Made by a program: the position numbers and the translations under genes | Notes under the pieces: generated by a model | Databases searched by the model: none | Told to the model about the DNA's origin: nothing | What the model saw: the letters and a program-made list of their open reading frames with translations, nothing else | Sequence record: NC_014260.1 | Origin: Escherichia phage IME08 | Strand: one strand, 5' to 3' | DNA length: 64,000 nucleotides | In this document: piece by piece, positions 1-64,000 of the stretch | Layout of the letters: each line of letters starts with the position of its first letter | How positions within the stretch are numbered: position 1 is the stretch's first letter

Positions 1-159
1 GGCAAATCCTTAATTCAGCCAGAAGAGTCTATTATAATTCCGTTTTCGAACATCAGAATTTCTACAGAAAAGATAAAGTTAAATGAAGTTGAAGTTAACA
101 ATTTAGCAAAAAGTATTTTAGAATCAACAACCCAAGAAGAGGTTCATAGTGTGTTTTAG
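1..159 (+). CDS. 3' end of an ORF entering from upstream (identity unresolved; gp24-side late gene or N-terminal part of the collagen-like fibre gene)
   Basis: Open frame from window edge to TAG 157-159 (…EVHSVF*); only 53 codons visible, so coding status is tentative. Confidence 0.3.
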
Positions 160-1349
160 GAATAAACAATTCCCAGATAGAGCCAATAGAGGGTCCGCCG
201 GGCCCTCAAGGAGACCCGGGCCCACAAGGTATTCAAGGCCCGCCCGGCCCTCAAGGAGACCAAGGTCCACAAGGTATTCAAGGCCTTAAAGGAGATAAAG
301 GAGATACAGGTCCACAAGGTATTCAGGGCCTACAAGGACCCAAAGGACCTAAAGGAGACCAGGGTCCACAAGGCATTCAAGGGCCTATAGGTCCTATAGG
401 TCCCGCAGGGCTAATATGGAAAGGAGAATGGGATGTAGATACACTTTACTCTGTCGATGATGCTGTTGGATATGCAGGTGCATCATATTTTTGTATAGCC
501 GAAAATACCGGTAATATACCCACAGAATCGCCGGAAAACTGGGCCTTATTAGCATCGCAAGGAGCTAGAGGAGAATCAGGGGCCCAGGGCCTACAAGGAC
601 CCAAAGGGGATAAAGGAGATACGGGTCTTCAAGGTATTCAAGGACCCAAAGGGGATAAAGGAGATACAGGTCTTCAAGGACCTATAGGGCCTATAGGACC
701 TAAAGGAGACCAGGGTCCTCAAGGTTCTAGAGGTATTCAAGGTATTCAAGGTCCCCAAGGAGACCAGGGCCCACAAGGTTCTAGAGGTATTCAAGGTATT
801 CAAGGACCTCAAGGAGACCAAGGTCCGCAAGGCCTTCAAGGACCCCAAGGAGATAAAGGAGAGGATGGATTCGGAATTGATTCTAAAATAAGTGGGGTAT
901 ATAAAATTCCTGCATCCGGAACCAAAGGACAATTTTATATAAACTTACCTGGGGCAGGTGGTCTTAGATTGATTGTATCAACGGCTGGGACAGGTAATGC
1001 TGTTAAAATAGGATACGGAGGTAACTCTAGCACTGTTCAAAGAACATTTACTATAGGATATAATTTAACAGCTAATTATACCGATTTGGCAAAAATAAAA
1101 ACCGGTAGGATAAATTATACAGGGTATACTTCGGTTTCATATAGTAGCGATACAACGGCTCTAGTCGGATATGGGGATATGTATACAGCAATAGCCTCTA
1201 ATAAAGATACTTTAGATTCATGGCATATAGTAATATCAGGCGTAGTGGCAAAATCATCTGCTTCGGCCACTGATGGAAGATTACTTATATCTGTAACTAA
1301 AGTTTTTGATTCCGAAACTCAACAGATTCAAACAGGTGAAATATATTAA
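150..1349 (+). CDS. collagen-like (Gly-X-Y) repeat protein with CBM5/12-like insert and Gly-poor C-terminal domain; no canonical start codon
   Basis: Frame open from in-frame TAG 147-149 to TAA 1347-1349; Gly-X-Y triplets from 192; first ATG/GTG/TTG in frame is at 969. Confidence 0.5.
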
Positions 1350-1357
1350 AACATAAA

Positions 1358-1371
1358 GGGCCGCAAGGCCC
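1358..1371. terminator. GNRA-loop hairpin (GGGCC-GCAA-GGCCC) between convergent genes; bidirectional terminator
   Basis: Perfect 5-bp GC stem with GCAA loop between collagen-like ORF stop and rnlB stop. Confidence 0.6.
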
Positions 1372-1378
1372 TTATCAT

Positions 1379-2386
1379 TTATTTGGATACTAGTTCAATC
1401 CAAACATGTCTTAATGTTTCTTTTACACACTCAATGAGCTGCTTTTTAACTTCAACAGGATTTTCAGCGTCAGTTAATTCTAATTCTTCACGGGCAGCTT
1501 CTTCAAGGATATCTTGGACCGTCAAGCCCATTACCTTTCCAAAATCCTTTTTGGAAACTTCGCCAATCTTACTGATAACATTGTTAATACGGTTAACAGT
1601 CACATAATCAGTGAATTGCCACATCAAATCCATATCGTCTTGGGATAAAACTACCGCAGCCTTAATAGGCTTATCAGACTTTTTCTTCTCGCTGAATTTA
1701 GAGTTCTTACATTTAATCGCTACACGATTTCCGTTTGGAAGCCAGGTAGGAATATCAGGTTTAAGTACAAAGCCTTCAGCCGTGAATACTTTACCTTCTA
1801 CCTTAGGAATAAAGTCTGTAGAGTTTGCAATAGTTAGGCCGGCGTTATCCACCGCAAAATTATAATCAGGAATAACTGAATCAAAGTCATTAGGTAATTT
1901 AATAAGGTCTTCAAAGCTACCTGTAGCCAGACATGGGGCTACCTTAAACTTATGGATAATACAGAAGGCTTCCATCAATGTATCGGTTAGAACAGATTCT
2001 GAACCGTCTTCCTTAGTAACTCGGATATCGAACACATAAAAGTCTTTATCACCGTAGTCCACATTCTTCTGGATACCTGGTCCAGCGAATTCGCCATAAA
2101 TCTGGTACGACTGATAATTAATCGATTCAATTAGATGTTGAACAGATTTAATAGAATCAGCATAGTTCTTAAGTACAATTTCATAACCATAGAAATCTTC
2201 AGCAGGGAGGATAGGGCCAGTGCGCTTGGCGCATGTGACTGCGTCACGTTCTATGATTAAACTAAAGTTGGTCCCGTGAATCTTCTCACGTGCAACCCAT
2301 TCACCACCAGTCAAACCGTTGATACGGAGTTTTTCGATAAACTTACTGTTGTAGTGGTTTTCGAGACTGCTATATTTCTTGAACAT
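1379..2386 (-). CDS. rnlB: RNA ligase 2 (Rnl2)
   Basis: 335 aa; near-colinear with recalled T4 Rnl2 ([20 protein letters not shown]…, KIHGTN lysine-nucleotidyltransferase motif). Confidence 0.9.
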
Positions 2387-2500
2387 AAATCACCATAATA
2401 AATATAATTAAATAGAAGAGCTAGTATTCTTCTGTCACCAAGCCAAATGGTTTAACGGAAGGACCTAGACCCATTATAACACATCTAAATTTAAAGCATA

Positions 2501-2710
2501 TTACTTTGAACTAGAACGCGCTTTGCGCCGAACCTTGTTGTTCAATCTTTTACGATAGACAATCTTTTCTTTCGCTTTAAATTTGGCCTTAGCATTCTCA
2601 ACTTCGGTCCAAGCTTTAGCCATATCTCTGGCGGTTCCGCCAATCTTTTTAGCAATATCAATAAAATTCATACCCGATTCATGTAAAAAATGTACTTTAA
2701 TCTTATCCAT
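2501..2710 (-). CDS. small basic helix-turn-helix-like protein
   Basis: 69 aa; HTH-like segment GMNFIDIAKKIGGTARDMAKAW followed by Lys/Arg-rich tail; own early promoter upstream. Confidence 0.4.
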   Translation of the reverse strand: MDKIKVHFLHESGMNFIDIAKKIGGTARDMAKAWTEVENAKAKFKAKEKIVYRKRLNNKVRRKARSSSK

Positions 2711-2738
2711 AACAATTCTCTTGTGATTTGACTATTCA

Positions 2739-2768
2739 ATAATAACATGAGAATTTTAACTTGTAAAC
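2739..2768 (-). promoter_or_regulatory. T4-type early promoter (minus strand GTTTAC-N18-TATTAT)
   Basis: Plus-strand ATAATA (2739-2744) and GTAAAC (2763-2768), about 30-60 nt upstream of ORF start at 2710. Confidence 0.45.
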
Positions 2769-2862
2769 AGGAGATTTTATGCCAGACAATCCATTATACG
2801 GGCATGACGGTAGAGGTGTATCATTAGAACTCACTAGTGAAAGCACCTTTTAAGGAGGTTAA

Positions 2863-3729
2863 ATGATTGCACTTAAAATAAATGGTCCTAGATATGAATT
2901 GGTTGGTAAGACTGTAACGTTGTATACCGCATTTGTATTACCAGCAGGTTTGACTCTAGATGATATAGAAATTAATTGGTATAAAAATAATGTCCATGTC
3001 CCACAACTTCCTATTGAAGACCCTTTTGAATTGAATTTATGGGATGTTGGATATCCGGCGGCAGGAACATTTTATGCAACTATAACAAACAAGAAAAGTG
3101 GTGAAATAACAAAGAGTAATGAAATAGAACTTGAAATAGGTGTCATTCCAAGAAGAGTAATCCTGGATATAAGCTCTAGGGAATTAATATATGCCGATAT
3201 AGGAGAAACCGTTTCACTTCGCCCGTCGTGTAGAGTAGAACCTACTTATGCCGTACGTGATTGTAGATGGTATAGAAATGGAGTAGAATTATCTAACGAT
3301 GAAGATATTGATATAACAATAGATAGTTCTGATAAATTCGGTACATACATGTTGAAATCTATAGCGACCTGCGAAGGAGCGTATATCCCTGCTTCTGAAG
3401 AACTTTTAGTTGAAATAAAACCTAGAGGGGGTGTATTGCAGTGCCCGTTCATATATGATAACGACCTTAATGCCTATTTACCATATGGCGGCGGAAGAAA
3501 TGAATCTTATATGTGGATAGGTTGGTGGGTGTGGGACGAAATAAGAGAAGCCGTTAGATTAGGAGAAGATTGGACGTTGGATATAAACAACAGCCGTTAC
3601 AAGTATAAATGTGAGTTACAAAAAGTAGCCGACCTTTTGTCTAAGTATCATGAAGTAGAGATACAAGAATCTAGAAACGGATATATTCTGGGGCGTAAAG
3701 ACTTGCTTTATGTTCCGCCTGTACCATAA
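2863..3729 (+). CDS. Hoc-like paralog: two Ig-like domains plus Hoc-type capsid-binding C-terminal domain
   Basis: 288 aa; AAGGAGG RBS; C-terminus YMWIGWWVWDEI…EVEIQESRNGYILGRK parallels Hoc YIWCGWWVMDEI…EVDVQESRNGRIIHRT; Ig I-set-like patterns (INWYKNN…GTFYATITN; CRWYRNGVEL…GTYMLKSIATCEG). Confidence 0.7.
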   Translation: MIALKINGPRYELVGKTVTLYTAFVLPAGLTLDDIEINWYKNNVHVPQLPIEDPFELNLWDVGYPAAGTFYATITNKKSGEITKSNEIELEIGVIPRRVILDISSRELIYADIGETVSLRPSCRVEPTYAVRDCRWYRNGVELSNDEDIDITIDSSDKFGTYMLKSIATCEGAYIPASEELLVEIKPRGGVLQCPFIYDNDLNAYLPYGGGRNESYMWIGWWVWDEIREAVRLGEDWTLDINNSRYKYKCELQKVADLLSKYHEVEIQESRNGYILGRKDLLYVPPVP

Positions 3730-3738
3730 AAAAATAAA

Positions 3739-3754
3739 GGGACCCGAAGGTCCC
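3739..3754. terminator. bidirectional hairpin terminator (GGGACC-CGAA-GGTCCC) flanked by A-run and T-run
   Basis: Between convergent hoc-like (+) and hoc (-) stops. Confidence 0.7.
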
Positions 3755-3761
3755 TTTTTAA

Positions 3762-4895
3762 TTAATAAACGTAATCGTAAATAATTCCAGCATCCAAAGC
3801 GGTTCTGTGAATAATTCTACCATTACGAGATTCCTGTACATCAACCTCCGGATAGTCAGTAATCATTTTTTGAAGAGTATAACGATGGAGATAGAAATCA
3901 CTATCAGGGTCATCGGTTTTCCAGTCTTTGCCTTCAAGAGTCATTTTCTGGATTTCGTCCATAACCCACCAACCACACCAGATATAAGCTGAATTGCGAA
4001 CTGGTAGCGGATGAACGTAAGGTAGTTCGCCCTCTGGAACTGGTGCGACTTTAGCCGTGACTGTTACATTACCAGTTTTGGTAACAGTCGTAGGGTTATA
4101 ATCGGCGGCCGAAACAACAGCAGAAACTTCAATAACCTGTGAACCTTCAGCGCTTGTGTCAATTACTAATGTATCTGTAGCACCCACAACAGGTGAACCG
4201 TCTTTCTTCCAAGAATAAGCAAAAGTGGCACCACTAGGCGCACCTGCTACGGTAGCTTTAAAAGAAGCCGGAGTTCCTTCAGGTACATTAATAGAGGCTG
4301 GCGTTAAATTAACAGAAACCCCAGACATTGTTTTCTTAACAAAAGAAACCGTTACGCCTTTAGCAGCAGTTGCTGAACCGTATTCCGGAGAGGTAACAGT
4401 AACTTCACAATTCAAGGTATAATTTGCTTCGGCTGCTTCAGTTAGTGTAATAGTTTTAGAGGTTTGGCCTGAAATTACGGTGGTATTTCGTTTCCAAACA
4501 TAATTAATTGTTGCACCAGCAGGAGCACCGGTTACATTAGCCGTAACAACTTGGGATTGGCCGACTTCTTTAGAAACGGAAGTAGGGTCCAAAGCCAAAG
4601 AGATATCCATAGTTTTATTAGATACAGTAACTTCAAAGGTGTCTTCGGCTGTCTCAAGAGGACCCGCATCGCCAGGGTCAGAAGTTACTACTACTTTTAT
4701 AACTTTCTTACCCGCAGGAGCAGCACCCGTATATCTCAAAACATTAGTGGTTTCTGGGTTAGCAGCTCCATCAACGGTCCATACATATGCAATGGTTCCA
4801 CCTGTTACAACTGCGTCGGTTGCGGTAGCAGTGTAGTTAGCGCTTTCGCCTATTTTCATAGACGCTGCGCCGGCTATACTTACAGTAAAGGCCAT
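3762..4895 (-). CDS. hoc: highly immunogenic outer capsid protein Hoc
   Basis: 377 aa; matches recalled T4 Hoc along most of its length (Ig-like repeats, KTGNVTVTAKVAP…ELPYVHPLP, C-terminal capsid-binding domain). Confidence 0.9.
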   Translation of the reverse strand: MAFTVSIAGAASMKIGESANYTATATDAVVTGGTIAYVWTVDGAANPETTNVLRYTGAAPAGKKVIKVVVTSDPGDAGPLETAEDTFEVTVSNKTMDISLALDPTSVSKEVGQSQVVTANVTGAPAGATINYVWKRNTTVISGQTSKTITLTEAAEANYTLNCEVTVTSPEYGSATAAKGVTVSFVKKTMSGVSVNLTPASINVPEGTPASFKATVAGAPSGATFAYSWKKDGSPVVGATDTLVIDTSAEGSQVIEVSAVVSAADYNPTTVTKTGNVTVTAKVAPVPEGELPYVHPLPVRNSAYIWCGWWVMDEIQKMTLEGKDWKTDDPDSDFYLHRYTLQKMITDYPEVDVQESRNGRIIHRTALDAGIIYDYVY

Positions 4896-4904
4896 AGTTT
4901 ACCC

Positions 4905-5582
4905 TTATTTTAAAGTGACAAAAGATGAATTACGCGTTTCACGTACTAATACTGAGCCATTACGATTGATGTAATAAATCAGACTGAATAATGTTTGGTG
5001 GGCTGAAGGATGTTGGAAATCTTTAGGACGTTCTTTCCAATCAGGGGTTTCAGAAATCCATTGATAAATCCACCAAGGAACAGTACAGTAACCTGGGTTT
5101 TTACCAATAAGCAAAAGATTGGGACTAAAGTTTTCAGGGAGTTCAAATTTAGGTTTTTCTGATTCTTTAACCAAGGTTATAGCTTGATTGAATTTCTCTT
5201 CGACAAACGGAACAACTTCTTCAATAATCTCGACCTTAGGAAGTTCGACTACCTCAACGACTTCAACTACAGCCTCAGGGGCATCGAACAACAGGGTTGC
5301 TTCTTCTTTAGCAGGTTCGGCTCCATCAATAAATTCATTAGAACCTGTAAGTTCGTCAGCAGCATCAATCAAATCAGAAATGGACAAACCTTCGGTTTCT
5401 GGAAGTGGTTCGTCGGCCAGGGCTTTAAGACCTTCAGTGATATCGATAATCAAATTATCAAACGAACGGGTTTTCTTAAGTTTTAAACCGAACTGTTCGC
5501 CGTATTCGATTAACTTAGCTTTAGCTTCTTTTTTATCTTCGAGTGCACGAAGCTCTTCAATATATTGGCGGTCCATAATCAT
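4905..5582 (-). CDS. inh: inhibitor of prohead protease gp21 (Inh)
   Basis: 225 aa, position between hoc and uvsW as in T4; acidic central region. Confidence 0.75.
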   Translation of the reverse strand: MIMDRQYIEELRALEDKKEAKAKLIEYGEQFGLKLKKTRSFDNLIIDITEGLKALADEPLPETEGLSISDLIDAADELTGSNEFIDGAEPAKEEATLLFDAPEAVVEVVEVVELPKVEIIEEVVPFVEEKFNQAITLVKESEKPKFELPENFSPNLLLIGKNPGYCTVPWWIYQWISETPDWKERPKDFQHPSAHQTLFSLIYYINRNGSVLVRETRNSSFVTLK

Positions 5583-5596
5583 TCTCTTTTCTAGTG

Positions 5597-5604
5597 TATA
5601 AATA
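5597..5604 (+). promoter_or_regulatory. late promoter TATAAATA (uvsW)
   Basis: Exact TATAAATA about 30 nt upstream of uvsW ATG. Confidence 0.6.
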
Positions 5605-5610
5605 TAACTA

Positions 5611-5618
5611 TATTTATA
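5611..5618 (-). promoter_or_regulatory. late promoter TATAAATA on minus strand (inh/hoc)
   Basis: Plus-strand TATTTATA; divergent partner of the uvsW late promoter. Confidence 0.5.
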
Positions 5619-5632
5619 ACTGAGAATTACTT

Positions 5633-7129
5633 ATGCAAATTCAAGTACATTTCGATAATTTTAGTCATGTTCGTATTGAGTGTGATGAATCCACATTCTA
5701 CGAACTCAGAGACTATTTTAGCTTTGAAGCTGATGGATATAAATTCAACCCTAAATTTCGTTATGGTCAATGGGACGGACGTATTCGCCTTCTGGATTAT
5801 AATCGTAAACTTCCTTATGGATTGGTTCCGCAGATTAAAAAATTCGCTGAACAATTTGAATACTCTCTGTGGATTGACCCACGTATTCTTGAACAGGAAG
5901 ATATTTCTCGTGAAGATTTTGACTCATGGGTGGCATCTCAAGAAATTTATTCAGGGTCTACCAAGATTGAGCCCCATTGGTATCAGAATGAAGCCGTATA
6001 CAACGGTCTAACAAAACGTCGCGCAATTCTGAATTTACCTACATCTGCAGGTAAATCATTAATCCAGGCGCTCCTGAGTCGATACTACGTTGAGAACTAT
6101 GAAGGTAAAATTCTTATCTTAGTTCCTACTACTGCACTCGTTGACCAGATGATTAATGACTTCATCGATTATCGGTTGTTCCCTAAAGCCGCAATGCTTG
6201 GAATTCGTTCAGGTACTGCTCGTGATTCTGATGCAATGATTTACGTTTCGACTTATCAAACTGCTATTAAGCAACCTAAAGAATGGTTTGCTCAGTTTGG
6301 TATGTTTATGAACGATGAATGTCATTTGGCTACAGGTAAATCTATTTCTACCATCATCGAAGGCCTAACCAACTGTATGTTTAAATTCGGTTTGTCTGGT
6401 TCTTTAAAAGATGGTAAAGCTAATTTAATGCAATATATGGGTTTGTTTGGTGATGTGTTTAAACCTGTTTCCACCTCCCAATTGATGGAAGAAGGACAGG
6501 TTACAGACCTTAAAATCAACAGTATTTTCCTTCGATACCCAGACGAATTCACTGTTAAGATGAAAGGTAAAGATTACCAATCAGAAATTAAAGTCATTAC
6601 TAAGGCTACTCGTCGTAATAAATGGGTTGCTAATTTAGCTGTTAAACTCGCTAAGAAAGAAGAGAACGTATTCCTGATGTTTAAAAACATCGAACACGGT
6701 AAAACTCTTTTTGAAATGGTTAAAGAGCAACATAAAGAAGTTTATTACGTATCAGGTGAAGTTAATACCGAAACGCGTAATGCTCTGAAAGTAATGGCGG
6801 AAAATGGTAAGGGTATTATTGTTGTGGCAAGTTATGGTGTGTTCTCTACTGGTATTTCTGTTAAGAACCTTCATCACGTTGTATTTGCTCACCCAGTAAA
6901 ATCCAAAATCATTGTACTCCAGACAATTGGTCGTGTACTCCGTAAACATGCTTCCAAATCAACAGCGCAAGTATGGGATATCATCGACGACATGGGTGTT
7001 AAGCCTAAATCAGCTACGGCTAAAAAGAAATATGTTCATTTGAACTACGCCCTCAAACACGCTTTAGAACGTATTCAACGTTATGCTGATGAGAAATTTA
7101 ATTACGTAATGAAACAGGTGGATTTATGA
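5633..7129 (+). CDS. uvsW: UvsW DNA/RNA helicase
   Basis: 498 aa; SF2 helicase motifs (PTSAGKS Walker A, DECH box); T4 position. Confidence 0.9.
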   Translation: MQIQVHFDNFSHVRIECDESTFYELRDYFSFEADGYKFNPKFRYGQWDGRIRLLDYNRKLPYGLVPQIKKFAEQFEYSLWIDPRILEQEDISREDFDSWVASQEIYSGSTKIEPHWYQNEAVYNGLTKRRAILNLPTSAGKSLIQALLSRYYVENYEGKILILVPTTALVDQMINDFIDYRLFPKAAMLGIRSGTARDSDAMIYVSTYQTAIKQPKEWFAQFGMFMNDECHLATGKSISTIIEGLTNCMFKFGLSGSLKDGKANLMQYMGLFGDVFKPVSTSQLMEEGQVTDLKINSIFLRYPDEFTVKMKGKDYQSEIKVITKATRRNKWVANLAVKLAKKEENVFLMFKNIEHGKTLFEMVKEQHKEVYYVSGEVNTETRNALKVMAENGKGIIVVASYGVFSTGISVKNLHHVVFAHPVKSKIIVLQTIGRVLRKHASKSTAQVWDIIDDMGVKPKSATAKKKYVHLNYALKHALERIQRYADEKFNYVMKQVDL

Positions 7130-7353
7130 AAACCTTTAAAGAAGTTATTCAGGAAGCATCTATTGAAAGCTTCATGTCTAAAATTAGTTCGTGTCAGACC
7201 ATGGAAGGTCTGGAGGAATTAGAGAAGTATTACAAAACTCGTAGTAAGGAAGCCGAACTTCGTGATTCGGATGATATCAGCGTACGCGATGCATTGGCTG
7301 GTAAGAGAGCTGAATTGGAGTCGATGGACGACGAGGAAGAGGAAGATTTCTAA
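7126..7353 (+). CDS. uvsW.1: UvsW.1 small acidic protein
   Basis: 75 aa, ATGA-overlapped with uvsW stop; acidic C-terminus DDEEEEDF. Confidence 0.6.
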   Translation: MKTFKEVIQEASIESFMSKISSCQTMEGLEELEKYYKTRSKEAELRDSDDISVRDALAGKRAELESMDDEEEEDF

Positions 7354-7361
7354 ACAAAAAA

Positions 7362-7383
7362 GGCCCAACCTTTCGGAAGGGCC
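7362..7383. terminator. hairpin terminator after uvsW.1
   Basis: GGCCC…GGGCC stem with inner CC/GG pairing, directly after stop. Confidence 0.5.
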
Positions 7384-7413
7384 AATAACCATAAAATGGC
7401 TATACACACTAGA

Positions 7414-7581
7414 CTAAATTAATAATTGGGTTTCGTTCAGCTGTTCTTCAGTGTTTTCCGTAACCGGCAAGCTTTGAACGTAATTATAGCATGGACCCGG
7501 GTGAACCGGACCTTTTTCTGTTTCAACAACCAATGCAGCATCGATTGGAGTTTTACAGACAACGCAAATCTTATCTGACAT
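7414..7581 (-). CDS. small Cys-containing protein (CxxC…C), hypothetical
   Basis: 55 aa MSDKICVVCKTP…GPCYNY…; strong RBS AAGGAGA 7 nt upstream of ATG; not in the supplied ORF track (<60 aa). Confidence 0.4.
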   Translation of the reverse strand: MSDKICVVCKTPIDAALVVETEKGPVHPGPCYNYVQSLPVTENTEEQLNETQLLI

Positions 7582-7609
7582 GATTGTCTCCTTAGTTTAA
7601 CTTACATAT

Positions 7610-8308
7610 CTATTTATTAGCCAAATTCTTTTCAAATGTTTTAACCATATAACCTACATCTAAATCAGGAAATCCATTCTCAACTATTATGCGTTGAAAT
7701 TTCCTTCTTTTAGGCATTCCTTCCTTTATCCAAAGTTCACGGATTTCCTTTTCAAATTCCCATAATTTACTTCTCATAGAAAGCTTAGGCTGTGAATGTT
7801 TACCTATATGGGCCTCATTAGCCTCTTTGGTACGTTTCTTACCTAATTTGGCTAATGACATAGCTTTTTTAGCTTCTTCTGTATGAGAATATGGATTTCT
7901 TTTATGACCCGCACTTATGGCTTGTTTGGTGGATTCAGACCTTGGAATACCTCGTATTTTCGACGCACTCTTTTCAATAGATTCAGGAGAACGAGTAGTA
8001 CAACTACCTCCTTCACCACCAGGTTTCATATTCATACAGCGAATACCTTTACCAAACTTATCCCAAGCCTCTTCTATCAAAAGCTCTTCGAATTCATAAG
8101 CAAGTTGTTCGGTATCGAAAAAAGTCCTATCGACTATTTCAATTCGGTATTTTAATCTTTTTGCATAATAGATGTAATTACCAGACCCTACATACTTGTC
8201 AGATATTTTATCAGAAGAATGCTTACCAAAATATCGCCTAGTTCCGTTAGGCGAGTATACTAAAGTTTGGTAGCACATATGGTACTTTTTATTTTTCACC
8301 TGCTTCAA
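7610..8308 (-). mobile_element. free-standing homing endonuclease-like gene (seg-like, degenerate GIY-YIG N-terminus with NUMOD-like basic repeats)
   Basis: 232 aa; N-terminal LVYSPNGTRRYFGKHSS…YVGSG resembles GIY-x10-YIG; Ser/Lys-rich repeats (SxxxKxxISxxHKxNP, AKKAMSLAKLGKK) as in I-TevI/Seg DNA-binding regions; overlaps uvsY 3' end. Confidence 0.5.
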
Positions 8309-8726
8309 ATTTCCTGAGCTCCAACATATTCTTTAATGAGAAACCTCTGGCTTTGACTGCGTCTAAAGCCGAACTACAGAAGTCCTGTAATAAAGCCCAA
8401 TACTGGATTGACGTATCGATTTTAATTACACTAGAATCTGCAGCCATTACGGTCTTTAATTCAGACTTCTCATATTGGTCCATACAAACCTCATCACCAG
8501 GCTCTCCACGTCCCGTGTAGAAATCTAATCGCTTCTTAAGTGAGGTCTTTTTCTGGATTTCTAATCTCATTATTTCTTTCTTACAATTCGTATACAGTCT
8601 TAGCCATTTGCTGTGCAGCAAAACGTTGTTCTGTACTTCATACTGTAAACGAGTCCCATCAATCTTCAAATCTTCATCCAAAGCATCTTGAAACGACTCT
8701 AATTTATATTCAATCTCTTTACTCAT
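8289..8726 (-). CDS. uvsY: UvsY recombination mediator
   Basis: Start at internal ATG (MSKEIEY…); TRLQYEVQNNVLLHSKWL and C-terminal GFSLKNMLELRKFEAG match recalled T4 UvsY. Confidence 0.85.
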   Translation of the reverse strand: MSKEIEYKLESFQDALDEDLKIDGTRLQYEVQNNVLLHSKWLRLYTNCKKEIMRLEIQKKTSLKKRLDFYTGRGEPGDEVCMDQYEKSELKTVMAADSSVIKIDTSIQYWALLQDFCSSALDAVKARGFSLKNMLELRKFEAGEK

Positions 8727-8784
8727 CGCATGTTTCCTGTGTAATAACCATAGGACCATTATACACTATTCATTTGAACAGCAA

Positions 8785-9174
8785 TTAACCACTCTGGGAG
8801 AGCTGAATTCTAATTTGCTCTAATGTATCCGGGTCATCAACGATACTAAACTGAACAGTCACGATAATCGAGTTATCATCGTACACAGGTGTCACACCTA
8901 CAGCCAGGGCAGAAATTCTGGGTTCGAAGTTCCGCACAGCGGAAACTATATTACGCTTAATGGTGTCTGTGATTAATGGAGTAATATTCTCAAACAATTG
9001 GTTGCTGATGTCACAACCGAATTCAGGCATAAAAGGGCGTGAACCTTTGCGAGTAGTAATAATACCTAACAAGCTATTTTTTACTGCACGAGCGCCTATA
9101 GCTTTAGCAACGTCTCTATTCCAAGACGTCCTCATTTCAGGGTCTAAATCCGAATACATTTTATTGATATTCAT
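8785..9174 (-). CDS. 25: baseplate wedge subunit gp25
   Basis: 129 aa; MNINKMYSDLDPEM…GIITTRKGSRPFMPEFGCD matches recalled T4 gp25. Confidence 0.9.
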   Translation of the reverse strand: MNINKMYSDLDPEMRTSWNRDVAKAIGARAVKNSLLGIITTRKGSRPFMPEFGCDISNQLFENITPLITDTIKRNIVSAVRNFEPRISALAVGVTPVYDDNSIIVTVQFSIVDDPDTLEQIRIQLSQSG

Positions 9175-9797
9175 TACATCACCTTAAAGAACTCTTTAAG
9201 TCCCTCAATAACGTGGACAGTATGTTCACCACATTCACAAGAAATAGGTATGGCCAAAATAGGCTTAGGGGCAACTAGTGCATCATAAACTTCTTTTATA
9301 TCTTTTTCTGTTATCACAGAATAAAGGTCATCAAGTTCCACATCGCTTAAATCTGAAAGAAAAAGCTTTTCGCCTGTAGAAGTTAAAATATAATCGATAC
9401 ACCCTGCGACCATCATAGCCCTATTTTTATCTTCAAAGAGTTTAGGGTATCTGAAAACAATTTTAAAGTTGCCAAAGTCTTTAATAACATCAGGCTCTTT
9501 ACCCAATGTTGCGCGAGTTAGTGTCATAGGGACAACCTGTGAGCGACCACAACTACAAACCCACTCACGTTCTATATTCACTTCAGCTAATGAATGGGCC
9601 CACAGGTTTATCACTAGGAGCTCAGATTCTTGCTTGTTTAAATCACGAGCATCTGTGCAATTCGAAATGAGTTCATTGATAAAGGACTCTATTCTGCCTT
9701 CTAATTTAGCTTGGAGCAAGTCCTTATACTCTCTGAGGGTAAATGCTCTGCATTTTATGGTTTTGTTTTTAATTTTTACGTCAAAAGTATAATTCAT
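9174..9797 (-). CDS. 26: baseplate hub subunit gp26
   Basis: 207 aa, position and size as T4 gp26. Confidence 0.75.
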   Translation of the reverse strand: MNYTFDVKIKNKTIKCRAFTLREYKDLLQAKLEGRIESFINELISNCTDARDLNKQESELLVINLWAHSLAEVNIEREWVCSCGRSQVVPMTLTRATLGKEPDVIKDFGNFKIVFRYPKLFEDKNRAMMVAGCIDYILTSTGEKLFLSDLSDVELDDLYSVITEKDIKEVYDALVAPKPILAIPISCECGEHTVHVIEGLKEFFKVM

Positions 9798-9815
9798 TGT
9801 CTTCTCCTTTAAGCT

Positions 9816-9823
9816 TATTTATA
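9816..9823 (-). promoter_or_regulatory. late promoter TATAAATA on minus strand (gene 26)
   Basis: Part of palindromic TATTTATAAATA shared with the gene 51 promoter. Confidence 0.5.
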
Positions 9824-9827
9824 AATA
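9820..9827 (+). promoter_or_regulatory. late promoter TATAAATA (gene 51)
   Basis: TATAAATA about 20 nt upstream of ATG 9848, RBS AAGAGG between. Confidence 0.55.
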
Positions 9828-9847
9828 CATCAATAAGAGGACACCCT

Positions 9848-10600
9848 ATGGCTAATATCGTACGTTGTGAAATGCCTGATGGAGTCCACCGATTTAAACC
9901 TTTTACAGTAGCTGATTATCGTGATTTTATTTTGATTCGAAATGACATGAATAATAAATCGCCTGAAGAGCAAAAACAAATTTTAGATGAGTTACTGGAA
10001 GAATACTTCGGTGAATATCCTATGTCATGGCGCCCGTATATGTTCATTGAACTTTACACGTCATCACTCGGCAAGACCAAAATTCCTATCCGATACACTT
10101 GCAGTAAGTGTGAAAAGGATAGACAAGTTTTATTCAATTTGAAACAGGCCAAGTTAGATAATCCCACAATTGAAGTGGCAGGCTTGAAGCTAACATTCAA
10201 ATTTCCGGAAATAGAATATCAAGACAAATCTGAATTGATTTTGAACACCCTCCAAACCGTAGAAGATGAAAACGGAAAATATAATTGGACTGACCTTTCT
10301 GAAGAAGACCAATTAGCCGTAATAGATGCTATAGACTTATCCACTTTAGAGGATATAGTCAAACAAACCGGCCCTATCCACTTTGAGCTTAAATATGGGT
10401 GCTGTAATCGTAGAACAATTATGTATACCGATATTTTAGAGGTGTTTAAGCTTATAGTCAATCCGGATGAGATATTTTTATTTTACCAAATAAACCATTT
10501 ATTGGTAAAGAACAATTATTCATTAGAAAGCATTATGCAGATGATTCCAATCGAACGCGGTATTGCTTTGTCTTTGGTTGAAAAGGACCTTAAGAAATGA
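9848..10600 (+). CDS. 51: baseplate hub assembly protein gp51
   Basis: Start at internal ATG after RBS (MANIVRCEM…); about 250 aa; T4 position. Confidence 0.75.
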
Positions 10601-11766
10601 GTTCAAAAACTATGCAACGTGAAGGCTTTCCTAATATTAGTATACGCCTTTACGAAGATTATGACGCCTGGTTAGAGCATCGTTTTGTTGAACTAGGCGC
10701 AACATTTACTACCCTAACAATGAGGGATGGACTTTACGGTAGTAATGAAGGATTACTCCAGTTTTATGATGCAAAAAACCTTCATACTAAAATGGATGGC
10801 GAGCAGATTATCCAAGTTTCCGTTAAGAACGCTAACTCAGAACGTACCCAATCAAGAATTTATGGAAGCAAACACTTTGCTGTAGGAGTGGATTCGAAGG
10901 GCGACAATATCATAACAATACAACTCGCCCCAATCCACTTTTTAGAAAATCTTAAATTCGGACGTATGTTCTTCCCTAGTGTTCAAGAAACATTAACAGA
11001 AATGATTGGTGTTATTTACCAAGACCGACCACTTCTTGCACCTCCGTTGAACGGAATAAACGTTTACGTTCCTAATGTTCCTTGGTGTGATTCAATGGAC
11101 CGTTATATGGAATTTGTACGAGAAGTAGGTATGGCAGTTGAATCTGATAAATTTGTATTTGTCTGGGAAGATATAGATGGTATTTCTATCATGGACTACG
11201 AATTTATGGTTAATCAAGAGCCAATTAATTTTGTGGTAGGTGAGCCTCGTTTAATAGGCCAATACGTCCAAGATATGGACACCCCTATCGCATTTGATTT
11301 TGAATGGCTAACTAAAGCTAACCAGCATACCAGAAAGCCGTACGAAAATGCTACAGTATATGCCCATTCCTTCTTGGATAAAAACGCCACACGAATTACT
11401 TTTGGTGATGGACAAAACAGTATATTAGTTTCTCGTTCAGGTGGATATTCTGATTATACCTACCGAAACGGATTTGAAGAAGCTGATAGATTGGTTACTA
11501 TGGCTCAGTATGATGGTTATGCTCATTGCAAAGTATATGGGAACTTTGAATTAACCCCAGGTGATAAGATTAATTTCTATGACCCTAAAAACCAGTTCCA
11601 ATACGATTTTTATGTAGACGAAGTTATTCACGAAGTGAGTAACAATACATCAATTACAAACCTTTATATGTTTACTAATGGTAAGCCTATTAAGATTGAA
11701 GAACCACCGAAGGTTAAAAATGAACTTAAAACTGATACTCCCGATCAAGAAAATAACGCTGGGTGA
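10597..11766 (+). CDS. 27: baseplate hub subunit gp27
   Basis: 389 aa; ATGA overlap with gene 51; T4 size 391. Confidence 0.85.
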
Positions 11767-12247
11767 TAAAGAGATTTCTATTCCTAAATTGGGCCTTAAA
11801 CACCAGAAACTGGTTAAAGATGAAAAAGACCCTTATAAGGCTCTTCACATATTAATGAATTCCATTTATAAAGGTTTATCCGCGGCAGAGACCGATTTTG
11901 CCGCTCTTCATCTTTTAGAATTCAATGGAAGATTAAAAAGTAAAGTAACCAAAGACGGGTTTACTTATAATTTAAACGACCTTTATATTTGTCAACGACT
12001 TGAATTCCAGTTCCAAGGTAAAACGTTTAAATTTAAATCACACGAACCATTTCAAACATTTGGCCCTGTTGATAGTGTATTACAATCTCTTTACCTTGGT
12101 GATGATGTACCAGATTTTCTGGATATGCCTGCCTTTGTTGCTACATGGGCCGACGATATAACTTCTACTGTAGCTATCCCTGGTCCTAATGGTCCTATCA
12201 AAGGATTGCTTAAAATCATGGATATCTTAAATGAAGAACGAATCTAA
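11720..12247 (+). CDS. 28: baseplate hub distal subunit gp28
   Basis: Start at ATG 11720 after AAGG RBS, overlapping gene 27 end; about 175 aa. Confidence 0.75.
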
Positions 12248-13967
12248 TCAGAATAGTTTTCGTCGCAATAAACTGATTGAAGAAATGGCTCCTCAGCGTC
12301 GTGCTGAGGCGCTAGCCCAAACTCAGAACGACGAATTAGGAAATATATCAGATGTTTTATCCGATTCCCAGGCGGCGTCTGAATTGCTCTCTGAAGTGGT
12401 TGAGACAAAGTCTAATCAGATTATTAGTTCTGTAGACCGAGTAGATAAAAGCGTCCAAGATGTTGTCGCTGGAACAGAATTAACAGCTGAAGCTATATCA
12501 GAACAAACCCAACAATCTAAAGCTCTTTCGGACGCATTAAACGAAAAGATTAATAAGCTTTCTAATATGTTGGAGGCTAAATTTTCTGGTATTTCTATTC
12601 CACCTGAAGGGAGCTCATTAAAGGTTATTGAAGACTCTATTCCGGAAGAACCTAAGGCCGAAACTCCTAAAGTTCCTGCTGTTGTTGAAGATATTCTTCC
12701 ACCGGAAGACAATAAACCTGACGCTGAATTTGTTCCCGAGCCTCCTAAAAATTCAGATGAAGGTAAAGAAGGCGCTAAGTCTCCTCTTTCCGAGAAAATT
12801 GAAGCCCTTACTAAAATAACTGAAAAGGGATTTAAAGCTTCTGTAGGCGTTGCTGATAGAATTTCAGGTATGCTTTTTAAGTATACCATTACTGCCGCCG
12901 CTGAAGCTGCTAAACTCGCTGCAGGTTTAGTTCTTTTAATATTTGGTATAGATGCTATTCGTGTTTACTTCCAATATTTCATGGACCAATTTGAGGCAGG
13001 GTGGAAAGAATTTAACGATAAGTTTAAAGAGTGGGGCCCGTTACTTGAAGGGCTAATGACATGGGCCAAGAATGCCGAGGCTATGTTTAGTGAAGGGAAC
13101 TGGTTAGGCCTGGCCGAAGCTATTATTCGCGGTATGGTTAATCTTACTAAAAATATGGCTCAGCTTTTAATGGTCGGTATTTCTAAGTTGATTTCTGCTA
13201 TTTTAAGCAAAATACCTGGTATGGGTGAGTTGGCTGAAAACGTAGAGGCTTCCGCTTTAATGTCATATCAGCAAAATACTGGAGCCACTTTAGATGACGA
13301 AGACCAAACTAAAGTAGCCAAGTACCATGATAGACGTTCTGCTGAGGCTTTAGAAACAGCCGAGAAAATGAATAAGAAGTATAAGAATAAACCTGAGCTT
13401 ATAAACCAGGCAGAGAAATACGGTAATCTTACTAAAGAACAAGCTGACCAATTACGCGCAGGTGGAATTGACACAAGCTTCCGTGACCTCCCTGAAGAAG
13501 AACGTTTGGAGTATTTCAAGAAACGTGATAAAGCCCAGGCCGATATTATTCGTTTGACTCAAACTGCTGATAATATAATGAAGCCTGATTCTAAAGATAT
13601 CGAAAATGCTAAAGCATATAAAGCTGATATCGAGAAACAATTGGCTGACCCTATTATGGCTAAAGGTGGAGCACCGAAGGACCTTAATATCCAGCAATTA
13701 CTTGATAAGATGAATAAATCTTTAGAGAAATTTAACGAAGCCGAAAAGCCTAAACCTGCCTCTGTAGCGGAATCCCCTGAAAATACTCAGGTTAAAAAGG
13801 TTGACGAACAAATGAGAGCAAAGGAAAATGCTAAATATAGTCAGCAAGCTCCAACTCAAATAAATCAGCAAACGAATATCAAGAAAACGAGTAAGACCAG
13901 TTATAATTTACCTCCACAGTCTTCTACTCCTGCTCCTGGTATGCGTCAAGCTACTAAAGTTAATTAG
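12231..13967 (+). CDS. 29: baseplate hub subunit / tail length determinator gp29
   Basis: 578 aa; low-complexity Glu/Lys/Ala-rich extended protein; T4 order. Confidence 0.8.
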   Translation: MKNESNQNSFRRNKLIEEMAPQRRAEALAQTQNDELGNISDVLSDSQAASELLSEVVETKSNQIISSVDRVDKSVQDVVAGTELTAEAISEQTQQSKALSDALNEKINKLSNMLEAKFSGISIPPEGSSLKVIEDSIPEEPKAETPKVPAVVEDILPPEDNKPDAEFVPEPPKNSDEGKEGAKSPLSEKIEALTKITEKGFKASVGVADRISGMLFKYTITAAAEAAKLAAGLVLLIFGIDAIRVYFQYFMDQFEAGWKEFNDKFKEWGPLLEGLMTWAKNAEAMFSEGNWLGLAEAIIRGMVNLTKNMAQLLMVGISKLISAILSKIPGMGELAENVEASALMSYQQNTGATLDDEDQTKVAKYHDRRSAEALETAEKMNKKYKNKPELINQAEKYGNLTKEQADQLRAGGIDTSFRDLPEEERLEYFKKRDKAQADIIRLTQTADNIMKPDSKDIENAKAYKADIEKQLADPIMAKGGAPKDLNIQQLLDKMNKSLEKFNEAEKPKPASVAESPENTQVKKVDEQMRAKENAKYSQQAPTQINQQTNIKKTSKTSYNLPPQSSTPAPGMRQATKVN

Positions 13968-13975
13968 GATTAATA

Positions 13976-15064
13976 ATGAAAGTAAAAGAACTTGACTTTG
14001 ATGTAGCCTCCTTGTTTAAAGGAGGTTCAAAGACCTCCGCCGGCCAGTCTAAAGCTAAACCGATACAAACTACAGTAACGGCCCAATACCCGGCAGAAAG
14101 GGCCTCCGGTAATGACACCTCTACAGATATGGTGTTAAGCGATTTATATAAAAATGGCTTACTTTTTACGGCATATAATTTTAGCTCTCGTGTATCACCT
14201 GATTTGCGTAACGACCGTTCAAGTCAAATGACTAAAAAGTTTTCAAAGGCTACTGGTAAACTTACCGGTAATACCGGAGGATTCAGTGCGGTTAAAAACT
14301 TGTTTAGTAATAACTCCAAGGGAGTTAAATTTGACAACCAAGCTTTGGCAAATATTTTACTCCCACGTTCTAAATCTGACGTAGATTCGGTCACCCATAA
14401 ATTTAATGATGTCGGTGAATCATTAATTACTAAAGGTGGTGGTACTGCTACGGGTATTTTAAGTAACGTTGCCAGTACTGCTGTATTTGGTGCGTTGGAA
14501 TCCGTGACTAATGGCGTAATGGCCGATTCAGGTGAGCAGATATACACTACCGCCCGTAGTATGTACGCAGGTCCGGATAACCGTACTAAGGTATTCACTT
14601 GGGAAATGACCCCGCGAAACGCCCAAGACCTTATTCAGATTATTAAAATATATGAAATCTTTAACTACTATTCTTACGGCGAAACAGGCAACTCGGCCTT
14701 CGCTGGCGAATTAAAAGAGAAGATTGATACTTGGTATCGTTCTACGTTTAAAAAAGAAGCTATTGACAAGTTTGACGGTAAGCTATTAGGGGAAAGTATT
14801 ACAAGCTTCCTTTCTAATGTTATTGTGGTAAGTAACCCGACCATTTGGTATATCAGAAACTTTGGCGATAGCAGTTCATATGATGGTCGTGAAGATATTT
14901 TTGGTCCATGCCAAATCCAGAGTATCCGTTTTGATAAAACTCCGGATGGCCATTTTAACGGATTGGCTATTGCTCCTAACTTACCATCTACATTTAGTTT
15001 AGAAGTTACTTTCCGTGAAATCATTACTCTGAACCGTGGCTCACTTTATACGGAAGGATTCTAA
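13976..15064 (+). CDS. 48: baseplate tail tube cap gp48
   Basis: 362 aa; T4 size 364; position. Confidence 0.85.
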   Translation: MKVKELDFDVASLFKGGSKTSAGQSKAKPIQTTVTAQYPAERASGNDTSTDMVLSDLYKNGLLFTAYNFSSRVSPDLRNDRSSQMTKKFSKATGKLTGNTGGFSAVKNLFSNNSKGVKFDNQALANILLPRSKSDVDSVTHKFNDVGESLITKGGGTATGILSNVASTAVFGALESVTNGVMADSGEQIYTTARSMYAGPDNRTKVFTWEMTPRNAQDLIQIIKIYEIFNYYSYGETGNSAFAGELKEKIDTWYRSTFKKEAIDKFDGKLLGESITSFLSNVIVVSNPTIWYIRNFGDSSSYDGREDIFGPCQIQSIRFDKTPDGHFNGLAIAPNLPSTFSLEVTFREIITLNRGSLYTEGF

Positions 15065-16017
15065 TGTATACTTTACAAGAATTTCAGAACCAGGCAATTA
15101 ATATTGACCTACAGAGGAATAATCTGTTTAGTGTAGTATTTGCTACAGTTCCTTCTTCTAAATCCCAAGCGCTCCTCGACCAGTTCGGTGGAGCTTTATT
15201 TAACAATATCCCATTGAATAGCGATTTGTTTGGTATTACACAAGGAGAGTTGACCCAAGGTGTTACGACATTAGTGACAGCGGGCACTCAGAAGCTCATT
15301 CGTAAGTCAGGCATAAGTAAATATCTGATTGGAGCTATGTCATCCAGGGTTGTGCAGAGCTTACTAGGAGAGTTTGAAGTAGGTACATATCTGATGGATT
15401 TTTTCAATATGGCTTATCCTACAGCAGGTCTTTTAGTCCATGCCGTTAAAATCCCGGATAATACTTTGAACTATGAAATGGATTTGAACCACAACTCGCC
15501 TAATATCAAAATTACCGGAAGAGAATATTCTCCTCTGGTATTAAGCTTCCGTATGGATTCTGAAGCTGCCAACTACCGTGCTTTTAATGATTGGGTCAAT
15601 AGTGTCCAAGACCCTATTACACAATTAAGAGCATTACCCGAGGATGTTGAAGCTGATATTCAAGTCAACCTTCATTCTCGTAATGGGCTACCTCATACAG
15701 TAGTAATGCTTAACGGTTGTGTTCCTGTGGGTGTTTCATCGCCTGAATTATCTTATGACGGTGATAACCAAATTGCTTCGTTTGATGTTACATTTGCTTA
15801 TAGAAGTGTGCAGACGGGTGCAGTTGGTAAACAGGCTGCTTACGAATGGCTGGAAGATAAAGTCCTTAAAGGAGTGGCGGGCATAAGTGAGAGTAATTCA
15901 CTGAGTTCTTCAGTAGCTAAATTAAGCCGACTTTCAGGAGCTTCTAGTGGATTGACCGGATTGGTTAACACATTTGGCGGGCGTACTATTAATAATGGAA
16001 TATCGAGGTTGTTATAA
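15064..16017 (+). CDS. 54: baseplate tail tube initiator gp54
   Basis: 317 aa; ATG overlaps gp48 stop; T4 size 320. Confidence 0.85.
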   Translation: MYTLQEFQNQAINIDLQRNNLFSVVFATVPSSKSQALLDQFGGALFNNIPLNSDLFGITQGELTQGVTTLVTAGTQKLIRKSGISKYLIGAMSSRVVQSLLGEFEVGTYLMDFFNMAYPTAGLLVHAVKIPDNTLNYEMDLNHNSPNIKITGREYSPLVLSFRMDSEAANYRAFNDWVNSVQDPITQLRALPEDVEADIQVNLHSRNGLPHTVVMLNGCVPVGVSSPELSYDGDNQIASFDVTFAYRSVQTGAVGKQAAYEWLEDKVLKGVAGISESNSLSSSVAKLSRLSGASSGLTGLVNTFGGRTINNGISRLL

Positions 16018-16023
16018 CAAAAA

Positions 16024-16041
16024 AGGAGAGCGTATGCTCTC
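16024..16041. terminator. bidirectional hairpin terminator (GGAGAGC-GTAT-GCTCTCC)
   Basis: 7-bp perfect stem between convergent gene 54 (+) and the minus-strand early cluster. Confidence 0.65.
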
Positions 16042-16052
16042 CTTTAGGGGGT

Positions 16053-16343
16053 TTACTTACGGAACGAAATGAAACCTGCCGCCGTCATTAGCGGTTGCTT
16101 TTTAACAAATACCGTAACTGAAATAGGAGCTTCGGATTCAAGCTGACCAGTCACTACACCATTAAAGATATTTTCAGTTTGTTCCGGCTGAGAAAAGTTC
16201 TCAACAGGGCGGATATCAAATTGCTTATCTTCACCGAAAACTCGACGCAATTCATTACCAATGGCACTGTCAAACTCTTCGGAAGCAGGGATAACGTTTT
16301 CAACTACCAGTTCTTGACCATTAAAACGGAATGCAGATTTCAT
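16053..16343 (-). CDS. hypothetical protein downstream of alt (alt.-3-like position)
   Basis: 96-aa ORF, no recognised motif. Confidence 0.45.
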   Translation of the reverse strand: MKSAFRFNGQELVVENVIPASEEFDSAIGNELRRVFGEDKQFDIRPVENFSQPEQTENIFNGVVTGQLESEAPISVTVFVKKQPLMTAAGFISFRK

Positions 16344-16400
16344 AATGTTCTCCTCATGTTTGTGTAAGGTAATAGTACCACATCCATGTGGTGTTGTAAA

Positions 16401-18524
16401 CTACATTTTGAATTTATTTGGCAGAGCAGAGATATCCAAAGATGCAGCAAGGATTTCCATAGCCTCGTTGCTTTCAGAAACAGATTCACTAACCAAGAAC
16501 TGTTTAAAGCCATCCATCGGACGAACTTCACCGGTTTCCATCAGATGGTCGCCGTCATAAACAGATTCACTGAGCTCTGAAGGAGACATCACAGTAGCTT
16601 CCATAAGATATTTGTGAGATACCCTATCATTCATAGCAAAAGCCGCTACTTTATCAACCTTCATCAATAATCCGCGCGGAAGGATAATTTCTGCTTCTTC
16701 AGCGTATTCTGTAAGGTCACCAGGAGCGATAACTTTAACTGCTTCAGCACCTCGAATAACCATACCAATTTCAGCAATTCTATCCGCAGGGCCTTCAGGT
16801 GCAATTGGATTACCAAACTCGTCTTCTTCCCATTCTACCTCTTCATCGTCGACTTCACCTACATCAGATGAACTACCGCTAGCCAATTTAAACAACTCAT
16901 CAGCGGAGGATAAAGAACCTTCACCACCAACAAAAACGGCTTGGTTGTCGAGGGCCATATAATTTTTACCGAATTCACCAAAGATGTTAGGCTTTAGTGA
17001 GGCGGACACAAAGTTCTTAAAGTAAAATGTTTTGTTATCGATATTATGACGCAGAATTTTGTATGGCAAATCCTGACCACGATACAAAATAGTACCCTTA
17101 GGAAGTTTAATACCCTTAGTAAATGCCGAGTCTAAATCCTTAATCAATCTAATAGCCGTTGTATTGTTTTCGGATTCAGGTTTACCTAAAAGGAATAAGT
17201 TCATAGGAGCATATTCAGCTGCGCAATATTCAATAATAGCATTGCTTTCGTCTTTGGTTAGGTCCTTAGGTTTAATGAGCTCGCCTGAATAAGCATATGC
17301 ATCACCAATAGAATCGTTAATCAGTTTATAAACGGCTTCCATAGCGAAAGCAATTCGAGATGCCTTTTCTGAAGGGGAGCCATTAAAACGGGCACTCAGG
17401 TTATTAACAATTCTCTTAATAATATCCAGACTATTGGTAGTATTGATTTGCGAAAGGCCGCTTAAAAGTCTATCGACTTCTGTATTAAAAAATGCCATAT
17501 TTTTAGAGTAAATTTCAAACCCTTGTTTATCTCTATTAGCATAATTTAGTTTAAATTTACTATCAGTCATTAAAGCATGTGTGAGAGCAATAGTGTATCT
17601 AAAGTTAGCAAGGTCCTCGCTCTTAGATTTAAACTGAGAAGCCTGGCGCATTTTGGTAATAGCACCTTTTTTAAAGTTCTGACTAATCTGTTCAATACCT
17701 TCGTTCTCAGGGCCTTCGGCAGTGTGAACCGGTACAGAAGCTTCAAACTCGTTATAAACCTGCAATTCTTTAGGGGACAAAGTTTCAGGCTCAGCAGTAG
17801 AATACTGCGCGGCAGCCGCCATACGACGGGAAATCTTAGTACGAGTAATGACAGCCTTATCGGTACGTTTCTCTTCAACCTGTGCAATAGATGCCGCTAC
17901 GGCTTCGACCTTACTTACGGCCTGGCCGGTTTTCTTAGAAACATACACTTCGCCGACTTTAGAATCGACTTTGGTATAAAGGTCGGCATCAATTTCAGGC
18001 ATGCCTTTGATATCTTCGATATTGGAACCACGACGTACTAAAAGAACGTAGGTATGTTTTCCACTGAACTGGAACATGCTATCAACAACTTTAAACTTAC
18101 CGCCAGTACGAGCCATCGCTAAACGTGCCAATACGCGCTGAACAGTAGGACCCTTACCTTTCATTTTCTTGGTAGGGAAACGGAATAAAACTGCATCCAT
18201 TTTAAGTTTGTTTACTTGTTCGTATACAGTATCGAAAATGGTATTCAGTGTACCAAGTGGGTCAGAACCAAGGCCACCCTTAAGTTCAGCCGGAGCACCC
18301 TTGCTTGACAAACTCATTAGAATAACATGAATGTATTTGTCGCCTGGCTTAACCATTTTAATAGCGTCTCCTTGAGACGCATAAGATACCATACGAGCAA
18401 CCAGGTTATCATTACCTGGTGCATGGATAGAGAAAATCTGTGGAATACCGGAACCCGGTTTAAGATTTGTTACTGGATAGTTTTTAGCGGAATCACTATC
18501 AAAAACCTCGTTTAAATTTTCCAT
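16401..18524 (-). CDS. alt: Alt-like ADP-ribosyltransferase, paralog A
   Basis: 707 aa; R-S-E ART triad context (YRGQ…, FVSAS, EAEIILPRG); conserved N-terminus shared with paralog B. Confidence 0.85.
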   Translation of the reverse strand: MENLNEVFDSDSAKNYPVTNLKPGSGIPQIFSIHAPGNDNLVARMVSYASQGDAIKMVKPGDKYIHVILMSLSSKGAPAELKGGLGSDPLGTLNTIFDTVYEQVNKLKMDAVLFRFPTKKMKGKGPTVQRVLARLAMARTGGKFKVVDSMFQFSGKHTYVLLVRRGSNIEDIKGMPEIDADLYTKVDSKVGEVYVSKKTGQAVSKVEAVAASIAQVEEKRTDKAVITRTKISRRMAAAAQYSTAEPETLSPKELQVYNEFEASVPVHTAEGPENEGIEQISQNFKKGAITKMRQASQFKSKSEDLANFRYTIALTHALMTDSKFKLNYANRDKQGFEIYSKNMAFFNTEVDRLLSGLSQINTTNSLDIIKRIVNNLSARFNGSPSEKASRIAFAMEAVYKLINDSIGDAYAYSGELIKPKDLTKDESNAIIEYCAAEYAPMNLFLLGKPESENNTTAIRLIKDLDSAFTKGIKLPKGTILYRGQDLPYKILRHNIDNKTFYFKNFVSASLKPNIFGEFGKNYMALDNQAVFVGGEGSLSSADELFKLASGSSSDVGEVDDEEVEWEEDEFGNPIAPEGPADRIAEIGMVIRGAEAVKVIAPGDLTEYAEEAEIILPRGLLMKVDKVAAFAMNDRVSHKYLMEATVMSPSELSESVYDGDHLMETGEVRPMDGFKQFLVSESVSESNEAMEILAASLDISALPNKFKM

Positions 18525-18527
18525 TAT

Positions 18528-20612
18528 TTACCCTTGGATGAATTTTTCTGGGATGTCATAGAGGTCTATGCATGAAGCCAAAAGAGGCAGTACATCAAAC
18601 CGTGTAGATTTGACAAATGAATCAAAAGATACAGGGCTTTCGGAAGTATCGAAGTCATCTTGATATACGACCAACTCGCCGGTTTCCATTAGTACGTCAC
18701 CATCATACACCACAGATTCTTGAAGCTCATCTGTCGTCATAACTTCAGCTTGGATGAGTTTTGTATTATTAGATGTTGTTCCGTCATTATTAGAAGCATC
18801 TGTTATTTTATTAACTTTGACCATCAATCCGCGCGGTAGAATAACTTCAGCTTCTGTTGCTATTCCGAGACTTCCTGGATATACAACATTGACTTTATGA
18901 GCCCCATCAATCGCCCATCCTATTTGAACTTTAACGTAATCAGGATTTTCTTTATACGCTCTTATTTCATTAGGATTAATAGTTATTCCTTCTTCATTTT
19001 TATCGACTGTCAATTCATCGCGAACTTCCGGTTCTAAAAGACCAATACCAGCGTGTGTAACACCAAATCGTCCAAAAATGATAGGGGTTAAAGAAGTAGA
19101 TACAAAATTTCTGAAATAGAACACTTTATTTTTAACTAGTGCTTCGTATATAGGAGCAGTCATACTCTGTGCACGATAAACTGTGATGCCTTCTGGTATA
19201 CGGTCACCGTTTTCAAAAGCAGAATCCAAATTATTGACTGCAGATTCAATAGATTTTTCGTTCATTACATCATAGTTATGAGGATTATAGCGTCCTAAAA
19301 GAAGATTATTGATGTCTGTATATCCAGAACCACAATATTCTCTGATGCCGCGCTTTTGTGATGGGGTATATTTAGAGCCCTCACGAGCAATAGTAATATC
19401 GACCATAATACCGCCGCCCACACCAGCAAAACTATATACGCGTTTTTTAATGAATTTGGTCTTGGCTGCTTTCCACTTGGACTCGGTCAATTCATTCCAG
19501 AGGTCGTCGGGTTGGCCTTTACGAGTTTTGTTATGCTGGGCCAACCATTCGCCTTTGTATTCTTCGAAAACGGTATTAATAACAGAGGCATATTTTTCTA
19601 GAGCTTTAACAGATGTCAAAGGTTCGTTTTTGATGGCTGTAAGAATTTTCTCTTTAATTTTCTCTTGGATTTCACCTATACCATGAAGAGGAAACATTTT
19701 ATAATCGTAATGCAACTCTTCAGCAGTGCCTTCGGCTACTATATTAGCCACCTTATTTTTAGCCGCAGGAGAATTGTTATTAGTAACCATTTCCTGAGCC
19801 TCAGGGATTAATGGAGCTGTTGCCGGTTTATTAAAATCTACGGCAGTTGCTTCATATTTCTTAAACAGTTCACTTTCATTACGATAAGATTCTAACGATT
19901 GACTTGCTGCAATGGCACGACGAGAAATCTTAGTCTTGGTTATAACCATTTTATCAGTGCGACGTTCTTCAACTTTAGCAATACTGCCGGCAATAGCAGT
20001 TTCTTTAGTAACCTGCACACCTTCTTTTTTAGAAATATAAACTTCACCGACATCAGAATCTACCTTAGTGTATAATTCGGCATTAATTCCTGGCATACCT
20101 TTGATATCTTCGATATCAGCTTGTTTACGAACTACTAAGATATAAGTATGTTTACCAGTAAATTGGTACATAGCCGGAACTACTTTAAAACGTCCACCGG
20201 TTTTCTGTGCTACCAAACGTTGGATAATACGTTGGACAATAGGGCCTTGTCCTTTCATTTTCTTGGTAGGAAAACGGAACATGATGGCATCCATACGAAG
20301 CTTTTTAACTTGTTCGAATACTACGTCGAAAATGGTATTAATGGCATCAATAGGAGTAGGGCCTAAGCCGCCTTTAAGTTCAGCAGGAGAACCTTTAGCC
20401 GAAAGGCTCATAAGGATAACGTGGGCATATTTGTCACCTAATTTAACTTGTTTAATGGCATCGCCTTCAGAAGCGTAGGACACCATACGCGCCACTAATT
20501 GAGACTCTACGTCTCCAATCTTCCAAATCTGTGGTACTTTAAGTTTAGGGTTCAAGTTTACTGTAGGCAGTGTGCCTTCGGACTCAAACACTTCATTTAA
20601 TTGTTCGGTCAT
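18528..20612 (-). CDS. Alt-like ADP-ribosyltransferase, paralog B
   Basis: 694 aa; same architecture (YRAQ…, FVSTS, EAEVILPRG); divergent central segment. Confidence 0.85.
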   Translation of the reverse strand: MTEQLNEVFESEGTLPTVNLNPKLKVPQIWKIGDVESQLVARMVSYASEGDAIKQVKLGDKYAHVILMSLSAKGSPAELKGGLGPTPIDAINTIFDVVFEQVKKLRMDAIMFRFPTKKMKGQGPIVQRIIQRLVAQKTGGRFKVVPAMYQFTGKHTYILVVRKQADIEDIKGMPGINAELYTKVDSDVGEVYISKKEGVQVTKETAIAGSIAKVEERRTDKMVITKTKISRRAIAASQSLESYRNESELFKKYEATAVDFNKPATAPLIPEAQEMVTNNNSPAAKNKVANIVAEGTAEELHYDYKMFPLHGIGEIQEKIKEKILTAIKNEPLTSVKALEKYASVINTVFEEYKGEWLAQHNKTRKGQPDDLWNELTESKWKAAKTKFIKKRVYSFAGVGGGIMVDITIAREGSKYTPSQKRGIREYCGSGYTDINNLLLGRYNPHNYDVMNEKSIESAVNNLDSAFENGDRIPEGITVYRAQSMTAPIYEALVKNKVFYFRNFVSTSLTPIIFGRFGVTHAGIGLLEPEVRDELTVDKNEEGITINPNEIRAYKENPDYVKVQIGWAIDGAHKVNVVYPGSLGIATEAEVILPRGLMVKVNKITDASNNDGTTSNNTKLIQAEVMTTDELQESVVYDGDVLMETGELVVYQDDFDTSESPVSFDSFVKSTRFDVLPLLASCIDLYDIPEKFIQG

Positions 20613-20648
20613 AATAATTCCTCTTTAATAACCTTATTTATGCCAGAA

Positions 20649-20664
20649 AAGGCCCGAAGGCCTT
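20649..20664. terminator. hairpin AAGGCC-CGAA-GGCCTT (C(UUCG)G on minus transcript)
   Basis: Immediately upstream of alt paralog B start on the minus strand. Confidence 0.5.
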
Positions 20665-20836
20665 AAAGTGGTAGCAACGTACGGTATACTTCGAATGTCG
20701 GGCCTTTTTCGTAGCCATCAAAGACCTCAATAAATTTATTATATGCGGCTTCATCTATGAATTCTAAAATGGTTTGAGAAACGGCTGGGGCAGCCGTAGT
20801 ATGCGATATTACAATTGTTTCTAAATAAGCTTTCAT
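20663..20836 (-). CDS. hypothetical small protein (alt.1-like position)
   Basis: Probable start at internal ATG 20836, 1 nt after the ligase stop; ORF-track ORF 20663-20878. Confidence 0.4.
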   Translation of the reverse strand: MKAYLETIVISHTTAAPAVSQTILEFIDEAAYNKFIEVFDGYEKGPTFEVYRTLLPL

Positions 20837-20837
20837 A

Positions 20838-22343
20838 TTATAGTCCAGTTTGAGACCAATCACCGAATACATCTTCAAATGTATCAGCTTCTGTTTTATC
20901 GAAACGCCAACCTTTAATGATTGGAAGGAAAATACCTACAGTATCTGTACGTCCTTTAGAATGAACCCAACCATTACATTCACAGTCAGCAATACGTCCA
21001 ATCAACTTACCTTCACGAGCTTGTTTCATAAGAAGTTCACGGTCTAAATCAGGACGGTCTTCCAATGGAATCAATACCTTTTTACCTGATTTATCTTTCT
21101 TATGGGTGGTATCTTTAAAGCCTGAACCACAGTCACTTGTAATTCGTCGACAACGTGATACCAACTCGACCCCACCTAGTTTGTTAGGGTCCTTCGAGTG
21201 TTCATAATAACCTACTACTTCTAAAGCGATATCGATTACTTCTTTGAACTTGATAAGATTCTTAGAACGGCGGTTTTCCCAGTAGGAGTCCATGTTCTTA
21301 AGGATAATGCCTTCCAGACCTTGGTCGACATATTTTTTATAAACGACTTTAGCTTCTTCAAGATTATTAACCCATTGCGTTTCGATAGGCTCGACACGTG
21401 TAAAGCCTTCAGCCATTTGTACTAATGCCGCTAAACGAACATCGTATTTTTGACCTTTAATTTTGCCTTCAGAATAAACTTCATCCAGTGGAACAAAGTC
21501 CCATGCCTGTAATACCATACCATCGGCTTCAGCCGGAGTAATAGTTCCTTGAAGAGCCTTGTTAGCCAAGCCGTTTGAAGTAGAACGATCAGCGACAGTT
21601 TGGAATTCCTTAGCCTTACTTAATTCAGGAAGTTCCTCATCAAACATACTAAACAAATCATTAGATGCTTTAGGTTCTACTTTAGGAGTATGGTAAACTA
21701 ATTCACCATCAATCATAACCCCATTAGGATGGCGTTGTCGAGCTTCTTCGGTCATTTTAATAAGTTCGGCTGCAAGCTTAGTAAGCCCTTGATATTCATT
21801 ACCACCACGAGTAAGGAATGTCACCCCATCGTTACGAACTTCGGCAAAACAACGAGCACCGTCAGCTTTTAATTGAGCAAACGCTGGCCATTTAATATTT
21901 TTCTTAATTAAAGCTTCATCATAAGAACTAGCTAACATTTGAGGTTGTTCAGGGATTAAACCTTTCCAAACCTTGTTAGCAATAGAAATCGATGCACCGC
22001 ATTCAAGGTCACGCATCATTACACGACGTAATACCTCGGCATCCGAGGCCTTAGCATCAGCAATGATTTGAGCCAGTTCTTCAATAGCCGCATTACCCGT
22101 AATCTTACGGGTGGCTAATGTGAACTCTGCGAAATCAAGAAGGTCTTCAAGAGTAATCATACCAAAGGATTGAGACGTAAATCCAGGTTCTGGCCACTTT
22201 TTAATGCCATAGTTTAAACGACGGGTATAAGCCATACGATAAACACGTTTCAGAAGCTCATCGTCCTTTTCACGAGCAATAATGGCTTCTTTAGCTTTAG
22301 TAGAATCAATAGCAGCAATTTCGTTTAAGATATCTAAAATCAT
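20838..22343 (-). CDS. 30: ATP-dependent DNA ligase gp30
   Basis: Start at internal ATG (MILDILNEIAAI…); KADGARC adenylation motif; colinear with recalled T4 ligase. Confidence 0.9.
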   Translation of the reverse strand: MILDILNEIAAIDSTKAKEAIIAREKDDELLKRVYRMAYTRRLNYGIKKWPEPGFTSQSFGMITLEDLLDFAEFTLATRKITGNAAIEELAQIIADAKASDAEVLRRVMMRDLECGASISIANKVWKGLIPEQPQMLASSYDEALIKKNIKWPAFAQLKADGARCFAEVRNDGVTFLTRGGNEYQGLTKLAAELIKMTEEARQRHPNGVMIDGELVYHTPKVEPKASNDLFSMFDEELPELSKAKEFQTVADRSTSNGLANKALQGTITPAEADGMVLQAWDFVPLDEVYSEGKIKGQKYDVRLAALVQMAEGFTRVEPIETQWVNNLEEAKVVYKKYVDQGLEGIILKNMDSYWENRRSKNLIKFKEVIDIALEVVGYYEHSKDPNKLGGVELVSRCRRITSDCGSGFKDTTHKKDKSGKKVLIPLEDRPDLDRELLMKQAREGKLIGRIADCECNGWVHSKGRTDTVGIFLPIIKGWRFDKTEADTFEDVFGDWSQTGL

Positions 22344-22353
22344 AATCACCTCA

Positions 22354-22632
22354 TTAGTCATGGATTCTATTATAAGCCACATCGGCCAAAAGCAAGTCTA
22401 ATCGCTTATGATAAGAGAACACAAATCTCATTCGCCCGTCAGATTTAATTTTGGACATAAAATGGACATAAATGAATCCCTGTTCGACGCATTCGCGCCA
22501 AACAGGATGGTCTTTAGCCGGATTTACATCAAATGAGTAATCATGATTCACATGACGAATAAACTGGTTTACATGACCATAATCCATTGTAGTGGTAGGA
22601 CCATAGTCTGAAATTGTATGAACTACAAACAT
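22354..22632 (-). CDS. hypothetical protein (30.1-like)
   Basis: ORF with internal start MFVVHTIS…; T4-like position. Confidence 0.45.
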   Translation of the reverse strand: MFVVHTISDYGPTTTMDYGHVNQFIRHVNHDYSFDVNPAKDHPVWRECVEQGFIYVHFMSKIKSDGRMRFVFSYHKRLDLLLADVAYNRIHD

Positions 22633-22633
22633 A

Positions 22634-23272
22634 TTAACCTCGAGCAATCCATTCAACTGCGGCATTATTACGAAGGGATTCGATTGCTGCGATATCGTCC
22701 CATGAATTAACCTTTACGGCTAAATTAGGTTTAAAGTCACGTTCACCACGAGCTAACCAATAAACTTGGATATCCATGAGAACATTAGATGCTGCATCGC
22801 AGTGGTGAGCCAAATCATCAACATAAAACTTAATACGTTTACCGTATGTATTTTTAGCTCTTATGAACAAGTCTTCTTTTGATTCTGAATGACCACACAT
22901 CAGAATCTCCTTGAATGCGCCAGGGAACAAAGCATTCAAATTGAATTGTCTATTCAGCAGGGCATCAATTGAGTCGCCTAGCGCAGTCACGGCTACAAAA
23001 TCGAAGTCTTTTTTGAGCTTGTTGATATGTTTTAATGCGTCCATGTAAGGAGACAGATAACGAATAAAATCCGACTGATTATATTTCTCGATTAAACGAG
23101 CGCCCAATTCATTATCACAATTAAACAGCTCGCCTGGAGATAAGAAACGTTCGTCCTGAATCATATTCAAAATATGTTCTAAAGGCAAATTATATTTCTG
23201 TGCGAAATAAGGCAAGCCGGACTGCCAACTTAAACATACTCCATCGATATCTGTTAAGATAACTGGTTTCAT
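22634..23272 (-). CDS. HAD-superfamily phosphatase-like protein (30.2-like)
   Basis: 212 aa; N-terminal LTDIDGV (DxDG nucleophile motif) and distal Asp-containing motif. Confidence 0.55.
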   Translation of the reverse strand: MKPVILTDIDGVCLSWQSGLPYFAQKYNLPLEHILNMIQDERFLSPGELFNCDNELGARLIEKYNQSDFIRYLSPYMDALKHINKLKKDFDFVAVTALGDSIDALLNRQFNLNALFPGAFKEILMCGHSESKEDLFIRAKNTYGKRIKFYVDDLAHHCDAASNVLMDIQVYWLARGERDFKPNLAVKVNSWDDIAAIESLRNNAAVEWIARG

Positions 23273-23736
23273 AATAAATCTCTCAATTTGTTTAGGATGT
23301 CGATAAACTCTTTTTCAGTTAGTATTGTATCACATTCTGTAAGGTGGCTTGCCATCGAATGCTTTAAAACTTTACCTTTAGTGGCTTGTAACGCATCGCG
23401 GAATCCTTTGTTCTGGAGCGCTGCTTCAAAATACGCACTTTCGTAAAGCTCTTTCCACGCTGTGGAATATCTTGAAAACGGAGTTCCAAGCCAGAACAAC
23501 GTACCACGGTCCTGAGCTCTAGCATAAGCTCGTCCAGCTTGCTGAGCGGCCAACCCGGACATCCCAAATATACGTCTTTGTTGTTCAACATTTTTCACCT
23601 TACACCCTTGGAGGAATCCTTCGAGTCCACCAAATTGGATACCATCCATAACGAAAGGCCATTTAGCAAAGTTACTTAATGCGCATGATGGCCACGGAAA
23701 GTTGCTTCTGATTTCTAACTCAGACATCTTTGACAC
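23269..23736 (-). CDS. NADAR (YbiA-like) domain protein (30.3-like)
   Basis: 155 aa; LSNFAKWPFVMDGIQFGGLEGFLQGCK parallels E. coli YbiA FSNFAAWPIKVDGKTWPTSEHYFQAQK (recalled). Confidence 0.5.
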   Translation of the reverse strand: MSKMSELEIRSNFPWPSCALSNFAKWPFVMDGIQFGGLEGFLQGCKVKNVEQQRRIFGMSGLAAQQAGRAYARAQDRGTLFWLGTPFSRYSTAWKELYESAYFEAALQNKGFRDALQATKGKVLKHSMASHLTECDTILTEKEFIDILNKLRDLL

Positions 23737-23932
23737 TTACTACATCAACGTTTGCCCAATGTCCATAACTAGGTAGACGGTCTTTAATAGATAATCCACC
23801 GTCAGATTTCAGCATTTTAATTGTTTTAGTATATGGTTCAATATTTCGGGCCCATGGACTCCCGTCTGTTACGCGATAAGTCACTTCGACCATTTCCGTA
23901 CCTAATAATTTCTGAATCAATTTCTTAACCAT
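23720..23932 (-). CDS. hypothetical small protein
   Basis: 70-aa ORF in early cluster. Confidence 0.4.
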   Translation of the reverse strand: MVKKLIQKLLGTEMVEVTYRVTDGSPWARNIEPYTKTIKMLKSDGGLSIKDRLPSYGHWANVDVVSVKDV

Positions 23933-23933
23933 A

Positions 23934-24128
23934 TTATCCTCGCTTTAAACATTTGATTACAGACAGTTCACCACCCATACGAACATCTTCAGTTCCATCG
24001 ACCCATAGGACGGTGTAGGCTTCTTTAATAGTAACATTACCTAATTTAAAAGCAGGTATAACCTTTGAAATCATGCCAGGAATACCTACACCTTTTAATT
24101 GGACTGTTTGCGATAAGAATAGTTGCAT
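23934..24128 (-). CDS. hypothetical small protein
   Basis: 64-aa ORF, tightly packed with neighbours. Confidence 0.4.
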   Translation of the reverse strand: MQLFLSQTVQLKGVGIPGMISKVIPAFKLGNVTIKEAYTVLWVDGTEDVRMGGELSVIKCLKRG

Positions 24129-24415
24129 TAGAACCTCATCTGAAAGCCATGTGATTTAACATTACCGCCATAGATGTCAGATGTATTGACTTCACGTGCA
24201 GCGCTCGGGTCGATATTGATATCATGGTTGAGCTTAGTGATTGCTAGGGTATCACGACCATTAACAGTACGGAATTCTACTGGGCACACAGCATCAGCAT
24301 AAGCCTTAATAGATTCACGAGTAGGTTGTTTGTCGGCAGGAACGTCTTTACCTGCTTTAGAGAAAACAACTTCACAGAAATTTTTACGAGTATCAAAATA
24401 AGTGGTCATAAACAT
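24128..24415 (-). CDS. hypothetical protein
   Basis: Start at internal ATG after GAGGAAA RBS. Confidence 0.45.
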   Translation of the reverse strand: MFMTTYFDTRKNFCEVVFSKAGKDVPADKQPTRESIKAYADAVCPVEFRTVNGRDTLAITKLNHDINIDPSAAREVNTSDIYGGNVKSHGFQMRF

Positions 24416-24430
24416 AATATTTTCCTCAAA

Positions 24431-24446
24431 GGAGGCCGAAGCCTCC
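24431..24446. terminator. hairpin GGAGGC-CGAA-GCCTCC (C(UUCG)G on minus transcript)
   Basis: Between two minus-strand ORFs; the stem contains the RBS-like GGAGG. Confidence 0.5.
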
Positions 24447-24456
24447 ATTTTTAAGA

Positions 24457-24822
24457 TTAGATATCGAATTCGTTCAGAACTACATCAAAGATTGCTTCCA
24501 GGTGTTCAGGTTTAGCTCGGTTGCTCAGGATGTGACGAATCCAAGTTTTAACCAGAAGCTTACGATTATCACCGTTCCAGCAAGGATGGGTACCTAAATC
24601 ACGTTGACGGAAATCGTCATCTAAAGCGATTTTAAAAGTAGAACCTTCCATTGTGATTGAAACCGTAATACCATTTTCAAAGCGCATATAAACGTAGTTA
24701 GGAGTCATGCACTGTTCGATTTCGCACACTGTACCGTTGTTGTGTTTCCACAGGCAAATAACTTCAGAAGAACCAGCGATACCGTTAGAAACATATTTAC
24801 GTTCGAAGTTGATGTAGTTCAT
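24457..24822 (-). CDS. hypothetical protein
   Basis: 121-aa ORF preceded by an early-promoter cassette. Confidence 0.5.
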   Translation of the reverse strand: MNYINFERKYVSNGIAGSSEVICLWKHNNGTVCEIEQCMTPNYVYMRFENGITVSITMEGSTFKIALDDDFRQRDLGTHPCWNGDNRKLLVKTWIRHILSNRAKPEHLEAIFDVVLNEFDI

Positions 24823-24863
24823 TTTATTCTCCAGTTTGTTTTCGTATTATTTGGTACAGGTCT

Positions 24864-24892
24864 ATAATAACACAACCTGTACCAAAGTAAAC
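24864..24892 (-). promoter_or_regulatory. T4-type early promoter (GTTTAC-N17-TATTAT) with flanking inverted repeat
   Basis: Plus-strand ATAATA 24864-24869 and GTAAAC 24887-24892; GGTACAGG/CCTGTACC inverted repeat brackets the -10. Confidence 0.55.
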
Positions 24893-24896
24893 TGTT

Positions 24897-25265
24897 TTAT
24901 GCAACTTTAATCCAATTATCTAAATTTAATTCACCTTTGGCTTTCATTTTTTCAATCAAATCATCGGCAGTGGTGCGACCATTTTGATACCATGTAACAT
25001 CTTCAGAATAACCGGTTTCTTCATCTTCATAGGTCTTACAACGAATCTTACCGGTTATGATAGTTTTCAGTTCGTAGGTATCACCGGTAAAAAAGTTTGT
25101 TACCATAATTTTCCAAGAGAAGTCATCAGAAGGACCTTCCGGAGTCATGCAACCTACAAATTCAAATTGTTCTTTGTACAAGCGCCATTGCATTTCTTTA
25201 GTTTCGATTGCTTTGTAACCGTCGTGGTCTTTACATTTGATATATGAGTTAAGATTGATTTTCAT
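24897..25265 (-). CDS. hypothetical protein
   Basis: 122-aa ORF preceded by a near-identical promoter cassette. Confidence 0.5.
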   Translation of the reverse strand: MKINLNSYIKCKDHDGYKAIETKEMQWRLYKEQFEFVGCMTPEGPSDDFSWKIMVTNFFTGDTYELKTIITGKIRCKTYEDEETGYSEDVTWYQNGRTTADDLIEKMKAKGELNLDNWIKVA

Positions 25266-25306
25266 TTTATTCTCCAGTTTGTTTTTGTATTATTTGGTAC
25301 ATGTCT

Positions 25307-25335
25307 ATAGTATCATGCCTACCGGAGATGTACAC
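25307..25335 (-). promoter_or_regulatory. T4-type early promoter variant (GTGTAC-N17-TACTAT)
   Basis: Plus-strand ATAGTA 25307-25312 and GTACAC 25330-25335. Confidence 0.45.
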
Positions 25336-25363
25336 CCTTTTTTAAAGATTTAGAAACAAAAAT

Positions 25364-25381
25364 GGGACTCCGAAGAGTCCC
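25364..25381. terminator. hairpin GGGACTC-CGAA-GAGTCCC
   Basis: 7-bp stem directly upstream (minus sense) of promoter cassette and after small ORF stop. Confidence 0.6.
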
Positions 25382-25386
25382 ATAAC

Positions 25387-25548
25387 TTATGCCTGAGGCT
25401 TACCAAAGCAAGCAGCATCTGCACGCAATACTGCACGAGCACGAGCTTGAAGCTTATCAACTACCTGATTGATACGCTTGTTGGACGCACGCTTGTAACC
25501 AGCGCGTTTAGAGGTACCGTCAACTACTTTAACTTCTTTCTTGGCCAT
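25387..25548 (-). CDS. small basic protein, hypothetical
   Basis: 53 aa MAKKEVKVVDGTSKRAGYKRASNKRINQ…; weak RBS; not in ORF track. Confidence 0.3.
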   Translation of the reverse strand: MAKKEVKVVDGTSKRAGYKRASNKRINQVVDKLQARARAVLRADAACFGKPQA

Positions 25549-25875
25549 TTTAAATCTCTTAAATTAGAATGCAGGACTTATTGGCGTTGCCTGCGCAAGC
25601 CCTCAAGGGGAACATAGGTTTCGGATATTTAACGACAGGATAACCATAAACCTCGTCATCATACCAACCACGGCTTAGACAGATAACCTTTTTCTGACGC
25701 GTGATAGTACAAAATACATTCAAGAGGTACACCGTAAAACTGTCGGGGTCTTAAAACTATAATGATTCGCAAATCATTAATCAAACAGTTCGACGGCTCC
25801 TCGGATGATATTAAAGACAACATACAAGCAGGTATCATATTATAGTGGAGGTACCTGCCAACATCCACTTAAAAC

Positions 25876-26124
25876 TTACTTCAGGGTAATAATAAAATGA
25901 CGTACTGCTTTACGAGCTGCTGAAGCCAAAGGCTTAGCAAATTTCAGTTCATCTTTAGCTTCCAGTTCAGCAGCCAGAGTAGCCTGAGCAGGATTCAGAT
26001 GTTTGAAATAACGCAGGATTTCCAGTGCTTCGGCTTCAACATCAATAGATGCGCCGTAGTTTTCGTGACCGTTGTTCCAAGCGTTGCGTTGCAGTTCAAG
26101 AGCGTGATTCAGTTGTTTGTTCAT
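25876..26124 (-). CDS. rIII: rIII lysis-inhibition accessory protein
   Basis: 82 aa (T4 rIII is 82 aa), position between 31 and ligase cluster. Confidence 0.6.
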   Translation of the reverse strand: MNKQLNHALELQRNAWNNGHENYGASIDVEAEALEILRYFKHLNPAQATLAAELEAKDELKFAKPLASAARKAVRHFIITLK

Positions 26125-26261
26125 TTTAGTTTCTCAATTCGAGATAAAGATTGGCGAGCACGTTCGTCTCAGTATTCCAGCTGAGTTGTATCTCGCCGTA
26201 TGGAAGAGGCTAACCCCATACACCAACCGAAGTTCTGTATGACATCAACCTCTTCGTAATT

Positions 26262-26585
26262 TTATTTATACAAGCAAGGAATTGCTTTATAGTGGCAGGT
26301 AACGAATTTTTGTTTAATTTCTTTAGGCTGTTTAATACCCAATGCAACTAAAGGATGAGGCACGTTAGCAATCTTACCAACAGGAAGTGGAGTCAAATCG
26401 CCTACTTCACAAAAACCTTCAGGGACATCAGGTCCTACAGAATAAATTTCACAAAGTTCAGGGATTTCACCTTGATGAAGTTTGCCAATAACGATACCAG
26501 ATGCAGTAGTTTCTTCATCACCAGCTTGTTTTGGTTCGGAAACGAGAATAACATATTCTCCGACCGCTTTAATAGGAAGTTCCAT
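26262..26585 (-). CDS. 31: gp31 co-chaperonin (GroES-like)
   Basis: 107 aa; T4 size 111; position. Confidence 0.8.
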
Positions 26586-26643
26586 ATTTAATCCATATTG
26601 TTTTGTTGATAGATTAATAATAACACGCTATTCTTAAAGCATA

Positions 26644-26940
26644 TTACAGGACAAGCAGAGTTTCGGTCTGAAGCCCATTAACAGAAATCAGCTTATCGAA
26701 ACGGAATGAGCGCCATTGTTGAAGGTCGACATCAAAAACATATAGAGAATTACGTGGGCCCTGTTTACCTGTTTGAGATTTGAAGTCTTCCTTTTTAGGA
26801 AGAAGGTCTAAGTCCCGAGTACATTTAAGACGACGAATATTACCATTAATCTTTTCAAACACCACTTCGTGAGTGCCTACAGACAGGATGGTTTTTACTT
26901 TTTCACATAGACGAATTGTTTCTTGTTCAGTTAAAATCAT
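26644..26940 (-). CDS. hypothetical protein (31.1-like)
   Basis: 98-aa ORF. Confidence 0.45.
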   Translation of the reverse strand: MILTEQETIRLCEKVKTILSVGTHEVVFEKINGNIRRLKCTRDLDLLPKKEDFKSQTGKQGPRNSLYVFDVDLQQWRSFRFDKLISVNGLQTETLLVL

Positions 26941-26942
26941 AA

Positions 26943-27176
26943 TTATTCCAGAATAGTTTTGATAGTGGTTGCATTACGCTCTTTTAGAGCTCTTAATAGA
27001 TTATGACAATTATCAAGAATAGGCACCGTTTTATATTTCATTTCGGCGCGAACCCACTCGGATTTATAGTACGATTTCCAACGAGAGAAAAAGTACTTTT
27101 TATATTCTACTGAATAGGCTATCAGGTTTTCACCTTTTGAGTTCAGGCCTGAAAATTTAACTAGACGAAATTTCAT
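26943..27176 (-). CDS. hypothetical protein (31.2-like)
   Basis: 77-aa ORF. Confidence 0.45.
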   Translation of the reverse strand: MKFRLVKFSGLNSKGENLIAYSVEYKKYFFSRWKSYYKSEWVRAEMKYKTVPILDNCHNLLRALKERNATTIKTILE

Positions 27177-27721
27177 TATTCACCACAATAGTTTTGAATT
27201 GATTCCCAGTTCAAAGAACGGAGACCTGTACGATTATACTGGATAACTTCGATGCCTGATTCACGGAGGATATCGTCCCAACCTTCAGGATTTCGGTCAT
27301 AGAGCTCAGCATAAACCAGTGTTTTAATTCCGGACTGCGCAATAGACTTAGCACAATCAGCGCACGGAGATAACGTCACGTACATCGTAGCGCCATCAAT
27401 AGAACTTCCGGTACGAGCTGCAAACAAAATAGCATTCAGTTCAGCATGGATTTCATTTTTAGATGACCATGCAGCGTGAGCCATACGGTGTTCTTTAAGA
27501 AGAACCGATTTATGCGACATTCGAGCTGGGTCATACACAACACGAGTCCAGTCCTGTTCCACAGCGTGGTCGCAACAGTTAACACCACCGGATGGTGAAC
27601 CATTATAGCCTGTAGAGATAATGCGACCATTCTTTTCGATAACCGCACCCACTTTCCATGAACAACATTTTGATTCTTGAGAAATCAGATATGCAATCTG
27701 AAGGTATGTGCTTGCTTTCAT
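27176..27721 (-). CDS. cd: dCMP deaminase
   Basis: 181 aa; zinc-ligand motifs HAELNAI and SPCADCA. Confidence 0.9.
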   Translation of the reverse strand: MKASTYLQIAYLISQESKCCSWKVGAVIEKNGRIISTGYNGSPSGGVNCCDHAVEQDWTRVVYDPARMSHKSVLLKEHRMAHAAWSSKNEIHAELNAILFAARTGSSIDGATMYVTLSPCADCAKSIAQSGIKTLVYAELYDRNPEGWDDILRESGIEVIQYNRTGLRSLNWESIQNYCGE

Positions 27722-28059
27722 TACATCACCACTAGATAAGCTGTATTATTGGTTTCGACACGATATAAATCGGTACGAAGTTTAGTGATAGATTTCACAC
27801 GTGAGGTTAATATACCATAACCGTCTGGGAAGCGTTTTTGTTTATCGAAAAATACCGCCGCCGGAATTCGATCACCAATTTCAACCGGAAGAACAGTAGC
27901 CAGCACAGCATCATATGTTGAAGTATGGATGCTTTGGAAATCTTCACTCAGTTTAAAAAGGTCTTTGATGTACTGAGTAGCCTTTTCAGAGAGACCTCGA
28001 TGGTCTCCGTCTTCGTCAGATTGTAAGGTGGCATTAACTTCTAGTTTTAAATTAAGCAT
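27721..28059 (-). CDS. hypothetical protein (cd.1-like)
   Basis: Start at internal ATG (MLNLKLEV…). Confidence 0.4.
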   Translation of the reverse strand: MLNLKLEVNATLQSDEDGDHRGLSEKATQYIKDLFKLSEDFQSIHTSTYDAVLATVLPVEIGDRIPAAVFFDKQKRFPDGYGILTSRVKSITKLRTDLYRVETNNTAYLVVM

Positions 28060-28288
28060 CAATATACACCCGCTGCGCTTCGACCAAACCATCTGAACCG
28101 AGTTTTAACTGGGTAACCTGGCCACCATTTTTAAGATTAACTATAACCAATACCGCGCGGGGTGTTTCCTGGATTACTCGCAGAGTTGCGTCAGGAAAAC
28201 GTACAGAAACCTTATTAATCAGGGCCTGAGCAAATTCTTTAACTTTAACTTGGAACTGCTCTACAGTAATAGGTTGTTCGCTCAGCAT
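28052..28288 (-). CDS. hypothetical protein
   Basis: 78-aa ORF. Confidence 0.4.
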   Translation of the reverse strand: MLSEQPITVEQFQVKVKEFAQALINKVSVRFPDATLRVIQETPRAVLVIVNLKNGGQVTQLKLGSDGLVEAQRVYIDA

Positions 28289-28842
28289 TAGATTGTCTCC
28301 AACTTAAGTTGTTTGGTAGTGGTAGCTTGGGTAACATCGCCTTTAACAATATAACACACTTGTTGGAACGAACTGGTCAAAAGCTCTTCAGCCTGACGAT
28401 CGGCTTGTTCCTTTGTGTTATGGCGAGAATGAACTTCAATCTTACCATTTTTAACAATAAGCACTTTCCAATCGGCCGGAGTTTTAATAGGTTTGATTTC
28501 AGGGTTCTGGAAAACTAACTGCAGTTCTTTAGGGTCTACCACTTCGATAAAGTATTCGAATTCATGGCTAAAAAAGCCCGCTGAATTAAAAAGAACACTA
28601 TTTGCATCGTCAGGATTACCTGTCATTTTGCTCGGGTCGACAAACATCATCTCGTCATATACACGAATTCGGCTTACACGTTCACGCCCATTATGGTAAT
28701 CAATTTCAACTTCAAACGGATTCATACCCACATACTTAGCAAAAGCTGTATTGAGGCCATAAGCACCGTTATTAGTGAATTTGTTTTTAGTGTATTCACC
28801 AACGAACTTGTAAAACTTACGCTCTTCAAAGAACTTACTCAT
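28288..28842 (-). CDS. hypothetical protein
   Basis: 184-aa ORF. Confidence 0.5.
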   Translation of the reverse strand: MSKFFEERKFYKFVGEYTKNKFTNNGAYGLNTAFAKYVGMNPFEVEIDYHNGRERVSRIRVYDEMMFVDPSKMTGNPDDANSVLFNSAGFFSHEFEYFIEVVDPKELQLVFQNPEIKPIKTPADWKVLIVKNGKIEVHSRHNTKEQADRQAEELLTSSFQQVCYIVKGDVTQATTTKQLKLETI

Positions 28843-28904
28843 TTCGATTTCCTCATTTGTTTCGGTAAGGTCATCATATCACCGTCCTTGGTGAAAGTAA
28901 ACAC

Positions 28905-29183
28905 TTAAATTGCTTCGACAACTACCGTTTGTTTCTGGAAGTCCATTTTGCATGAAATAGCCAAAATGTGGTTATCAATTTTAAATGGAACAATTGCAAA
29001 TGCTGCACCAGGTGTGAGTTGAACAGTGATTGCATCAACTGCATCTGGGAACATGATTTCCAGAATAGCAGACAAACGAGCGTGTACTTTTAGTTCAGTC
29101 GACGTGTCGACGGTTTCGTATAGATAATCAGATACAATCTGACTAAAAACAGTTTTAACAATTTGAGAATAAGTAGGGAACAT
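28905..29183 (-). CDS. hypothetical protein
   Basis: 92-aa ORF. Confidence 0.45.
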   Translation of the reverse strand: MFPTYSQIVKTVFSQIVSDYLYETVDTSTELKVHARLSAILEIMFPDAVDAITVQLTPGAAFAIVPFKIDNHILAISCKMDFQKQTVVVEAI

Positions 29184-29190
29184 AATTACC

Positions 29191-29406
29191 TCAGTGTACT
29201 GTATGGACCTTCACGTTAACAATAAACCGGTCAACGACTTCAGTCAGAGGAACGAACTCAACATAGTATTCGCCTTTGTAACGTTCATTGAGGTCATTAC
29301 GAAGGGCCGCTAGTGAGTTAATGAGGGTAGGAGACATATTCTGACCTACCAGTTTCTGAAGCTCTTTATAAGCTTCTTCTTCAACTTCATGGTGTTTGTT
29401 ATACAT
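29191..29406 (-). CDS. hypothetical protein
   Basis: Start at internal ATG (MYNKHHEVEE…). Confidence 0.4.
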   Translation of the reverse strand: MYNKHHEVEEEAYKELQKLVGQNMSPTLINSLAALRNDLNERYKGEYYVEFVPLTEVVDRFIVNVKVHTVH

Positions 29407-29595
29407 AATGTTCTTCCAAGAAGGCAAGGAGTTCAGGCGCGGATTTAAAAATACCACCATCGACCTTGTCTTCATCTTTATAGTCCATAACATCCAGGCC
29501 AATACGTCCGTCAGTTAAAGGCCATACGCCGAAGAAAAAGCATTTACGTTTTTCAATTTCTTCGATTGTACGAAAAATCTTTTCGATATTATTCA

Positions 29596-29596
<1 letters not shown>
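29399..29596 (-). CDS. hypothetical protein
   Basis: Start ATG overlaps pseT stop (TAATG). Confidence 0.4.
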
Positions 29597-30796
<1,200 letters not shown>

Positions 30797-30800
<4 letters not shown>

Positions 30801-31279
30801 ACGTCAAGTTCCTTATAAAGTTCTTCACGGCAGGTTTTAAGGGTTTTACCCGATTCGTAAGCAACACTTTCAGGAACATCGCCAAGGGTTACTGCGGATT
30901 GCATTTGACCATGGCGTTTAGCCGCATATTCAAAACTTTTCACCAATTCACGAATACGTTCTTTTTCATTATACTCTTCAATGAATTCAGGGTATTCCCA
31001 AACTGGGCGCATCATACGATACCAATGCTGAATAGTAATATAATTACTTCCATCCAGATTAATAATTTGCGAAGGCTTAATAGCGCCCGGAGCATAAAAA
31101 GTTACCTGTCTTACTACATCAATACCGTCCACCATAGCCCAAGCAAAATCAAAAGTTGCCTTCTTTTCAAGTGGTGTACTTGCACAGGACCCTAGCTTAA
31201 GGAGCTTTTGTAATGCAGGCGATTTAACGCCTGAAATGTACTCAGGATTAGCCACAAAACTGTTATCACGTAATGTCAT
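30797..31279 (-). CDS. hypothetical protein
   Basis: Start at internal ATG after GAGGAAA RBS; early promoter upstream. Confidence 0.45.
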
Positions 31280-31313
31280 AGTCATTTCCTCAAATTTTAT
31301 AATCCGTAGGAGC

Positions 31314-31343
31314 ATTATACTCTGCTCCCAAGAGTTTGTAAAC
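31314..31343 (-). promoter_or_regulatory. T4-type early promoter (GTTTAC-N18-TATAAT)
   Basis: Plus-strand ATTATA 31314-31319 and GTAAAC 31338-31343. Confidence 0.5.
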
Positions 31344-31447
31344 TACTTTCCAAAAAGACCATCAATACACATACTGAAAGCAATCCCGAAGCAAAAGAAT
31401 GCGATAGCTAATCTAACGGCATCCCAACCAAGACTACACTCAATCAT
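31343..31447 (-). CDS. small hydrophobic protein, hypothetical
   Basis: 34 aa MIECSLGWDAVRLAIAFFCFGIAFSMCIDGLFGK; ATGA-coupled to o-spanin stop. Confidence 0.3.
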   Translation of the reverse strand: MIECSLGWDAVRLAIAFFCFGIAFSMCIDGLFGK

Positions 31448-31734
31448 TTGCACTTCTCCTCTTTTAACCCGGAACGATAATAACATAACATAGATTTCTG
31501 GTCTTGTACATATCTTTTTACGTCATTCAACCAAATACGATGTTCTTGGGAATCTTCAAATGGCATTCCAACCCAAGCTTTACCATCGATTACCTTAACC
31601 TGCCATTTAACATTATGTTCGGCAATAGGTTGTGGCCATGAAGGATGTAGTTGTTGTTTAGGCACTACAGGAAGCTCCTGAGCACACCCAACTAACAAGC
31701 CAATAGATAATACTACCACAGATAATTTAATCAT
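31444..31734 (-). CDS. pseT.2: o-spanin (outer-membrane lipoprotein, Rz1-like)
   Basis: 96 aa; signal peptide with lipobox LLVGC; directly downstream of i-spanin. Confidence 0.7.
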   Translation of the reverse strand: MIKLSVVVLSIGLLVGCAQELPVVPKQQLHPSWPQPIAEHNVKWQVKVIDGKAWVGMPFEDSQEHRIWLNDVKRYVQDQKSMLCYYRSGLKEEKCK

Positions 31735-32084
31735 TCTGTAATGCTCCTGAAGTCTTCTGTAAAGGAATCGAAGGACTTGTTGATTTGTTTTTCGACCAGT
31801 CCTGGCTTACTTGCCACCACGTGCGCCTTCTTCGAATCTTTACGGAGCTTTTCATTTTCTACCTTAATTTTATCCATTCGGGCATTCATTTCAGTAGTAC
31901 GGAATTCAATATCAGAGTATTGACCACGAAGGTCCTCTACAGCTTCGGCGTTCTGTTTTGCCGTTTGCTGGGTTGTTTTCAGTTCTTCAGTAAGGGTATC
32001 AATACGGCTTGATTGATACGAAATAAAACCGTAAGCACCTACTGCAATGGCTCCAGCTAAAAGGTAAATACTTAATTTAGACAT
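31731..32084 (-). CDS. pseT.3: i-spanin (inner-membrane, Rz-like)
   Basis: 117 aa; N-terminal TM helix followed by coiled-coil-like charged region. Confidence 0.7.
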   Translation of the reverse strand: MSKLSIYLLAGAIAVGAYGFISYQSSRIDTLTEELKTTQQTAKQNAEAVEDLRGQYSDIEFRTTEMNARMDKIKVENEKLRKDSKKAHVVASKPGLVEKQINKSFDSFTEDFRSITE

Positions 32085-32572
32085 TTGGTAATAATCTCGA
32101 TGATGTCATCACGTGACAGGGAATTAATAAGAACTGTTTTAGGATTTTCACACTGAATTTTGTACGTTTCGAACATAAAACACAATTCTTCAGCGGTATG
32201 GTAAGGACTTGAAATGCCAAGGCGATTAAACTTGTCGCTTAATGGGTCACAAATCAAATAGAAAGTGATGCCTGAGATTTTAACATTAGGTTGGCTAATA
32301 TTAATGAACACCTCGGCATCGTACTTGGAAAGGTTGTTTCGGAGAAACTCAACCATAGAGTTAACAGCTTCGGGCATGGCTTCACGCTTTTCTTCTGCAT
32401 AACGGGTAGAGTATTCTTTTTGCTTGATTTTCTTTTTAGCATTTTTGGCTAAAGTAACACGAAGATCGGTCAGGTAACCTACTGCACGAGAACCTTTAAA
32501 AACTTGGATACCGTCAGTAGAGTCACCAAAAGCCTTAACAACCATTTCGTTAGTAATCATTTGCATATTCAT
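32072..32572 (-). CDS. alc: Alc-like inhibitor of host transcription
   Basis: 166 aa (T4 Alc 167 aa), position between spanins and rnlA; early promoter upstream. Confidence 0.6.
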   Translation of the reverse strand: MNMQMITNEMVVKAFGDSTDGIQVFKGSRAVGYLTDLRVTLAKNAKKKIKQKEYSTRYAEEKREAMPEAVNSMVEFLRNNLSKYDAEVFINISQPNVKISGITFYLICDPLSDKFNRLGISSPYHTAEELCFMFETYKIQCENPKTVLINSLSRDDIIEIITKCLN

Positions 32573-32602
32573 TTTGTTTTCTCCTCATTAGTTGGTAAGT
32601 CT

Positions 32603-32631
32603 ATACTAACACATCATGAGGAGATGTAAAC
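32603..32631 (-). promoter_or_regulatory. T4-type early promoter (GTTTAC-N17-TAGTAT)
   Basis: Plus-strand ATACTA 32603-32608 and GTAAAC 32626-32631. Confidence 0.55.
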
Positions 32632-33779
32632 TACTCTACCACAATTTCTTTCAAATATTTTTCAGGGATTTGGGCTTTATGGTTTTTCAAGAACACCGAG
32701 TTAATCTGGTCTACAACCGTATCATAATTAATACCGCCTACGTACGCCTGCATAAGAATAGAGAACAACCCTGGGAAGTCCTTAAGGATTAGCTGTCCGG
32801 TAACGGCATAGTCTTTACGGTCGCGGCCCTTGAGTTGGGAATACGCTGCTTCCAACAAAGCCAATGATTGTTCTAGGTAATCTAAATGGATGCGTTCAAA
32901 GGCATCGATTTTCTCGATAGCAAACGAATCTGTACTGAACAGACCACGAAGGTCGTCAGTTCCACCTGCCACTACAACTTCAAACAAACGTTCGTTATTG
33001 TTAATGGAATCTTTGGTATGATGCAATGCACTGTACCAGGCAGTTTTGAGTTTAAAGAACGTACCATCTTTCAGTACAAAGATGAAACCTTCAATACCCT
33101 CTTGTTTACGGATGTTTTCTACGAAATCACCTTCAGTGAGGTCATAACTTTCAACCAAATGCTTACGCAGGGCCCCATCTTTAAACAGTTCGGCATACGG
33201 AATATATTCACCTGTTTCATTATTACGAACATTCAACAGGATGAGGTTTGTTTCTTGGTAAGCCAGCACGATACGGTTGGTAGGTGCAACATATTCAAGG
33301 TTGCAGGTATACCCAGCTTTGGTGATTTCTTCTAGACGTGCGGCAAAAGCCTCGTTCTCAGGGAGACGAAGGAAGCGTAAAGAATCATGCACCATTGATG
33401 AATGGATAGAGCCTTTAGATTTAACAGAAAGATACTGTCGGTCCATGAATGTAGAAATCAGAGAACCATCTTCCTTAGCCATTACGAGGTCGATATTTTC
33501 TGGCGACAAATCTAGACCGATAGTCAGTGGGTTTTCGTCAAGGTTAAAGAACTTTTGCATAGGACGAGCAGCAATACGTACCGGACCGTTCTCGTCCATT
33601 TCAAACATAATGCCACGGCACTCTAGTGCGCCGTCTTCCAACCAATCACTGTACGATGCATAGTTATAACTAAAGATGCGATAGTTGACTCCTAGCGCAC
33701 TCTGAAAGTCTTTAAAGAAGAACTTAGATTTAGTCGAGTTTTTAACCAGGGCCATCAAGTTATCATATAATTCAATCAT
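32631..33779 (-). CDS. rnlA: RNA ligase 1
   Basis: 382 aa; KEDGSL adenylation motif; position. Confidence 0.85.
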   Translation of the reverse strand: MIELYDNLMALVKNSTKSKFFFKDFQSALGVNYRIFSYNYASYSDWLEDGALECRGIMFEMDENGPVRIAARPMQKFFNLDENPLTIGLDLSPENIDLVMAKEDGSLISTFMDRQYLSVKSKGSIHSSMVHDSLRFLRLPENEAFAARLEEITKAGYTCNLEYVAPTNRIVLAYQETNLILLNVRNNETGEYIPYAELFKDGALRKHLVESYDLTEGDFVENIRKQEGIEGFIFVLKDGTFFKLKTAWYSALHHTKDSINNNERLFEVVVAGGTDDLRGLFSTDSFAIEKIDAFERIHLDYLEQSLALLEAAYSQLKGRDRKDYAVTGQLILKDFPGLFSILMQAYVGGINYDTVVDQINSVFLKNHKAQIPEKYLKEIVVE

Positions 33780-34189
33780 TGCTTTATCCTATGTTGGGTA
33801 TTCCAAGGTGGATTAAATTTCTTTATGAACATTGGCTCTTCAAGAGACATGGTCTCAACTGACATAGTTCCAAGTTCGTTAGTCATCGACAGATTAAAGC
33901 ACTGCCGTGCATAGAACTCTACCTTTTTACCTGCCATTAACGCTTCATGAATCAGAATGGACTTAGTCGAATCTGACGTTTGGTCCTTACGATTAATAGC
34001 GGTTCGGTAGTAGTTGATGCGCTTACGAAGATTTTTAGTCTTCCCGATGTAGACTAGTATATCATCAACCGCTATAGCATATATGACATTTTGTTTATTT
34101 GGTACTGTGAGTGGAGCTATGGTGGCGTCATCTTGGAGTTCTAGGGTGACGTACTTGATAAAGCTAAATTCGTCTGCGATTTCTTTCAT
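33776..34189 (-). CDS. denA: endonuclease II (GIY-YIG family)
   Basis: Internal start MKEIADEF…; VIYAIAVDDILVYIGKT GIY-YIG-like motif; T4 size 136 aa. Confidence 0.8.
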   Translation of the reverse strand: MKEIADEFSFIKYVTLELQDDATIAPLTVPNKQNVIYAIAVDDILVYIGKTKNLRKRINYYRTAINRKDQTSDSTKSILIHEALMAGKKVEFYARQCFNLSMTNELGTMSVETMSLEEPMFIKKFNPPWNTQHRIKQ

Positions 34190-34197
34190 AGCAATAA

Positions 34198-34211
34198 GGG
34201 GCCGAAGCCCC
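34198..34211. terminator. hairpin GGGGC-CGAA-GCCCC (C(UUCG)G on minus transcript)
   Basis: Between nrdB stop and denA start. Confidence 0.5.
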
Positions 34212-34216
34212 ATTCC

Positions 34217-35386
34217 TTAAAAATATTTCTTGTACGATGCCATTACTTTTTCATCAACATCGTTATCAATTTGTGCTACAAGGTAAGAACTGATTTCCAC
34301 TTCCTGAGGAGCAGCCTGTACAGCATCAGAGTTCAGGTATTCGCGAATCCAAGGATAAGGATGGCGAGTAGGGGCATCAGTAATAGGACATGGTAAGCCA
34401 CATTGTTTCATACGAGAAACTGTCAGGTAATCGACAAAAGCACCCATGTTCTGAGTATTTAATCCAGGGCAAGTACCGTCTTTGAACAGGTGAGTGGCCC
34501 ATTCTTTTTCTTGGCGGTTAACTTCCATGAAAATATCAACTGCTTCTTGTTCGCACTCTTGAGCAATTTTAACCCATTCGTCGCCATCAGTACCAAGTTG
34601 AAGCTGACGAATAATGTACTGGGTGCCTTTAAGGTGGAGCTGTTCATCACGTGCAATGAACTTCATAATCTTAGCATTACCTTCCATGATTTCCATGTTC
34701 TTATGGAAGTTAAAGGTACATGCGAAAGATACATAAAAACGAATAGCTTCTAGGGCGTTGATTACATGCAGGCAAAGATAAAGAGAACGCATTAGTTCGT
34801 ATTTGGCCTGTTTTACGCCTTCGCTAAACTCATGATATTCTTCTAAAGCATTCTGATAAAGGCGAGTTTTATCAATAACGTCATCATAATAACGACCAAT
34901 AGATTCAGCACGTTTCATGATGGCGTCATCTAACAGAATTTCATCAAATACCTTAGATGGGTCTGTATAGAGGTTACGCATGATATGGGTATATGAACGA
35001 GAGTGAATGGTTTCACTAAAGGTCCATGTTGCCACCCAAGTATCAAGGCTAGGGTCTGAAATCAAGGCTTGGAGAGCTGCAGAAGGAGCACGACCCTGAA
35101 TACTATCCAGAAGTGATTGATACTTCAGGTTATTGGTAAAAATATTTTGCTGGAATTGTGGAAGCTTATTAAATTGAGCAGCATCCATCATCAAGTTGAC
35201 TTCTTCTGGACGCCAGAAAAAACTCAACTGCTTCTCACAAAGCTCTTCGAACACTTTATGACGTTGGATATCATAACGAGCAATACCCAATCCTGAACCA
35301 AAGAACATCGGCTCGACTAAAACATCAACTGGGGTGGTATTAAAAACTGTAGACATATTATTCTCATTTGTTAGTGACTCATCCAT
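34217..35386 (-). CDS. nrdB: ribonucleotide reductase small subunit (intron-less)
   Basis: 389-aa uninterrupted ORF of full NrdB length. Confidence 0.9.
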   Translation of the reverse strand: MDESLTNENNMSTVFNTTPVDVLVEPMFFGSGLGIARYDIQRHKVFEELCEKQLSFFWRPEEVNLMMDAAQFNKLPQFQQNIFTNNLKYQSLLDSIQGRAPSAALQALISDPSLDTWVATWTFSETIHSRSYTHIMRNLYTDPSKVFDEILLDDAIMKRAESIGRYYDDVIDKTRLYQNALEEYHEFSEGVKQAKYELMRSLYLCLHVINALEAIRFYVSFACTFNFHKNMEIMEGNAKIMKFIARDEQLHLKGTQYIIRQLQLGTDGDEWVKIAQECEQEAVDIFMEVNRQEKEWATHLFKDGTCPGLNTQNMGAFVDYLTVSRMKQCGLPCPITDAPTRHPYPWIREYLNSDAVQAAPQEVEISSYLVAQIDNDVDEKVMASYKKYF

Positions 35387-35409
35387 GAGTCAATTATAAT
35401 CAGATTTTA

Positions 35410-37665
35410 TTAAAGCTTACAAGCTGCACAATCGTCGGCTTTAGGAGTTTCGATTTCGTAGTCATCAGTACCGGAGCCATCACGGGTGTTATGATAATAG
35501 AGATTTTTTCCACCATAATACCAGAAATATAGCAGGTCATCAAGCATTACAGACATCGGAACTTTTCCTTTTGGAAAAATCTGCGGGTCGTAATATGTAT
35601 TCGCTGATGCCGATTGACAAACCCATTTCAACATAATCACTACCTGCGTAAGATAAGGTTTATTACCTTTCTTAGCAAGGGTCCAAGCGTAATCATACAG
35701 CCCTTGGTTATGTTCTACATTAGGAACTACCTGACGGAAGTTACCTTCTTTAGATTCTTTAATACTTACCGGGCCACGCGGAGGTTCGATACCGTTTGTA
35801 GAGTTGGAAACCTGGCTGCTTGATTCGCATGGCATAAGTGCTGATAATGTGCTATTACGGATGCCATGTTTAGCCAAGTCTTCCCGCAACGACGTCCAGT
35901 CACAAACATAGTTAGGGGCTGCGATTTGGTCAATCTTTTTATTGTACCAGTCGATAGGTAGTTCGCCTCGAGACCATTTAGTGTCTGAATAATACTCGCA
36001 AGGTCCTTTTTCTTCGGCCAGCTTGATTGATGCTCGGATAAGTCCATATTGTAATCTCTCAAACAGTTCATGAGTTAAATCGTTTGCGTCTTCATAAGAA
36101 GCAAAGTTGCTTGCTAACCAAGCAGCGTAGTTCGTAACACCAACACCCAGGTTACGACGTTTCTTAGCCTTCAGAGCTTCAGGAACAGGATAATCTTGGT
36201 AGTCTAACAGGTTATCAAGTGCACGTACTTGTACTTCAGCAAGTTCGTTGATTTTGTCTTGGTCCTGCCAATCGAAGTTATCCAGCACAAATGCAGACAA
36301 TGTACACAAGCCAATTTCAGCGTCCGGACTATTCACATCAGTGGTCGGGATAGCAATTTCACAACATAAGTTGCTCTGGCGAATAGGAGCTTTCTCACGA
36401 ATAAATGGTGTGAAGTTGTTAGTGTTATCGACGAACTGAGGATAAATTCGTGCAGTGCCTGAACGTTCAGTCATGAACAATTCGAAGAGGTCACGTGCCT
36501 TAATACGTTTCTTACGAATACTAGGGTCTTTTTCTGCAGCTTCATACAATTCACGGAAACGGTCTTGGTCTTCGAAATAAGAATGGTAAAGCTCACCGCT
36601 CATTTCATGAGGACTAAACAGAGTAATGTAATCATTCTTACCGAAACGTTCCATCATCAGGTCATTCAACTGGATTCCGTAGTCCATATGTCGAATACGG
36701 TTTTCATCAACGCCCTTGTTATTTTTCAGAACGAGCAGATTTTCAACTTCCAAATGCCAAATAGGATAATAAGCAGTAGCAGCGCCGCCACGGATTCCAC
36801 CTTGTGAACATGATTTAACAGCAGTCTGGAAATGTTTCCAGAATGGAATAACACCGGTATGTTTGACTTCACCCATGCCAATACGAGAACCTTCAGCACG
36901 AATCATACCAACGTTGATACCAATACCTGCACGTTTAGAAATGTATTCAATTATCGAGTTAGCAGTTTTGTTAATAGATTTCAGCGAGTCGCCTGCTTCA
37001 ATAACCACACAAGAACTAAATTGGCGAGTCGGTGTACGCGCTCCAGCCATAATAGGGGTAGGCAACGAAACCTGACGAGTACTTACAGCATCATAAAAAC
37101 GAATAATATGTGCTAAACGATTACCGGGTTCTTCTTGGTGTAAGGCCATACCAATACACATGATAGCGAACTGAGGGGTTTCATAGATTTTACCGGTTGT
37201 TTTATCTTTAACCAGATATTTCTCTTTCAGCTGCATTGCGCCTGCATAGGTCAATTCAAAGTCACGTTCATGCTTGATATGAGATTCTAAGAAAGTAATT
37301 TCTTCTGCAGAATATCGAGACAGCAATTCAGGGTCATATTTACCTTCGTTAACACAATAGGAAATATGGTCGATAAAACTACGTGGTTCGAATTGGCCAT
37401 AAACTTCTTTACGCAGTGCAAACATCAATTGCTTTGCAGCAACATATTGGTAATCAGGCTCTTCAACCGAAATAAGGTTGGCTGCGACCTTAACAGTCAG
37501 ATTCTGGATATCTTTGGTAGTCATACCATCACGAAGATGAGATTTGATTTCTTCGTATAATTCATAGGGGTCGATTTGGGTTCCTTCACAGCCCCAAGTC
37601 AGAACTTTAATAATTTTTTGTGCGTCAAAATCTTGGGATACACCGCTACTTTTTTGTACTTGCAT
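35410..37665 (-). CDS. nrdA: ribonucleotide reductase large subunit
   Basis: 751 aa; C-terminal Cys pair; ATP-cone N-terminus. Confidence 0.95.
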   Translation of the reverse strand: MQVQKSSGVSQDFDAQKIIKVLTWGCEGTQIDPYELYEEIKSHLRDGMTTKDIQNLTVKVAANLISVEEPDYQYVAAKQLMFALRKEVYGQFEPRSFIDHISYCVNEGKYDPELLSRYSAEEITFLESHIKHERDFELTYAGAMQLKEKYLVKDKTTGKIYETPQFAIMCIGMALHQEEPGNRLAHIIRFYDAVSTRQVSLPTPIMAGARTPTRQFSSCVVIEAGDSLKSINKTANSIIEYISKRAGIGINVGMIRAEGSRIGMGEVKHTGVIPFWKHFQTAVKSCSQGGIRGGAATAYYPIWHLEVENLLVLKNNKGVDENRIRHMDYGIQLNDLMMERFGKNDYITLFSPHEMSGELYHSYFEDQDRFRELYEAAEKDPSIRKKRIKARDLFELFMTERSGTARIYPQFVDNTNNFTPFIREKAPIRQSNLCCEIAIPTTDVNSPDAEIGLCTLSAFVLDNFDWQDQDKINELAEVQVRALDNLLDYQDYPVPEALKAKKRRNLGVGVTNYAAWLASNFASYEDANDLTHELFERLQYGLIRASIKLAEEKGPCEYYSDTKWSRGELPIDWYNKKIDQIAAPNYVCDWTSLREDLAKHGIRNSTLSALMPCESSSQVSNSTNGIEPPRGPVSIKESKEGNFRQVVPNVEHNQGLYDYAWTLAKKGNKPYLTQVVIMLKWVCQSASANTYYDPQIFPKGKVPMSVMLDDLLYFWYYGGKNLYYHNTRDGSGTDDYEIETPKADDCAACKL

Positions 37666-37793
37666 AATTTCCTCAATGTGTTAGGTTCTACAATTATTCT
37701 ATCATAGAACCTGTTAAGCATGGACTGATATTTATAGAATGAAATTCAGTCCGACCATAATAACCAAAAACAGAGTACAGATTATTTGAATTT

Positions 37794-39482
<1,689 letters not shown>

Positions 39483-39507
39483 TTTATTCTCCTTAGTTGA
39501 CAAGGCT

Positions 39508-39537
39508 ATAGTATCACTACCATAGCCTGAGGTAAAC
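39508..39537 (-). promoter_or_regulatory. T4-type early promoter (GTTTAC-N18-TACTAT)
   Basis: Plus-strand ATAGTA 39508-39513 and GTAAAC 39532-39537. Confidence 0.5.
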
Positions 39538-39765
39538 TTATTTTTGAATTAGGCCCATATAAAATTTAGCGTCTTCCGGGTGCATACCGTCACAATACTC
39601 GACAGCCATAAAGCGGGTAAGGTCTTCAAGAGGACCTTGGACTTCAATTTGCATACTACAGAATTGCGTATCTTTAATATGGGTCATAACTAAAGAAGGA
39701 TAACGATTACGGATAACTTCGTAAGTGTATTCAAAATCAACGATATCAATATTAACCTTAGCCAT
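39538..39765 (-). CDS. hypothetical small protein (frd.2-like)
   Basis: Start ATG 39765 after GAGGAAA RBS. Confidence 0.4.
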
Positions 39766-39797
39766 TTTATTTTCCTCACTCATTAGTTGATAGGTCT

Positions 39798-39826
39798 ATA
39801 GTATCATGTTTAAAGCAGATGTAAAC
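39798..39826 (-). promoter_or_regulatory. T4-type early promoter (GTTTAC-N17-TACTAT)
   Basis: Plus-strand ATAGTA 39798-39803 and GTAAAC 39821-39826; conserved TTGATAGGTCTATAGTA cassette. Confidence 0.55.
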
Positions 39827-39828
39827 AC

Positions 39829-40089
39829 TTATTTTTGAATTTTATCAAGCCATTTACCAAGCTTAATCATTTCTTTGGTAGCTTTTTCCATACTTCTGAA
39901 TTTAACCAGTAAAGGTTGTGCATCAACACCCATAACTAAAGTGGTTACAAGACTATGTTCACCTACAAGCCATAACGAATACGTTTGGATATCGAGCCCG
40001 TAATTTCGGTCTTTATGAACTCGTACACCCATCACTTCAAATTTCTCACTGGCTTTTTCTACTGCATCCAGGAAATCATCTTTAGTCAT
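39829..40089 (-). CDS. hypothetical protein (frd.3-like)
   Basis: Start at internal ATG 40089, 1 nt after upstream stop. Confidence 0.4.
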   Translation of the reverse strand: MTKDDFLDAVEKASEKFEVMGVRVHKDRNYGLDIQTYSLWLVGEHSLVTTLVMGVDAQPLLVKFRSMEKATKEMIKLGKWLDKIQK

Positions 40090-40090
40090 A

Positions 40091-40477
40091 TTAGGCCTTA
40101 AAAGTTTTTTGCAAAAGTTCAATGATTTGGTCAACGTTCTGTTCGGTGACAATGCAATGGATTTGAGTCACGCCCGCCTTAGTAACGGGTTCGTCAACTT
40201 CGTCTTGTTCAGCACATTCACGGAAGCAATAGAATTCATCTTCGTGCAATTCAAAATAATTTGGCACCAACCCAACTTCATTATAAGTCTCGCCGTTAGC
40301 GCATTCGATTTCAGTCACAAATTTGTCGCCATCCATAGTCAACATATCCTTTACTTCAAACCAACCGCCGTTGTCTTGGATAAGGTCGACCATGCTTTTA
40401 TTATTTTCATATTCGTCCATTTCAATAAAGTCTTTAATGCATTCAGGACGAAGTTCATATTTTTTACCGATTTCCAT
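40091..40477 (-). CDS. hypothetical acidic protein
   Basis: 128-aa ORF with GAGGAAA RBS and early promoter. Confidence 0.5.
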   Translation of the reverse strand: MEIGKKYELRPECIKDFIEMDEYENNKSMVDLIQDNGGWFEVKDMLTMDGDKFVTEIECANGETYNEVGLVPNYFELHEDEFYCFRECAEQDEVDEPVTKAGVTQIHCIVTEQNVDQIIELLQKTFKA

Positions 40478-40506
40478 TTTTATTTCCTCATGTAGTTGAT
40501 AGGTCT

Positions 40507-40535
40507 ATAGTATCATGTTTAAAGGCATTGTAAAC
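40507..40535 (-). promoter_or_regulatory. T4-type early promoter (GTTTAC-N17-TACTAT)
   Basis: Plus-strand ATAGTA 40507-40512 and GTAAAC 40530-40535. Confidence 0.55.
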
Positions 40536-40551
40536 CATTAAATGCCAAAAA

Positions 40552-40571
40552 GGGAAGACCGAAGTCTTCCC
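40552..40571. terminator. hairpin terminator after gene 32 (GGGAAGAC-CGAA-GTCTTCCC)
   Basis: 8-bp stem 17 nt downstream of gene 32 stop on the minus strand. Confidence 0.7.
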
Positions 40572-40587
40572 ATTATAAATCAATAAC

Positions 40588-41493
40588 TTATAGACCAGCT
40601 AACAGGTCGTCCAGACCATCGTCATCAGAAGGACTTACTGACGGCTCAGGAGTAGTGGAACGAGTTGGTGTAGACGGTTTAGAATCATATGCATCAAGGT
40701 CTGCACTGAAGGCGTCCAGGTCATCACCAATCTTATCAGCGGCTGCAGAAGCTTTAGCGGCAGCACCACCAAGAGCAGCTGTACCAACAACTTTCTTAAA
40801 CTTGGCTTCGTTAGTTTCGAATGATTTGAAATCGAGCAGTTTAGAAAGGTCGTGCATTTCTTCCATCAATTTAGCTTGGTAAGCTTCATCATTGATGTTA
40901 GGAATTTCAGACTGACCCATGAATTTGGAATCATCGTAGTTCTTGAAGTCGCCAACTTTCTTAGATTTCAGTACGAAGTTCGCACCATCAAACGGACATG
41001 TTACGTCAACCGGCACTTCACCAATATCAGTATCAACTTCAACCATCTGGTTGATTTTATCCATAATTTTCTGACCGAAACGGAATTTAAACACTTTACC
41101 TTCGTTAGCAGGCACTGCACTATCCTTAATAACAAGGATGTTAGCCCAGAAGGAAGTTTTACGTTTCATCAGTTTGTATTCGGCATTATTAGTATTAAAG
41201 GTATCATTCTGGTTCATGTATTTACATACAGGACACGAATCGAAATCACCGTGAGTAGACGTACAGTTTTCAATGTACCATTGACCATTTTTCTTAAAAC
41301 CGTGGTTAACGAGCTTAATGAATGGAGATGGATTTTCTTCGTTTTTCGAAGGTAGGAAACGAATTACCGCAGTACCAACACCGTTGTCATCTTTCAATTT
41401 CCATTCAGCTTTATCATCGGAAGAGAAAGAAGAACCACCTTTCATTGCGGACAGTTGAGCAGCCAGTTGGGAAGGGTCTTTACGTTTAAACAT
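40588..41493 (-). CDS. 32: single-stranded DNA-binding protein gp32
   Basis: 301 aa; MFKRK…VIRFLPSK…GDFDSCPVC zinc site and acidic C-terminus DDLLAGL match recalled T4 gp32. Confidence 0.95.
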
Positions 41494-41582
41494 TTTATTT
41501 ACCTTAGCAGATTTAGCAGTTGTATTTTATTAACAGTTTTTAACAGATTGAGTTAGTATATTAACACAGTTTATTTGGAGCA

Positions 41583-42236
41583 TTAAAACTTACAAGATTT
41601 GATAGTTTCAATGAACAATTTACGAGCTTCTAAATTATCAATTATAAGGATTTTCTTATAAGCATTTAATTTAGTCGAATACTTAGACCACACTAAATCG
41701 TTGGTCTGTTCATCATGTTTATTTATTATATCCATAAATGAATCAAGCAAAATAAACGTTTCGAATGAAATAACATTCGATTGAAGGAGCTTAAAAATAT
41801 AGCTCGAGTTAACTTTTTTATTATAATCAAAAATTTCAGAAAGCGCTTGAACTTCCACTTTCTTACTAAAATAATAAATGTTTTTGATATCATCCTCAAA
41901 AACTTGTTTTATTCTTTTAAGTCTACCGATATATTCTCGGTAAAAGACTAAGGCGTCAGCATCACTGATGTCGCCAATCCATGCGTCTTGGTTAGCCACC
42001 AAGTTACTCATGAAGATAAGAGCAAGCTCTTTCAAAGTGTATTTATCACTCAATTTCTCAAAGAAATATTTGTCACGACGTTTTTGATAAGCCGTATCAG
42101 AGATTCGCATGACCCAGTTATATTTTATAACGTCGTATTTGGCATTGAAGTGATGTTTGAGCATTAAGTATAGTGAATATACGCTCTTACCATTCACCAT
42201 ACGGTTATTGTTTGGTGGCATGCGAATCTTAATCAT
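41583..42236 (-). CDS. 59: helicase loader gp59
   Basis: 217 aa (T4 gp59 217 aa); position. Confidence 0.8.
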   Translation of the reverse strand: MIKIRMPPNNNRMVNGKSVYSLYLMLKHHFNAKYDVIKYNWVMRISDTAYQKRRDKYFFEKLSDKYTLKELALIFMSNLVANQDAWIGDISDADALVFYREYIGRLKRIKQVFEDDIKNIYYFSKKVEVQALSEIFDYNKKVNSSYIFKLLQSNVISFETFILLDSFMDIINKHDEQTNDLVWSKYSTKLNAYKKILIIDNLEARKLFIETIKSCKF

Positions 42237-42535
42237 AACAAGAAATCCAGGGTATTAGTCTTTTGCGTTCGGGCCATTGAAGGTCGAAGCAAGTTATCAT
42301 CAATGGCTTCGTTCATAATTTTATCAATAATTCCTGCAGGCAAATAACGAGCAAAGTTACCTTCAGGGATGCTGTTCTCTTCCAACCATGCGGTAGCCGC
42401 TTCGAGATAGCTACATCCTTCAGCCTCAACAAAGGCCTCAATATCAAGGCCATTCTGTTGTTTGTTCACCAATACATGGACAGGTTCGGAAGCGGTATTA
42501 ACCGCTCCATCAAAATCATTCAAAGATTGTGTCAT
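42233..42535 (-). CDS. 33: late transcription co-activator gp33
   Basis: 100 aa; C-terminal LDFLL clamp-binding-like motif. Confidence 0.65.
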   Translation of the reverse strand: MTQSLNDFDGAVNTASEPVHVLVNKQQNGLDIEAFVEAEGCSYLEAATAWLEENSIPEGNFARYLPAGIIDKIMNEAIDDNLLRPSMARTQKTNTLDFLL

Positions 42536-42794
42536 ACAGTTCTACCACTTCAGTTTTTTCGTCTTCGAAACGTTCACGAGTGCCTTTATGATACAGGGAG
42601 AACAGTTGGTTAAACATTTTACCGTCTACACCAAGTTCAGTCTTAGCACGGTCTTTGATATCTTTAATTTCGTCACCGTAAGCTTCCATTTTTAATTTAG
42701 TATCGGAAGCCGACTTAATCAGTTGTGCCAATGTGTTGCCATGTTCTTCTTGATTGAATTCAACTTTCACTTTTTCTTTAGCCATTATATTCAC
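42516..42794 (-). CDS. dsbA: double-stranded DNA-binding protein DsbA
   Basis: 92-aa basic protein at the T4 dsbA position. Confidence 0.6.
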   Translation of the reverse strand: MNIMAKEKVKVEFNQEEHGNTLAQLIKSASDTKLKMEAYGDEIKDIKDRAKTELGVDGKMFNQLFSLYHKGTRERFEDEKTEVVELYDTIFE

Positions 42795-42795
42795 C

Positions 42796-43743
42796 TTAAT
42801 AAAAATCAGCTACTGTAGCGGTTAGTTTAGACAAACCGGATTTAACGAAATAAGGATAAACTTTAGATTTCGAAGGTTTGTTATACGTATTATATCTTTC
42901 AGTAATTAAAGCAACAATATCATCCGGAATAAAGTCCATATCAATTAAGATTTGGTTTTCACAGAAACGTTCATATTGTTCTTCAGTAAGAAGTGTTTTA
43001 ATTATATCATGGTCATAATAATTAAGAGCAATTGCTTCAAGTTCCTTAGCACGAGTGCTAGGAGTACGTTCACCTTCAACCATTGTCAACCAGTAATCAC
43101 CACGAACTTTAATACTCGCGACGTTATCTTTACGGTCGCCTTTAACTACTTTAGTTACGCAATCAAGCAAGGCATCACCAGATTTCGTTTTGACGAATTT
43201 TTTCTGCATTGGAGACCATTGTTTCACCCCAGGGAATTTATGGAGTTGGGTAAAGTCACCATCAGAAGAACCAATCATAACCGGATGGCCTAAAGCCGTG
43301 AGGATTCGGGTTAAAACAGCAATATGGTCATCAGCTTCGATTGTATCGATGTTCATAACAATATAAGGCATGTTTTGTTCCAGTTCATCAACAATAATAT
43401 GCATTGCTGTGAATAAACCTTCCCAATCAAATGGTGATTCGTCACGTGCCTTAGCACGGTTTTTCTTATAATAAGAAGAATAACGACGACGCCAATAACC
43501 TGATTTAGAGTTATCAACACAAATAATCAGTTGGTTGTAACCTTGTTTTTTAAAGTCTTTAATGTTTTTCTTAATTGAATTCAACACAAGGTGTCGAAGC
43601 ATTGCTGTAGTTACTTTAGGAAATCCAGCATTTTCACCAAATTCTTGGAATGCGGCAGCCATAATGATTTGGCTAAAGTCTAACAACAAGAATCCATCTT
43701 TTTGACGTTCTTCTTCAGGAAGTAAAAAATCTAAATCGTTCAT
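42796..43743 (-). CDS. rnh: RNase H (5'-3' exonuclease / flap endonuclease)
   Basis: Start at ATG 43743 (MNDLDFLL…); colinear with recalled T4 RNase H (SSDGDFTQLHK, WSPMQKK, KGDRKDNVASIKVR). Confidence 0.9.
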   Translation of the reverse strand: MNDLDFLLPEEERQKDGFLLLDFSQIIMAAAFQEFGENAGFPKVTTAMLRHLVLNSIKKNIKDFKKQGYNQLIICVDNSKSGYWRRRYSSYYKKNRAKARDESPFDWEGLFTAMHIIVDELEQNMPYIVMNIDTIEADDHIAVLTRILTALGHPVMIGSSDGDFTQLHKFPGVKQWSPMQKKFVKTKSGDALLDCVTKVVKGDRKDNVASIKVRGDYWLTMVEGERTPSTRAKELEAIALNYYDHDIIKTLLTEEQYERFCENQILIDMDFIPDDIVALITERYNTYNKPSKSKVYPYFVKSGLSKLTATVADFY

Positions 43744-43810
43744 ATGAACCTCTGTCCAATTAGTGTAGAGGTTCATTATATCATGACCCTAGAAGAAGTA
43801 AACACTTTGC

Positions 43811-43818
43811 TATAAATA
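43811..43818 (+). promoter_or_regulatory. late promoter TATAAATA (gene 34)
   Basis: Exact TATAAATA 33 nt upstream of gene 34 ATG. Confidence 0.65.
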
Positions 43819-43850
43819 GTTCTATACCCTGAAAACGAAAAGGAAATAAA

Positions 43851-46800
43851 ATGGCTGATATTTTAAAACCTGCATTCCGTGCTACATCCGGACTCGATGC
43901 TGCGGGCGAGAAAGTTATCAATGTTGCCAAAGCCGATTACAATGTATTAGATGATGGCGTCAACGTTGAATTCTTTATAGATGAGAACACCATCCAGGCG
44001 TACGACGAGACGCGCGGATATAAGAAAGGGTTTGCAGTAATCCATGACCAACGTATCTGGGTTGCTCAACGTGATATCGATGCTCCTGCAGGAACCTTTG
44101 TACCTGGTTATTGGACTGCTACCCGTACTGACCCTAAATGGATTACCGTAGCGTCTCCTACACGCCAGCTGGCTTCCGGTGAATATATTGCAGTAGATTC
44201 TGCTGCTAGCTTTACTACATTTACCCTGCCTCCTAACCCTACTGATGGCGATACCGTTGTAATTAAAGATATTGGCGGACGTGTTGGTTATAACGAAATC
44301 AAGGTCCAATCTAGTTCTGCTCCTGGCGGCGGTAACCAGAAAATTGTTCGTTTTGGTAATCAGTTTACTGAGACCTTAATTACGAAGCCTTTTTCTTATA
44401 ACATGCTTATCTTTGCTAACCGTCTTTGGCATTTCTGGGAAGCAGGTAATGAAGAACGTGGTATCCGTGTAGAACCAAACATGGCCCAGTTCCAATCACA
44501 AGCAGGTGATAACGTTCTCCGTCGTTATACTTCAGGTGCAATAATTAAGTTTACTCTTCCTAAGTATGCAAACCAAGGTGATATGATTAAAACCGTTGAT
44601 ATCGATGGTTTAGGAAGTAAGTTCCACTTAATCGTTGAAACGTTTGATGCTTCATCTTCATTAGGTAAGCTTGGTCAGCATAGCATGGAATTCCGTACCT
44701 CAGGTGATGGATTCTTTGTTTATAACTCTACCGAAAAATTATGGTATGTTTGGGACGGCGACCGTCAAACTCGTTTACGTGTAATTCGTGACGATGTTGA
44801 GCTCTTGGCTAATGAAAGTGTTATTGTTTTTGGCCCTAATAATACAACACCACAGACGATTAATATCACATTACCCACAAGCGTAGCCCAGGGTGATGTC
44901 GTTAAGATTGCTCTGAACTATCTCCGTAAAGCTCAGACGGTAAATATTAAGGCAGCCGTAGGAGATAAAATAGCTTCTTCGGTTCAATTGCTCCAGTTCC
45001 CTAAACGTTCTGAATATCCGCCGGATACCGAATGGGTATTGAATGATGTATTGACTTTCAATGGTAACTTAAGTTATACTCCGGTTATTGAACTGAGTTA
45101 TATCGAAGACTCAACCACAGGTGGCAAATATTGGGTTGTTGCCCAGAACGTTCCTACTGTAGAACGTGTGGATTCTAAGGATGATTTAACTCGCGCGCGT
45201 CTCGGTGTTATTGCTCTGGCGTCACAGACCCAAGCAAACGTCGACCATGAAAATAATCCTGAAAAAGAACTGGCTATCACCCCACAGACTTTAGCTAATC
45301 GTGTAGCGACTGAATCACGACGTGGTATTGCTCGTATTGCTACAACTGCTCAGGTAAACCAGAATACTGGATTTGCATTCCAGGACGATTTGATTATTTC
45401 TCCTAAGAAATTAAACGAACGTACTGCTACCGAAACTCGTCGTGGTGTCGCTGAAATTGCTACGCAACAGGAAACTGATGCAGGTGTTGATGATACAACC
45501 ATTATCACTCCTAAGAAGCTACAGACGCGCCAGGGAACCGAAACCCTGTCAGGTATAGTAAAATACGTATCCACCACAGGAACCACTCCTGCGGACTCTA
45601 GAGCAACTGTAGGTACTAACGTTTATAATAAGAACACAACTACTTTAGTTATTTCTCCTAAAGCTTTGGACCAATATAAAGCTAACTATGAGAACCAAGG
45701 CGCTGTATATCTTGCTACGCAAGCCGAAGTTAACGCTGGTGCTACTAACCAAGGTTTTAGTAACTCAGCTGTTACACCTGAAACATTAGGTGCTCGTCGT
45801 GCTACTGATACTAATCACGGTTTAATTGAAATTGCTACGCAAGCAGAGACTGATGCTGGAACTGATTATACTCGTGCGGTAACGCCTAAGACGTTAAATG
45901 ACAGGAATGCTACTCAAACACTTACTGGTATTGCTCGTATTGGTACTCAAGTAGAATTTGATGCAGGTGTATTAGATAATGTTATTTCAACTCCGTTGAA
46001 AATTAAAACACGTTTTAATAATACTGCTAGAACTTCTGTCTCAGCAGCCAGTGGTTTGGTTGAATCAGGAACCTTATGGAACCATTATACACTAGATATC
46101 CGAGAAGCAAGTAATACTCAACGTGGTACGGCTCGTTTGGCTACCCAAACTGAAGTTAATACTGGTACCGATGACAAAACAATCATCACTCCGCTTAAGC
46201 TTCAAGCTAAAAAGGCTACCGAAAACGCTGAAGGTATTATCCAACTCGCTACTCAGGCCGAAGTTATTGATGGTACGGTAAGTAATAAAGCGTTTAGTCC
46301 TAAGCATTACAAATATATCGTTCAACAGGAAAAATCCTGGGAAGCTACTTCTGCTCGTAGAGGATATGTTAAATTAACCACAGGTACAGCCACTTGGGAA
46401 GGTGACGACACTAATGGTTCTGTTGCTAACCTGGCTAAATTTGAAGATTCCGGCTTTGCTATTTCCCCTCTTCAAATGAACACCGCTTTAACTCATTATC
46501 TTCCGATTAAAGGTAAGGCTTTTGACTCTGATAAATTGGACAACCTGGATAGCTCTCAGTTCGTCAGGAGAGATATTGACCAAATAGTTGAAGGAACATT
46601 AACCCTTCGTAAAAACATCAGAGTGGATGGCCAGTTGGCTACAGGCGGTACTGGTGAATTTGGTGGTTCTTTAGCTGCTAATAGCACATTTACCCTCCGT
46701 AATACAGGAACGGCTACGCGTATAATATTTGAAAAGGGTCCTCAAACAGGAACCAACCCTGCCCAATCTATGAGTATTCGCGTATGGGGTAACCAATTTG

Positions 46801-47750
46801 GCGGCGGGTCCGACCAAACCCGTTCTACAGTGTTTGAAGTTGGCGATGAAACCTCTAACCACTTCTATAGCCAGCGTAACAATTTAGGTAACATTACCAT
46901 GAGTATTAATGGTACTGTCCAACCTATTAATGTTAACGCTTCAGGTTCATTGAACGCTTCCGGTGTTGCAACATTTGGTAGTTCAGTTACGGCCAATGGT
47001 GAATTCATTAGCAAGTCTGCAAACGCATTTAGAGCAATTAGTGGTGATTACGGATTCCTTATTCGCAATGATGGCACTAATACCTATTTTTTGCTAACCC
47101 ATCCAGGAGGCCAGACTGGCGGATTTAGTGGATTGCGTCCTTTAGCTATTAATAATACATCCGGCCAGGTTACAATTGCCGAAGGGCTTGTTATTGCTAA
47201 AGGTGCTACTATAAACTCAGGTGGTTTAACTGTTAATTCTAGAATTCGTTCACAGGGTTCTAAACCTGCTGACCTTTATTCGAGAAAACCTGATGCAGAT
47301 AATACAGGCTTCTGGTCTGTTGACGTTAATGATTCAGCCACATATAACCAGTTCCCAGGTTATTTTAAAATGGTTGAAAAGACCAACGAAGTAACCGGAC
47401 TGCCGTATCTGGTCCGCGGTGAAGAAGTTAAATCTCCTGGTACGTTAACTCAGTTCGGTAACACTCTGAATTCGCTTTACCAAGATTGGATTACCTATCC
47501 AAATACTGCAGACGGAAGCACTACTCGTTGGACTCGTACTTGGCAGCAAAATAAAAATGCTTGGTCTGGATTTGTTCAGGTATTTGATGGCGGTAACCCA
47601 CCACAACCGTCCGATATCGGTGCTTTGCCTTCTGACAACGCTTCAATGAGTAACTTGACCATTCGTGATTGGTTACGTATCGGTAACGTACGTATGGTTC
47701 CGGACCCGGTAACTCGTTCTGTTAAATTCGAATGGATTGATACACCATAA
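43851..47750 (+). CDS. 34: long tail fibre proximal subunit gp34
   Basis: 1299 aa (T4 1289 aa); repeated ETRRGxAxIAT motifs. Confidence 0.9.
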   Translation: MADILKPAFRATSGLDAAGEKVINVAKADYNVLDDGVNVEFFIDENTIQAYDETRGYKKGFAVIHDQRIWVAQRDIDAPAGTFVPGYWTATRTDPKWITVASPTRQLASGEYIAVDSAASFTTFTLPPNPTDGDTVVIKDIGGRVGYNEIKVQSSSAPGGGNQKIVRFGNQFTETLITKPFSYNMLIFANRLWHFWEAGNEERGIRVEPNMAQFQSQAGDNVLRRYTSGAIIKFTLPKYANQGDMIKTVDIDGLGSKFHLIVETFDASSSLGKLGQHSMEFRTSGDGFFVYNSTEKLWYVWDGDRQTRLRVIRDDVELLANESVIVFGPNNTTPQTINITLPTSVAQGDVVKIALNYLRKAQTVNIKAAVGDKIASSVQLLQFPKRSEYPPDTEWVLNDVLTFNGNLSYTPVIELSYIEDSTTGGKYWVVAQNVPTVERVDSKDDLTRARLGVIALASQTQANVDHENNPEKELAITPQTLANRVATESRRGIARIATTAQVNQNTGFAFQDDLIISPKKLNERTATETRRGVAEIATQQETDAGVDDTTIITPKKLQTRQGTETLSGIVKYVSTTGTTPADSRATVGTNVYNKNTTTLVISPKALDQYKANYENQGAVYLATQAEVNAGATNQGFSNSAVTPETLGARRATDTNHGLIEIATQAETDAGTDYTRAVTPKTLNDRNATQTLTGIARIGTQVEFDAGVLDNVISTPLKIKTRFNNTARTSVSAASGLVESGTLWNHYTLDIREASNTQRGTARLATQTEVNTGTDDKTIITPLKLQAKKATENAEGIIQLATQAEVIDGTVSNKAFSPKHYKYIVQQEKSWEATSARRGYVKLTTGTATWEGDDTNGSVANLAKFEDSGFAISPLQMNTALTHYLPIKGKAFDSDKLDNLDSSQFVRRDIDQIVEGTLTLRKNIRVDGQLATGGTGEFGGSLAANSTFTLRNTGTATRIIFEKGPQTGTNPAQSMSIRVWGNQFGGGSDQTRSTVFEVGDETSNHFYSQRNNLGNITMSINGTVQPINVNASGSLNASGVATFGSSVTANGEFISKSANAFRAISGDYGFLIRNDGTNTYFLLTHPGGQTGGFSGLRPLAINNTSGQVTIAEGLVIAKGATINSGGLTVNSRIRSQGSKPADLYSRKPDADNTGFWSVDVNDSATYNQFPGYFKMVEKTNEVTGLPYLVRGEEVKSPGTLTQFGNTLNSLYQDWITYPNTADGSTTRWTRTWQQNKNAWSGFVQVFDGGNPPQPSDIGALPSDNASMSNLTIRDWLRIGNVRMVPDPVTRSVKFEWIDTP

Positions 47751-47758
47751 GAGGTAAT

Positions 47759-48883
47759 ATGGAAAGATTTATGGCTGAATTTGGACAAGATTACGTTCAA
47801 ATTCCTGTACTATCTGAAAATAATGCCGTTAGTTATAAACTTAGTATAGCAGGGAGCTGTACTAAGTCCACTAAAAAGGCTTATATTAAATTTCAAGATG
47901 AGGACTTAGGTCCTCAGAATTTCCAATCTGGCCTAAATTTGGTTGAAATAGACCCGACCAATAACACAATAGTGACTACAAAATCATACGCCTTTACTAA
48001 AGACCATGATGTTATTTCCCAAGCGTTTATAACTTATATTTCGTCTATACCCGCCGGTAGAATTGTTTGCTTTATTTCTTCCGGTAAATTAAACGCCTCA
48101 CAGGTATTAATTGATTGGTTTAGAGCTTCCGGTTCTACAGCGTTTCCAGATAAATGGCTCATTGATAAAGTGGATACTTCTTATTCAGCTTTTTATGTTT
48201 CAGGAAGGAATGCTATAGTAATGGAACACGTGCTTTATAACGACGGCGTTTTGGTAGAAGACGTTTCCACCCCATTAGAAGTCGTTTATGACAACTTTAA
48301 TGATGTAGGAGGAACTGGGTTCCCTGTTAGAGTCATTGAAGATGAAAACACTTACTATAGTGGAGCTACTCAAGAAATTAAAAGGTTTCCTACCGAATCC
48401 ACTATAACTCCTTGTGCCGGTTATAATATGGTTCCTGGAGATTTCTTTTATCTCAAATTTCAAATGACCTACGACCAGGCTTTAAAAGATTTAGGAACGA
48501 CCCAGATGTCCATACGATTTTTTAATGGCCAGGAAATGATTCAATCCACTGATATCAATATTCCTGTAGGAGCGGGCTCTCCACCAGCAGGTGCATGGAT
48601 GTCTTTTGAGCGCGTAATAGAAGTTCCGCCGAATGCCAATGGTTTTACATTATATTGTAGAAAAACTGTCTCAGGCGGAGTAGGAGGTGTTAGGAATGTT
48701 ATGTTTGGTGAAATAGCTAGACCTGAAGATACTCCTAAATCCGCTGAAATTGGTGTTAACGGTATTCGTATGAGCTACGGTACTGAAACCCGTTCAATGG
48801 GTAATGTTATTGCACAATTGAATGACAAATCATCTGGTAATGCAGGTAAAGTATTTGTTCAAGAATTTAAAGAAAAATATTAA
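47759..48883 (+). CDS. 35: long tail fibre hinge connector gp35
   Basis: 374 aa (T4 372 aa). Confidence 0.8.
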   Translation: MERFMAEFGQDYVQIPVLSENNAVSYKLSIAGSCTKSTKKAYIKFQDEDLGPQNFQSGLNLVEIDPTNNTIVTTKSYAFTKDHDVISQAFITYISSIPAGRIVCFISSGKLNASQVLIDWFRASGSTAFPDKWLIDKVDTSYSAFYVSGRNAIVMEHVLYNDGVLVEDVSTPLEVVYDNFNDVGGTGFPVRVIEDENTYYSGATQEIKRFPTESTITPCAGYNMVPGDFFYLKFQMTYDQALKDLGTTQMSIRFFNGQEMIQSTDINIPVGAGSPPAGAWMSFERVIEVPPNANGFTLYCRKTVSGGVGGVRNVMFGEIARPEDTPKSAEIGVNGIRMSYGTETRSMGNVIAQLNDKSSGNAGKVFVQEFKEKY

Positions 48884-48899
48884 GGGACCTTACGGTCCC
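48884..48899. terminator. hairpin GGGACC-TTAC-GGTCCC after gene 35
   Basis: Directly after TAA of gene 35, followed by a T-run. Confidence 0.6.
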
Positions 48900-48907
48900 T
48901 TTTTTGC

Positions 48908-48915
48908 TATAAATA
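48908..48915 (+). promoter_or_regulatory. late promoter TATAAATA (gene 36)
   Basis: TATAAATA 26 nt upstream of gene 36 ATG. Confidence 0.65.
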
Positions 48916-48940
48916 CGTTATCTAATAAAGAGGAATAACT

Positions 48941-49600
48941 ATGGCTGATTTAAAATTAGGCTCAACCGCTGGAGGTTCCGTTATATGGCACCAAGGCAAT
49001 TTTCCGCTGACGCCGGTATCAAATGATATTTTATATAAGACCTACAAAATCTATACTGAATTTAATAAGCCTCAAGCCGCTGATAACGATTTTGTTTCTA
49101 AGGCCAACGGTGGGAATTATTTAGGTACAGTAAACTTTGATAAAGACTTGCAATTTAAAGATTCTGATGGATACTGGGTTAAATTAGGTAGAAAAACCAA
49201 TACAACTCCAATGTCATCCACGTATTCTTTCTCATTCAGAATGAGTAAAGGCATGGGTCTTGAAACTGAAACAGGAACCCCATTTGTAATCTTTGACCCT
49301 AGCACTACAGTAGGAGCTAACCGTCTTACAGTAATGGGTGATATCCTTGGACGTCAAATTAAAGACGAATCCGGAAGAGTATTTTCTCCAGGGAATACTC
49401 CGACAAAAGCCCAGGTGGGTTTAAGCGATGTAGATAACGCAAAACAGGTCCAAATAAATAATAGTAACATACAATCTATGGCTGGCGTTCTTTCAGCCCC
49501 GAATTTTATATCTAGGAACCCAGGTACATTGAACGAACACGTTCCTCGTATCGACCAGGTTGTTCTTAGAGGTACATCTGAAGATTTTGGATATTATTAA
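48941..49600 (+). CDS. 36: long tail fibre distal connector gp36
   Basis: 219 aa (T4 221 aa). Confidence 0.8.
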   Translation: MADLKLGSTAGGSVIWHQGNFPLTPVSNDILYKTYKIYTEFNKPQAADNDFVSKANGGNYLGTVNFDKDLQFKDSDGYWVKLGRKTNTTPMSSTYSFSFRMSKGMGLETETGTPFVIFDPSTTVGANRLTVMGDILGRQIKDESGRVFSPGNTPTKAQVGLSDVDNAKQVQINNSNIQSMAGVLSAPNFISRNPGTLNEHVPRIDQVVLRGTSEDFGYY

Positions 49601-49608
49601 GAGGCATT

Positions 49609-52600
49609 ATGGCTACTTTAAAATCGATACAATTTAAAAGAAGTAAAACACCAGGAGCCAAGCCTACTGCAGCTCAGTTAGATGAAGGCGAACTGGCTAT
49701 TAACTTGCGTGACCGCACTATTTTTACTAAGTCAGACCAGGGACAGATTATTGATTTAGGCTTTGCTAAAGGTGGCCAGGTTGATGGTGACGTGACTATT
49801 AACGGCCGTTTGACTTTAGAAGGCGAACTTGTCCAAACTAGTACTGCGGGTATGAGAACTGAAGGTAGTATTACCGCACCTGTCTTCCGAGCTAGTAAGG
49901 GCTCATTTTATTCTAGAGCATCTAATGATACTGCTAATGCTCATTTGTGGTTTGAAAATACCAACGGTTCTGAACGCGCTGTATTATATGCCAAACCACA
50001 GCTTGAAAATGAAGGCGTAATTACAATGCGTGTTCGACAAGGAACCGCAGCCGGCGCACAGAATTCAGAGTTCCATTTTATTTCTAATGATGGTGGTATC
50101 TTCCAGGCACGCAAATTAACTGCTTTAACTTCTATTAGTACACCAACTATTAGTGTTAATTTAATTAATCATGATTCTAAAGCCTTTGGACAATACGATT
50201 CACAATCATTAGTTCAGTATGTTTATCCAGGCACCGGTGAAACGAATGGTGTAAACTATCTTCGTAAAGTTCGTGCTAAATCCGGCGGCACCATGTGGCA
50301 CGAGCTTTGCACCGCCCAATTAGGTCAAGCTGATGAACTGTCTTGGTGGACAGGTAATACTCCGTCATCTAAACAATATGGCATTCGTAATGACGGACGA
50401 ATGGCAGGCCGTAATAGCCTTGCATTAGGTACATTCACTACAGATTTCCCGTCTAGTGATTATGGTAACGTCGGTGTAATGGGCGATAAGTATCTTGTTC
50501 TAGGTGACACTGTAACTGGTCTGAAATATATTAAACAAGGTAATTTTGATTTAGTAGGTGGAGGTTATTCTGTCGCTTCTGTTACTTCCGACGGCTTCCG
50601 TGGGACTAGTAAAACCATATTTGGCCGTAGTAATGACCAAGGTCTTACTTGGCTTCTGCCTGGCCAGAACTCTTCTATGGTTTCTATTAGAACCGAAATA
50701 GACGGTAATAACTCTGGGGATGGTCAAACCCATTTAGGTTATAATTCTAATGGTAAACTTTATCATTATTTCCGTGGTACAGGTCGTGTAGCCATTTCTA
50801 TGGCAGAAGGCATGATTATTGAACCGGGTATTTTGAATATTAAGACCGGGGTCAATGAACTGAATCTTAGAGCAGATGGCACAGTTTCTACCACCCAACG
50901 TCTGCAAATTAATAATGGCCTTGTTCTTAATTCTAATAATAATACTTCAGCCTTAGCTTTCACTGCTCCTACAGCCGTTGACGGGACAAAAACCCTTAAT
51001 TGGGATTCAGGTACTCGCGCAGGTCAGAACAAAAACACTGTTATTCTTAAAGCATGGGGTAACTCATTTAATGCTGAAAAAGGTAATCGTGAAACGGTAT
51101 GGGAAGTTTCAGATTCACAAGGTTATTATTTTTATGCCCAACGAACCAATCCAGCTGTTGCTGGTGGTGTGGGACCTGTTAATTTTAAGTTTAACGGAAC
51201 TGTTGAAACAGGCCATATCATAGGCCTTGGTAATATAAGTGCCTCTGGTACAGGTTCTTTTGGTGGCAATGTTACCATGACTAATGGCCTGTTTGTCCAA
51301 GGTGGTGCTTCAATTAACGGACAAGTTAAAATGGGTGGTACCGCTGACGCATTAAGAATTTGGAATGCCGAATACGGTATGATTTTCCGTCGTTCAGAAA
51401 CAGGTTCTTCTGCTTCATTACATCTTATTCCTACCCTTCAGAACGCTGGTGAAAACGGTGGAATAAGTGACCTTCGCCCGCTTTCCATTAATTTGGCTAA
51501 TGGCACGGTTATAATGGGTAATAAAAGTGCTGGATATGGTCCACTTTTTACAGTAGACAACGTAAGCAAATTTGTTCAGACCGACTGTCGACTGCGTGTT
51601 AATATGGATTCCGACGCCATTGTGGTAAATGCTTCATCCCAGGCGGCATCTAACTTTATCCAAGGACGTAAAGCCGATGTTACAAAATGGTATTTAGGTA
51701 TTGGCGACGGTGGTAACGTTGTTCGTTTACATAACTATACTTATTCACATGGTATTGCATTAAACTCTGATACTGTTGATATAACCAAGCCTCTTAAAAT
51801 TGGTTCTGATATTCGTATTGGTACCGATGGTAATATTATAGGCAGTGCTACTTTAGATAACTTTAAAAACCTGAATTCAACATTAGACCATAAAGTTAAT
51901 ATGGGTGGTTGGGCCGGTGGTGCTACTACAGGTTGGTATAAATTTGCTACTGTAGAAATTCCACAATCTACAGGTACAGCATCCTTTAAAATATCAGGTG
52001 GTTCCGGATTTAATTTTAAAAGTTATGGCCAGGCTTCAATAGCCGAAATAGTCCTTAGAACCGGTAATAATAACCCTAAAGGCCTTAATGCTACGCTATG
52101 GAATAGAACTTCTGAAGCTATTTCCCAGGTTGCTTCGGTTAATACAAGCGAAGATATCTATGATATTTACGTTTACTTAGGCGGGTATTCTAATTCTTTG
52201 GTAGTAGAATATACATGCAGTAGCAATAGTAAAGTAACCGTGGTAGGTATGGATAGCGGTGTCCAGCCTTTGGTAGAAACATTACCTGAAGGTCATGTTG
52301 TAGGTAAATCTGTAAGAATGCTGAACAACATTGACGGAATGTTTGCTGCTGGCGAATCGGATATTGTTACACGTGGTGAATACGTTACCAATAATCAAAA
52401 AGGTATGCGTATCAAATCCAGTGGTAATGATATAGGTTCTAATGCTGCTTTGATTAGAAACGACGGTGGAAGTTTTTATATTTTAGTTACAGATAAAAAC
52501 ACGGCAGAAAACCCAAATGCAACTGACGGGCTGTGGAATGGCTTAAGACCTTTCTCTATCAACATGGCCGATGGCCGTGTTGGCATGAACCACGGGTTAA

Positions 52601-53478
52601 ATATTACTGGTGGCGGATTAAACGTTACCGGTGGTAATACTAACCTTGGCAATATTACTTCGCGAGTGGTTTCATCCGCACGCGCGCCGGGCGGTTGGGC
52701 TGATAACTCAGATTCCACGAAATCTAAAATCACCTTTATGGCAGACCATGGTGATTTATCCAATTCGGGTAGTTATTATCCTATTGTCGGTGCGTGGAGT
52801 AACTATGGTTCAGCGGGTTATCGTCAAACCTTTGAATTTGGATGGGTCGGCACTGGTACCACAGCTGGTTGGCGCGATGGCATTATTCGTATACGTGGCG
52901 ACAACGCTACCGGCCAACAAGCAAGATGGCGCTTTACAATGGACGGTCTTTTAGATTGCCCTGGTAAAGTACAGATGCCACAAACAAGTGCCTTTGGTGT
53001 TAATACAACTAACTCACTCGGTGGAAGTAGTATAACATTTGGCGATAGTGATACCGGTATTAAGCAAAACGGTGATGGATTATTAGACATATATGCGAAC
53101 AATATACAAGTATTCCGTTTCCAAAATGGTGATTTGTACTCGTATAAAAATATAAATGCTCCTAACGTTTATATTCGTTCTGATATTCGTTTGAAATCAA
53201 ACTTCAGGCCTATTGAAAATGCTCTTGAAAAGGTTGAACAGCTCGACGGTTTAATCTATGATAAAGCTGAATATATCGGCGGTGAAGCGGTTCAAACCGA
53301 AGCGGGTGTTATTGCGCAGAGCCTGGAAGAAGTATTACCTGAAGCTATTTGTGAAGCTGAAGATATCAAAGGTAATAAAGTTCTAACAGTTTCGACTCAG
53401 GCACAAGTTGCTCTGTTAATTGAAGCGGTTAAAACCCTGTCGGCTAAAGTTAGAGAACTTGAAGCTAAATTAAATTAA
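49609..53478 (+). CDS. 37: long tail fibre distal subunit gp37 with C-terminal intramolecular-chaperone (S74-like) domain
   Basis: 1289 aa; C-terminus YIRSDIRLKSN…LSAKVRELEAKLN has the S-D-x3-K pattern and terminal helix of IMC autoprotease domains. Confidence 0.85.
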   Translation: MATLKSIQFKRSKTPGAKPTAAQLDEGELAINLRDRTIFTKSDQGQIIDLGFAKGGQVDGDVTINGRLTLEGELVQTSTAGMRTEGSITAPVFRASKGSFYSRASNDTANAHLWFENTNGSERAVLYAKPQLENEGVITMRVRQGTAAGAQNSEFHFISNDGGIFQARKLTALTSISTPTISVNLINHDSKAFGQYDSQSLVQYVYPGTGETNGVNYLRKVRAKSGGTMWHELCTAQLGQADELSWWTGNTPSSKQYGIRNDGRMAGRNSLALGTFTTDFPSSDYGNVGVMGDKYLVLGDTVTGLKYIKQGNFDLVGGGYSVASVTSDGFRGTSKTIFGRSNDQGLTWLLPGQNSSMVSIRTEIDGNNSGDGQTHLGYNSNGKLYHYFRGTGRVAISMAEGMIIEPGILNIKTGVNELNLRADGTVSTTQRLQINNGLVLNSNNNTSALAFTAPTAVDGTKTLNWDSGTRAGQNKNTVILKAWGNSFNAEKGNRETVWEVSDSQGYYFYAQRTNPAVAGGVGPVNFKFNGTVETGHIIGLGNISASGTGSFGGNVTMTNGLFVQGGASINGQVKMGGTADALRIWNAEYGMIFRRSETGSSASLHLIPTLQNAGENGGISDLRPLSINLANGTVIMGNKSAGYGPLFTVDNVSKFVQTDCRLRVNMDSDAIVVNASSQAASNFIQGRKADVTKWYLGIGDGGNVVRLHNYTYSHGIALNSDTVDITKPLKIGSDIRIGTDGNIIGSATLDNFKNLNSTLDHKVNMGGWAGGATTGWYKFATVEIPQSTGTASFKISGGSGFNFKSYGQASIAEIVLRTGNNNPKGLNATLWNRTSEAISQVASVNTSEDIYDIYVYLGGYSNSLVVEYTCSSNSKVTVVGMDSGVQPLVETLPEGHVVGKSVRMLNNIDGMFAAGESDIVTRGEYVTNNQKGMRIKSSGNDIGSNAALIRNDGGSFYILVTDKNTAENPNATDGLWNGLRPFSINMADGRVGMNHGLNITGGGLNVTGGNTNLGNITSRVVSSARAPGGWADNSDSTKSKITFMADHGDLSNSGSYYPIVGAWSNYGSAGYRQTFEFGWVGTGTTAGWRDGIIRIRGDNATGQQARWRFTMDGLLDCPGKVQMPQTSAFGVNTTNSLGGSSITFGDSDTGIKQNGDGLLDIYANNIQVFRFQNGDLYSYKNINAPNVYIRSDIRLKSNFRPIENALEKVEQLDGLIYDKAEYIGGEAVQTEAGVIAQSLEEVLPEAICEAEDIKGNKVLTVSTQAQVALLIEAVKTLSAKVRELEAKLN

Positions 53479-53483
53479 GAAAA

Positions 53484-53497
53484 GGGCCTTCGGGCCC
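53484..53497. terminator. hairpin GGGCC-TTCG-GGCCC (UUCG tetraloop) after gene 37
   Basis: Immediately after gene 37 stop. Confidence 0.55.
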
Positions 53498-53509
53498 TAA
53501 GGATTTATT

Positions 53510-54298
53510 ATGGCAATTGTAGGATTACCTGGTTGGGTCGGACAATCTGCAGTTGACGAAACCGGTCAACGTTGGATGGATGCAGCAATGCGTGATGTTC
53601 GTGTAGCTGTTCCGGGTTGGATGGGTTCGATGGCTAACCAATCAAAAGAAATTTACTATTCAATAGGGGCTAATCATAACTATGATAAAAACACCCTTAT
53701 AAACTGGATGAGAGCCCAAGGCGGGGCGCCTGTAGTTATCACAATTACCGGCAACATAGTATCAAATAGTACAGGCAACGCTTGCCTGGAATTTCCTAGT
53801 GACCTTCCTAATGCGTATATTCAACTTACCATTAATAGTGGCGTAACTGTTTATGGCCGAGGAGGTAACGGTTCGACTAACGGTTCAGCCGGTGGTAATG
53901 GTGGTGTTGCTATCCGTAACTCAGCAGGAACCAAATTGCGTATTCGAAACAATGGCGCTATCGCAGGTGGTGGCGGCGGTGGCGGCGCTGTATCGTTACA
54001 GAACAGCTATCCGACTAACGGTACCTGTGGCGGTGGTGGTGGTAGACCATTCGGCAACGGCGGGAAAATAGGGTCTGATGCCATATTGTCCGGTGCAAAC
54101 GCATCTTTAACTGGCGCTGGCTCGGGTGGTACCACGGTCCAATATGGTGCAGGCAACGGCGGTAACGTTGGAGCTGCAGGCGGACGAGGATGGGGTAAAA
54201 ACGTTTATACCTCTGCAGGTGGTTCAGCTGGCGCAGCCGTTACAGGTAATGCTCCTTCTTGGCAGAACGTAGGAACCATCTACGGAAGCCGTGTGTAA
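53510..54298 (+). CDS. 38: gp38 receptor-recognising adhesin (T2 type, glycine-rich motifs)
   Basis: 262 aa; conserved N-terminus MAIVGLPGWVG…ETGQRWM; poly-Gly islands (GGGGGGGA, CGGGGGRPFGNGG). Confidence 0.8.
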   Translation: MAIVGLPGWVGQSAVDETGQRWMDAAMRDVRVAVPGWMGSMANQSKEIYYSIGANHNYDKNTLINWMRAQGGAPVVITITGNIVSNSTGNACLEFPSDLPNAYIQLTINSGVTVYGRGGNGSTNGSAGGNGGVAIRNSAGTKLRIRNNGAIAGGGGGGGAVSLQNSYPTNGTCGGGGGRPFGNGGKIGSDAILSGANASLTGAGSGGTTVQYGAGNGGNVGAAGGRGWGKNVYTSAGGSAGAAVTGNAPSWQNVGTIYGSRV

Positions 54299-54309
54299 TA
54301 CTTCTGTAT

Positions 54310-54317
54310 TATAAATA
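54310..54317 (+). promoter_or_regulatory. late promoter TATAAATA (holin t)
   Basis: TATAAATA 19 nt upstream of t ATG, AAGGAGA RBS between. Confidence 0.65.
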
Positions 54318-54335
54318 TCTTTAAAGGAGAAAAGT

Positions 54336-54989
54336 ATGGAACCAAAAGTAGGAATATCGTTATCAGACCTACTTTTTGGACTTCTTGATAGAATTTTTAA
54401 AGATACTTCTTCCGGGAAAGTAGTTTTTTCCCGGGTCCTAGTCGTGGTATTATTGTTCTTTATGGCACTGGTTTGGTATAAAGGCGAGTATATTCTAAAC
54501 TTTTACAAAGAGACAACTTATGCCTCTTATACTGAAATGATTAGACAAGACCAGGACAATAGATTTAAAATTGCGGCTATCGAGCAGCTCCGAATAGTGC
54601 ATTCTTCTTCAGGCGCAGACTTCACAGCAATATATTCTTTTAGACCAACCAACATGAATTATTTTGTGGATATGGTGGCTTACGAGGGTAAATTACCGGA
54701 AACGGTAGACGCAAAAAACACGGGAGGGTTTCCAATTGACAAAACGTCAATAGAATATATGGCGGGAGTTAACGGGAACTATTTTGAATCAAGTACTGAA
54801 ACTGTATTTCTTCCTACAAAGAAGAAAACACAATTCACGTATATGTTTTCGTGCCCGTTTTTTAATTTGGATAACGTCTACGCCGGCTCGATATCGTTGT
54901 ACTGGTATGATATCAAACCGGATTTAGGATTTCCTAGACTTTCGTCTATGTGCGGTCAAGCCGGAAGGACATTAGGTCGAACACGTTAG
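54336..54989 (+). CDS. t: holin T
   Basis: 217 aa; single N-terminal TM (VLVVVLLFFMALVWY) and large periplasmic domain; colinear with recalled T4 T. Confidence 0.9.
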   Translation: MEPKVGISLSDLLFGLLDRIFKDTSSGKVVFSRVLVVVLLFFMALVWYKGEYILNFYKETTYASYTEMIRQDQDNRFKIAAIEQLRIVHSSSGADFTAIYSFRPTNMNYFVDMVAYEGKLPETVDAKNTGGFPIDKTSIEYMAGVNGNYFESSTETVFLPTKKKTQFTYMFSCPFFNLDNVYAGSISLYWYDIKPDLGFPRLSSMCGQAGRTLGRTR

Positions 54990-55261
54990 AAATTGGAGGT
55001 ATACATCATTAAATAACGATGTATATCTTCATACCCTTCATTAAATTGCTCAATAAGAGTTTCACGCTCATCTTCAGTTAAAGACTTAAATAATTTGTTA
55101 TAAGACAAACCATTAAGTTCCTTTCCATGTTCATTACGAATACCTAACTCATTCAAAAAGGCAATAAACTCATCACGACGTTGCATGATGTCTTCACAAT
55201 CCGTTTTAATCAAAATGGAAACAATAGTGGCAATTTCGGAAACGATTTCAATTTTAGTCAT
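54986..55261 (-). CDS. asiA: anti-sigma-70 factor AsiA
   Basis: 91 aa; IVSILIK…FIAFLNE…NEGYEDIHRYLMMYT matches recalled AsiA. Confidence 0.85.
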   Translation of the reverse strand: MTKIEIVSEIATIVSILIKTDCEDIMQRRDEFIAFLNELGIRNEHGKELNGLSYNKLFKSLTEDERETLIEQFNEGYEDIHRYLMMYTSNF

Positions 55262-55302
55262 AATATTCTCTTCAATTCAGTACGACATTATCTGATAGGG
55301 CT

Positions 55303-55331
55303 ATACTAACATATCCTTAGGGATTGTAAAC
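55303..55331 (-). promoter_or_regulatory. T4-type early promoter (GTTTAC-N17-TAGTAT) for asiA
   Basis: Plus-strand ATACTA 55303-55308 and GTAAAC 55326-55331. Confidence 0.55.
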
Positions 55332-55475
55332 ATGTTCTTCGTTCTTTTTAACATATTCCTGATACATCTCTTCTATTGGTTCCTGGAACTTAAAATCAGC
55401 TCCCAGGAATTCCTCAAAGCACTCCTGCTCACGCGTACGCATGCCTGTTACGGTATTCTCTAAGTTATGGCTCAT
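55317..55475 (-). CDS. small acidic protein, hypothetical
   Basis: 52 aa, Glu-rich (MSHNLENTV…EEFLGADFKFQEPIEEMYQEYVKKNEEH); not in ORF track. Confidence 0.3.
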   Translation of the reverse strand: MSHNLENTVTGMRTREQECFEEFLGADFKFQEPIEEMYQEYVKKNEEHVYNP

Positions 55476-55564
55476 AGCCTTTACCCTTATGTTTATGTTT
55501 ACGTTTAGACTCTTTAAGATTTTTCTTCTTGTCCTTATGGACAGAAGCCTTATTGAAATCGTGC

Positions 55565-55846
55565 TTAGCTACCAGATTGTTCACGTAATTTCCTTAATTG
55601 ATATTCAAGAGAGCTGATAATTTCTTTATTAGTTGCAATATACATATCACGTAGGAACGGCTTCAAACCTTCCATATTCCCATGGATTGTCTTAGAACTA
55701 ATATTCTTTATATATTCATGGTCTAATGCATCCCAAGCCGGTTGGTTCACATAAGTTCCCCAATTATCTTCCACCGTAACATTCAGTCGTTTAACATGAT
55801 TAATATGGGCTTCGATTGCATCAATCTGGAGTTGTTTAAGATTCAT
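55565..55846 (-). CDS. hypothetical protein (arn/motA.1 region)
   Basis: 93-aa ORF. Confidence 0.4.
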   Translation of the reverse strand: MNLKQLQIDAIEAHINHVKRLNVTVEDNWGTYVNQPAWDALDHEYIKNISSKTIHGNMEGLKPFLRDMYIATNKEIISSLEYQLRKLREQSGS

Positions 55847-56334
55847 TAGTAAAGGTCCTCAGAGTAAAGTTCTTTTTCACTACCACCACGTTCAATACGA
55901 ACTTGTCCAGCGTAAGTCGCAATAATCATTGCTTCTTCGCGAGTCCAATAGTTTGAATATTGGTCAATAAATCCTTGGTCATCACCACAAACATGGTCAG
56001 ATACAAGCTTATCACTCACCTGGTCAAGCACTTCTGCCATATCTTTGGAATAATGTCGAGCGCCAGGAATAACCAGAGTCCCGCCACCTTTTAACTTAAA
56101 GCGGTTGGCTGCACATACAATTCGTCGCTGATATTTTTCATTATTGTTCCAATAGGCAATCTGCCAACATATTTCAGGAACCTCTTCTAAAACATCCTCT
56201 TCTGTATATTCGGTGTAATCGCCATAAGCCCGTAATTTAGCCGCTAGACTTTCAGGCGTCTCACGAGAAAGAGCTTTATCTAATAAAGCCATACGGTCTT
56301 TAAAGGATAGTGCTTTACCTTTTAGTGGATTCAT
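55846..56334 (-). CDS. hypothetical protein
   Basis: 162-aa ORF. Confidence 0.5.
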
Positions 56335-56678
56335 TTGAAAATTACCTTATGGCCGATATCTTTAGCGAATTCTTGAATTTTGGTGGCAGTTTCAATTAAA
56401 TCACCTTTATAATAGGATGATAATTTAATATTAACTGTTTGGCCCTCGCCATACGAAGTTATATTTACCTTTTCAATAAAAATAATCTCAAGAAATCGTA
56501 ATAACTGCATACCAAATTCAAGATAAACGTTATCAATCTGGAGATTGAGTTGATAAATTTTCTTAATACCATTTACCAGAGCCACACGCTCATCCCAATC
56601 ATTACGCTGCTCTTCAATCAATTTAAGGGAATGGCCTTCGCCGTCCCAGTCAAGTTCCATCGGAATCATTTGAACCAT
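56331..56678 (-). CDS. hypothetical protein
   Basis: 115-aa ORF. Confidence 0.45.
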
Positions 56679-56995
56679 CCTTTAACACGTTGCCATAAAG
56701 TTTTCTGTTGAGCTTTATTAACACCAATTGAACGAATGACAGGTTGTGATTCCTGGTATTCTTTGTAGTCCGCTTTATAGACTTCATAAGCGGCTGGAAC
56801 AAAGGTGCTGATTGCGGCCATAAAGTTCTTACGAATTCCCATAGAAGCTTCAGAACCACCACGGATGATTAAGTATTTACCTGCTTTAATCTTAACAATA
56901 GTGCCGAGATAAGCACCGTGGTACCAAATGTCCCAACCTTCTTGAGTAGGTTCTGCACAACGACGAAGTTCATTAACAATATTCAGCTTGTTCAT
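56666..56995 (-). CDS. hypothetical protein
   Basis: 109-aa ORF. Confidence 0.45.
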   Translation of the reverse strand: MNKLNIVNELRRCAEPTQEGWDIWYHGAYLGTIVKIKAGKYLIIRGGSEASMGIRKNFMAAISTFVPAAYEVYKADYKEYQESQPVIRSIGVNKAQQKTLWQRVKGWFK

Positions 56996-57013
56996 AATAA
57001 TTTCCTCAGTCAG

Positions 57014-57646
57014 TTAAATTGCGTTGGTTACGGTTTTGATAACTTCAGATGATACGTTTTGGAAGTCAATATAAGTATTCTTACCACCAGTCTTAATCTT
57101 AACATCAAGATTCAAGGAAGTAAACACTTGTTTTTCTTTATCAGTCATATTATAACCGAAGATACGCATCATTCCGTCACGACGGACTTCGATTTGACGA
57201 ATACCATTGGTACGTTTGGCGAATCGAACTTCAAGGTTGCTACGGTTTTCAGCAATTTCACGAATCTCGATACGGTCTTCTAATAAAGCTTTAACTTCAT
57301 CAGCCAATGTTACCATTTCAGGAGTAACACCACGTGAACTACGCGTTTTACGTTTTTCCAACATCTCAGGAGCATTTTCAGAAGCGAACAAGTCGGCAGC
57401 TTTTTGAACAAGGTCCATTGCTTCACCCGTAGCCACTAAACCATCACCGGATTTTTCGATGAACCCTTTCTTAATCAATACACCGATGTTAGAGTTGACC
57501 ACCGCAGCACTAAATTGCTCACTCAGGGCTTCACGGACTTCGCCTGAAGTGATGAAGTTATGCTTGATGATATGTACTAAGATCGAAGCAGTTTTTTCAT
57601 TCAGGGCGTCTTCAGAAGCTTTGATGATATAAGTAATTTTAGACAT
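57014..57646 (-). CDS. motA: middle-mode transcription activator MotA
   Basis: 210 aa; MSKITYIIKAS…VNSNIGVLIKKGFIEKSGDGL… matches recalled MotA. Confidence 0.9.
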   Translation of the reverse strand: MSKITYIIKASEDALNEKTASILVHIIKHNFITSGEVREALSEQFSAAVVNSNIGVLIKKGFIEKSGDGLVATGEAMDLVQKAADLFASENAPEMLEKRKTRSSRGVTPEMVTLADEVKALLEDRIEIREIAENRSNLEVRFAKRTNGIRQIEVRRDGMMRIFGYNMTDKEKQVFTSLNLDVKIKTGGKNTYIDFQNVSSEVIKTVTNAI

Positions 57647-57680
57647 TTTAATCTCCGATAACCATTTATTTGATAGGTCT

Positions 57681-57710
57681 ATAATAACATTATCATAGAC
57701 CTTTGTATAT
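57681..57710 (-). promoter_or_regulatory. early promoter-like cassette upstream of motA (weak -35)
   Basis: Shares TTGATAGGTCTATAATA; -35 position reads GTATAT rather than GTAAAC on plus. Confidence 0.35.
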
Positions 57711-57720
57711 AATTTTTTAA

Positions 57721-57942
57721 TTAAATTGCGCTTTTAACATAATCAACATAAGCTTCAACAACTTTCTTAGAAGAAATTTTAGCTTGACCACGACCATTAC
57801 CGGTTTTTAAATTTTTCTTAACAACCACTTTATCTGACTTAACACCCCATACATGGATATAAGTATCTAAATCACAATCAAAGAACATTGCATGATCGGT
57901 ATTAGCATTGTAGAAAAAAGAATTAATATTTAAGGTTTTCAT
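57721..57942 (-). CDS. hypothetical small protein
   Basis: Start ATG 57942 after GGAGA RBS inside the repeated cassette. Confidence 0.4.
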   Translation of the reverse strand: MKTLNINSFFYNANTDHAMFFDCDLDTYIHVWGVKSDKVVVKKNLKTGNGRGQAKISSKKVVEAYVDYVKSAI

Positions 57943-58000
57943 TTTGTATCTCCATTTCACTCTGTTGTTTTGATAGGTCTATAATAACACGTTTAAAGCA
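57940..58000. repeat. 61-bp direct repeat copy 1 (start codon + leader + RBS + early promoter -10)
   Basis: Identical to 58263-58323. Confidence 0.8.
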
Positions 58001-58009
58001 AAAGTAAAC
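57981..58009 (-). promoter_or_regulatory. T4-type early promoter (GTTTAC-N17-TATTAT)
   Basis: Plus-strand ATAATA 57981-57986 and GTAAAC 58004-58009. Confidence 0.55.
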
Positions 58010-58049
58010 TTTATTTTGAGCTCTTTTCAAGAGCTCTGGTAAAAATTAC

Positions 58050-58265
58050 TTAGATTGATAGGTCTTTAATCTCGGCGATTAAAGCAGCTTTTCCTTCACG
58101 AAGTTTTTCCAGTTCACGACCATTAGAGCCGCGAACTACTAAGGAATTTATCTCTATTTCCAACCAATTTAGTTTTTCAACCAGTTCTTTACGTTTAGCA
58201 TTCATGCCGGGTTTAACTTTACCGAAACGGATGGTAGCGTTTTGGGTATTTTTCATCTTATTCAT
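58050..58265 (-). CDS. hypothetical small protein
   Basis: Start ATG 58265 in second cassette copy; coiled-coil-like composition. Confidence 0.4.
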   Translation of the reverse strand: MNKMKNTQNATIRFGKVKPGMNAKRKELVEKLNWLEIEINSLVVRGSNGRELEKLREGKAALIAEIKDLSI

Positions 58266-58323
58266 TTTGTATCTCCATTTCACTCTGTTGTTTTGATAGG
58301 TCTATAATAACACGTTTAAAGCA
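58263..58323. repeat. 61-bp direct repeat copy 2
   Basis: Identical to 57940-58000. Confidence 0.8.
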
Positions 58324-58332
58324 GATGTATAC
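58304..58332 (-). promoter_or_regulatory. T4-type early promoter variant (GTATAC-N17-TATTAT)
   Basis: Plus-strand ATAATA 58304-58309 and GTATAC 58327-58332. Confidence 0.45.
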
Positions 58333-58357
58333 CTTTATTTTCACTAAACCCAAAAAA

Positions 58358-58373
58358 GGAACCCGAAGGTTCC
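58358..58373. terminator. hairpin GGAACC-CGAA-GGTTCC
   Basis: Follows the stop of the small membrane ORF. Confidence 0.55.
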
Positions 58374-58376
58374 TTA

Positions 58377-58478
58377 CTTTTTAAAGTGAGCTGCTATTAA
58401 ACCTATAGCTAAGCCTGTCGCCAGGCCTAGGATAACAGCAAAGATACAGAGTAACAAGAACTCGACTCCAAGGCTCAT
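58377..58478 (-). CDS. small hydrophobic membrane peptide, hypothetical
   Basis: 33 aa MSLGVEFLLLCIFAVILGLATGLAIGLIAAHFK; start ATG overlaps gene 52 stop (ATGA). Confidence 0.3.
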
Positions 58479-59854
58479 AGAGCCTCCAAATCTTTAACAT
58501 ACTCAGTTACCACATCAGTGGTTTTCCAGTATCGGTGCTCTTCTTTCTTAGCCTTGGCTTCGAGGGCCAGTTTCTTGGCTTCATCAGAAGTGATATGGAA
58601 AATGTTCATGGCCACTAGTTTATCAGCGTATTCGCCATAGACTTTATTACTAGCCAATTCTTCGGTTAAAACCTTGCGAGTCTTACCTTGGATAACCACT
58701 ACACCATCAATAACATCTTTGATAAATGTGGCTTTAGCCAATGCCAGTTTGAAAGCTTCTTCAGTTTCGATGATTTTACCATCAATACGTTTCTGTACAA
58801 AGGTCTTACGGACCTCAACGAAATCACGAATCAGTTCAACTGCATCTTCGTAAACCTTAAGTTTACCTTTCTCATTAATGACAGTCAGGTTTTGTGAACG
58901 ACGTTCGATTAACCCGAAGTCCTTCATGATTTTTTCATGCTTCTTATTTTCTTCGGTAGGCAATTCATATTCTTTACGAATCTTAACCTTGAAGCCGAAA
59001 CCGTTCTCGTCACAGTCATCATCATATGTGATATACCCTTTGTCTTCCAGAGGGTCTAATATCTTGGCCACATATGTTTCACGGTCATATTTGTACGGGA
59101 TTTCCGTGATATGCATTTGGGTTCGGGATGTGAACTTATACGTTCCACGAATCTCATAACTACCTGGTTCAATTTCAACAACTTCACCACGGAATTCAGG
59201 ATAAGCCACTTTAGGTTTTGTTACTCGTTTTTCCTGAAGAACTTGCAATACAGCTTTCTTAACAGAATCAAAACTATGAGGAAGAATATTAGTTGCATAA
59301 CCAGTTGCAATACCGGAAACGCCATTAAGAAGAACAGTAGGAATAATAGGCAGATAAAAAGCCGGTGGCTTATGTTCGACATCCGCATGAACCGGAGCAT
59401 ATTCTGTGTCCTTATAAACTTTTGCAAAGTTACTTCCAATACGTGCAAAGATATAACGAGAGGCCGCAGCTTTTTGAACCAATCGGGAACCAAAGTTACC
59501 TTGACCGTCTAACAATGGATAGTTGTTGTTCCATGTGTTAGCCATCAAAGCCCCTGCTTCCTGAGCAGAACCTTCACCATGGTGATATCCAAGGTCGGCT
59601 ACACCACCAGCGATAGAAGCCAGTTTGTGGAATTTTTCTTTATTACCACGAGCCATATCAAGACAACGAGCAACCACAAAACGTTGTACAGGTTTAAAGC
59701 CATCAATCATATTTGGAATGGCTCGGTTTTCGACAGTATACATTGCATAAGCCAATGCTTCGTTGTCGATAATACTTTTTAAGTCACGAGGAGTAAAAGC
59801 ATCGTCGTAAACATCTAAAGCCTGTTTAAAAAGGGTATCAATTACATCAGCCAT
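58475..59854 (-). CDS. 52: DNA topoisomerase II medium subunit gp52
   Basis: 459 aa; GyrA-like N-terminus (AIPNMIDGFKPVQRF…, SRYIFAR with active-site Tyr context). Confidence 0.9.
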   Translation of the reverse strand: MADVIDTLFKQALDVYDDAFTPRDLKSIIDNEALAYAMYTVENRAIPNMIDGFKPVQRFVVARCLDMARGNKEKFHKLASIAGGVADLGYHHGEGSAQEAGALMANTWNNNYPLLDGQGNFGSRLVQKAAASRYIFARIGSNFAKVYKDTEYAPVHADVEHKPPAFYLPIIPTVLLNGVSGIATGYATNILPHSFDSVKKAVLQVLQEKRVTKPKVAYPEFRGEVVEIEPGSYEIRGTYKFTSRTQMHITEIPYKYDRETYVAKILDPLEDKGYITYDDDCDENGFGFKVKIRKEYELPTEENKKHEKIMKDFGLIERRSQNLTVINEKGKLKVYEDAVELIRDFVEVRKTFVQKRIDGKIIETEEAFKLALAKATFIKDVIDGVVVIQGKTRKVLTEELASNKVYGEYADKLVAMNIFHITSDEAKKLALEAKAKKEEHRYWKTTDVVTEYVKDLEAL

Positions 59855-59861
59855 AATTTTA

Positions 59862-59999
59862 CCATACTAGTGAATGAATAGCCATAATAACATCGGAAAT
59901 AAAAAGCACAACTTGGATAAGTCCGAACATTACTCCATAATACAGTGCTACTAATAAAGCAGCAAGGGCTAACGAGTAGCCCAGGATTTTATTAATCAT
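59862..59999 (-). CDS. small hydrophobic membrane peptide (ac-like position), hypothetical
   Basis: 45 aa MINKILGYSLALAALLVALYYGVMFGLIQVV…. Confidence 0.3.
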
Positions 60000-60153
60000 T
60001 TTTAATCATCTTAAGTAAACCGACAAAAGCAGAAAGAACCCAGCCAATAAGCAGAAAACTTAAAAATATTGGACCAGGGGTCCACACACCTAAAAAGAAG
60101 CAAACCGAACAGACTATAGCCATAATAAGTTCAATAAAAACTAGGATAATCAT
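59992..60153 (-). CDS. small hydrophobic membrane peptide, hypothetical
   Basis: 53 aa MIILVFIELIMAIVCSVCFFLGVWTPGPIFLSFLLIGWVLSAFVGLL…; its stop overlaps the next ATG. Confidence 0.3.
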   Translation of the reverse strand: MIILVFIELIMAIVCSVCFFLGVWTPGPIFLSFLLIGWVLSAFVGLLKMIKND

Positions 60154-60163
60154 ATTTTCCTCA

Positions 60164-60241
60164 TTAGCGTCCGAAGACGCCTTTAGTTTTAAGATTGTTA
60201 CGATAGAACTGCATCACATGTTCGTTATGGAAATTGCTCAT
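60164..60241 (-). CDS. stp: Stp peptide (suppressor of three-prime phosphatase; host restriction / anticodon-nuclease modulator)
   Basis: 25 aa [25 protein letters not shown], essentially the recalled T4 Stp; ATG overlaps ndd stop (TAATG). Confidence 0.75.
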
Positions 60242-60690
60242 TAGTATGCCTGCAGAATGAATTTAAAGTTATCAGCCAACATGCGGTTCATTTCTTCCAG
60301 TGTCTGGAGGTCGGAACTATGATTGCGAGTGAAAGCCATTGCAATTTGACCCTTACCAAAACCTGTAGTCAGAGGTTTCATCTTAGAAGCCGGTACATAA
60401 AGAACTTCATACACAACACCATTCACTGCCATGGTGCGAGCTGATTGAGAACGTTTCTTACGAATGTTAGCCACAATACCATCAAGACCTTGAGCAGAAC
60501 GTTGATTACCGACATAAAAACGAGCAGCTACGACACGAGAATCAGCTCCACCTTTAACAAAGAAGTAGAAGCCTGGTTGAGCAGAGATTTCTTTAGAAGG
60601 TTTACCATTTTGGTATTCACCATTCTTAACATAAGCAACAGTAGTAGCACCAGCAGACAGAACGTTACGGCGAGTCATATAAGTATTCAT
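60241..60690 (-). CDS. ndd: nucleoid disruption protein Ndd
   Basis: 149 aa; [10 protein letters not shown]…[12 protein letters not shown]…TRNHSS…[16 protein letters not shown] matches recalled T4 Ndd. Confidence 0.85.
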
Positions 60691-60767
60691 ATCAATTTCC
60701 TCAGTAGATTAATGTTTTGTTATCCAGTCAACGAGAACCATTATAACATGATTCTCGAGGTTGTAAA

Positions 60768-61112
60768 CTATTTTTGTAGCTGTTCTAAAATAAATCCGCT
60801 CGTATAAAAAGAAGCATTATAAACCTTGTTCAGTGGGTTCAAAGCGCGTCCATAGGTATCACGTAATTCTTTGATAACGTTTTCATAACTCACGTAGTAA
60901 GCACTACGATAGTCAGGGTCCAGGCTCATACGGAATTTGATGAATCGATAAAAACCTGTAGCCGGGTCTTGAACGAAAACGAAATCCGCACTTGCCATAG
61001 TTTTTGAATCTAGCCCAGTAACCAGTTCTTGATTGAAGGCCTTCAATGCCTCTTTAAGACTGAGTTGCTCAAAGAACATGACATTAGCATTACCAAAAAA
61101 GATTTTAGACAT
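60768..61112 (-). CDS. hypothetical protein (ndd.1-like)
   Basis: Start at internal ATG after AAGGAAA RBS. Confidence 0.45.
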   Translation of the reverse strand: MSKIFFGNANVMFFEQLSLKEALKAFNQELVTGLDSKTMASADFVFVQDPATGFYRFIKFRMSLDPDYRSAYYVSYENVIKELRDTYGRALNPLNKVYNASFYTSGFILEQLQK

Positions 61113-61122
61113 GATAATTTCC

Positions 61123-61335
61123 TTATTCAGCGTCAACAGAAATAGCCATCAGTTCATCAACAGTAAGGCACTGTACACTTGGCCCTACACAAAAACGCTT
61201 AGTTGAATCATAAAGGTCTGTAGCATTAACAGGTTGTAATTCAGTACCAACTTGCAAAGGAGAAATGCGAATCAGTTGTTGACCATTATGTAATACAAAG
61301 CTCTCACCAACTGCAACATCTTTAAAAAGTTTCAT
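61123..61335 (-). CDS. hypothetical protein
   Basis: Start at internal ATG after GAGGAAA RBS. Confidence 0.4.
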   Translation of the reverse strand: MKLFKDVAVGESFVLHNGQQLIRISPLQVGTELQPVNATDLYDSTKRFCVGPSVQCLTVDELMAISVDAE

Positions 61336-61345
61336 AATATTTTCC

Positions 61346-61456
61346 TCAGAAGTTAAAGAATACACGTACATGGTCAATCATAAAAACGATTGGGAAAATG
61401 CTCAATACCAAAAATAACACAAACATGTTCCAAATTGCTTTAAGTAAGTTTTTCAT
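61346..61456 (-). CDS. small hydrophobic membrane peptide, hypothetical
   Basis: 36 aa MKNLLKAIWNMFVLFLVLSIFPIVFMIDHVRVFFNF; GGAG RBS. Confidence 0.3.
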   Translation of the reverse strand: MKNLLKAIWNMFVLFLVLSIFPIVFMIDHVRVFFNF

Positions 61457-61482
61457 AATCATCTCCATTAGTTGATAGGTCT

Positions 61483-61511
61483 ATAATATCATGATTAATG
61501 GAGATGTATAC
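61483..61511 (-). promoter_or_regulatory. T4-type early promoter variant (GTATAC-N17-TATTAT)
   Basis: Plus-strand ATAATA 61483-61488 and GTATAC 61506-61511. Confidence 0.45.
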
Positions 61512-61601
61512 TGATTTATGCCAATTTCCACAACAATAAACTAAAACATACACAAATCACTGGGATACAGGCCATCCAAATAAGGCACCACGTTTTGCTA
61601 C

Positions 61602-61868
61602 TCAAAACACCACCTCTTTTATCTCAATCAATCCCCTGTACAATGCAGTGCGGAGGTCATAAAGAATATCTATGCCGTCAACATTATCTAGTTTACCGTC
61701 GATAAGTTTTTGTAAATCTTCCTTTGATGCGATTAAGGGACGGAGAAATTTACATTCAGAAAGAGATAACTCTGTAGTAATATCATCACCTTCACCTGAC
61801 GCGTCATACATAGCGGCAACAACCGTACCTGTAACTTTATGTTTAGCGTAATATAATTTGATATCCAT
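61602..61868 (-). CDS. hypothetical protein
   Basis: Start at internal ATG (MDIKLYYAKH…). Confidence 0.4.
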   Translation of the reverse strand: MDIKLYYAKHKVTGTVVAAMYDASGEGDDITTELSLSECKFLRPLIASKEDLQKLIDGKLDNVDGIDILYDLRTALYRGLIEIKEVVF

Positions 61869-61896
61869 TTTGTTCTCCTCATTAGTTGATAGGAAG

Positions 61897-61926
61897 ATAG
61901 TAACACCATCCATGGCGTATGTAAAC
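61897..61926 (-). promoter_or_regulatory. T4-type early promoter (GTTTAC-N18-TACTAT)
   Basis: Plus-strand ATAGTA 61897-61902 and GTAAAC 61921-61926. Confidence 0.5.
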
Positions 61927-61938
61927 ACTTATTTTAAA

Positions 61939-62520
61939 TTATAAGGCGAGATACCAGCCGTTGTAATTGCTCTTACGGACCAGCTTTGTGATGGCTTCTC
62001 TGTCACCAGAGAACTTAGGAGTGAACAGGACATCGCCTGCCTCATTTACTGAAGTGTCGAATATAATTATACAGTCTGCGACTTTATGATTCAAGAGCGG
62101 TCCCAGGTTAATCCCTGTTCCATAAGGGAAGTCACCCGAGTATCCTGTAGTACAGGAAATCCACTTAGAATCTGATTGGTGGGTCTTGACCTCTACACGT
62201 AGTCCACAGTACATAGGATGAGCTAAAACATCCCATGCATAGGTATAAGGGTCGTCATGGTCTTCCAGACCGCTGTTAACGTATCCTTTCAACCAATCAG
62301 CAACCATGTACTCGGCATACGTTGCAATGACACACCGAGTCAATACTTCTTTCTTATCTTGGGACGGGTCTTGGCTTAAGGAATACAGTACGGTATCCTT
62401 AATCTTGACCTTCATTTCACCTGTTAAATCAGATGTCTTCAGGGTAAATGTCGGCATCGCTGCCAATCGGAGTAGTCCCGGGTTCGTCTTCACCATAAAT
62501 GCCTCGAATATGAAGTTCAC
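61939..62520 (-). CDS. hypothetical protein at the denB position (possible endonuclease IV; start uncertain)
   Basis: 193-aa ORF whose 5' end overlaps the upstream ORF by 92 nt; identity not verifiable from memory. Confidence 0.35.
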   Translation of the reverse strand: MNFIFEAFMVKTNPGLLRLAAMPTFTLKTSDLTGEMKVKIKDTVLYSLSQDPSQDKKEVLTRCVIATYAEYMVADWLKGYVNSGLEDHDDPYTYAWDVLAHPMYCGLRVEVKTHQSDSKWISCTTGYSGDFPYGTGINLGPLLNHKVADCIIIFDTSVNEAGDVLFTPKFSGDREAITKLVRKSNYNGWYLAL

Positions 62521-62737
62521 CGTAATAAATTCGGTCGTCAGGTTCTAAAGTATCAGAATCTGCTAAAGGAAATTCACCTTCGACCACCTCATCACATTCC
62601 AGAAAAGCGTAATGAACATCACCAGGGTGTTTAACGAGCTTAGCACAATAAACAGTACCCGCTTTATGGAACCCACGCAAATTGGAAATCTTGATATCGC
62701 GTTCACCGACATTCAGGTAATTAATCATTTTACTCAC
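62429..62737 (-). CDS. hypothetical acidic protein
   Basis: 102-aa ORF. Confidence 0.35.
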   Translation of the reverse strand: MSKMINYLNVGERDIKISNLRGFHKAGTVYCAKLVKHPGDVHYAFLECDEVVEGEFPLADSDTLEPDDRIYYGELHIRGIYGEDEPGTTPIGSDADIYPEDI

Positions 62738-62927
62738 CGAAATAAGAAATACGAACCTCTAAACAATGAGCATAAGCACCCATCGCATCCAGTTGAGCAA
62801 TCAGTAACCCTTGTTGACGGATATCAAGAGTTTCAAAAACACCGCCTTTAATAAAGGTTTCTAGTGCATTAATTTTAAGAACCAGCTGGTCGTATTCTTC
62901 AACTACACGTGCTTGGTAACCTAACAT
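62730..62927 (-). CDS. hypothetical small protein
   Basis: 65-aa ORF directly downstream of rIIB. Confidence 0.35.
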   Translation of the reverse strand: MLGYQARVVEEYDQLVLKINALETFIKGGVFETLDIRQQGLLIAQLDAMGAYAHCLEVRISYFGE

Positions 62928-62939
62928 AATTTCCTCTTA

Positions 62940-62955
62940 GGAGGCCGAAGCCTCC
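62940..62955. terminator. hairpin GGAGGC-CGAA-GCCTCC after rIIB
   Basis: Same hairpin sequence as at 24431-24446. Confidence 0.55.
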
Positions 62956-62965
62956 GTTTATTGAT

Positions 62966-64000
62966 TTAGTATTTGTATTCGTTTGCGAACTGTTCAGTGA
63001 CGTCTTCTAGAACTTCATAATAACATACACGCATTTTAGCATCACCGTAATCGACTGGAATACTAACAACATCACGTGGGTTAACTTTACACGAAACTAC
63101 TTTACAGCTTGAGTTACCAAAATGACCAATATAGCTACGAGAGCAAACGTGCAGACCACTTGAACAAGTTACTTCATCATCGTCATTTACACGAGAACGT
63201 GGCATTTTAACAGGTTTGCCTGGCGAGTTATCAAACGTACCGGTACGACAGTCGGTGTAATCAGAGTTAACAACTTTCCATGTGATAAAATGGCCATCTT
63301 CAGTGATTTTGATATCGTTTGCAACCAGGAAGTCAAACAAACGCTGTACAGCTTTTTCGCTTGGGTTTTCTAACAGGTTTTCAAGGAAAGGCAGGTAGAA
63401 TTCGAAGTCTTCACCGTTTTCCATTGAAGTGATAATACGGTCAATCAACCCTGAACGCAATTCGATACCTTGATAAACCAGACGTCCACCTTCAATACGA
63501 ACGTTGCCTTTAACAAATGCCTTAACAGCTTCTTTAATGGAAATCAGTTTAATCGCATCATCGAAACGAGATTCTTTAAGAGCCTGTACGATGGCATCAA
63601 AATGTTTGTTCTTATTAGTGGTGTTCCATACTGTTCGGCCTTCGGTGATGGACACGAATTTAGAACTAGCATTCCAAATAATTTCAGGGCGAGAGCCGCC
63701 AATAGTAACTTCAACGGGAACTACACGAGGCTCGTTAGGAACTGTTACTTTGATATTTCCGGTAATAACCACTTCTGCTGGGGCATTAAGAGGTACAGTA
63801 GGCGCTTTTTTAAGCGATTCGGCTAAAGAATTAGCCACTTGAGAACGTTTAGCTTCTTCAGCATTTTTCAGGACTTTACGAATGGTATCAACCGAAACAC
63901 TATACCAGTCAGCTAGTTCTTGCTGGGTATAATTACCGGATTTATAGAGGGAAACTACTTTCTCTTGTTCAGATTTAGCCAGACACTTAATATTGTACAT
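62966..64000 (-). CDS. rIIB: rIIB protein (start codon at window edge)
   Basis: 344 aa from ATG at 64000; MYNIKCL…GNYTQQELADW…VSVDTIRKVLKNAEEAKR and C-terminal FANEYK match recalled T4 rIIB. Confidence 0.9.
   Translation of the reverse strand: MYNIKCLAKSEQEKVVSLYKSGNYTQQELADWYSVSVDTIRKVLKNAEEAKRSQVANSLAESLKKAPTVPLNAPAEVVITGNIKVTVPNEPRVVPVEVTIGGSRPEIIWNASSKFVSITEGRTVWNTTNKNKHFDAIVQALKESRFDDAIKLISIKEAVKAFVKGNVRIEGGRLVYQGIELRSGLIDRIITSMENGEDFEFYLPFLENLLENPSEKAVQRLFDFLVANDIKITEDGHFITWKVVNSDYTDCRTGTFDNSPGKPVKMPRSRVNDDDEVTCSSGLHVCSRSYIGHFGNSSCKVVSCKVNPRDVVSIPVDYGDAKMRVCYYEVLEDVTEQFANEYKY

Follow-up and report, generated by a model that had tools for sequence, protein, structure and literature searches.

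What kind of gene occupies nucleotides 1–1349 of the window, the 64,000-nucleotide stretch of Escherichia phage IME08 DNA (record NC_014260.1) analysed here, if its long collagen-encoding frame has no start codon and abuts an upstream ORF in another frame? IME08 is a JS98-like Dhakavirus of the Tevenvirinae, and four proteins encoded here match IME08 exactly: RnlB (ADI55499), a 288-aa Hoc-like protein (ADI55501.1), Hoc (ADI55502), and UvsW (ADI55504). In frame 3, the stops at 84, 90, 96, and 147 are followed by no other until TAA 1347–1349, leaving 150–1349 open for 399 sense codons; within 1–1400, frames 1 and 2 contain 28 and 38 stops, respectively. The stop and start scan bore out the original prediction that the frame is open after TAG 147–149 and has no ATG, GTG, or TTG before 969, where the earliest such codon (TTG) is found. 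In frame 1, no stop occurs between the window edge and TAG 157–159, and the two frames are both open only at 150–156, a 7-nt overlap that agrees with the brief coexistence noticed earlier. The lack of a start codon and ribosome-binding site (RBS) holds within the window but is not a property of the gene: both are missing because the gene begins 48 nt before position 1, where its ATG and first 16 codons (MVDETLFGHDGRGNFS) are located. A late promoter, with the sequence TATAAATA, is expected upstream of position 1. The features of the locus are collected in Table 1.

Table 1. Features of the IME08 fibre locus in window coordinates.
Feature	Position	Strand	Basis or remark
Fibre N-terminal domain, codons 17–68, frame 1	1..156	+	Translation; tail identical to P0001
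Frame-break site T GTG TTT TAG	150..159	+	T run 154–157; frame-1 stop TAG 157–159
Frame-3 continuation: L-G-I motif TTA GGA ATA (156–164) and short linker	156..191	+	Conserved in alignment
Collagen block 1, 25 uninterrupted Gly-X-Y triplets	192..416	+	45-nt internal duplications
CBM5/12-like insert, 48 aa	417..560	+	Pfam, phrog_5073, PDB profile
Collagen block 2, 35 Gly-X-Y triplets	561..875	+	45- and 54-nt tandem duplications
C-terminal non-collagen domain, 157 aa, all-beta, and TAA	876..1349	+	Vequintavirinae (CR3 gp011 / LTH01) type
Bidirectional intrinsic terminator	1356–1373	.	Closes fibre unit; shared with convergent rnlB gene
Resident fibre gene stub, 24 codons, MPDNPLYGHDGRGVSLELTSESTF, then stop	2779..2853	+	Usual site; in frame with original stop; hoc-2 RBS retained
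hoc-2 (Hoc-like-2, 288 aa)	2863..3729	+	Exact match ADI55501.1; synteny; WW and ESRNG motifs

The relationship between the two frames can be read from their homologues. In a 5.8-billion-protein index, the frame-1 peptide matched one protein alone: P0001, a 68-aa ORF (MetaClust/UniParc entry) with the sequence MVDETLFGHDGRGNFSGKSLIQ...HSVF. The start of the 68-aa ORF (MVDETLFGHDGRGNFSG) is similar to that of JS10 EpJS10_0176 (MADSIFGHDGRGTFSG). In tblastn, the repaired N-terminus of 81 aa, formed by joining these 68 aa to the next frame-3 codons, aligned end to end through the break with ORFs that have no interruption; 17 phage records cover at least 80% of the query (E down to 9e-8), among them Aeromonas phages 65, AS4, and GomatiRiver_11, the Dhakaviruses ABTNLsp5, CLB_P2, dhaeg, and JS10, and Erwinia phage FBB1. 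Four further records, from Pantoea phage Phynn and Erwinia phages Cronus and IT22, covered 70–79% of the 81-aa query. In the alignment of the N-domain, whose partners include JS10, CLB_P2, Aeromonas phage 65, and Cronus, the LGI(T) column encoded directly past the break is kept in 10 of 12 homologues. All of the homologous fibre genes that were translated (10/10, Straboviridae) are single ORFs. This single-ORF organization of the phrog_5073 / JS10 EpJS10_0176-like family is not found in IME08, where frame 1 ends at 157–159 and the remainder lies in frame 3. Adding one T to the run (T5) produces HSVF-LGI, and removing two produces HSV-LGI, which has the length of the family. Since the N-domain and LGI align unbroken to single ORFs, the frame-1 and frame-3 ORFs were originally a single fibre gene, whose frame shifts within 150–156 at the T run. 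Of the options offered by the original prediction, the upstream ORF as the N-terminal part of the same gene is thus retained, together with an indel in the T run at 154–157, while programmed recoding is not. A decaying pseudogene describes the locus in part, as the gene is broken, but only one lesion is present.

The remainder of the gene encodes the fibre proper. The Pfam Collagen profile (PF01391) matched in four stretches with 99.9 bits against a gathering cut-off of 27.2 (E = 6.9e-29), far beyond chance, and the predicted arrangement of two Gly-X-Y blocks around an insert was found as expected, with 25 and 35 triplets. The insert (417–560) is shorter than the ~60 aa first estimated, at 48 aa. 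It matched phrog_5073 (‘tail fiber protein’) with E = 1.7e-19. The Pfam CBM_5_12 profile (PF02839) reached 21.7 bits with the insert alone (E = 2e-4; profile positions 1–43 of 44) and 16.8 bits with the whole protein, both below the cut-off of 26.2. When a profile of 15 family inserts was compared with the PDB, the top match was 1ED7, the chitin-binding domain of ChiA1 (E = 8e-4), followed by modules of chitin deacetylase, Chitinase 60, ChiB, and ChiC (E = 0.003–0.7) mixed with unrelated chains. Similarity of the insert to solved CBM5/12 domains is therefore suggested by a weak signal on which most matches agree, and the earlier CBM5/12 assignment stands as a weakly supported one: the full profile is covered and the top PDB match is 1ED7, but the score stays below the Pfam cut-off.

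The C-terminal domain has a different affiliation. A domain of ~160 aa ending at TAA 1347–1349 had been proposed, and the analysis confirmed one of 157 aa (876–1346). It matched phrog_5073 with E = 2e-5. An AlphaFold2 model of the domain is all-beta but weak (pLDDT 61.6, shallow alignment) and gave generic beta-sandwich matches only, which leaves a C1q/TNF-like head on a collagen stalk unsupported. Together with the insert and the second collagen block, the domain is homologous to proteins of the Vequintavirinae (Cronobacter phage CR3 gp011, Escherichia phage LTH01 WWT49286, and Pectobacterium phages P7_Pc and POP15) at 33–39% identity, and the likeness reaches the terminal ...TQxIQTG(E/N)(I/V)Y. 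The collagen-like genes of the Vequintavirinae are also located between capsid and neck genes but have no hoc-like neighbour. In virion proteomics of Certrevirus CB7, the large collagen protein was detected, and the CR3 gp011 counterpart was not evident in the virion protein table. No similarity of the IME08 N-domain to the CR3 N-terminus was detected. The C-domain is not related to that of JS10 and also differs from the majority ‘DVDxLTxxQL’ type. Because the C-domain is Vequintavirinae-like and the N-domain is not, the gene is a modular chimera of a T4-like N-terminus and a Vequintavirinae-type C-terminal domain, as is typical of fibres with exchangeable tips. The non-collagen parts of the IME08 fibre gene have a G+C content of 31–36% (40% for the phage), which argues against recent acquisition of the C-domain from a genome richer in G+C.

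The fibre gene belongs to phrog_5073, a family common in T4-like phages and annotated as ‘tail fiber’ in many genomes. T4 itself does lack the gene, as the original prediction had it, but the gene is no novelty: homologues are annotated at the same head/hoc locus in JS10, Aeromonas phage 65, CGG4-1, Cronus, and others. The T4-like ‘tail fiber(-like)’ proteins (JS10 EpJS10_0176, CLB_P2 UNI73282, Aeromonas phage 65 ST65p147, CGG4-1 gp212, and Cronus gp244) share the FGHDGRG...LGI N-domain and the order of collagen, CBM5/12-like insert, collagen, and C-terminal globular domain, and their genes also lie among the head genes 24/rnlB/hoc. Compared with these, the IME08 protein has an N-terminal identity of only 31–39%, and its gene is located between gp24 and rnlB, is not followed by hoc-2, and is frame-broken. 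The gene is a new allele of an annotated family and, as deposited, carries an ordinary disruptive indel.

The position of the gene between gp24 and rnlB reflects an insertion. In the annotations examined from other Dhakaviruses, gp24 abuts the terminator and rnlB, and DNA homology resumes at ~1346; thus, the IME08 fibre gene was inserted after gene 24, as it likewise was in Erwinia phages Cronus and FBB1. At the usual site, only a stub of the resident fibre gene remains. The segment from 2700 to 2827, which runs from the upstream intergenic region into the first codons of the stub, is ~97% identical to CLB_P2, and deletions of 12 nt, ~39 nt, and ~1.4 kb separate the two phages, the ~1.4-kb deletion being joined at an AGCAC microhomology. 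The gene at 1–1349 is a second, chimeric copy beside this stubbed resident gene. In 9/9 T4-like relatives examined, a second and shorter hoc gene (~165–290 aa) comes directly after the fibre gene in the same orientation, often with a stop/start overlap. In IME08, the fibre gene is not directly before hoc-2: the terminator and the convergent rnlB come next, and hoc-2 is found behind the stub. The WW and ESRNG motifs of its product correspond to capsid-binding residues in the T4 Hoc structure (Fokine et al., 2023; PMC10385173). JS98, AnYang, and IME341 have neither the fibre gene nor hoc-2. A literature search found no paper on this fibre or on its pairing with hoc-2.

Given a single gene in two frames, the break could be bridged by the ribosome. 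Recoding at GUG UUU UAG would let some ribosomes enter frame 3 and would set a fixed ratio of the 68-aa N-domain to the full-length fibre; the route would be +2 re-pairing of tRNA-Val, from GUG 151–153 to GUU 153–155, or a -1 slip. The site has several attributes that suit this proposal: the stop directly after the U run would pause the ribosome, an SD-like GAGGU (139–143) lies 10 nt before the UUU codon at 154–156, a weak hairpin is present at 159–173, and a +2 shift would produce HSV-LGI at the exact family length. The spacing of GAGGU is similar to that of the stimulator of the dnaX -1 frameshift. However, no X XXY YYZ slippery heptamer is present in the zero frame at U GUG UUU UAG, where -1 re-pairing is impossible for both tRNA-Val and tRNA-Phe (the latter would meet GUU). 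The hairpin, which is the sole structure at the site, has 5 bp (GGAAU-AAACA-AUUCC) and lies 2 nt past it, and RNA folding of 130–240 gave an MFE z of -0.91, a stability no greater than that of shuffled sequences. An Rfam search of the junction returned no match, which together with the 7-nt frame overlap also rules out an intron or known RNA element there. Finally, the shift is found at this place in 0/10 homologues, and a phmmer search of 1.84 billion representatives found no other stand-alone short N-domain proteins.

Two established mechanisms were considered as models and rejected. In a prfB-type +1 shift, UUU UAG would slip onto UUU 155–157; this is the sole well-paired slip at the site, but it leads into frame 2, which closes at 287–289. 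For a bypass of the T4 gene 60 type, the take-off UUU followed by UAG is present, but the only nearby Phe codon, UUC 170–172, would land the ribosome in frame 2 and skip LGI. The IME08 site bears a superficial likeness to those of dnaX, tail chaperone G/GT, T7 gene 10, prfB, and T4 gene 60 in that a U run is followed by a stop and preceded by an SD-like element. Unlike these programmed frameshift and bypass sites, it has no slippery heptamer, productive re-pairing, significant RNA structure, or conservation in homologues. Recoding at GUG UUU UAG is therefore very unlikely. Slightly less likely still is the more specific proposal that the four-U/UAG sequence is a genuine low-efficiency recoding site (+2 with tRNA-Val moving from GUG onto GUU, or a -1 shift of a non-canonical kind) that supplies, in a defined proportion, the 68-aa attachment domain on its own and the complete fibre, similar to tail-chaperone G/GT. 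Because neither a slippery heptamer nor an RNA stimulator was found, and the shift is not conserved, an unprogrammed indel is the best reading of the break.

The two frames might also be translated into two products. The collagen part would then arise from a non-canonical start (ATA at 162, 177, or 186) or by reinitiation after TAG 157–159 and would associate non-covalently with the 68-aa peptide. The three ATA codons are in frame and AGGA at 158–161 resembles an RBS, but it directly abuts ATA 162 (0 nt) and stands 15 nt from ATA 177, and ATA is a very poor initiator codon. Moreover, the conserved LGI motif at 156–164 would be lost or shortened, the homologues are single chains, and a fibre without the N-domain would have no obvious attachment end. 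This arrangement is the least probable of all those considered here, and the non-canonical initiation put forward in the original prediction is unneeded, since a real ATG is located beyond the window edge. Thus, the missing start and the abutting ORFs have ordinary explanations, and no new biology is needed to account for them.

An unprogrammed indel can have arisen in the phage or in the sequence record. The IME08 genome was sequenced by Illumina/Solexa GA at ~4300x and assembled with Velvet (PMC3105952). For quality control, proteins annotated in IME341, a close relative, were mapped onto the window, 68 in all. Of these, 61 are full-length in a single frame at 1382–47747, most with 90–100% identity, and none of the 68 is split by a frameshift; the remaining proteins have no match or a partial one only (the variable-length Hoc and two short ORFs with divergent C-termini). 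If the record were in error, the phage would have five T (or two) at the run, an intact ORF of ~465 codons, and a fibre that is made. Consistent with this, the lesion involves a single base in a homopolymer, and the terminator and the partner gene hoc-2 are intact, the latter as would fit a functional fibre. The absence of a second lesion in the 399 downstream codons is equally expected if the gene is intact and the consensus is wrong by one base. The 68-aa ORF has just one further record, P0001, which probably derives from the same GenBank record and is therefore not independent confirmation. Early Solexa/Velvet assemblies can choose a minority indel variant. Conversely, Illumina sequencing at ~4300x rarely miscounts a homopolymer of 4–5 nt, and over ~46 kb of the window no other conserved gene is frame-broken.

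The collections searched contain no close relative of the allele with which the T count could be compared. None was found among phages (megablast, blastn, and tblastn) or in IMG/VR (peptide and DNA patterns), and JGI metagenomes yielded one weak match of 30% only. The C-terminal domain alone had no match in the 5.8-billion-protein index, and a profile search returned four truncated CR3-like fragments. In favour of a real lesion, this lineage tolerates loss of the fibre, as the resident gene is cut to a 24-codon stub, and the whole fibre/hoc-2 cassette is missing in JS98, AnYang, and IME341. Taken together, the lesion probably exists in the phage and is not a sequencing artefact: a genuine, recent, and unprogrammed mutation that inactivates a dispensable accessory gene is the reading that is modestly favoured, and an error in the record is possible but distinctly less likely. 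The indel would be recent, if real, because the 399 downstream codons are flawless.

The picture that emerges is of one late structural gene, whose body is contained in 1–1349 and whose product would be a homotrimeric collagen-like fibre, the trimeric collagen architecture following from the Gly-X-Y repeats. The N-terminal domain of ~80 aa, which is specific to T4-like phages (FGHDGRG...LGI), would serve as the virion-attachment end. A collagen helix rises by 0.286 nm per residue. At this rise, the 25- and 35-triplet helices would measure ~21 nm and ~30 nm, respectively, for a shaft of ~50 nm. In the middle of the shaft, three CBM5/12-like modules would form a knob that may bind glycans or set the register of the chains, and the distal tip, a C-terminal beta-sandwich, may bind a ligand. 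In the deposited sequence, one indel in the T run at 154–157, in which either one T was lost from T5 or two T were gained, places TAG 157–159 in frame after codon 68; ribosomes would therefore make the 68-aa N-terminal peptide only and no fibre.

Where such a fibre would sit on the virion is suggested by its neighbours. A location on the head or neck is more likely than one on the tail. Capsid binding of an IME08-type fibre is inferred from synteny only, and anchoring through hoc-2, to which synteny and co-occurrence alone point, is a tentative proposal that falls somewhat short of an even chance. A precedent for a phage collagen-like trimer on capsid hexamers rather than on the tail is SPP1 gp12, a collagen-like trimeric capsid decoration protein (reviewed in PMC7602432), which is relevant because the fibre family is linked to hoc-2 and head genes. 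SPP1 gp12 is a small protein, however, from which both a CBM-like insert and a large C-terminal domain are absent. The fibre shares its locus with T4 Hoc and the second short Hoc, and its usual downstream partner carries the Hoc capsid-binding motifs. In contrast to T4 Hoc, a monomeric string of Ig domains, the fibre would be a trimeric collagen and has neither Ig domains nor the Hoc capsid-binding domain.

The more interesting lead from this locus is the conserved cassette rather than the break. In T4-like phages of Escherichia, Salmonella, Erwinia, and Aeromonas, the gene for a collagen-like fibre bearing a CBM5/12-like knob is linked to that of a second, short Hoc protein, and the fibre gene and hoc-2 occur together or are missing together. 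IME08, which has kept hoc-2 but deleted its resident fibre gene and now carries a frame-broken replacement, offers a natural comparison strain. Display of the fibre on the capsid via hoc-2 would give T4-type heads a second decoration system, one that is trimeric and whose tips are exchangeable. Such capsid display, if true, would matter for how phages adhere to mucus or to cell surfaces and for display technology built on T4.

A cassette of two genes, a collagen-like fibre gene and a shorter second hoc gene (about 165-290 aa), is conserved in T4-like phages that infect Escherichia, Salmonella, Erwinia and Aeromonas. The hoc gene lies directly downstream in the same orientation, and its start often overlaps the stop of the fibre gene. 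No published account of this cassette was found in the searchable literature.

In IME08, a 24-codon mini-ORF upstream of hoc-2 is what remains of a CLB_P2-like fibre gene deleted from its usual place. The start codon, the original stop and the intergenic region upstream have been retained around it, as has the RBS of the downstream hoc-2 (AAGGAGG, 2852-2858), and AGCAC microhomology is found at the deletion junction. In IME341, a 420-nt gap without annotation between the gp24.3-like gene and hoc (L015 6717-7136) occupies the position of the cassette in other Dhakaviruses and may hold another deletion remnant.

Coordinates of features in the IME08 window and in loci of T4-like relatives (L numbers)
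Feature	Location	Strand	Remark
Mini-ORF MPDNPLYGHDGRGVSLELTSESTF	window 2779-2853	+	24 codons and stop; in-frame remnant, CLB_P2-like fibre gene
Hoc-like-2 (short)	window 2863-3729	+	288 aa
Main Hoc	window 3762-4895	-	377 aa
TATAAATA late-promoter motif	window 5597-5604	+	50-nt inh/uvsW intergenic region
TATAAATA late-promoter motif	window 5611-5618	-	50-nt inh/uvsW intergenic region
Fibre/second-hoc cassette	L001 4698-6577
Same	L003 5995-7877
Same	L004 6001-8703
Same	L005 6001-7516
Same	L006 6001-8255
Same	L007 5001-7382
Same	L008 1082-2912
Same	L009 5001-7192
Same	L010 5001-7487

Young tandem duplications are present within the collagen blocks of the IME08 fibre gene (window 195-347 and 569-860); the repeat units, 45 and 54 nt long, encode 15 and 18 aa and are 88-97% identical. 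Their copy number could be unstable, or could have been collapsed in assembly from 73-75-nt reads; either change would preserve the frame. Among the entries of a large protein collection, only truncated proteins of 105-132 aa that begin at internal Met codons (P0036-P0039) were found to carry the CR3-type C-terminal domain. Collagen genes with this domain seem to be routinely broken or dropped by gene callers, leaving the family under-represented in protein databases.

The inh/uvsW late-promoter motifs lie back-to-back, one per strand; a second divergent pair, overlapping, is located at window 9816-9827.

The two hoc genes of IME08 are convergent. Since both products carry C-terminal WW...ESRNG capsid-binding motifs, Hoc-like-2 would be predicted to compete with main Hoc for one site, the centre of the capsid hexamer. 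Conservation of the cassette, together with the joint absence of both genes from JS98, AnYang and IME341, suggests that the fibre and second hoc gene are a functional pair, the fibre possibly being displayed on the capsid.

Follow-up and report, generated by a model that had tools for sequence, protein, structure and literature searches.

T4 phage display and T4 vaccines are built on Hoc, which is also the model for phage adherence to mucus. In Escherichia phage IME08 (NC_014260.1), of which a stretch of 64,000 nucleotides (the window) was analyzed, the canonical hoc gene lies tail to tail with an open reading frame on the opposite strand, and a preliminary description made from the letters of the DNA took its product for a second, divergent Hoc-like decoration protein. 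Is this a genuine and functional Hoc-family gene, and what would its product do on the head? The ORF list returned a 288-aa frame with an ATG start exactly as first described, and we refer to this short Hoc paralog gene as hoc2 (Table 1). The stop codons of hoc2 and hoc are separated by 32 nt, between which lies a G+C-rich hairpin with T-runs on either side; equivalent hairpins are also present in relatives. The relative dhabil has the identical Shine-Dalgarno sequence, which there overlaps a collagen-like gene's stop codon.

Table 1. Features of the hoc2 locus in the IME08 window.
Feature	Coordinates	Strand	Evidence or description
Paralogous collagen-like gene	1..1349	+	phrog_5073 E = 8e-106, Pfam Collagen E = 3e-29; extends past the window's left edge
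Sigma-70/early-type promoter-like site toward gene 24.3	2739..2767	-	TTTACA, 17 nt spacer, TG-TATTAT; 10/12 consensus, extended -10
Micro-ORF, 24 codons, in-frame remnant of collagen-like (phrog_5073) gene	2779..2853	+	alignment to dhabil
Shine-Dalgarno AAGGAGG of hoc2	2852..2858	+	4 nt 5' of ATG; overlaps micro-ORF stop codon
hoc2 (short Hoc paralog gene)	2863..3729	+	288 aa, pI 4.7, 33 kDa; phrog_1149 E = 1.9e-42
Ig-like domain 1 (aa 1-95)	2863..3147	+	AF2 all-beta, pLDDT 88-95 per 10-residue block; Foldseek best match RB49 Hoc 3shs
Ig-like domain 2 (aa 96-187)	3148..3423	+	AF2 model; Foldseek matches to tandem Ig proteins; Pfam I-set weak
Predicted Hoc-type C-terminal capsid-binding domain (aa 188-288)	3424..3726	+	phmmer vs 5vf3_Z; CTD-only model vs 8t1x_X
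Bidirectional intrinsic-terminator hairpin common to convergent hoc2 and hoc	3736..3757	.	9-bp stem, 5 G-C pairs, T-runs on both strands
Canonical hoc	3762..4895	-	377 aa, three Ig domains and CTD; phrog_1149 E = 1e-108
T4-type late promoter (exact TATAAATA) upstream of inh-hoc	5611..5618	-	pattern scan

The hoc2 protein aligns with the resident Hoc at an E-value of 1e-17 (BLASTP, 29% identity across 176 aa) and matches phrog_1149, 'Hoc-like head decoration', as well as three more Hoc PHROGs. In a phmmer search, residues 211 to 278 matched residues 299 to 364 of T4 Hoc (PDB ID: 5vf3_Z, E = 4.1e-13). The relatedness of the two C-terminal domains (CTDs) had been proposed from motifs that we located in both translations (YMWIGWWVWDEI and EVEIQESRNGYILGRK in hoc2 versus YIWCGWWVMDEI and EVDVQESRNGRIIHRT in hoc), and on these BLASTP, PHROG and phmmer results it goes well beyond chance. 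The AF2 model of the full-length protein (pLDDT 86.9) comprises two Ig domains followed by a Hoc-type CTD, as had been anticipated, and Foldseek agrees. For a model of the CTD alone (pLDDT 80.5), the sole significant PDB match was 8t1x_X (E = 2.9e-6, TM 0.57-0.60, rmsd 2.5 Å), which is the T4 Hoc CTD on the gp23* capsomer (Fokine et al. 2023, PMC10385173). This model presents the fold of the Hoc CTD, a four-stranded β-sheet carrying a helical bundle: its strands span residues 13-15, 28-33 and 78-83, residues 89-90 form a short bridge, and the helices span 35-46, 55-57 and 63-75.

In T4 Hoc, contact with gp23 or the shaping of the contact loop falls to the residues Y293, H295, R300, Y304, W306, W309, W310, D313, Q354, E355-S-R-N-G359 and Y360, with R300 touching gp23 D336 (PMC10385173). 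Twelve of 14 such residues are identical in hoc2, the whole ESRNG loop included: R300, Y304, W306, W309, W310, D313, Q354, E355-G359 and Y360 are kept, and the hoc2 CTD holds R212, Y216, W218, W221, W222, D225, Q268, ESRNG 269-273 and Y274. T4 Y293 is replaced by F196, at a position that is variable within the clade of short Hocs to which hoc2 belongs, and H295 by Y198, a Tyr that is invariant within that clade. The loop between β1 and β2 carries a 9-residue insertion that is poorly modeled (pLDDT <50 at residues 206-209); as the insertion adjoins the position of R300, the affinity or orientation of hoc2 on the capsid could differ. A Cys pair, C194/C250, is conserved in the clade and missing from T4 Hoc; a disulfide between them was considered, for which the CTD alignment establishes only that the two co-occur. 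Taken together, the sequence comparisons and the models support hoc2 as a genuine second member of the Hoc family, whose product joins two Ig-like domains to a capsid-binding domain of Hoc type.

The Ig modules had been described as unlike those of Hoc. This holds for sequence, since BLASTP gave no significant similarity between the Ig domains of hoc2 and those of the resident Hoc, but not for structure: the best Foldseek PDB match of the hoc2 Ig string is to the Ig domains of RB49 Hoc (PDB ID: 3shs, E = 5e-13), with tandem Ig proteins ranking next. In Pfam, Ig_2 (E = 8e-4, domain 1) and I-set both matched below threshold.

Alignment and tree place hoc2 in an old clade of short Hocs that includes JS10_0177, dhabil_241, the 'Hoc I' of CGG4-1 and hoc-2 of Aeromonas phage 65. 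Twelve database clusters are homologous to it from end to end (43-99% identity, 97-100% coverage, 265-290 aa class), and a profile search returned 26 representatives at E ≤ 1e-30, about 13 of them full-length short proteins. The CTD alignment shows the clade signatures C-P-x-I-Y-x-x-D-L-N and K-Y-K-C in hoc2; in a neighbor-joining tree the short-Hoc CTDs separate from those of canonical Hocs, and the CTD of the resident canonical Hoc clusters with T4 Hoc. The nearest deposited allele is dhabil_241 (88.5% aa identity). In existing annotations the orthologs go by hoc, Hoc I or hoc-2; they are those of JS10 (EpJS10_0177), dhabil, CLB_P2 (UNI73281), CGG4-1 and ABTNLsp5 (both 'Hoc I') and phage 65 (hoc-2, 'second copy of the hoc gene'). 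These annotated second Hocs of 273-288 aa form an end-to-end family with hoc2 at 38-88.5% aa identity, and those of coliphages are convergent with hoc in the same position. They differ in that an intact collagen-like gene precedes each of them, whereas 24 codons remain in IME08.

The literature already has second Hocs of shorter length and with two Ig domains: Serratia phage Muldoon has one of 314 aa, with two Ig domains and a CTD, and Enterobacter phage PG7 has two Hoc-like proteins (Fokine et al. 2023, PMC10385173). The idea in these cases is that proposed for hoc2, an extra, shorter protein in which the capsid-binding domain of Hoc would serve again for the display of other modules. The second Hocs of Muldoon and PG7 are absent from the 60 best tblastn matches of hoc2 and so, judged from that ranking, are probably not close relatives. 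In the literature we found neither an experimental description of the short-Hoc clade nor any of its members with data from proteomics, cryo-EM or binding assays. A second short Hoc in a T4-like phage is thus a correct finding, not a new one and largely ordinary, as such paralogs have been annotated in relatives and mentioned in the literature.

Is hoc2 a working gene? Between hoc2 and its dhabil ortholog, dN/dS over the whole gene is 0.18 and falls to 0.08 in the CTD, the most strongly constrained region of the protein; the value for canonical hoc is 0.16-0.17. Comparison with L014, an independent metagenome contig in which the locus is in the same state with the partner gene deleted, gave 9 synonymous and 5 non-synonymous changes (pN/pS 0.15, from small counts). 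The 13-sequence family alignment has 43 invariant columns, all of which hoc2 matches. By these ratios hoc2 is under purifying selection, and the values against dhabil and L014, together with the age of the paralog clade, support a functional gene over a dead partial duplicate. That the resident hoc gave rise to hoc2 by recent duplication, tandem or inverted, would have undercut the preliminary description and can be set aside, because the two CTDs fall into different old clades and the Ig domains share no significant similarity.

The history of the locus is recorded upstream of hoc2. A collagen-like gene of phrog_5073 stands directly 5' of the second short Hoc gene, on the same strand, in 13 of 13 intact pairs at the 12 distinct loci examined (pairs were counted in dhabil, CLB_P2, JS10, CGG4-1, ABTNLsp5, L005, L008 with two tandem pairs, L015, Aeromonas phage 65, AhFM11, Erwinia FBB1, VR7 and VR25; L006 and L007 repeat L005, and L016 repeats L015). 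The gap between the two genes is mostly ≤10 nt, or the genes overlap. The collagen-like proteins of these cassettes measure 335-586 aa and have a conserved N-terminal stretch of roughly 80 aa, several of them with a CBM_5_12-like insert. In FBB1 and phage 65 the pair is found at other genome positions, that is, it moves as a unit, and it is missing from most Dhakavirus records, which makes the cassette dispensable. Where the other members adjoin an intact phrog_5073 gene, hoc2 is preceded by a micro-ORF that is what remains of one. Relative to dhabil, this region of IME08 lacks 12, 39 and 1380 nt, all multiples of three, between flanks that are 94-98% identical, and the remnant still matches the collagen-like gene at the protein level (MPDNPLYGHDGRG...STF), which shows that the ancestral locus had the adjoining gene. 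Contig L014 carries the same remnant. The three in-frame deletions keep the upstream start codon, its ribosome-binding site (RBS), and the stop codon that overlaps the RBS of hoc2. The micro-ORF and RBS of the preliminary description are both present, the former as 24 codons plus a stop (2779-2853) and not as 25 codons at 2779-2856. A reading of it as a regulatory leader peptide was ruled out, as it is a deletion remnant.

The collagen-like ORF at the left end of the window had been joined with hoc2 into one display module; we find instead a separate paralog, 1.5 kb upstream of hoc2, which forms its own transcription unit ahead of a terminator at 1356-1373. Its frame is apparently broken at 154-159, where a T-run lies (154-157). 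A search for homologs of its C-terminal domain found none. Read-through from this gene into hoc2 is unlikely, given this terminator, which is bidirectional.

A pattern scan of the window bore out the statement that no TATAAATA precedes hoc2: upstream of the gene on the + strand there is no exact copy, and one has to go to 5597 (+) and 5611 (-) for the closest exact ones on the two strands. Near-matches to the late promoter (AATAAATA at 2397, TATAATTA at 2403 and TATCAATA at 2656) and a sigma-70-like site at 2379-2408 (+) were considered and not found convincing; all lie either antisense to 24.3 or upstream of it, and a weak hairpin of terminator type (2629-2642) intervenes. No late or convincing sigma-70 promoter was found between 24.3 and hoc2 in the window, or in dhabil, JS10, L015 or CGG4-1, and an exact TATAAATA was likewise not found upstream of the cassette in these four. 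An exact copy precedes three of the 13 pairs (L005, L008 and Dhakavirus ABTNLsp5), 30-55 nt upstream of the cassette, and the cassettes of phage 65 and AhFM11 have sites with one mismatch. The promoter-like site directed toward 24.3 is kept in dhabil, JS10, L015, VR7 and VR25, and it may explain the conservation of the intergenic region upstream of the micro-ORF.

We consider it probable that hoc2 is an accessory Hoc-family head-decoration protein, docking at gp23* hexamer centers and competing with Hoc, whose cassette has lost its partner. Docking at these centers in competition with Hoc is the most likely role on sequence and models, and the conserved contact residues make competition for the hexamer site plausible. 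Where it would bind, whether it competes with Hoc, when it is made and how it serves adhesion are inferred. After capsid expansion, the CTD would dock in the groove that lies centrally in the gp23* hexamer, like the T4 Hoc domain, and would make contact through its β-sheet aromatics, WW turn and ESRNG loop. Extending outward from the head, the two acidic Ig-like domains would form a shorter fiber whose adhesion surface is different. Competition and mosaic capsids would be expected, as each hexamer has one site, which the canonical Hoc of the same phage also uses. The gene belongs to a mobile two-gene cassette (collagen-like gene, then short Hoc) in a plastic region between 24.3 and hoc, from which IME08 has deleted the collagen-like partner in frame; what is left of it is the ORF of 24 codons, with a stop that overlaps the hoc2 RBS.

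The constant company of the two genes allows another arrangement, which we think rather unlikely, in which the short Hoc is no independent adhesin and serves as the capsid anchor or assembly partner of the upstream collagen-like fiber protein. The cassette would then build collagen-like head fibers, and in IME08 the short Hoc would work with the 1-1349 paralog or be functionally orphaned. It is similarly doubtful that the cassette forms a two-component head fiber in which the short Hoc, on gp23 hexamers, recruits or nucleates a trimeric collagen-like fiber with a CBM5/12-like domain. The pairing in all intact cases, the travel of the pair as a unit in FBB1 and phage 65 and the retention of one gene of each kind in the window speak for an anchor, as does the precedent of SPP1, whose collagen-like decoration protein gp12 sits at hexamer centers (as cited in PMC7602432). 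The parallel is with the collagen-like partner of the cassette, which is much larger; gp12 is without sequence relation to the 288-aa protein. Against an anchor, hoc2 is still under purifying selection in two independent sequences without an adjacent partner, the remaining collagen-like gene has an apparently broken frame, and the monomeric binding of Hoc contrasts with the trimeric collagen helix. A conserved interface between Ig and collagen is also unlikely, since VR7 and VR25 keep the pairing with short Hocs whose Ig domains are unrelated and of which only the CTD aligns (49% identity). Were a two-component fiber nonetheless real, some T4-like phages would bear undescribed collagen head fibers, and IME08 would be a natural 'anchor-only' variant, with the fiber gene deleted in frame and a paralog kept elsewhere.

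Slightly less probable still is that hoc2 is a silent relic in IME08, unexpressed and not yet decayed after the loss of the first gene of its operon. The deleted partner, the dispensability of the cassette within the genus, and the lack of an upstream TATAAATA or good sigma-70 site on the + strand all fit such a relic. However, dhabil and JS10 also lack TATAAATA, and their cassettes are intact and constrained; the hoc2 frame is itself intact and fits every invariant column of the family, the few differences from L014, which shares the deletion, are mostly synonymous, and all three deletions spared the reading frame and the translation signals upstream of hoc2. We give very little credence to a Hoc-type domain that serves elsewhere, be it at another capsid position or in a soluble role (host or mucosal glycan binding, or an antibody decoy after lysis). 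The change of H295 to Tyr, the longer β1-β2 loop and the conserved Cys pair would suit a different site; set against them are the identity of most contact or loop-shaping residues with the entire ESRNG loop, the match of the predicted CTD fold to the capsid-bound T4 domain, and the concentration of constraint in the CTD.

An accessory decoration protein of this kind can be compared with known Hocs. T4 Hoc (PDB ID: 8t1x/5vf3) and hoc2 share a homologous CTD with the same predicted fold, an N-terminal Ig string and an acidic pI. They differ in that hoc2 has two Ig domains instead of three, Phe and Tyr at the positions of Y293 and H295, the β1-β2 insertion, the extra Cys pair, no late promoter directly upstream, and a place in a separate CTD clade. 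The Hoc variant of PhiPNJ-9 (283 aa, two Ig domains and a CTD) binds fucose residues on MUC2 and mediates adhesion of the phage to intestinal mucus (Fu et al. 2024, PMC11853027). Its build is that of hoc2 and its size almost equal; unlike hoc2, it is the sole, canonical-type hoc of its phage, with 65% nt identity to T4 hoc and one domain lost, and is not a second paralog.

Display of two Hocs has been suggested before, and the IME08 window therefore adds an example and not a concept. Of possible interest are the strict pairing of the second short Hoc with a collagen-like gene across subfamilies and the natural in-frame loss of that partner in IME08. Should the 155 hexamer sites be divided between two Hoc paralogs whose Ig surfaces differ, head adhesion would be tunable and could be diversified while the tail fibers stay untouched, and natural short Hocs would also be ready-made alternative display scaffolds.

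The window is part of the genome of a T4-like coliphage in the Dhakavirus group, and its gene order from rnlB to uvsW is the T4/JS98 arrangement. The ORF hoc2 encodes a 288-aa short paralog of the head-decoration protein Hoc and is convergent with canonical hoc, with 32 nt between the stop codons and a common hairpin terminator; the ORF, the protein motifs quoted in the preliminary description and the convergence are all present in the sequence. Among the matches listed, the nearest deposited DNA to hoc2 is that of CLB_P2, dhabil, dhaeg and Ec2-ASingh (88.7-88.9% nucleotide identity), and in the JS98-type genomes among them the matching flank ends at ~2778 and the ORF is absent. The closest deposited allele has 88.5% amino acid identity.

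Features at and around the hoc2 locus
Feature	Coordinates	Strand	Remark
phrog_5073 paralog, collagen-like	1-1349	+	runs off left window end
terminator of phrog_5073 paralog	1356-1373
rnlB	1379-2386	-
24.3/DUF2774	2501-2710	-
micro-ORF	2779-2853	+	24 codons
Shine-Dalgarno AAGGAGG	2852-2858	+
hoc2 ORF	2863-3729	+	288 aa
common hairpin terminator	3736-3757
hoc	3762-4895	-
inh	4905-5582	-
exact TATAAATA	5597-5604	+
exact TATAAATA	5611-5618	-
uvsW	5633-7129	+
ORF, 232 aa	7610-8308	-	between uvsY.-2 and uvsY

The hoc2 product matches phrog_1149, 'Hoc-like head decoration' (E=1.9e-42), and T4 Hoc in the PDB (E=4.1e-13, aa 211-278 against T4 299-364), and the relationship to the resident Hoc proposed from the sequence alone was borne out by alignment of the two products (BLASTP E=1e-17). 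Like T4 Hoc, the protein is acidic (pI 4.7). An AlphaFold2 model built from 13 family sequences (mean pLDDT 86.9) consists of one all-beta domain at aa 1-95, another at aa 96-187 and a mixed alpha/beta C-terminal domain (CTD). In a Foldseek search of the PDB the best match was RB49 Hoc, through its three Ig domains (3shs, E=5e-13), and tandem Ig proteins of eukaryotes came next; aa 187-288 modelled on their own (pLDDT 80.5) gave a single significant PDB match, the T4 Hoc CTD on the gp23* capsomer (8t1x_X). Of the T4 residues described by Fokine et al. 2023 (PMC10385173) as touching gp23 or shaping the contact loop, R300, Y304, W306, W309, W310, D313, Q354, E355-S-R-N-G359 and Y360 are identical in the hoc2 protein. 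T4 Y293 is instead F196, and H295 is Y198, which is invariant across the short-Hoc clade; the beta1-beta2 loop, poorly modelled in hoc2, is nine residues longer than in T4 Hoc. The hoc2 CTD also carries two cysteines, C194 (nt 3442-3444), before beta1, and C250 (nt 3610-3612), in the last long helix, found together in nearly all short-Hoc CTDs, with AhFM11 hoc_2 (178 aa), which has neither, as the sole exception. Both occur in long or canonical Hocs of locus L008 and phage CGG4-1 and neither in T4-type Hocs, and this co-occurrence suggests a contact or disulfide.

The hoc2 product is one of a coherent family of proteins 265-290 aa long, represented by 12 clusters in a large protein database at 43-99% identity and full coverage. 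Searching 1.84 billion representatives with a profile yielded 26 matches at E<=1e-30, some 13 being full-length short proteins. In a neighbour-joining tree of CTDs, the short Hocs form one clade apart from the canonical T4/Dhakavirus Hocs; hoc2 is thus an old paralog rather than a recent local duplicate. GenBank annotates family members as 'hoc head outer capsid protein' (JS10, deposited as EU863409), 'head outer capsid protein' (dhabil_241), 'head decoration protein' (CLB_P2), 'outer capsid protein Hoc I' (CGG4-1 and ABTNLsp5) and 'hoc-2, second copy of the hoc gene' (Aeromonas phage 65).

Across the 12 distinct loci examined, a second short Hoc gene directly follows a same-strand collagen-like phrog_5073 gene in 13/13 intact pairs. 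The loci counted are those of dhabil, CLB_P2, JS10, CGG4-1, ABTNLsp5, the metagenomic L005 (repeated by L006/L007), L008 and L015 (repeated by L016), Aeromonas phages 65 and AhFM11, Erwinia phage FBB1, VR7 and VR25. The partner gene encodes collagen repeats, joined in several loci by a CBM_5_12-like insert, and the gap between the two genes is usually <=10 nt or an overlap. FBB1 and phage 65 have the pair at other genome positions, so the cassette moves as a unit. The second Hoc of VR7 and VR25 has the CTD alone in common with hoc2 (49% identity), so the cassette can exchange its Ig modules. In L005, L008 and Dhakavirus ABTNLsp5 an exact TATAAATA late-promoter motif precedes the collagen-like gene by 30-55 nt, and from its sequence the cassette there resembles a late operon. 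L008 (1892-6861) carries two tandem pairs plus a 932-aa Hoc, and CGG4-1 (4372-10593) encodes three Hoc-CTD proteins, Hoc I (285 aa), a 944-aa 'hypothetical protein' and Hoc II (279 aa). Many relatives have a tandem pair of gp24 (head vertex) paralogs just upstream of rnlB, among them L003, L004, L005, L009 (CGG4-1), L015, L017 (VR7) and L018 (VR25); the window begins downstream of that position. The gp24 pair and the short Hoc do not track each other, since IME341 has the pair without a short Hoc.

The window has no collagen-like gene adjacent to hoc2. The RBS and micro-ORF described upstream of hoc2 do exist, the latter with 24 codons rather than 25, and in alignment the micro-ORF equals the dhabil collagen-like gene minus 12, 39 and 1380 nt. 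All three deletions are in frame, and the start codon with its RBS, the final codons and the stop codon overlapping the hoc2 RBS are kept; the micro-ORF is therefore a remnant of the collagen-like gene rather than a designed leader. VR7 and VR25 have a 20-codon ORF, MPDILERKDLLYNRHYLNKY, ~60-140 nt upstream of an intact collagen-like gene and with its ATG at the same position as that of the micro-ORF, so small ORFs recur at this junction.

hoc2 is under purifying selection. Compared with its dhabil ortholog it has a dN/dS of 0.18 overall (Ig1 0.23, Ig2 0.35, CTD 0.08), and canonical hoc, measured alongside, gives 0.16-0.17. An independent metagenomic contig, L014 (SRR27732225), has the same locus state and a short Hoc 98.6% identical to hoc2, with 9 synonymous and 5 non-synonymous changes (pN/pS 0.15). 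hoc2 fits 43/43 invariant columns of the family alignment.

The window has a paralogous phrog_5073 gene at its left end, a separate unit with its own terminator. Its frame breaks at 154-159: a TAG at 157-159 closes frame 1, and the run of collagen repeats goes on in frame 3. With one more T in the T-run 154-157 the gene would be a single ORF (...HSVFLGINN...); a sequencing error, a pseudogene or a frameshift could each explain the break. A search of 5.8 billion proteins detected no homolog of its C-terminal domain (879-1346). Canonical Hoc here has three Ig domains (377 aa, as in metagenomic L015) against four in dhabil, JS10 and IME341 (469-472 aa), and the absent domain sits between repeated KKT(I/M)(S/A)GVSV(T/N)LTPASI segments, which suggests recombination between Ig repeats. 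The 232-aa ORF overlaps the uvsY start by 20 nt and matches phrog_314 'homing endonuclease' (E=5.5e-17); a Pfam search of its product gave zero matches, and it is probably a mobile endonuclease insertion.

The main weakness of reading hoc2 as a decoration gene is expression, the timing of which we infer: no promoter was identifiable in the window or the closest relatives. The preliminary description rightly reported no TATAAATA before hoc2, the nearest exact copies being at 5597 (+) and 5611 (-), back to back in the 50-nt inh/uvsW gap and pointing one towards each gene. That hoc2 is a silent relic in this phage would fit with its deleted partner and missing promoter, but divergence is biased to synonymous changes, the deletions are in frame and the RBS is preserved. 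Synteny of the cassette would fit a short Hoc that anchors or partners the collagen-like fibre; however, constraint on hoc2 persists after partner loss, the Ig modules are exchangeable in VR7/VR25, and Hoc is monomeric whereas the collagen helix is trimeric. Use of the Hoc-type domain at another site, or off the virion, is unlikely because the contact residues are conserved.

Several deposited genomes already have second shorter Hocs annotated, and the Hoc literature describes such proteins: Serratia phage Muldoon has one of 314 aa with two Ig-like domains and a capsid-binding domain, PG7 has two Hoc-like proteins, and reuse of the Hoc domain to functionalise the capsid has been proposed (Fokine et al. 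2023, PMC10385173). The two-Ig canonical Hoc of PhiPNJ-9 binds MUC2 and mediates phage adhesion to mucus (PMC11853027). Loss of the usual collagen-like partner is a minor twist on this known theme. The gene was identified correctly at the outset and its likely role sensibly read: the hoc2 protein is most likely an accessory head decoration that would use its Hoc-type domain to dock at the middle of expanded gp23* hexamers, present its pair of acidic Ig-like domains to a putative ligand, and may compete with canonical Hoc for the single site on each hexamer.

Follow-up and report, generated by a model that had tools for sequence, protein, structure and literature searches.

What does the small Cys-containing protein encoded between uvsW.1 and a homing-endonuclease gene in Escherichia phage IME08 do? 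We analysed a 64,000-nucleotide stretch of this genome (sequence record NC_014260.1), hereafter the window, in which a 55-codon ORF on the minus strand (positions 7414-7581; taken from the ORF list and read directly) encodes the protein MSDKICVVCKTPIDAALVVETEKGPVHPGPCYNYVQSLPVTENTEEQLNETQLLI. A preliminary description, made from the letters alone, had proposed a half zinc-ribbon or metal site and, as one possibility, a host-takeover role; it gave no strand for the ORF and overlooked His27. T4 is the best-studied lytic phage, and UvsY.-2, as the ORF is identified below, has been sequenced in well over a thousand relatives and matters measurably for the growth of T4, yet it is without an assigned function. 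The two flanks named in the preliminary description, uvsW.1 on one side and the homing-endonuclease gene on the other, were both confirmed by Pfam and PHROG matches, and the locus reads as follows:

5633-7129, plus strand: uvsW helicase gene, convergent on the UvsY.-2 ORF.
7126-7353, plus strand: uvsW.1, convergent on the UvsY.-2 ORF (Pfam UvsW-1, E 6e-25).
7352-7383, minus strand: terminator-like hairpin GGCCC-UUCCGAAAGGUU-GGGCC followed by UUUUUUGUUU (U-run), 30 nt past the stop codon, in the gap shared with convergent uvsW.1.
7414-7581, minus strand: UvsY.-2 coding sequence (55 aa, 6.06 kDa, pI 4.4), with the stop codon TAG at 7414-7416.
7611-7618, minus strand: late-promoter-like box AATAAATA, 30-37 nt upstream of the ATG, with one mismatch to the T4 box TATAAATA.
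7610-8278 (ATG start, 222 aa) or 7610-8308 (TTG start, 232 aa), minus strand: Seg-like homing-endonuclease gene (phrog_314, E 5.5e-17).
8289-8726, minus strand: uvsY, encoding the recombination mediator (Pfam UvsY, E 5e-53), upstream in the UvsY.-2 transcription unit.

In this region the window is 99.9% identical to Enterobacteria phage vB_EcoM_IME341 (Dhakavirus, Straboviridae), in whose record (NC_055742) the ORF carries the annotation 'UvsY.-2 conserved hypothetical protein'. The protein matches Pfam family DUF2685 (PF10886) over profile positions 1-54 of 55 with an E-value of 9.5e-29 and 99.8 bits, the gathering threshold of the family being 25 bits, and it matches phrog_1043 with an E-value of 1.6e-29; all 77 aligned relatives also match DUF2685. 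UvsY.-2 of T4 (T4p185, NP_049797) has 55 residues too and is 84% identical, with 15 synonymous and 9 non-synonymous codon differences separating the two genes. A tblastn search with the ORF protein returned matches in 1134 phage records, to which divergent family members used as queries added Slopekvirus-like, Krischvirus, Karamvirus, Vibrio, Aeromonas and Pseudomonas phages, and a profile search of 1.84 billion representatives yielded 74 clusters at 50% identity, nearly all of them 51-67 aa long. Given the DUF2685 and phrog_1043 matches, the 1134 phage records and the 15 versus 9 codon differences, the ORF lies far beyond chance, and these comparisons establish it, at the level of sequence, as a real gene evidently under purifying selection, a member of the DUF2685 family and the orthologue of T4 UvsY.-2.

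Both the gene and the family were already catalogued, and since DUF2685 is listed without an assigned function, the preliminary description was right to call the function unknown. An NCBIfam search with UvsY.-2 gave no match, and a sequence-profile search of solved structures found nothing relevant, the best E-value (0.18) being at chance level. DUF2685 is not mentioned in the literature searched, and uvsY.-2 is named there rarely. A fusion of the domain exists as a 126-aa gene call (P0032, phrog_26998; metagenomic contig L061, 487-867) located directly after uvsY, in which a unique N-terminal segment of 72 aa precedes the DUF2685 domain; BFVD also holds a 123-aa member. We considered this fusion as a Rosetta-stone clue and rejected it: the N-terminal 72 aa match nothing else, and with a Met inside the frame at the junction, the fusion may reflect a miscalled start.

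How is the gene expressed? The strong ribosome-binding site attributed to the ORF is there on direct reading: AAGGAGA occupies 7587-7593 on the minus strand, 5 nt (CAATC) upstream of the ATG, and the Shine-Dalgarno region, GAGGAGACAATC-ATG, is conserved as a block across Tevenvirinae loci. Where IME08 has AATAAATA, the sequence before T4 uvsY.-2 is the exact late-promoter octamer TATAAATA; among 44 distinct upstream regions, NATAAATA is found in 26 and the exact TATAAATA in nine. The AATAAATA box is a putative promoter. The hairpin at 7352-7383 has a predicted RNA folding energy of -21.4 kcal/mol (z -2.98), and T4 and Dhakavirus MX01 have this element too; a simple terminator scan of the window did not list it. 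Further upstream, 26-25-uvsY is served by an exact late promoter at 9816-9823. With a strong ribosome-binding site of its own and a terminator behind it, uvsY.-2 forms the final cistron of the uvsY transcription unit, and its expression is probably middle or late, as judged by these signals.

Several features of the surrounding DNA are worth recording alongside. At 9816-9827, between gene 26 (minus strand) and gene 51 (plus strand), two exact TATAAATA octamers overlap back-to-back on opposite strands and look like a divergent late-promoter pair. The homing-endonuclease gene is inserted between uvsY and uvsY.-2, and its 3' end, the final codons and the stop, runs into the promoter-like box of uvsY.-2. 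Most Dhakavirus relatives lack it, and the query aligns to them in two pieces; IME281 has it. The same gap between uvsY and uvsY.-2 is occupied by uvsY.-1 in T4 and by a 32-aa ORF in Dhakavirus MX01. The homing-endonuclease DNA is identical in NC_055742, for which RefSeq annotates only an internal 141-aa piece, i.e. the reference is under-annotated. The T4 locus is otherwise like that of IME08, with uvsY.-2 placed between uvsY(.-1) and convergent uvsW and preceded and followed by the same ribosome-binding block, promoter-like box and terminator; IME08 differs from it in having the homing-endonuclease gene where T4 has uvsY.-1, and in the single mismatch of its promoter-like box. Inside uvsW.1, Rfam RAGATH-33 gave a sub-threshold full-length match (7159-7269, plus strand; 33.6 bits where the gathering score is 120.4; E 3e-5 with 401 bases searched), which we rejected as probably due to chance; the family consensus has stops in the uvsW.1 frame and so does not simply repeat that coding sequence.

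Functional data for T4 uvsY.-2 come from one study, CRISPRi-ART, in whose pooled dCas13d screen the gene was classed as 'Semi-Fit' with a gene score of 1.12 (KS p 0.12) and three guides at about 2.1-2.3 (PMC11879866). A single guide against uvsY.-2 reduced plating about two-fold and gave smaller plaques, and supplying uvsY.-2 in trans from a plasmid restored both plating and plaque size; the complementing construct, named 'sfGFP_linker_T4_uvsY.-2', appears to be an N-terminal sfGFP fusion, in which case UvsY.-2 tolerates a tag at its N-terminus (PMC11879866). In the same study uvsY.-2 was among the genes that can be expressed without toxicity to the host, and the guides against uvsY, uvsY.-1 and uvsW were all 'Not Fit' (PMC11879866). 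The T4 orthologue contributes to phage fitness, and the defect is mild and complementable.

With whom does the gene travel? We compared 54 loci drawn from isolates and metagenomes. UvsY is encoded on the same strand within 2 kb of uvsY.-2 in 52 of the 54, on either side and often only -4 to +1 nt away, with frequent overlap of stop and start codons, and convergent uvsW, with or without uvsW.1, follows uvsY.-2 in nearly all. The outer flank of the uvsY/uvsY.-2 pair varies: it consists of baseplate genes 26-25 in T4, Dhakavirus and a Pseudomonas phage, of gp35 in Vibrio phages, of gp23-gp24 in Pantoea phage Phynn, of ligase-Dda in Aeromonas phage ZPAH1 and a metagenomic lineage, and of Tri1-Dda in Cronobacter phage LPCS28. 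All lineages examined have uvsY.-2 at the uvsY/uvsW junction; where flanks are rearranged, it travels with dda, uvsY and uvsW, and the baseplate genes do not follow. Gene order is conserved among T4-like phages in general, so this synteny counts as moderate evidence only.

The 52-of-54 linkage had suggested that UvsY.-2 might be an obligate cofactor of UvsY, an idea that we rejected. Acinetobacter phage Acj61 (GU911519) has UvsY.-2 (E 5e-24) with its tail motif intact (…LLETELLL) and has kept UvsW; the best UvsY match, over 148 of its 164 kb, has an E-value of 0.38, which is noise, and annotations of uvsX and uvsY are absent. This agrees with the tblastn counts for Acinetobacter records (69 for UvsY.-2 and fewer than 30 for UvsY, although the UvsY of cyanophages was detected) and with the report that uvsX and uvsY are not common to all Acinetobacter T4-like phages (PMC4177764). 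In Aes508, too, no uvsY adjoins uvsY.-2. The slot of Acj61 that corresponds to T4 uvsX, after genes 41-40, holds two paralogous ORFs of 372 aa that are non-RecA and have no Pfam match.

Outside the phages of gamma-proteobacteria, neither Synechococcus phage Sf-CH1b nor Sinorhizobium phage phiM12 has DUF2685 at the uvsY/uvsW junction: in both, gp3, uvsY and uvsW follow one another directly on one strand (Sf-CH1b, L062 3384-5326; phiM12, L063 3261-5171). This arrangement implies that the uvsY-uvsW pairing predates uvsY.-2, uvsW being inverted in the Straboviridae of gamma-proteobacteria. As judged by these two outgroup genomes and the database hit lists, UvsY.-2 seems to have been added to a uvsY/uvsW junction that is itself ancient, and is so far confined to gamma-proteobacterial phages; among the T4-like phages of gamma-proteobacteria it is near-universal, occurring in almost all of them across various host genera.

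What kind of protein is it? The conserved elements map as follows, residue counts being taken from an 88-sequence alignment that stands for the 74 clusters at 50% identity:

7471-7572, minus strand: predicted zinc-knuckle domain, residues 4-37, with C6, C9, H27 (7501-7503) and C31 in the pattern CxxC-x17-HxxxC.
7450-7461, minus strand: linker motif phi-[STN]-E-[SN] in the region of residues 41-44, with the invariant Glu42 (7456-7458).
7417-7440, minus strand: C-terminal peptide LNETQLLI, residues 48-55, with the family consensus L-x-E-[TV]-[QE]-L-L-[LIM]-COOH.

The CVVC pair of the preliminary description corresponds to C6 (7564-7566) and C9 (7555-7557), and the Cys of its 'GPC' to C31 (7489-7491). 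Loss of these residues in homologues had been named beforehand as what would refute a metal site, and all three are invariant (88/88 each). H27 is present in 85 of the 88 members and the remaining three have Cys at this position, and since such a ligand-for-ligand swap is what a metal site leads one to expect, the substitution supports the assignment; K10 and G29 are each conserved in 87/88. An AlphaFold2 model computed with a 77-sequence alignment (mean pLDDT 80; 83-91 for residues 1-40, 56 for residues 41-50, 70 for residues 51-55) pairs strands 4-5 with 12-13 and 19-21 with 24-26 in two short beta-hairpins, followed by a helix at 30-37. The first knuckle carries C6 and C9, and H27 and C31 are placed where the helix begins, which is a treble-clef arrangement. 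The model and the alignment argue strongly that residues 4-37 fold as a single treble-clef-like knuckle, with one zinc predicted to be held by C6, C9, H27 and C31.

The metal site proposed earlier is supported by the invariant cysteines, with His27 as the predicted fourth ligand; neither 'half' nor 'zinc ribbon' is, the model being of the treble-clef type. A zinc ribbon consists of two beta-hairpin knuckles, each contributing a CxxC pair, on a three-stranded sheet. In UvsY.-2 the second ligand pair is HxxxC running over a Pro-Gly turn into a helix, with no CxxC knuckle, and the fold neighbours are treble clefs: TRASH, FCS, eL24-type and LIM-half treble clefs recur as weak fold and Pfam neighbours and share with UvsY.-2 the spacing CxxC-x17-22-[C/H]xxxC, with one ligand pair on a hairpin knuckle and the next at a helix start. 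Individual members gave weak Pfam co-hits to zf-Vps39_C, zf-FCS, LIM, C1 and DUF2175.

Beyond the knuckle, conservation is concentrated in two short stretches. Glu42 is present in 88/88 sequences, position 40 is always L/V/I/M, and position 43 is Ser in 65/88 and Asn in 11/88. The linker that follows varies in length up to the C-terminal peptide, in which L48 is conserved in 72/88, E50 in 73/88, L53 in 78/88 and L54 in 75/88 sequences; nearly all distant family matches align through the last profile position. We strongly infer that the knuckle is followed by a flexible or disordered acidic linker and then by a short conserved C-terminal peptide. With pLDDT at about 70 over the final five residues, the tail may instead pack back on its own domain and be conserved for folding.

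The character of this tail invites comparison with two proteins encoded elsewhere in the window:

40588-41493, minus strand: gp32.
42233-42535, minus strand: gp33, ending in ...NTLDFLL.

The tip of gp32 reads DDxDLDDLL[NA][GD]L in 119 gp32 homologues, its last eight residues, L-D-D-L-L-[NA]-[GD]-L, being strikingly constant. Like UvsY.-2, the tip of the gp32 A-domain and the C-terminal tails of SSB proteins present a disordered acidic segment that ends in a short leucine-rich peptide, and the gp32 tip and the UvsY.-2 tail share a Leu at -8, an acidic residue at -6 and an aliphatic C-terminus. The Leu pair is offset by two residues, located at -3/-2 in UvsY.-2 (LxExxLLphi) and at -5/-4 in gp32 (LxxLLxxphi). 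The resemblance, as far as the sequences go, is a likeness of kind and not homology. Binding of UvsW, gp59 and gp41 depends on the gp32 tail (PMC10391720).

Our preferred reading, held tentatively and falling somewhat short of probable, is that UvsY.-2, an acidic zinc-finger protein, serves the phage recombination/replication-restart module as an adaptor or modulator. The protein has 8 Asp/Glu versus 3 Lys/Arg residues, and because it is this acidic (net charge about -5, pI 4.4) it is unlikely to bind nucleic acid and protein binding is favoured. It could act as a protein-protein adaptor or modulator among UvsW, Dda, gp32 and their clients, the zinc knuckle providing one interaction surface and the C-terminal peptide docking in a groove of the partner, much as the acidic leucine-rich tip of gp32 does on UvsW, gp59 and gp41. 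The outcome would be a tuning of which enzyme reaches gp32-covered DNA in mid-to-late infection. The partner would be one other than UvsX or UvsY, the leading candidate being UvsW or another client of the gp32 tail. Because the gp32 tail is required for the binding of UvsW, gp59 and gp41 and because uvsW is the one recombination gene that consistently adjoins uvsY.-2, an adaptor or competitor at the gp32-tail docking site, with UvsW as the first candidate, ranks as the top specific mechanism, a position reached by analogy and held with low absolute confidence.

In its fullest form, which we consider unlikely as a complete account, UvsY.-2 would be an unrecognised zinc-finger regulator of recombination-dependent replication, near-universal in the T4-like phages of gamma-proteobacteria, with its tail competing with or replacing the acidic tail of gp32 on UvsW (or on gp59, gp41 or Dda) and so controlling the access of helicases to DNA coated with gp32 as replication passes from the origin-dependent to the recombination-dependent mode. 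If the partner does prove to be a recombination or replication-restart enzyme, UvsY.-2 would be a new component of a textbook pathway. The features now defined are the predicted CCHC site, the invariant Glu, the putative C-terminal docking peptide, the linkage to uvsW, uvsY and dda, and independence of UvsY in at least one phage.

Several observations weigh against the adaptor reading or limit it. The register of the Leu pair in the UvsY.-2 tail differs from that of the gp32 tip. The cyanophage and rhizobiophage that we checked have both uvsY and uvsW and lack DUF2685, so UvsW does not universally need UvsY.-2. Finally, 'Semi-Fit' for uvsY.-2 as against 'Not Fit' for uvsW and uvsY is not as expected of a mere helper to those proteins.

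An unlikely alternative is that UvsY.-2 antagonises a defence system or other host factor: being small and acidic, and perhaps a mimic of DNA or of a tail, it would neutralise a widespread gamma-proteobacterial protein, and the defect seen in T4 would reflect a host function that the screening strain has. Small acidic phage proteins are typical inhibitors, and the size and acidity of UvsY.-2 fit this reading, as does the restriction of the family to gamma-proteobacterial phages, with its absence from the cyanophage and rhizobiophage checked. The CRISPRi-ART authors themselves propose that Semi-Fit genes of unknown function may include defence inhibitors (PMC11879866, supplement). However, the Pfam, PHROG and NCBIfam searches gave no anti-defence similarity, and the transcription unit is probably middle or late rather than early. 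Anti-defence genes, moreover, are usually patchy and located in variable regions, whereas uvsY.-2 is near-universal, occupies a fixed core position and has motifs that are extremely conserved across host genera.

It is less probable that UvsY.-2 is a client of the sliding clamp gp45, its hydrophobic C-terminal peptide serving as a clamp tail of the gp33/gp55/gp43 type that takes the zinc knuckle to forks or late promoters. The C-terminal placement and the hydrophobic triplet do resemble the gp33 tail of the window, and a late promoter precedes the gene in T4. The tails of gp33, gp43 and gp55, however, have aromatic residues ([SN]L[ED]F[LM][FY]G in Acj61, LDFLL in the window), whereas the last eight positions of UvsY.-2 are without aromatics in the 88 members, bar one Phe at position 53. 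A clamp-binding tail thus appears, by its residue composition, less likely than docking of the gp32-tail type.

Still more doubtful is a host-takeover role early in infection, with UvsY.-2 inhibiting an essential enzyme of the host, for instance as a DNA gyrase inhibitor resembling YacG. E. coli YacG (PDB 4tma chain I) is among the best structural matches, and the two proteins have in common a CxxC...CxxxC knuckle and an acidic C-terminal tail. Homology to YacG was nevertheless rejected, since the hhalign probability is 2.7% although the ligands align, and none of the 77 members has a Pfam YacG match. YacG has C4 ligands and another tail motif, whereas the ligands of UvsY.-2 are CCHC; uvsY.-2 can also be expressed in E. 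coli without toxicity, and so expressed it complements the phage. Its place at the end of the uvsY unit and the late-type box that precedes it in T4 are not those of an early gene. The host-takeover factor of the preliminary description is thus not supported: uvsY.-2 closes the uvsY unit, keeps its linkage to uvsY, uvsW and dda in all lineages, is near-universal in T4-like phages of different host genera and can be expressed without toxicity.

A factor for assembly of the neighbouring baseplate hub genes' products (51-26-25), or one associated with the virion and co-transcribed late, is the most improbable of these readings: uvsY.-2 does lie downstream of 26-25-uvsY in T4, the window and many relatives, in a unit fed by the promoter at 9816-9823, but Vibrio, Cronobacter LPCS28, Pantoea Phynn, Aeromonas ZPAH1 and metagenomic lineages have their baseplate genes elsewhere while uvsY.-2 stays with uvsY, uvsW and dda.

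Two further genes near uvsY.-2 in other lineages deserve mention. In a T4 relative resembling Pseudomonas phages, a gene with an Acb2/Tad1 hairpin domain (the anti-CBASS/anti-Thoeris sponge family; L015/L016 7612-7930) lies beside inh, a few genes from uvsY.-2. A YqeY/GatB-tail-domain gene (PF09424) stands beside DUF2685 in Vibrio, Aeromonas and metagenomic T4-like lineages (L005 2417-2830; L006 2412-2828; L011 625-1035; L055 3526-3999; L054 3531-3965; L017 4564-5004); absent at the IME08 locus, it is a recurrent immediate upstream neighbour of uvsY.-2 in five lineages.

Follow-up and report, generated by a model that had tools for sequence, protein, structure and literature searches.

A predicted Seg-like GIY-YIG homing endonuclease gene at the uvsY/uvsY.-2 junction of Dhakavirus phages

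RESULTS

Escherichia phage IME08 carries, between the recombination mediator gene uvsY and uvsY.-2, an open reading frame (ORF) that very likely encodes a free-standing homing endonuclease of the GIY-YIG family and the T4 Seg type, predicted to be active. Judged by the criteria tested here, its product falls into the Seg-type class of free-standing GIY-YIG enzymes, as a distinct lineage. We found no paper in the literature describing this homing endonuclease gene (HEG). The window analyzed is a 64,000-nucleotide stretch of the IME08 record (NC_014260.1); it comes from a Dhakavirus, a JS98-like T4-type coliphage, and its positions 6600-9300 are 99.3% identical to phage vB_EcoM_IME341 (IME341) and 97.2% identical to vB_EcoM_IME281 (IME281).

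The ORF is unbroken across positions 7610..8308 of the minus strand (232 amino acids [aa] from a TTG at 8308) and is the sole long ORF at the locus. Read from a GTG at 8299, the HEG spans 7610..8299 (minus strand, 229 aa, stop codon at 7610-7612). Its upstream neighbor is uvsY (8289..8726, minus strand; Pfam UvsY, 5e-53), and its downstream neighbor is uvsY.-2 (7414..7581, minus strand; Pfam DUF2685, 1e-28). ORFs and Pfam matches also place uvsW (5633-7129) and uvsW.1 (7126-7353) on the plus strand and gene 25 (8785-9174) and gene 26 (9174-9797) on the minus strand. The sequence-only reading had proposed a 232-aa ORF (7610-8308) at the site of the small T4 ORFs next to uvsY. The ORF is real, the motifs quoted for it are present and conserved across a 60-sequence family alignment, and its location corresponds to the T4 uvsY.-1 position: uvsY.-2 is retained, and HEG-less Dhakavirus relatives have a 32- to 34-aa ORF there.

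The HEG is free-standing; it lies between uvsY and uvsY.-2, outside any detected intron, and Rfam gave neither a group I intron nor any other relevant match in positions 6900-9300. Searched with the family HMM, the rest of the window gave no paralogue. RAGATH-33 (RF03102) matches below the Rfam threshold, over the full model length, at 7159-7269 (plus strand), inside the uvsW.1 coding sequence (33.6 bits versus a gathering score of 120.4; E 1.8e-4). The uvsY gene is annotated as 144 to 145 aa in relatives. Its mechanically called ORF in the window (8289..8759) adds 11 codons (MVLWLLHRKHA, 8727-8759, minus strand) ahead of the start used in relatives (MSKEIEY at 8726), and this extension is probably not translated.

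Three GenBank phages carry a close copy of the gene. In IME281 the product is named "putative endonuclease" and begins at the GTG. In IME341 and FB the ORF is fully intact, but the annotated coding sequence is shortened to 141 aa (L007:1511-1936) and 177 aa (L005:1510-2043), respectively, and labeled "hypothetical protein." The gene is therefore misannotated in two of the three records.

We next consider the family assignment, with residues numbered on the 229-aa form. PHROG 314, annotated "homing endonuclease," matches residues 5-170 (E 5.5e-17). With the HEG protein itself as query, Pfam returned no GIY-YIG match (PF01541 or PF19835) at E ≤ 1 and only a sub-threshold NUMOD3 match (E 0.089); NCBIfam and a phmmer search against the PDB gave no match, and Foldseek gave no significant one. 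HMMER, run exhaustively over 1.84 billion representatives, recovered 1,607 relatives at E ≤ 1e-3, with only the protein's own 50% cluster below 1e-30. A family alignment of 60 sequences, including the window protein, was matched by Pfam NUMOD3 in 44 members, SegE_GIY-YIG (PF19835) in 16, GIY-YIG (PF01541) in 14 (both GIY-YIG counts at E ≤ 0.01), and I-TevI_DNA-bd in 3. Aligned by hhalign, the family profile matched I-TevI with 93% probability (E 3.3e-7); the I-TevI sequence used was checked against PDB entries 1MK0, 1LN0, and 1I3J. Judged from the alignment, the missed curated GIY-YIG profiles reflect divergence, not absent motifs. The PHROG and I-TevI matches, together with the Pfam matches among relatives, bear out the nuclease family proposed from sequence alone; the opposite picture, no nuclease profile and an ORF conserved in all relatives, is contradicted on both counts.

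GIY-YIG superfamily proteins carry the "GIY" and "YIG" motifs within the N-terminal portion of an approximately 100-aa domain (PMC1564403). The predicted catalytic domain of the HEG product covers residues ~6-99 (8003..8284, minus strand), with Y10 in the GIY position, Y23-F-G25 as the YIG motif, the metal-binding E71, and N90; the layout is C-Y10-Q, 11 residues, and then Y23-F-G25. By hhalign, Y10 pairs with I-TevI Y6, Y23 with Y17, E71 with E75, and N90 with N90. Residues G25, Y36, G38, G40, E71, and N90 occur in all 60 family members, and Y10, Y23, H27, S39, G94, and G95 each occur in 59. Two motifs mark the clade within this domain, K26-H27-S28 and D34-x-Y36-x-G38-S39-G40. The sequence-only reading had described a degenerate GIY-YIG N terminus; the motifs are indeed present and conserved, but the GIY tyrosine lies in "CYQ" and not in "LVY." We rejected the "LVY" tyrosine, which is not conserved; the equivalent residue is Y10 in "MCYQT," aligned with I-TevI Y6.

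The superfamily also has a conserved arginine at the center of the domain (I-TevI R27; PMC1564403). I-TevI helix 1 (DFEKRWKRH), which carries R27, was left unaligned by hhalign and treated as an insertion. At the candidate positions in the HEG family (K47/R48, also given as 48/49), K or R occurs in only ~65% of relatives, against 59 of the 60 members for H27 and all 60 for Y36. The AlphaFold2 (AF2) model built from the alignment is confident (mean pLDDT 89.9) and shows a GIY-YIG fold, with the catalytic domain an alpha/beta structure of a three-stranded sheet with flanking helices.

Downstream of the catalytic domain, AF2 helices and the Pfam matches of relatives define four NUMOD3-like helices at residues ~104-169 (7793..7990, minus strand). 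The helices themselves (105-115, 122-134, 141-151, and 158-168) each begin with an S/T-x-E motif and are spaced 17 to 19 residues apart. NUMOD-like repeats had also been noted from sequence alone, and this holds: four such helices are present in the model, and the 44 alignment members that match NUMOD3 do so with a best E of 1e-28, the HEG product itself staying below threshold. By hhalign, residues 137-158 pair with the minor-groove helix of I-TevI, and profile searches of the PDB (with 9 or 60 sequences) returned only a weak match, to the I-TevI DNA-binding domain 1I3J (E 0.033). The region is presumed to be an extended DNA-binding linker. It is followed by a predicted C-terminal helical DNA-binding domain at residues ~173-229 (7613..7783, minus strand), with a homeodomain/Myb-like three-helix core. 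A zinc finger is absent; the 229 aa contain three cysteines (C9, C88, and C100), scattered rather than clustered.

Three codons are candidate starts: TTG 8308 (232 aa), GTG 8299 (229 aa), and ATG 8278 (222 aa). They imply overlaps with uvsY of 20 nucleotides (nt), 11 nt, and none, respectively. The TTG is the least supported of the three as the likely start; its codon is TCG in metagenome contig L008, which encodes a 72%-identical homologue, while the GTG and the ATG are conserved in all carriers, L008 included. GTG 8299 is favored because the codons between it and the ATG differ between the window and L008 by synonymous or conservative changes (AAG to AAA, CAT to CAC, and TAC to TTT) and because homologues have a similar K-K-[YF]-H lead-in ahead of the first strand. 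ATG 8278 is favored by precedent, since the T4 seg genes start with AUG (PMC2988022). From these comparisons, GTG 8299 or ATG 8278 appears likelier than TTG 8308. The 20-nt overlap with uvsY read earlier from the sequence therefore holds only for the TTG, the least supported start, and an overlap of 11 nt or none is likelier; nor can the overlap be taken as expected of a mobile insertion, since overlap by itself does not mark a mobile gene and since its extent is uncertain.

Inspection of the sequence revealed no well-spaced Shine-Dalgarno sequence before any of the three starts. The only candidate for the 229-aa form is AGGAAATT. Poorly spaced or missing Shine-Dalgarno sequences are common among the T4 free-standing endonuclease genes (PMC2988022). 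The predicted RNA fold of the initiation region (8225-8335, minus strand) does not exceed shuffled sequence in stability (z -0.5), and sequestration of the ribosome-binding site is therefore unsupported. Scans for sigma-70 promoters and terminators gave counts at chance level, and no T4 late-promoter motif TATAAATA lies near the HEG. Expression is probably low, by read-through from uvsY transcripts, and translation probably initiates at GTG 8299 or ATG 8278 through coupling to uvsY termination.

Two further features of the surrounding sequence were observed. A terminator-like hairpin (8234-8254, minus strand), with a 7-bp stem followed by TATTTTGG, lies within the HEG coding sequence, 24 nt downstream of ATG 8278; its stem is weakened in FB. 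Late-promoter motifs stand back to back, with TATAAATA on each strand, at 5597-5618, in the divergent inh/uvsW junction, and at 9816-9827, in the divergent gene 26/gene 51 junction.

The gene is sporadic among close relatives. A homologue of >60% identity occurs in 5 of 50,697 phage records, representing the three phages IME341, IME281, and FB; among the 51 records with flanks at least 90% identical, these 5 hold the HEG and the other 46 do not. A word-indexed protein search returned only two close relatives, IMG/VR returned only IME341 and IME281 themselves, and a metagenome scan added one FB-like fragment. All eight independent copies (IME341, IME281, FB, and L025, L024, and L008 to L010 from SRA and metagenome assemblies) sit at the uvsY/uvsY.-2 junction. 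The L008 phage is only ~75% identical at the DNA level and has no close isolate.

Comparison with genomes lacking the insert, which the sequence-only reading had recommended for locating the target site, confirmed that the HEG is not a conserved gene and allowed its boundaries to be mapped by alignment. The HEG-specific segment is ~657 bp (7624..8280, minus strand). In the HEG-less phages JS98, KIT01, UGJNEcP3, AnYang, MX01, QL01, dhabil, and PSD2002, it is replaced by ~85 to 90 nt that code for most of the 32- to 34-aa ORF. On the left, homology picks up again at the uvsY stop codon plus "GTAC," and on the right at TAATAAATAG; the uvsY.-2 ribosome-binding site (AAGGAG) and the TAATAAATAG junction have the same sequence in HEG+ and HEG- genomes. 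The small ORF of the HEG-less relatives starts at the uvsY stop codon in an ATGA overlap. It was observed between uvsY and uvsY.-2 in L001, L002, L016 to L019, L003, and L020, is unannotated in JS98, and comes in two variants, MRRTKNTKPIKVDA... (32 aa) and MSYRKPVINKCPKPSK... (34 aa), with the common C terminus ...QEFINAALASNK (QKFINAALASNK in PSD2002). Relative to the T4 catalogue (PMC2988022), the uvsY/uvsY.-2 junction is a new site, at which homing is predicted.

The 3' end of uvsY, its last 60 to 70 nt, is sharply dimorphic. Alignment of HEG+ and HEG- genomes distinguishes haplotypes A and B, the latter being present in the window (8289..8350, minus strand); they differ by ~20 substitutions in 60 nt, with several amino acid changes, and encode the C termini ...FNLKTMHEMRQFEAGK and ...FSLKNMLELRKFEAGEK, respectively. 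Haplotype B is found in all HEG+ genomes and in the noncarriers KIT01 and UGJNEcP3, and haplotype A in six HEG-less genomes. Haplotype B holds AGGAAATT, 8 nt, and then GTG, and both elements are kept in L008; haplotype A has neither AGGA nor GTG. This arrangement is a putative weak Shine-Dalgarno sequence and start for the HEG, which suggests that its expression signals may be embedded in uvsY and travel with the gene. The fixed flank differences between HEG+ and HEG- genomes are confined to 8366 and 8337 within uvsY and to the junction itself, with none found on the uvsY.-2 side, in a comparison of three carrier genomes, too few to call a target or immunity site. With only these positions and the junction fixed, self-immunity would most simply follow from replacement of the small-ORF segment.

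A more specific proposal is that the target lies in the last ~60 nt of uvsY, that the dimorphic 3' end is the footprint of the HEG, and that haplotype B is a cleavage-immune allele carrying AGGAAATT-8 nt-GTG and co-converted with the gene. We regard this as possible but rather unlikely. If true, the HEG rewrites the C terminus of the recombination mediator on which its own homing depends and has persisted at this site across genus-level divergence.

The HEG is under purifying selection, with a dN/dS of about 0.1. Its ORF is intact in every carrier, and dN/dS is 0.10 relative to FB (41.5 synonymous and 21.5 nonsynonymous differences) and 0.08 to 0.16 relative to L008. Comparison of the window with IME281 shows a HEG much younger than its flanks. 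The HEG and ~100 bp on each side form a low-divergence tract shared by the two genomes (7502..8369), with 6 mismatches in 868 bp versus 108 in the other 2,833 bp of positions 6100-9800. The HEG has a dS of 0.037, compared with 0.289 in uvsY and 0.214 in gene 25 (Fisher P of about 8e-6), making it ~6 to 8 times less diverged than its flanks. The tract is a candidate recent transfer or short co-conversion tract. The HEG had been proposed from sequence alone to explain mosaicism around uvsY and uvsW; the low-divergence block is compatible with this but is not specific proof, because the whole region is mosaic and low divergence is not unique to the HEG tract. Relative to FB, dS is 0.39 for the HEG, 0.40 for uvsY, and 0.43 for gene 25, and the divergence of the HEG from FB and from L008 equals that of the flanks; part of its history therefore looks vertical.

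DISCUSSION

We compared the HEG with the endonucleases that it most resembles. SegA to SegG are free-standing GIY-YIG homing endonucleases that mediate "intronless homing." Like their genes, the HEG is free-standing and wedged between conserved phage genes, is sporadic among close relatives, and adjoins a DNA metabolism gene. The proteins share an N-terminal GIY-YIG domain with Y-x-G-K-H-S...D-G-Y-x-G-S-G, NUMOD3 modules, and a C-terminal helical domain, and relatives at 28 to 31% identity are annotated as SegA-like and match Pfam SegE_GIY-YIG. Unlike the T4 genes, however, the HEG product shares at most ~40% identity with homologues from outside its lineage and forms its own 50%-identity cluster. 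Its site lies outside the seven T4 seg sites, which include those of segA (uvsX), segE (uvsW), segG (gene 32), and segF (gene 56), and it may start with GTG in place of their AUG (PMC2988022).

Likeness to I-TevI of the T4 td intron (PDB 1LN0, 1MK0, and 1I3J) extends to the aligned Y, Y, E, and N residues, the modular order of catalytic domain, extended linker, and DNA-binding helices, and one NUMOD3-like helix aligned with the I-TevI minor-groove helix. In contrast to I-TevI, the HEG is not intron encoded, has no zinc finger, and lacks a counterpart of helix 1 (R27) in the alignment, and its C-terminal domain seems closer to the homeodomain/Myb type than to the I-TevI helix-turn-helix. The closest outside homologues (34 to 40% identity over the full length) are the genes between gene 25 and uvsY in KIT01 and Klebsiella phage vB_KpnM_VPA32. 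These Seg-like genes likewise adjoin uvsY, with an 11-nt overlap with its coding sequence, but they lie on its other side, encode 195 to 197 aa, and have only one NUMOD3-like module.

By analogy with SegA, SegE, SegF, and SegG and with I-TevI (PMC2988022; PMC1564403), the enzyme would act during coinfection by a carrier and a HEG-less phage. Through its C-terminal modules it would bind a long asymmetric site, and its N-terminal domain would cut the HEG-less allele in or near the uvsY 3' end, the small ORF, or the uvsY.-2 5' end. Repair by the phage UvsX/UvsY/gp32 recombination machinery, with the carrier genome as template, would then copy the HEG in and co-convert nearby markers. Carriers would be immune through replacement of the ~85-nt small-ORF segment and possibly through the haplotype B changes in the last 60 nt of uvsY.

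The same nuclease might be no purely selfish element but kept for a benefit to the phage, such as exclusion of competitor markers or local recombination or amplification, a reading to which we assign a low probability. A dN/dS of 0.08 to 0.16 across flanks only ~75% identical points to maintenance for longer than a simple gain-decay-loss cycle predicts, SegB is reported to promote amplification of anti-defense loci (PMC13096335), and nuclease genes are reported at the boundaries of phage genetic exchange (PMC10055350). However, the HEG is missing from ~90% of close relatives and is therefore dispensable, its neighbors, core genes for recombination and the baseplate, have no known role in defense or anti-defense, and purifying selection is likewise expected of a homing-competent HEG.

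It is less probable still that the HEG is a vertically inherited accessory gene, lost in most Dhakavirus lineages and no longer mobile, with its patchiness due to deletion and ordinary homologous recombination. The equal dS values of the HEG and its flanks relative to FB, the distant L008 copy at the same site, and the presence of haplotype B without the HEG in KIT01 and UGJNEcP3, which is compatible with loss, fit such a history. Against it, the HEG-less alleles are no simple deletion and have a different conserved small ORF in two variants, the window and IME281 differ far less in the HEG than in its flanks, and the catalytic residues are intact. Finally, although the protein gives no direct match to the curated GIY-YIG models, hhalign identified no central arginine, and GenBank gene callers shortened the coding sequence in IME341 and FB, a degenerate, catalytically dead remnant, retaining DNA binding only or functionless, is highly implausible given an ORF intact in every carrier, the low dN/dS, Y10, Y23, E71, and N90 in 59 or 60 of the 60 family members, and a confident model with a GIY-YIG fold.

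Other homing endonuclease genes occupy nearby slots in sister phages (L003:1027-1809 in UGJNEcP3, L020:827-1522 in PSD2002, L024:1133-1687, L002:2026-2619 in KIT01, and L006:2489-3076 in VPA32): an HNH- or NUMOD3-bearing gene between uvsW and uvsW.1 and a Seg-like gene between gene 25 and uvsY. Metagenome contig L024 has two homing endonuclease genes at once in the uvsW-gene 25 stretch. Together with the HEG, these genes mark the 3-kb uvsW-to-gene 25 stretch as a homing endonuclease hot spot.

As an active, free-standing Seg-type homing endonuclease, the reading that we favor, the HEG adds both a lineage and a site to a T4-type catalogue that already has uvsX, uvsW, gene 32, and gene 56, and it represents a clade that the curated Pfam and NCBIfam profiles miss. 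The uvsW-gene 25 hot spot probably shapes local mosaicism in the Dhakavirus phages, which are isolated as phage therapy candidates.
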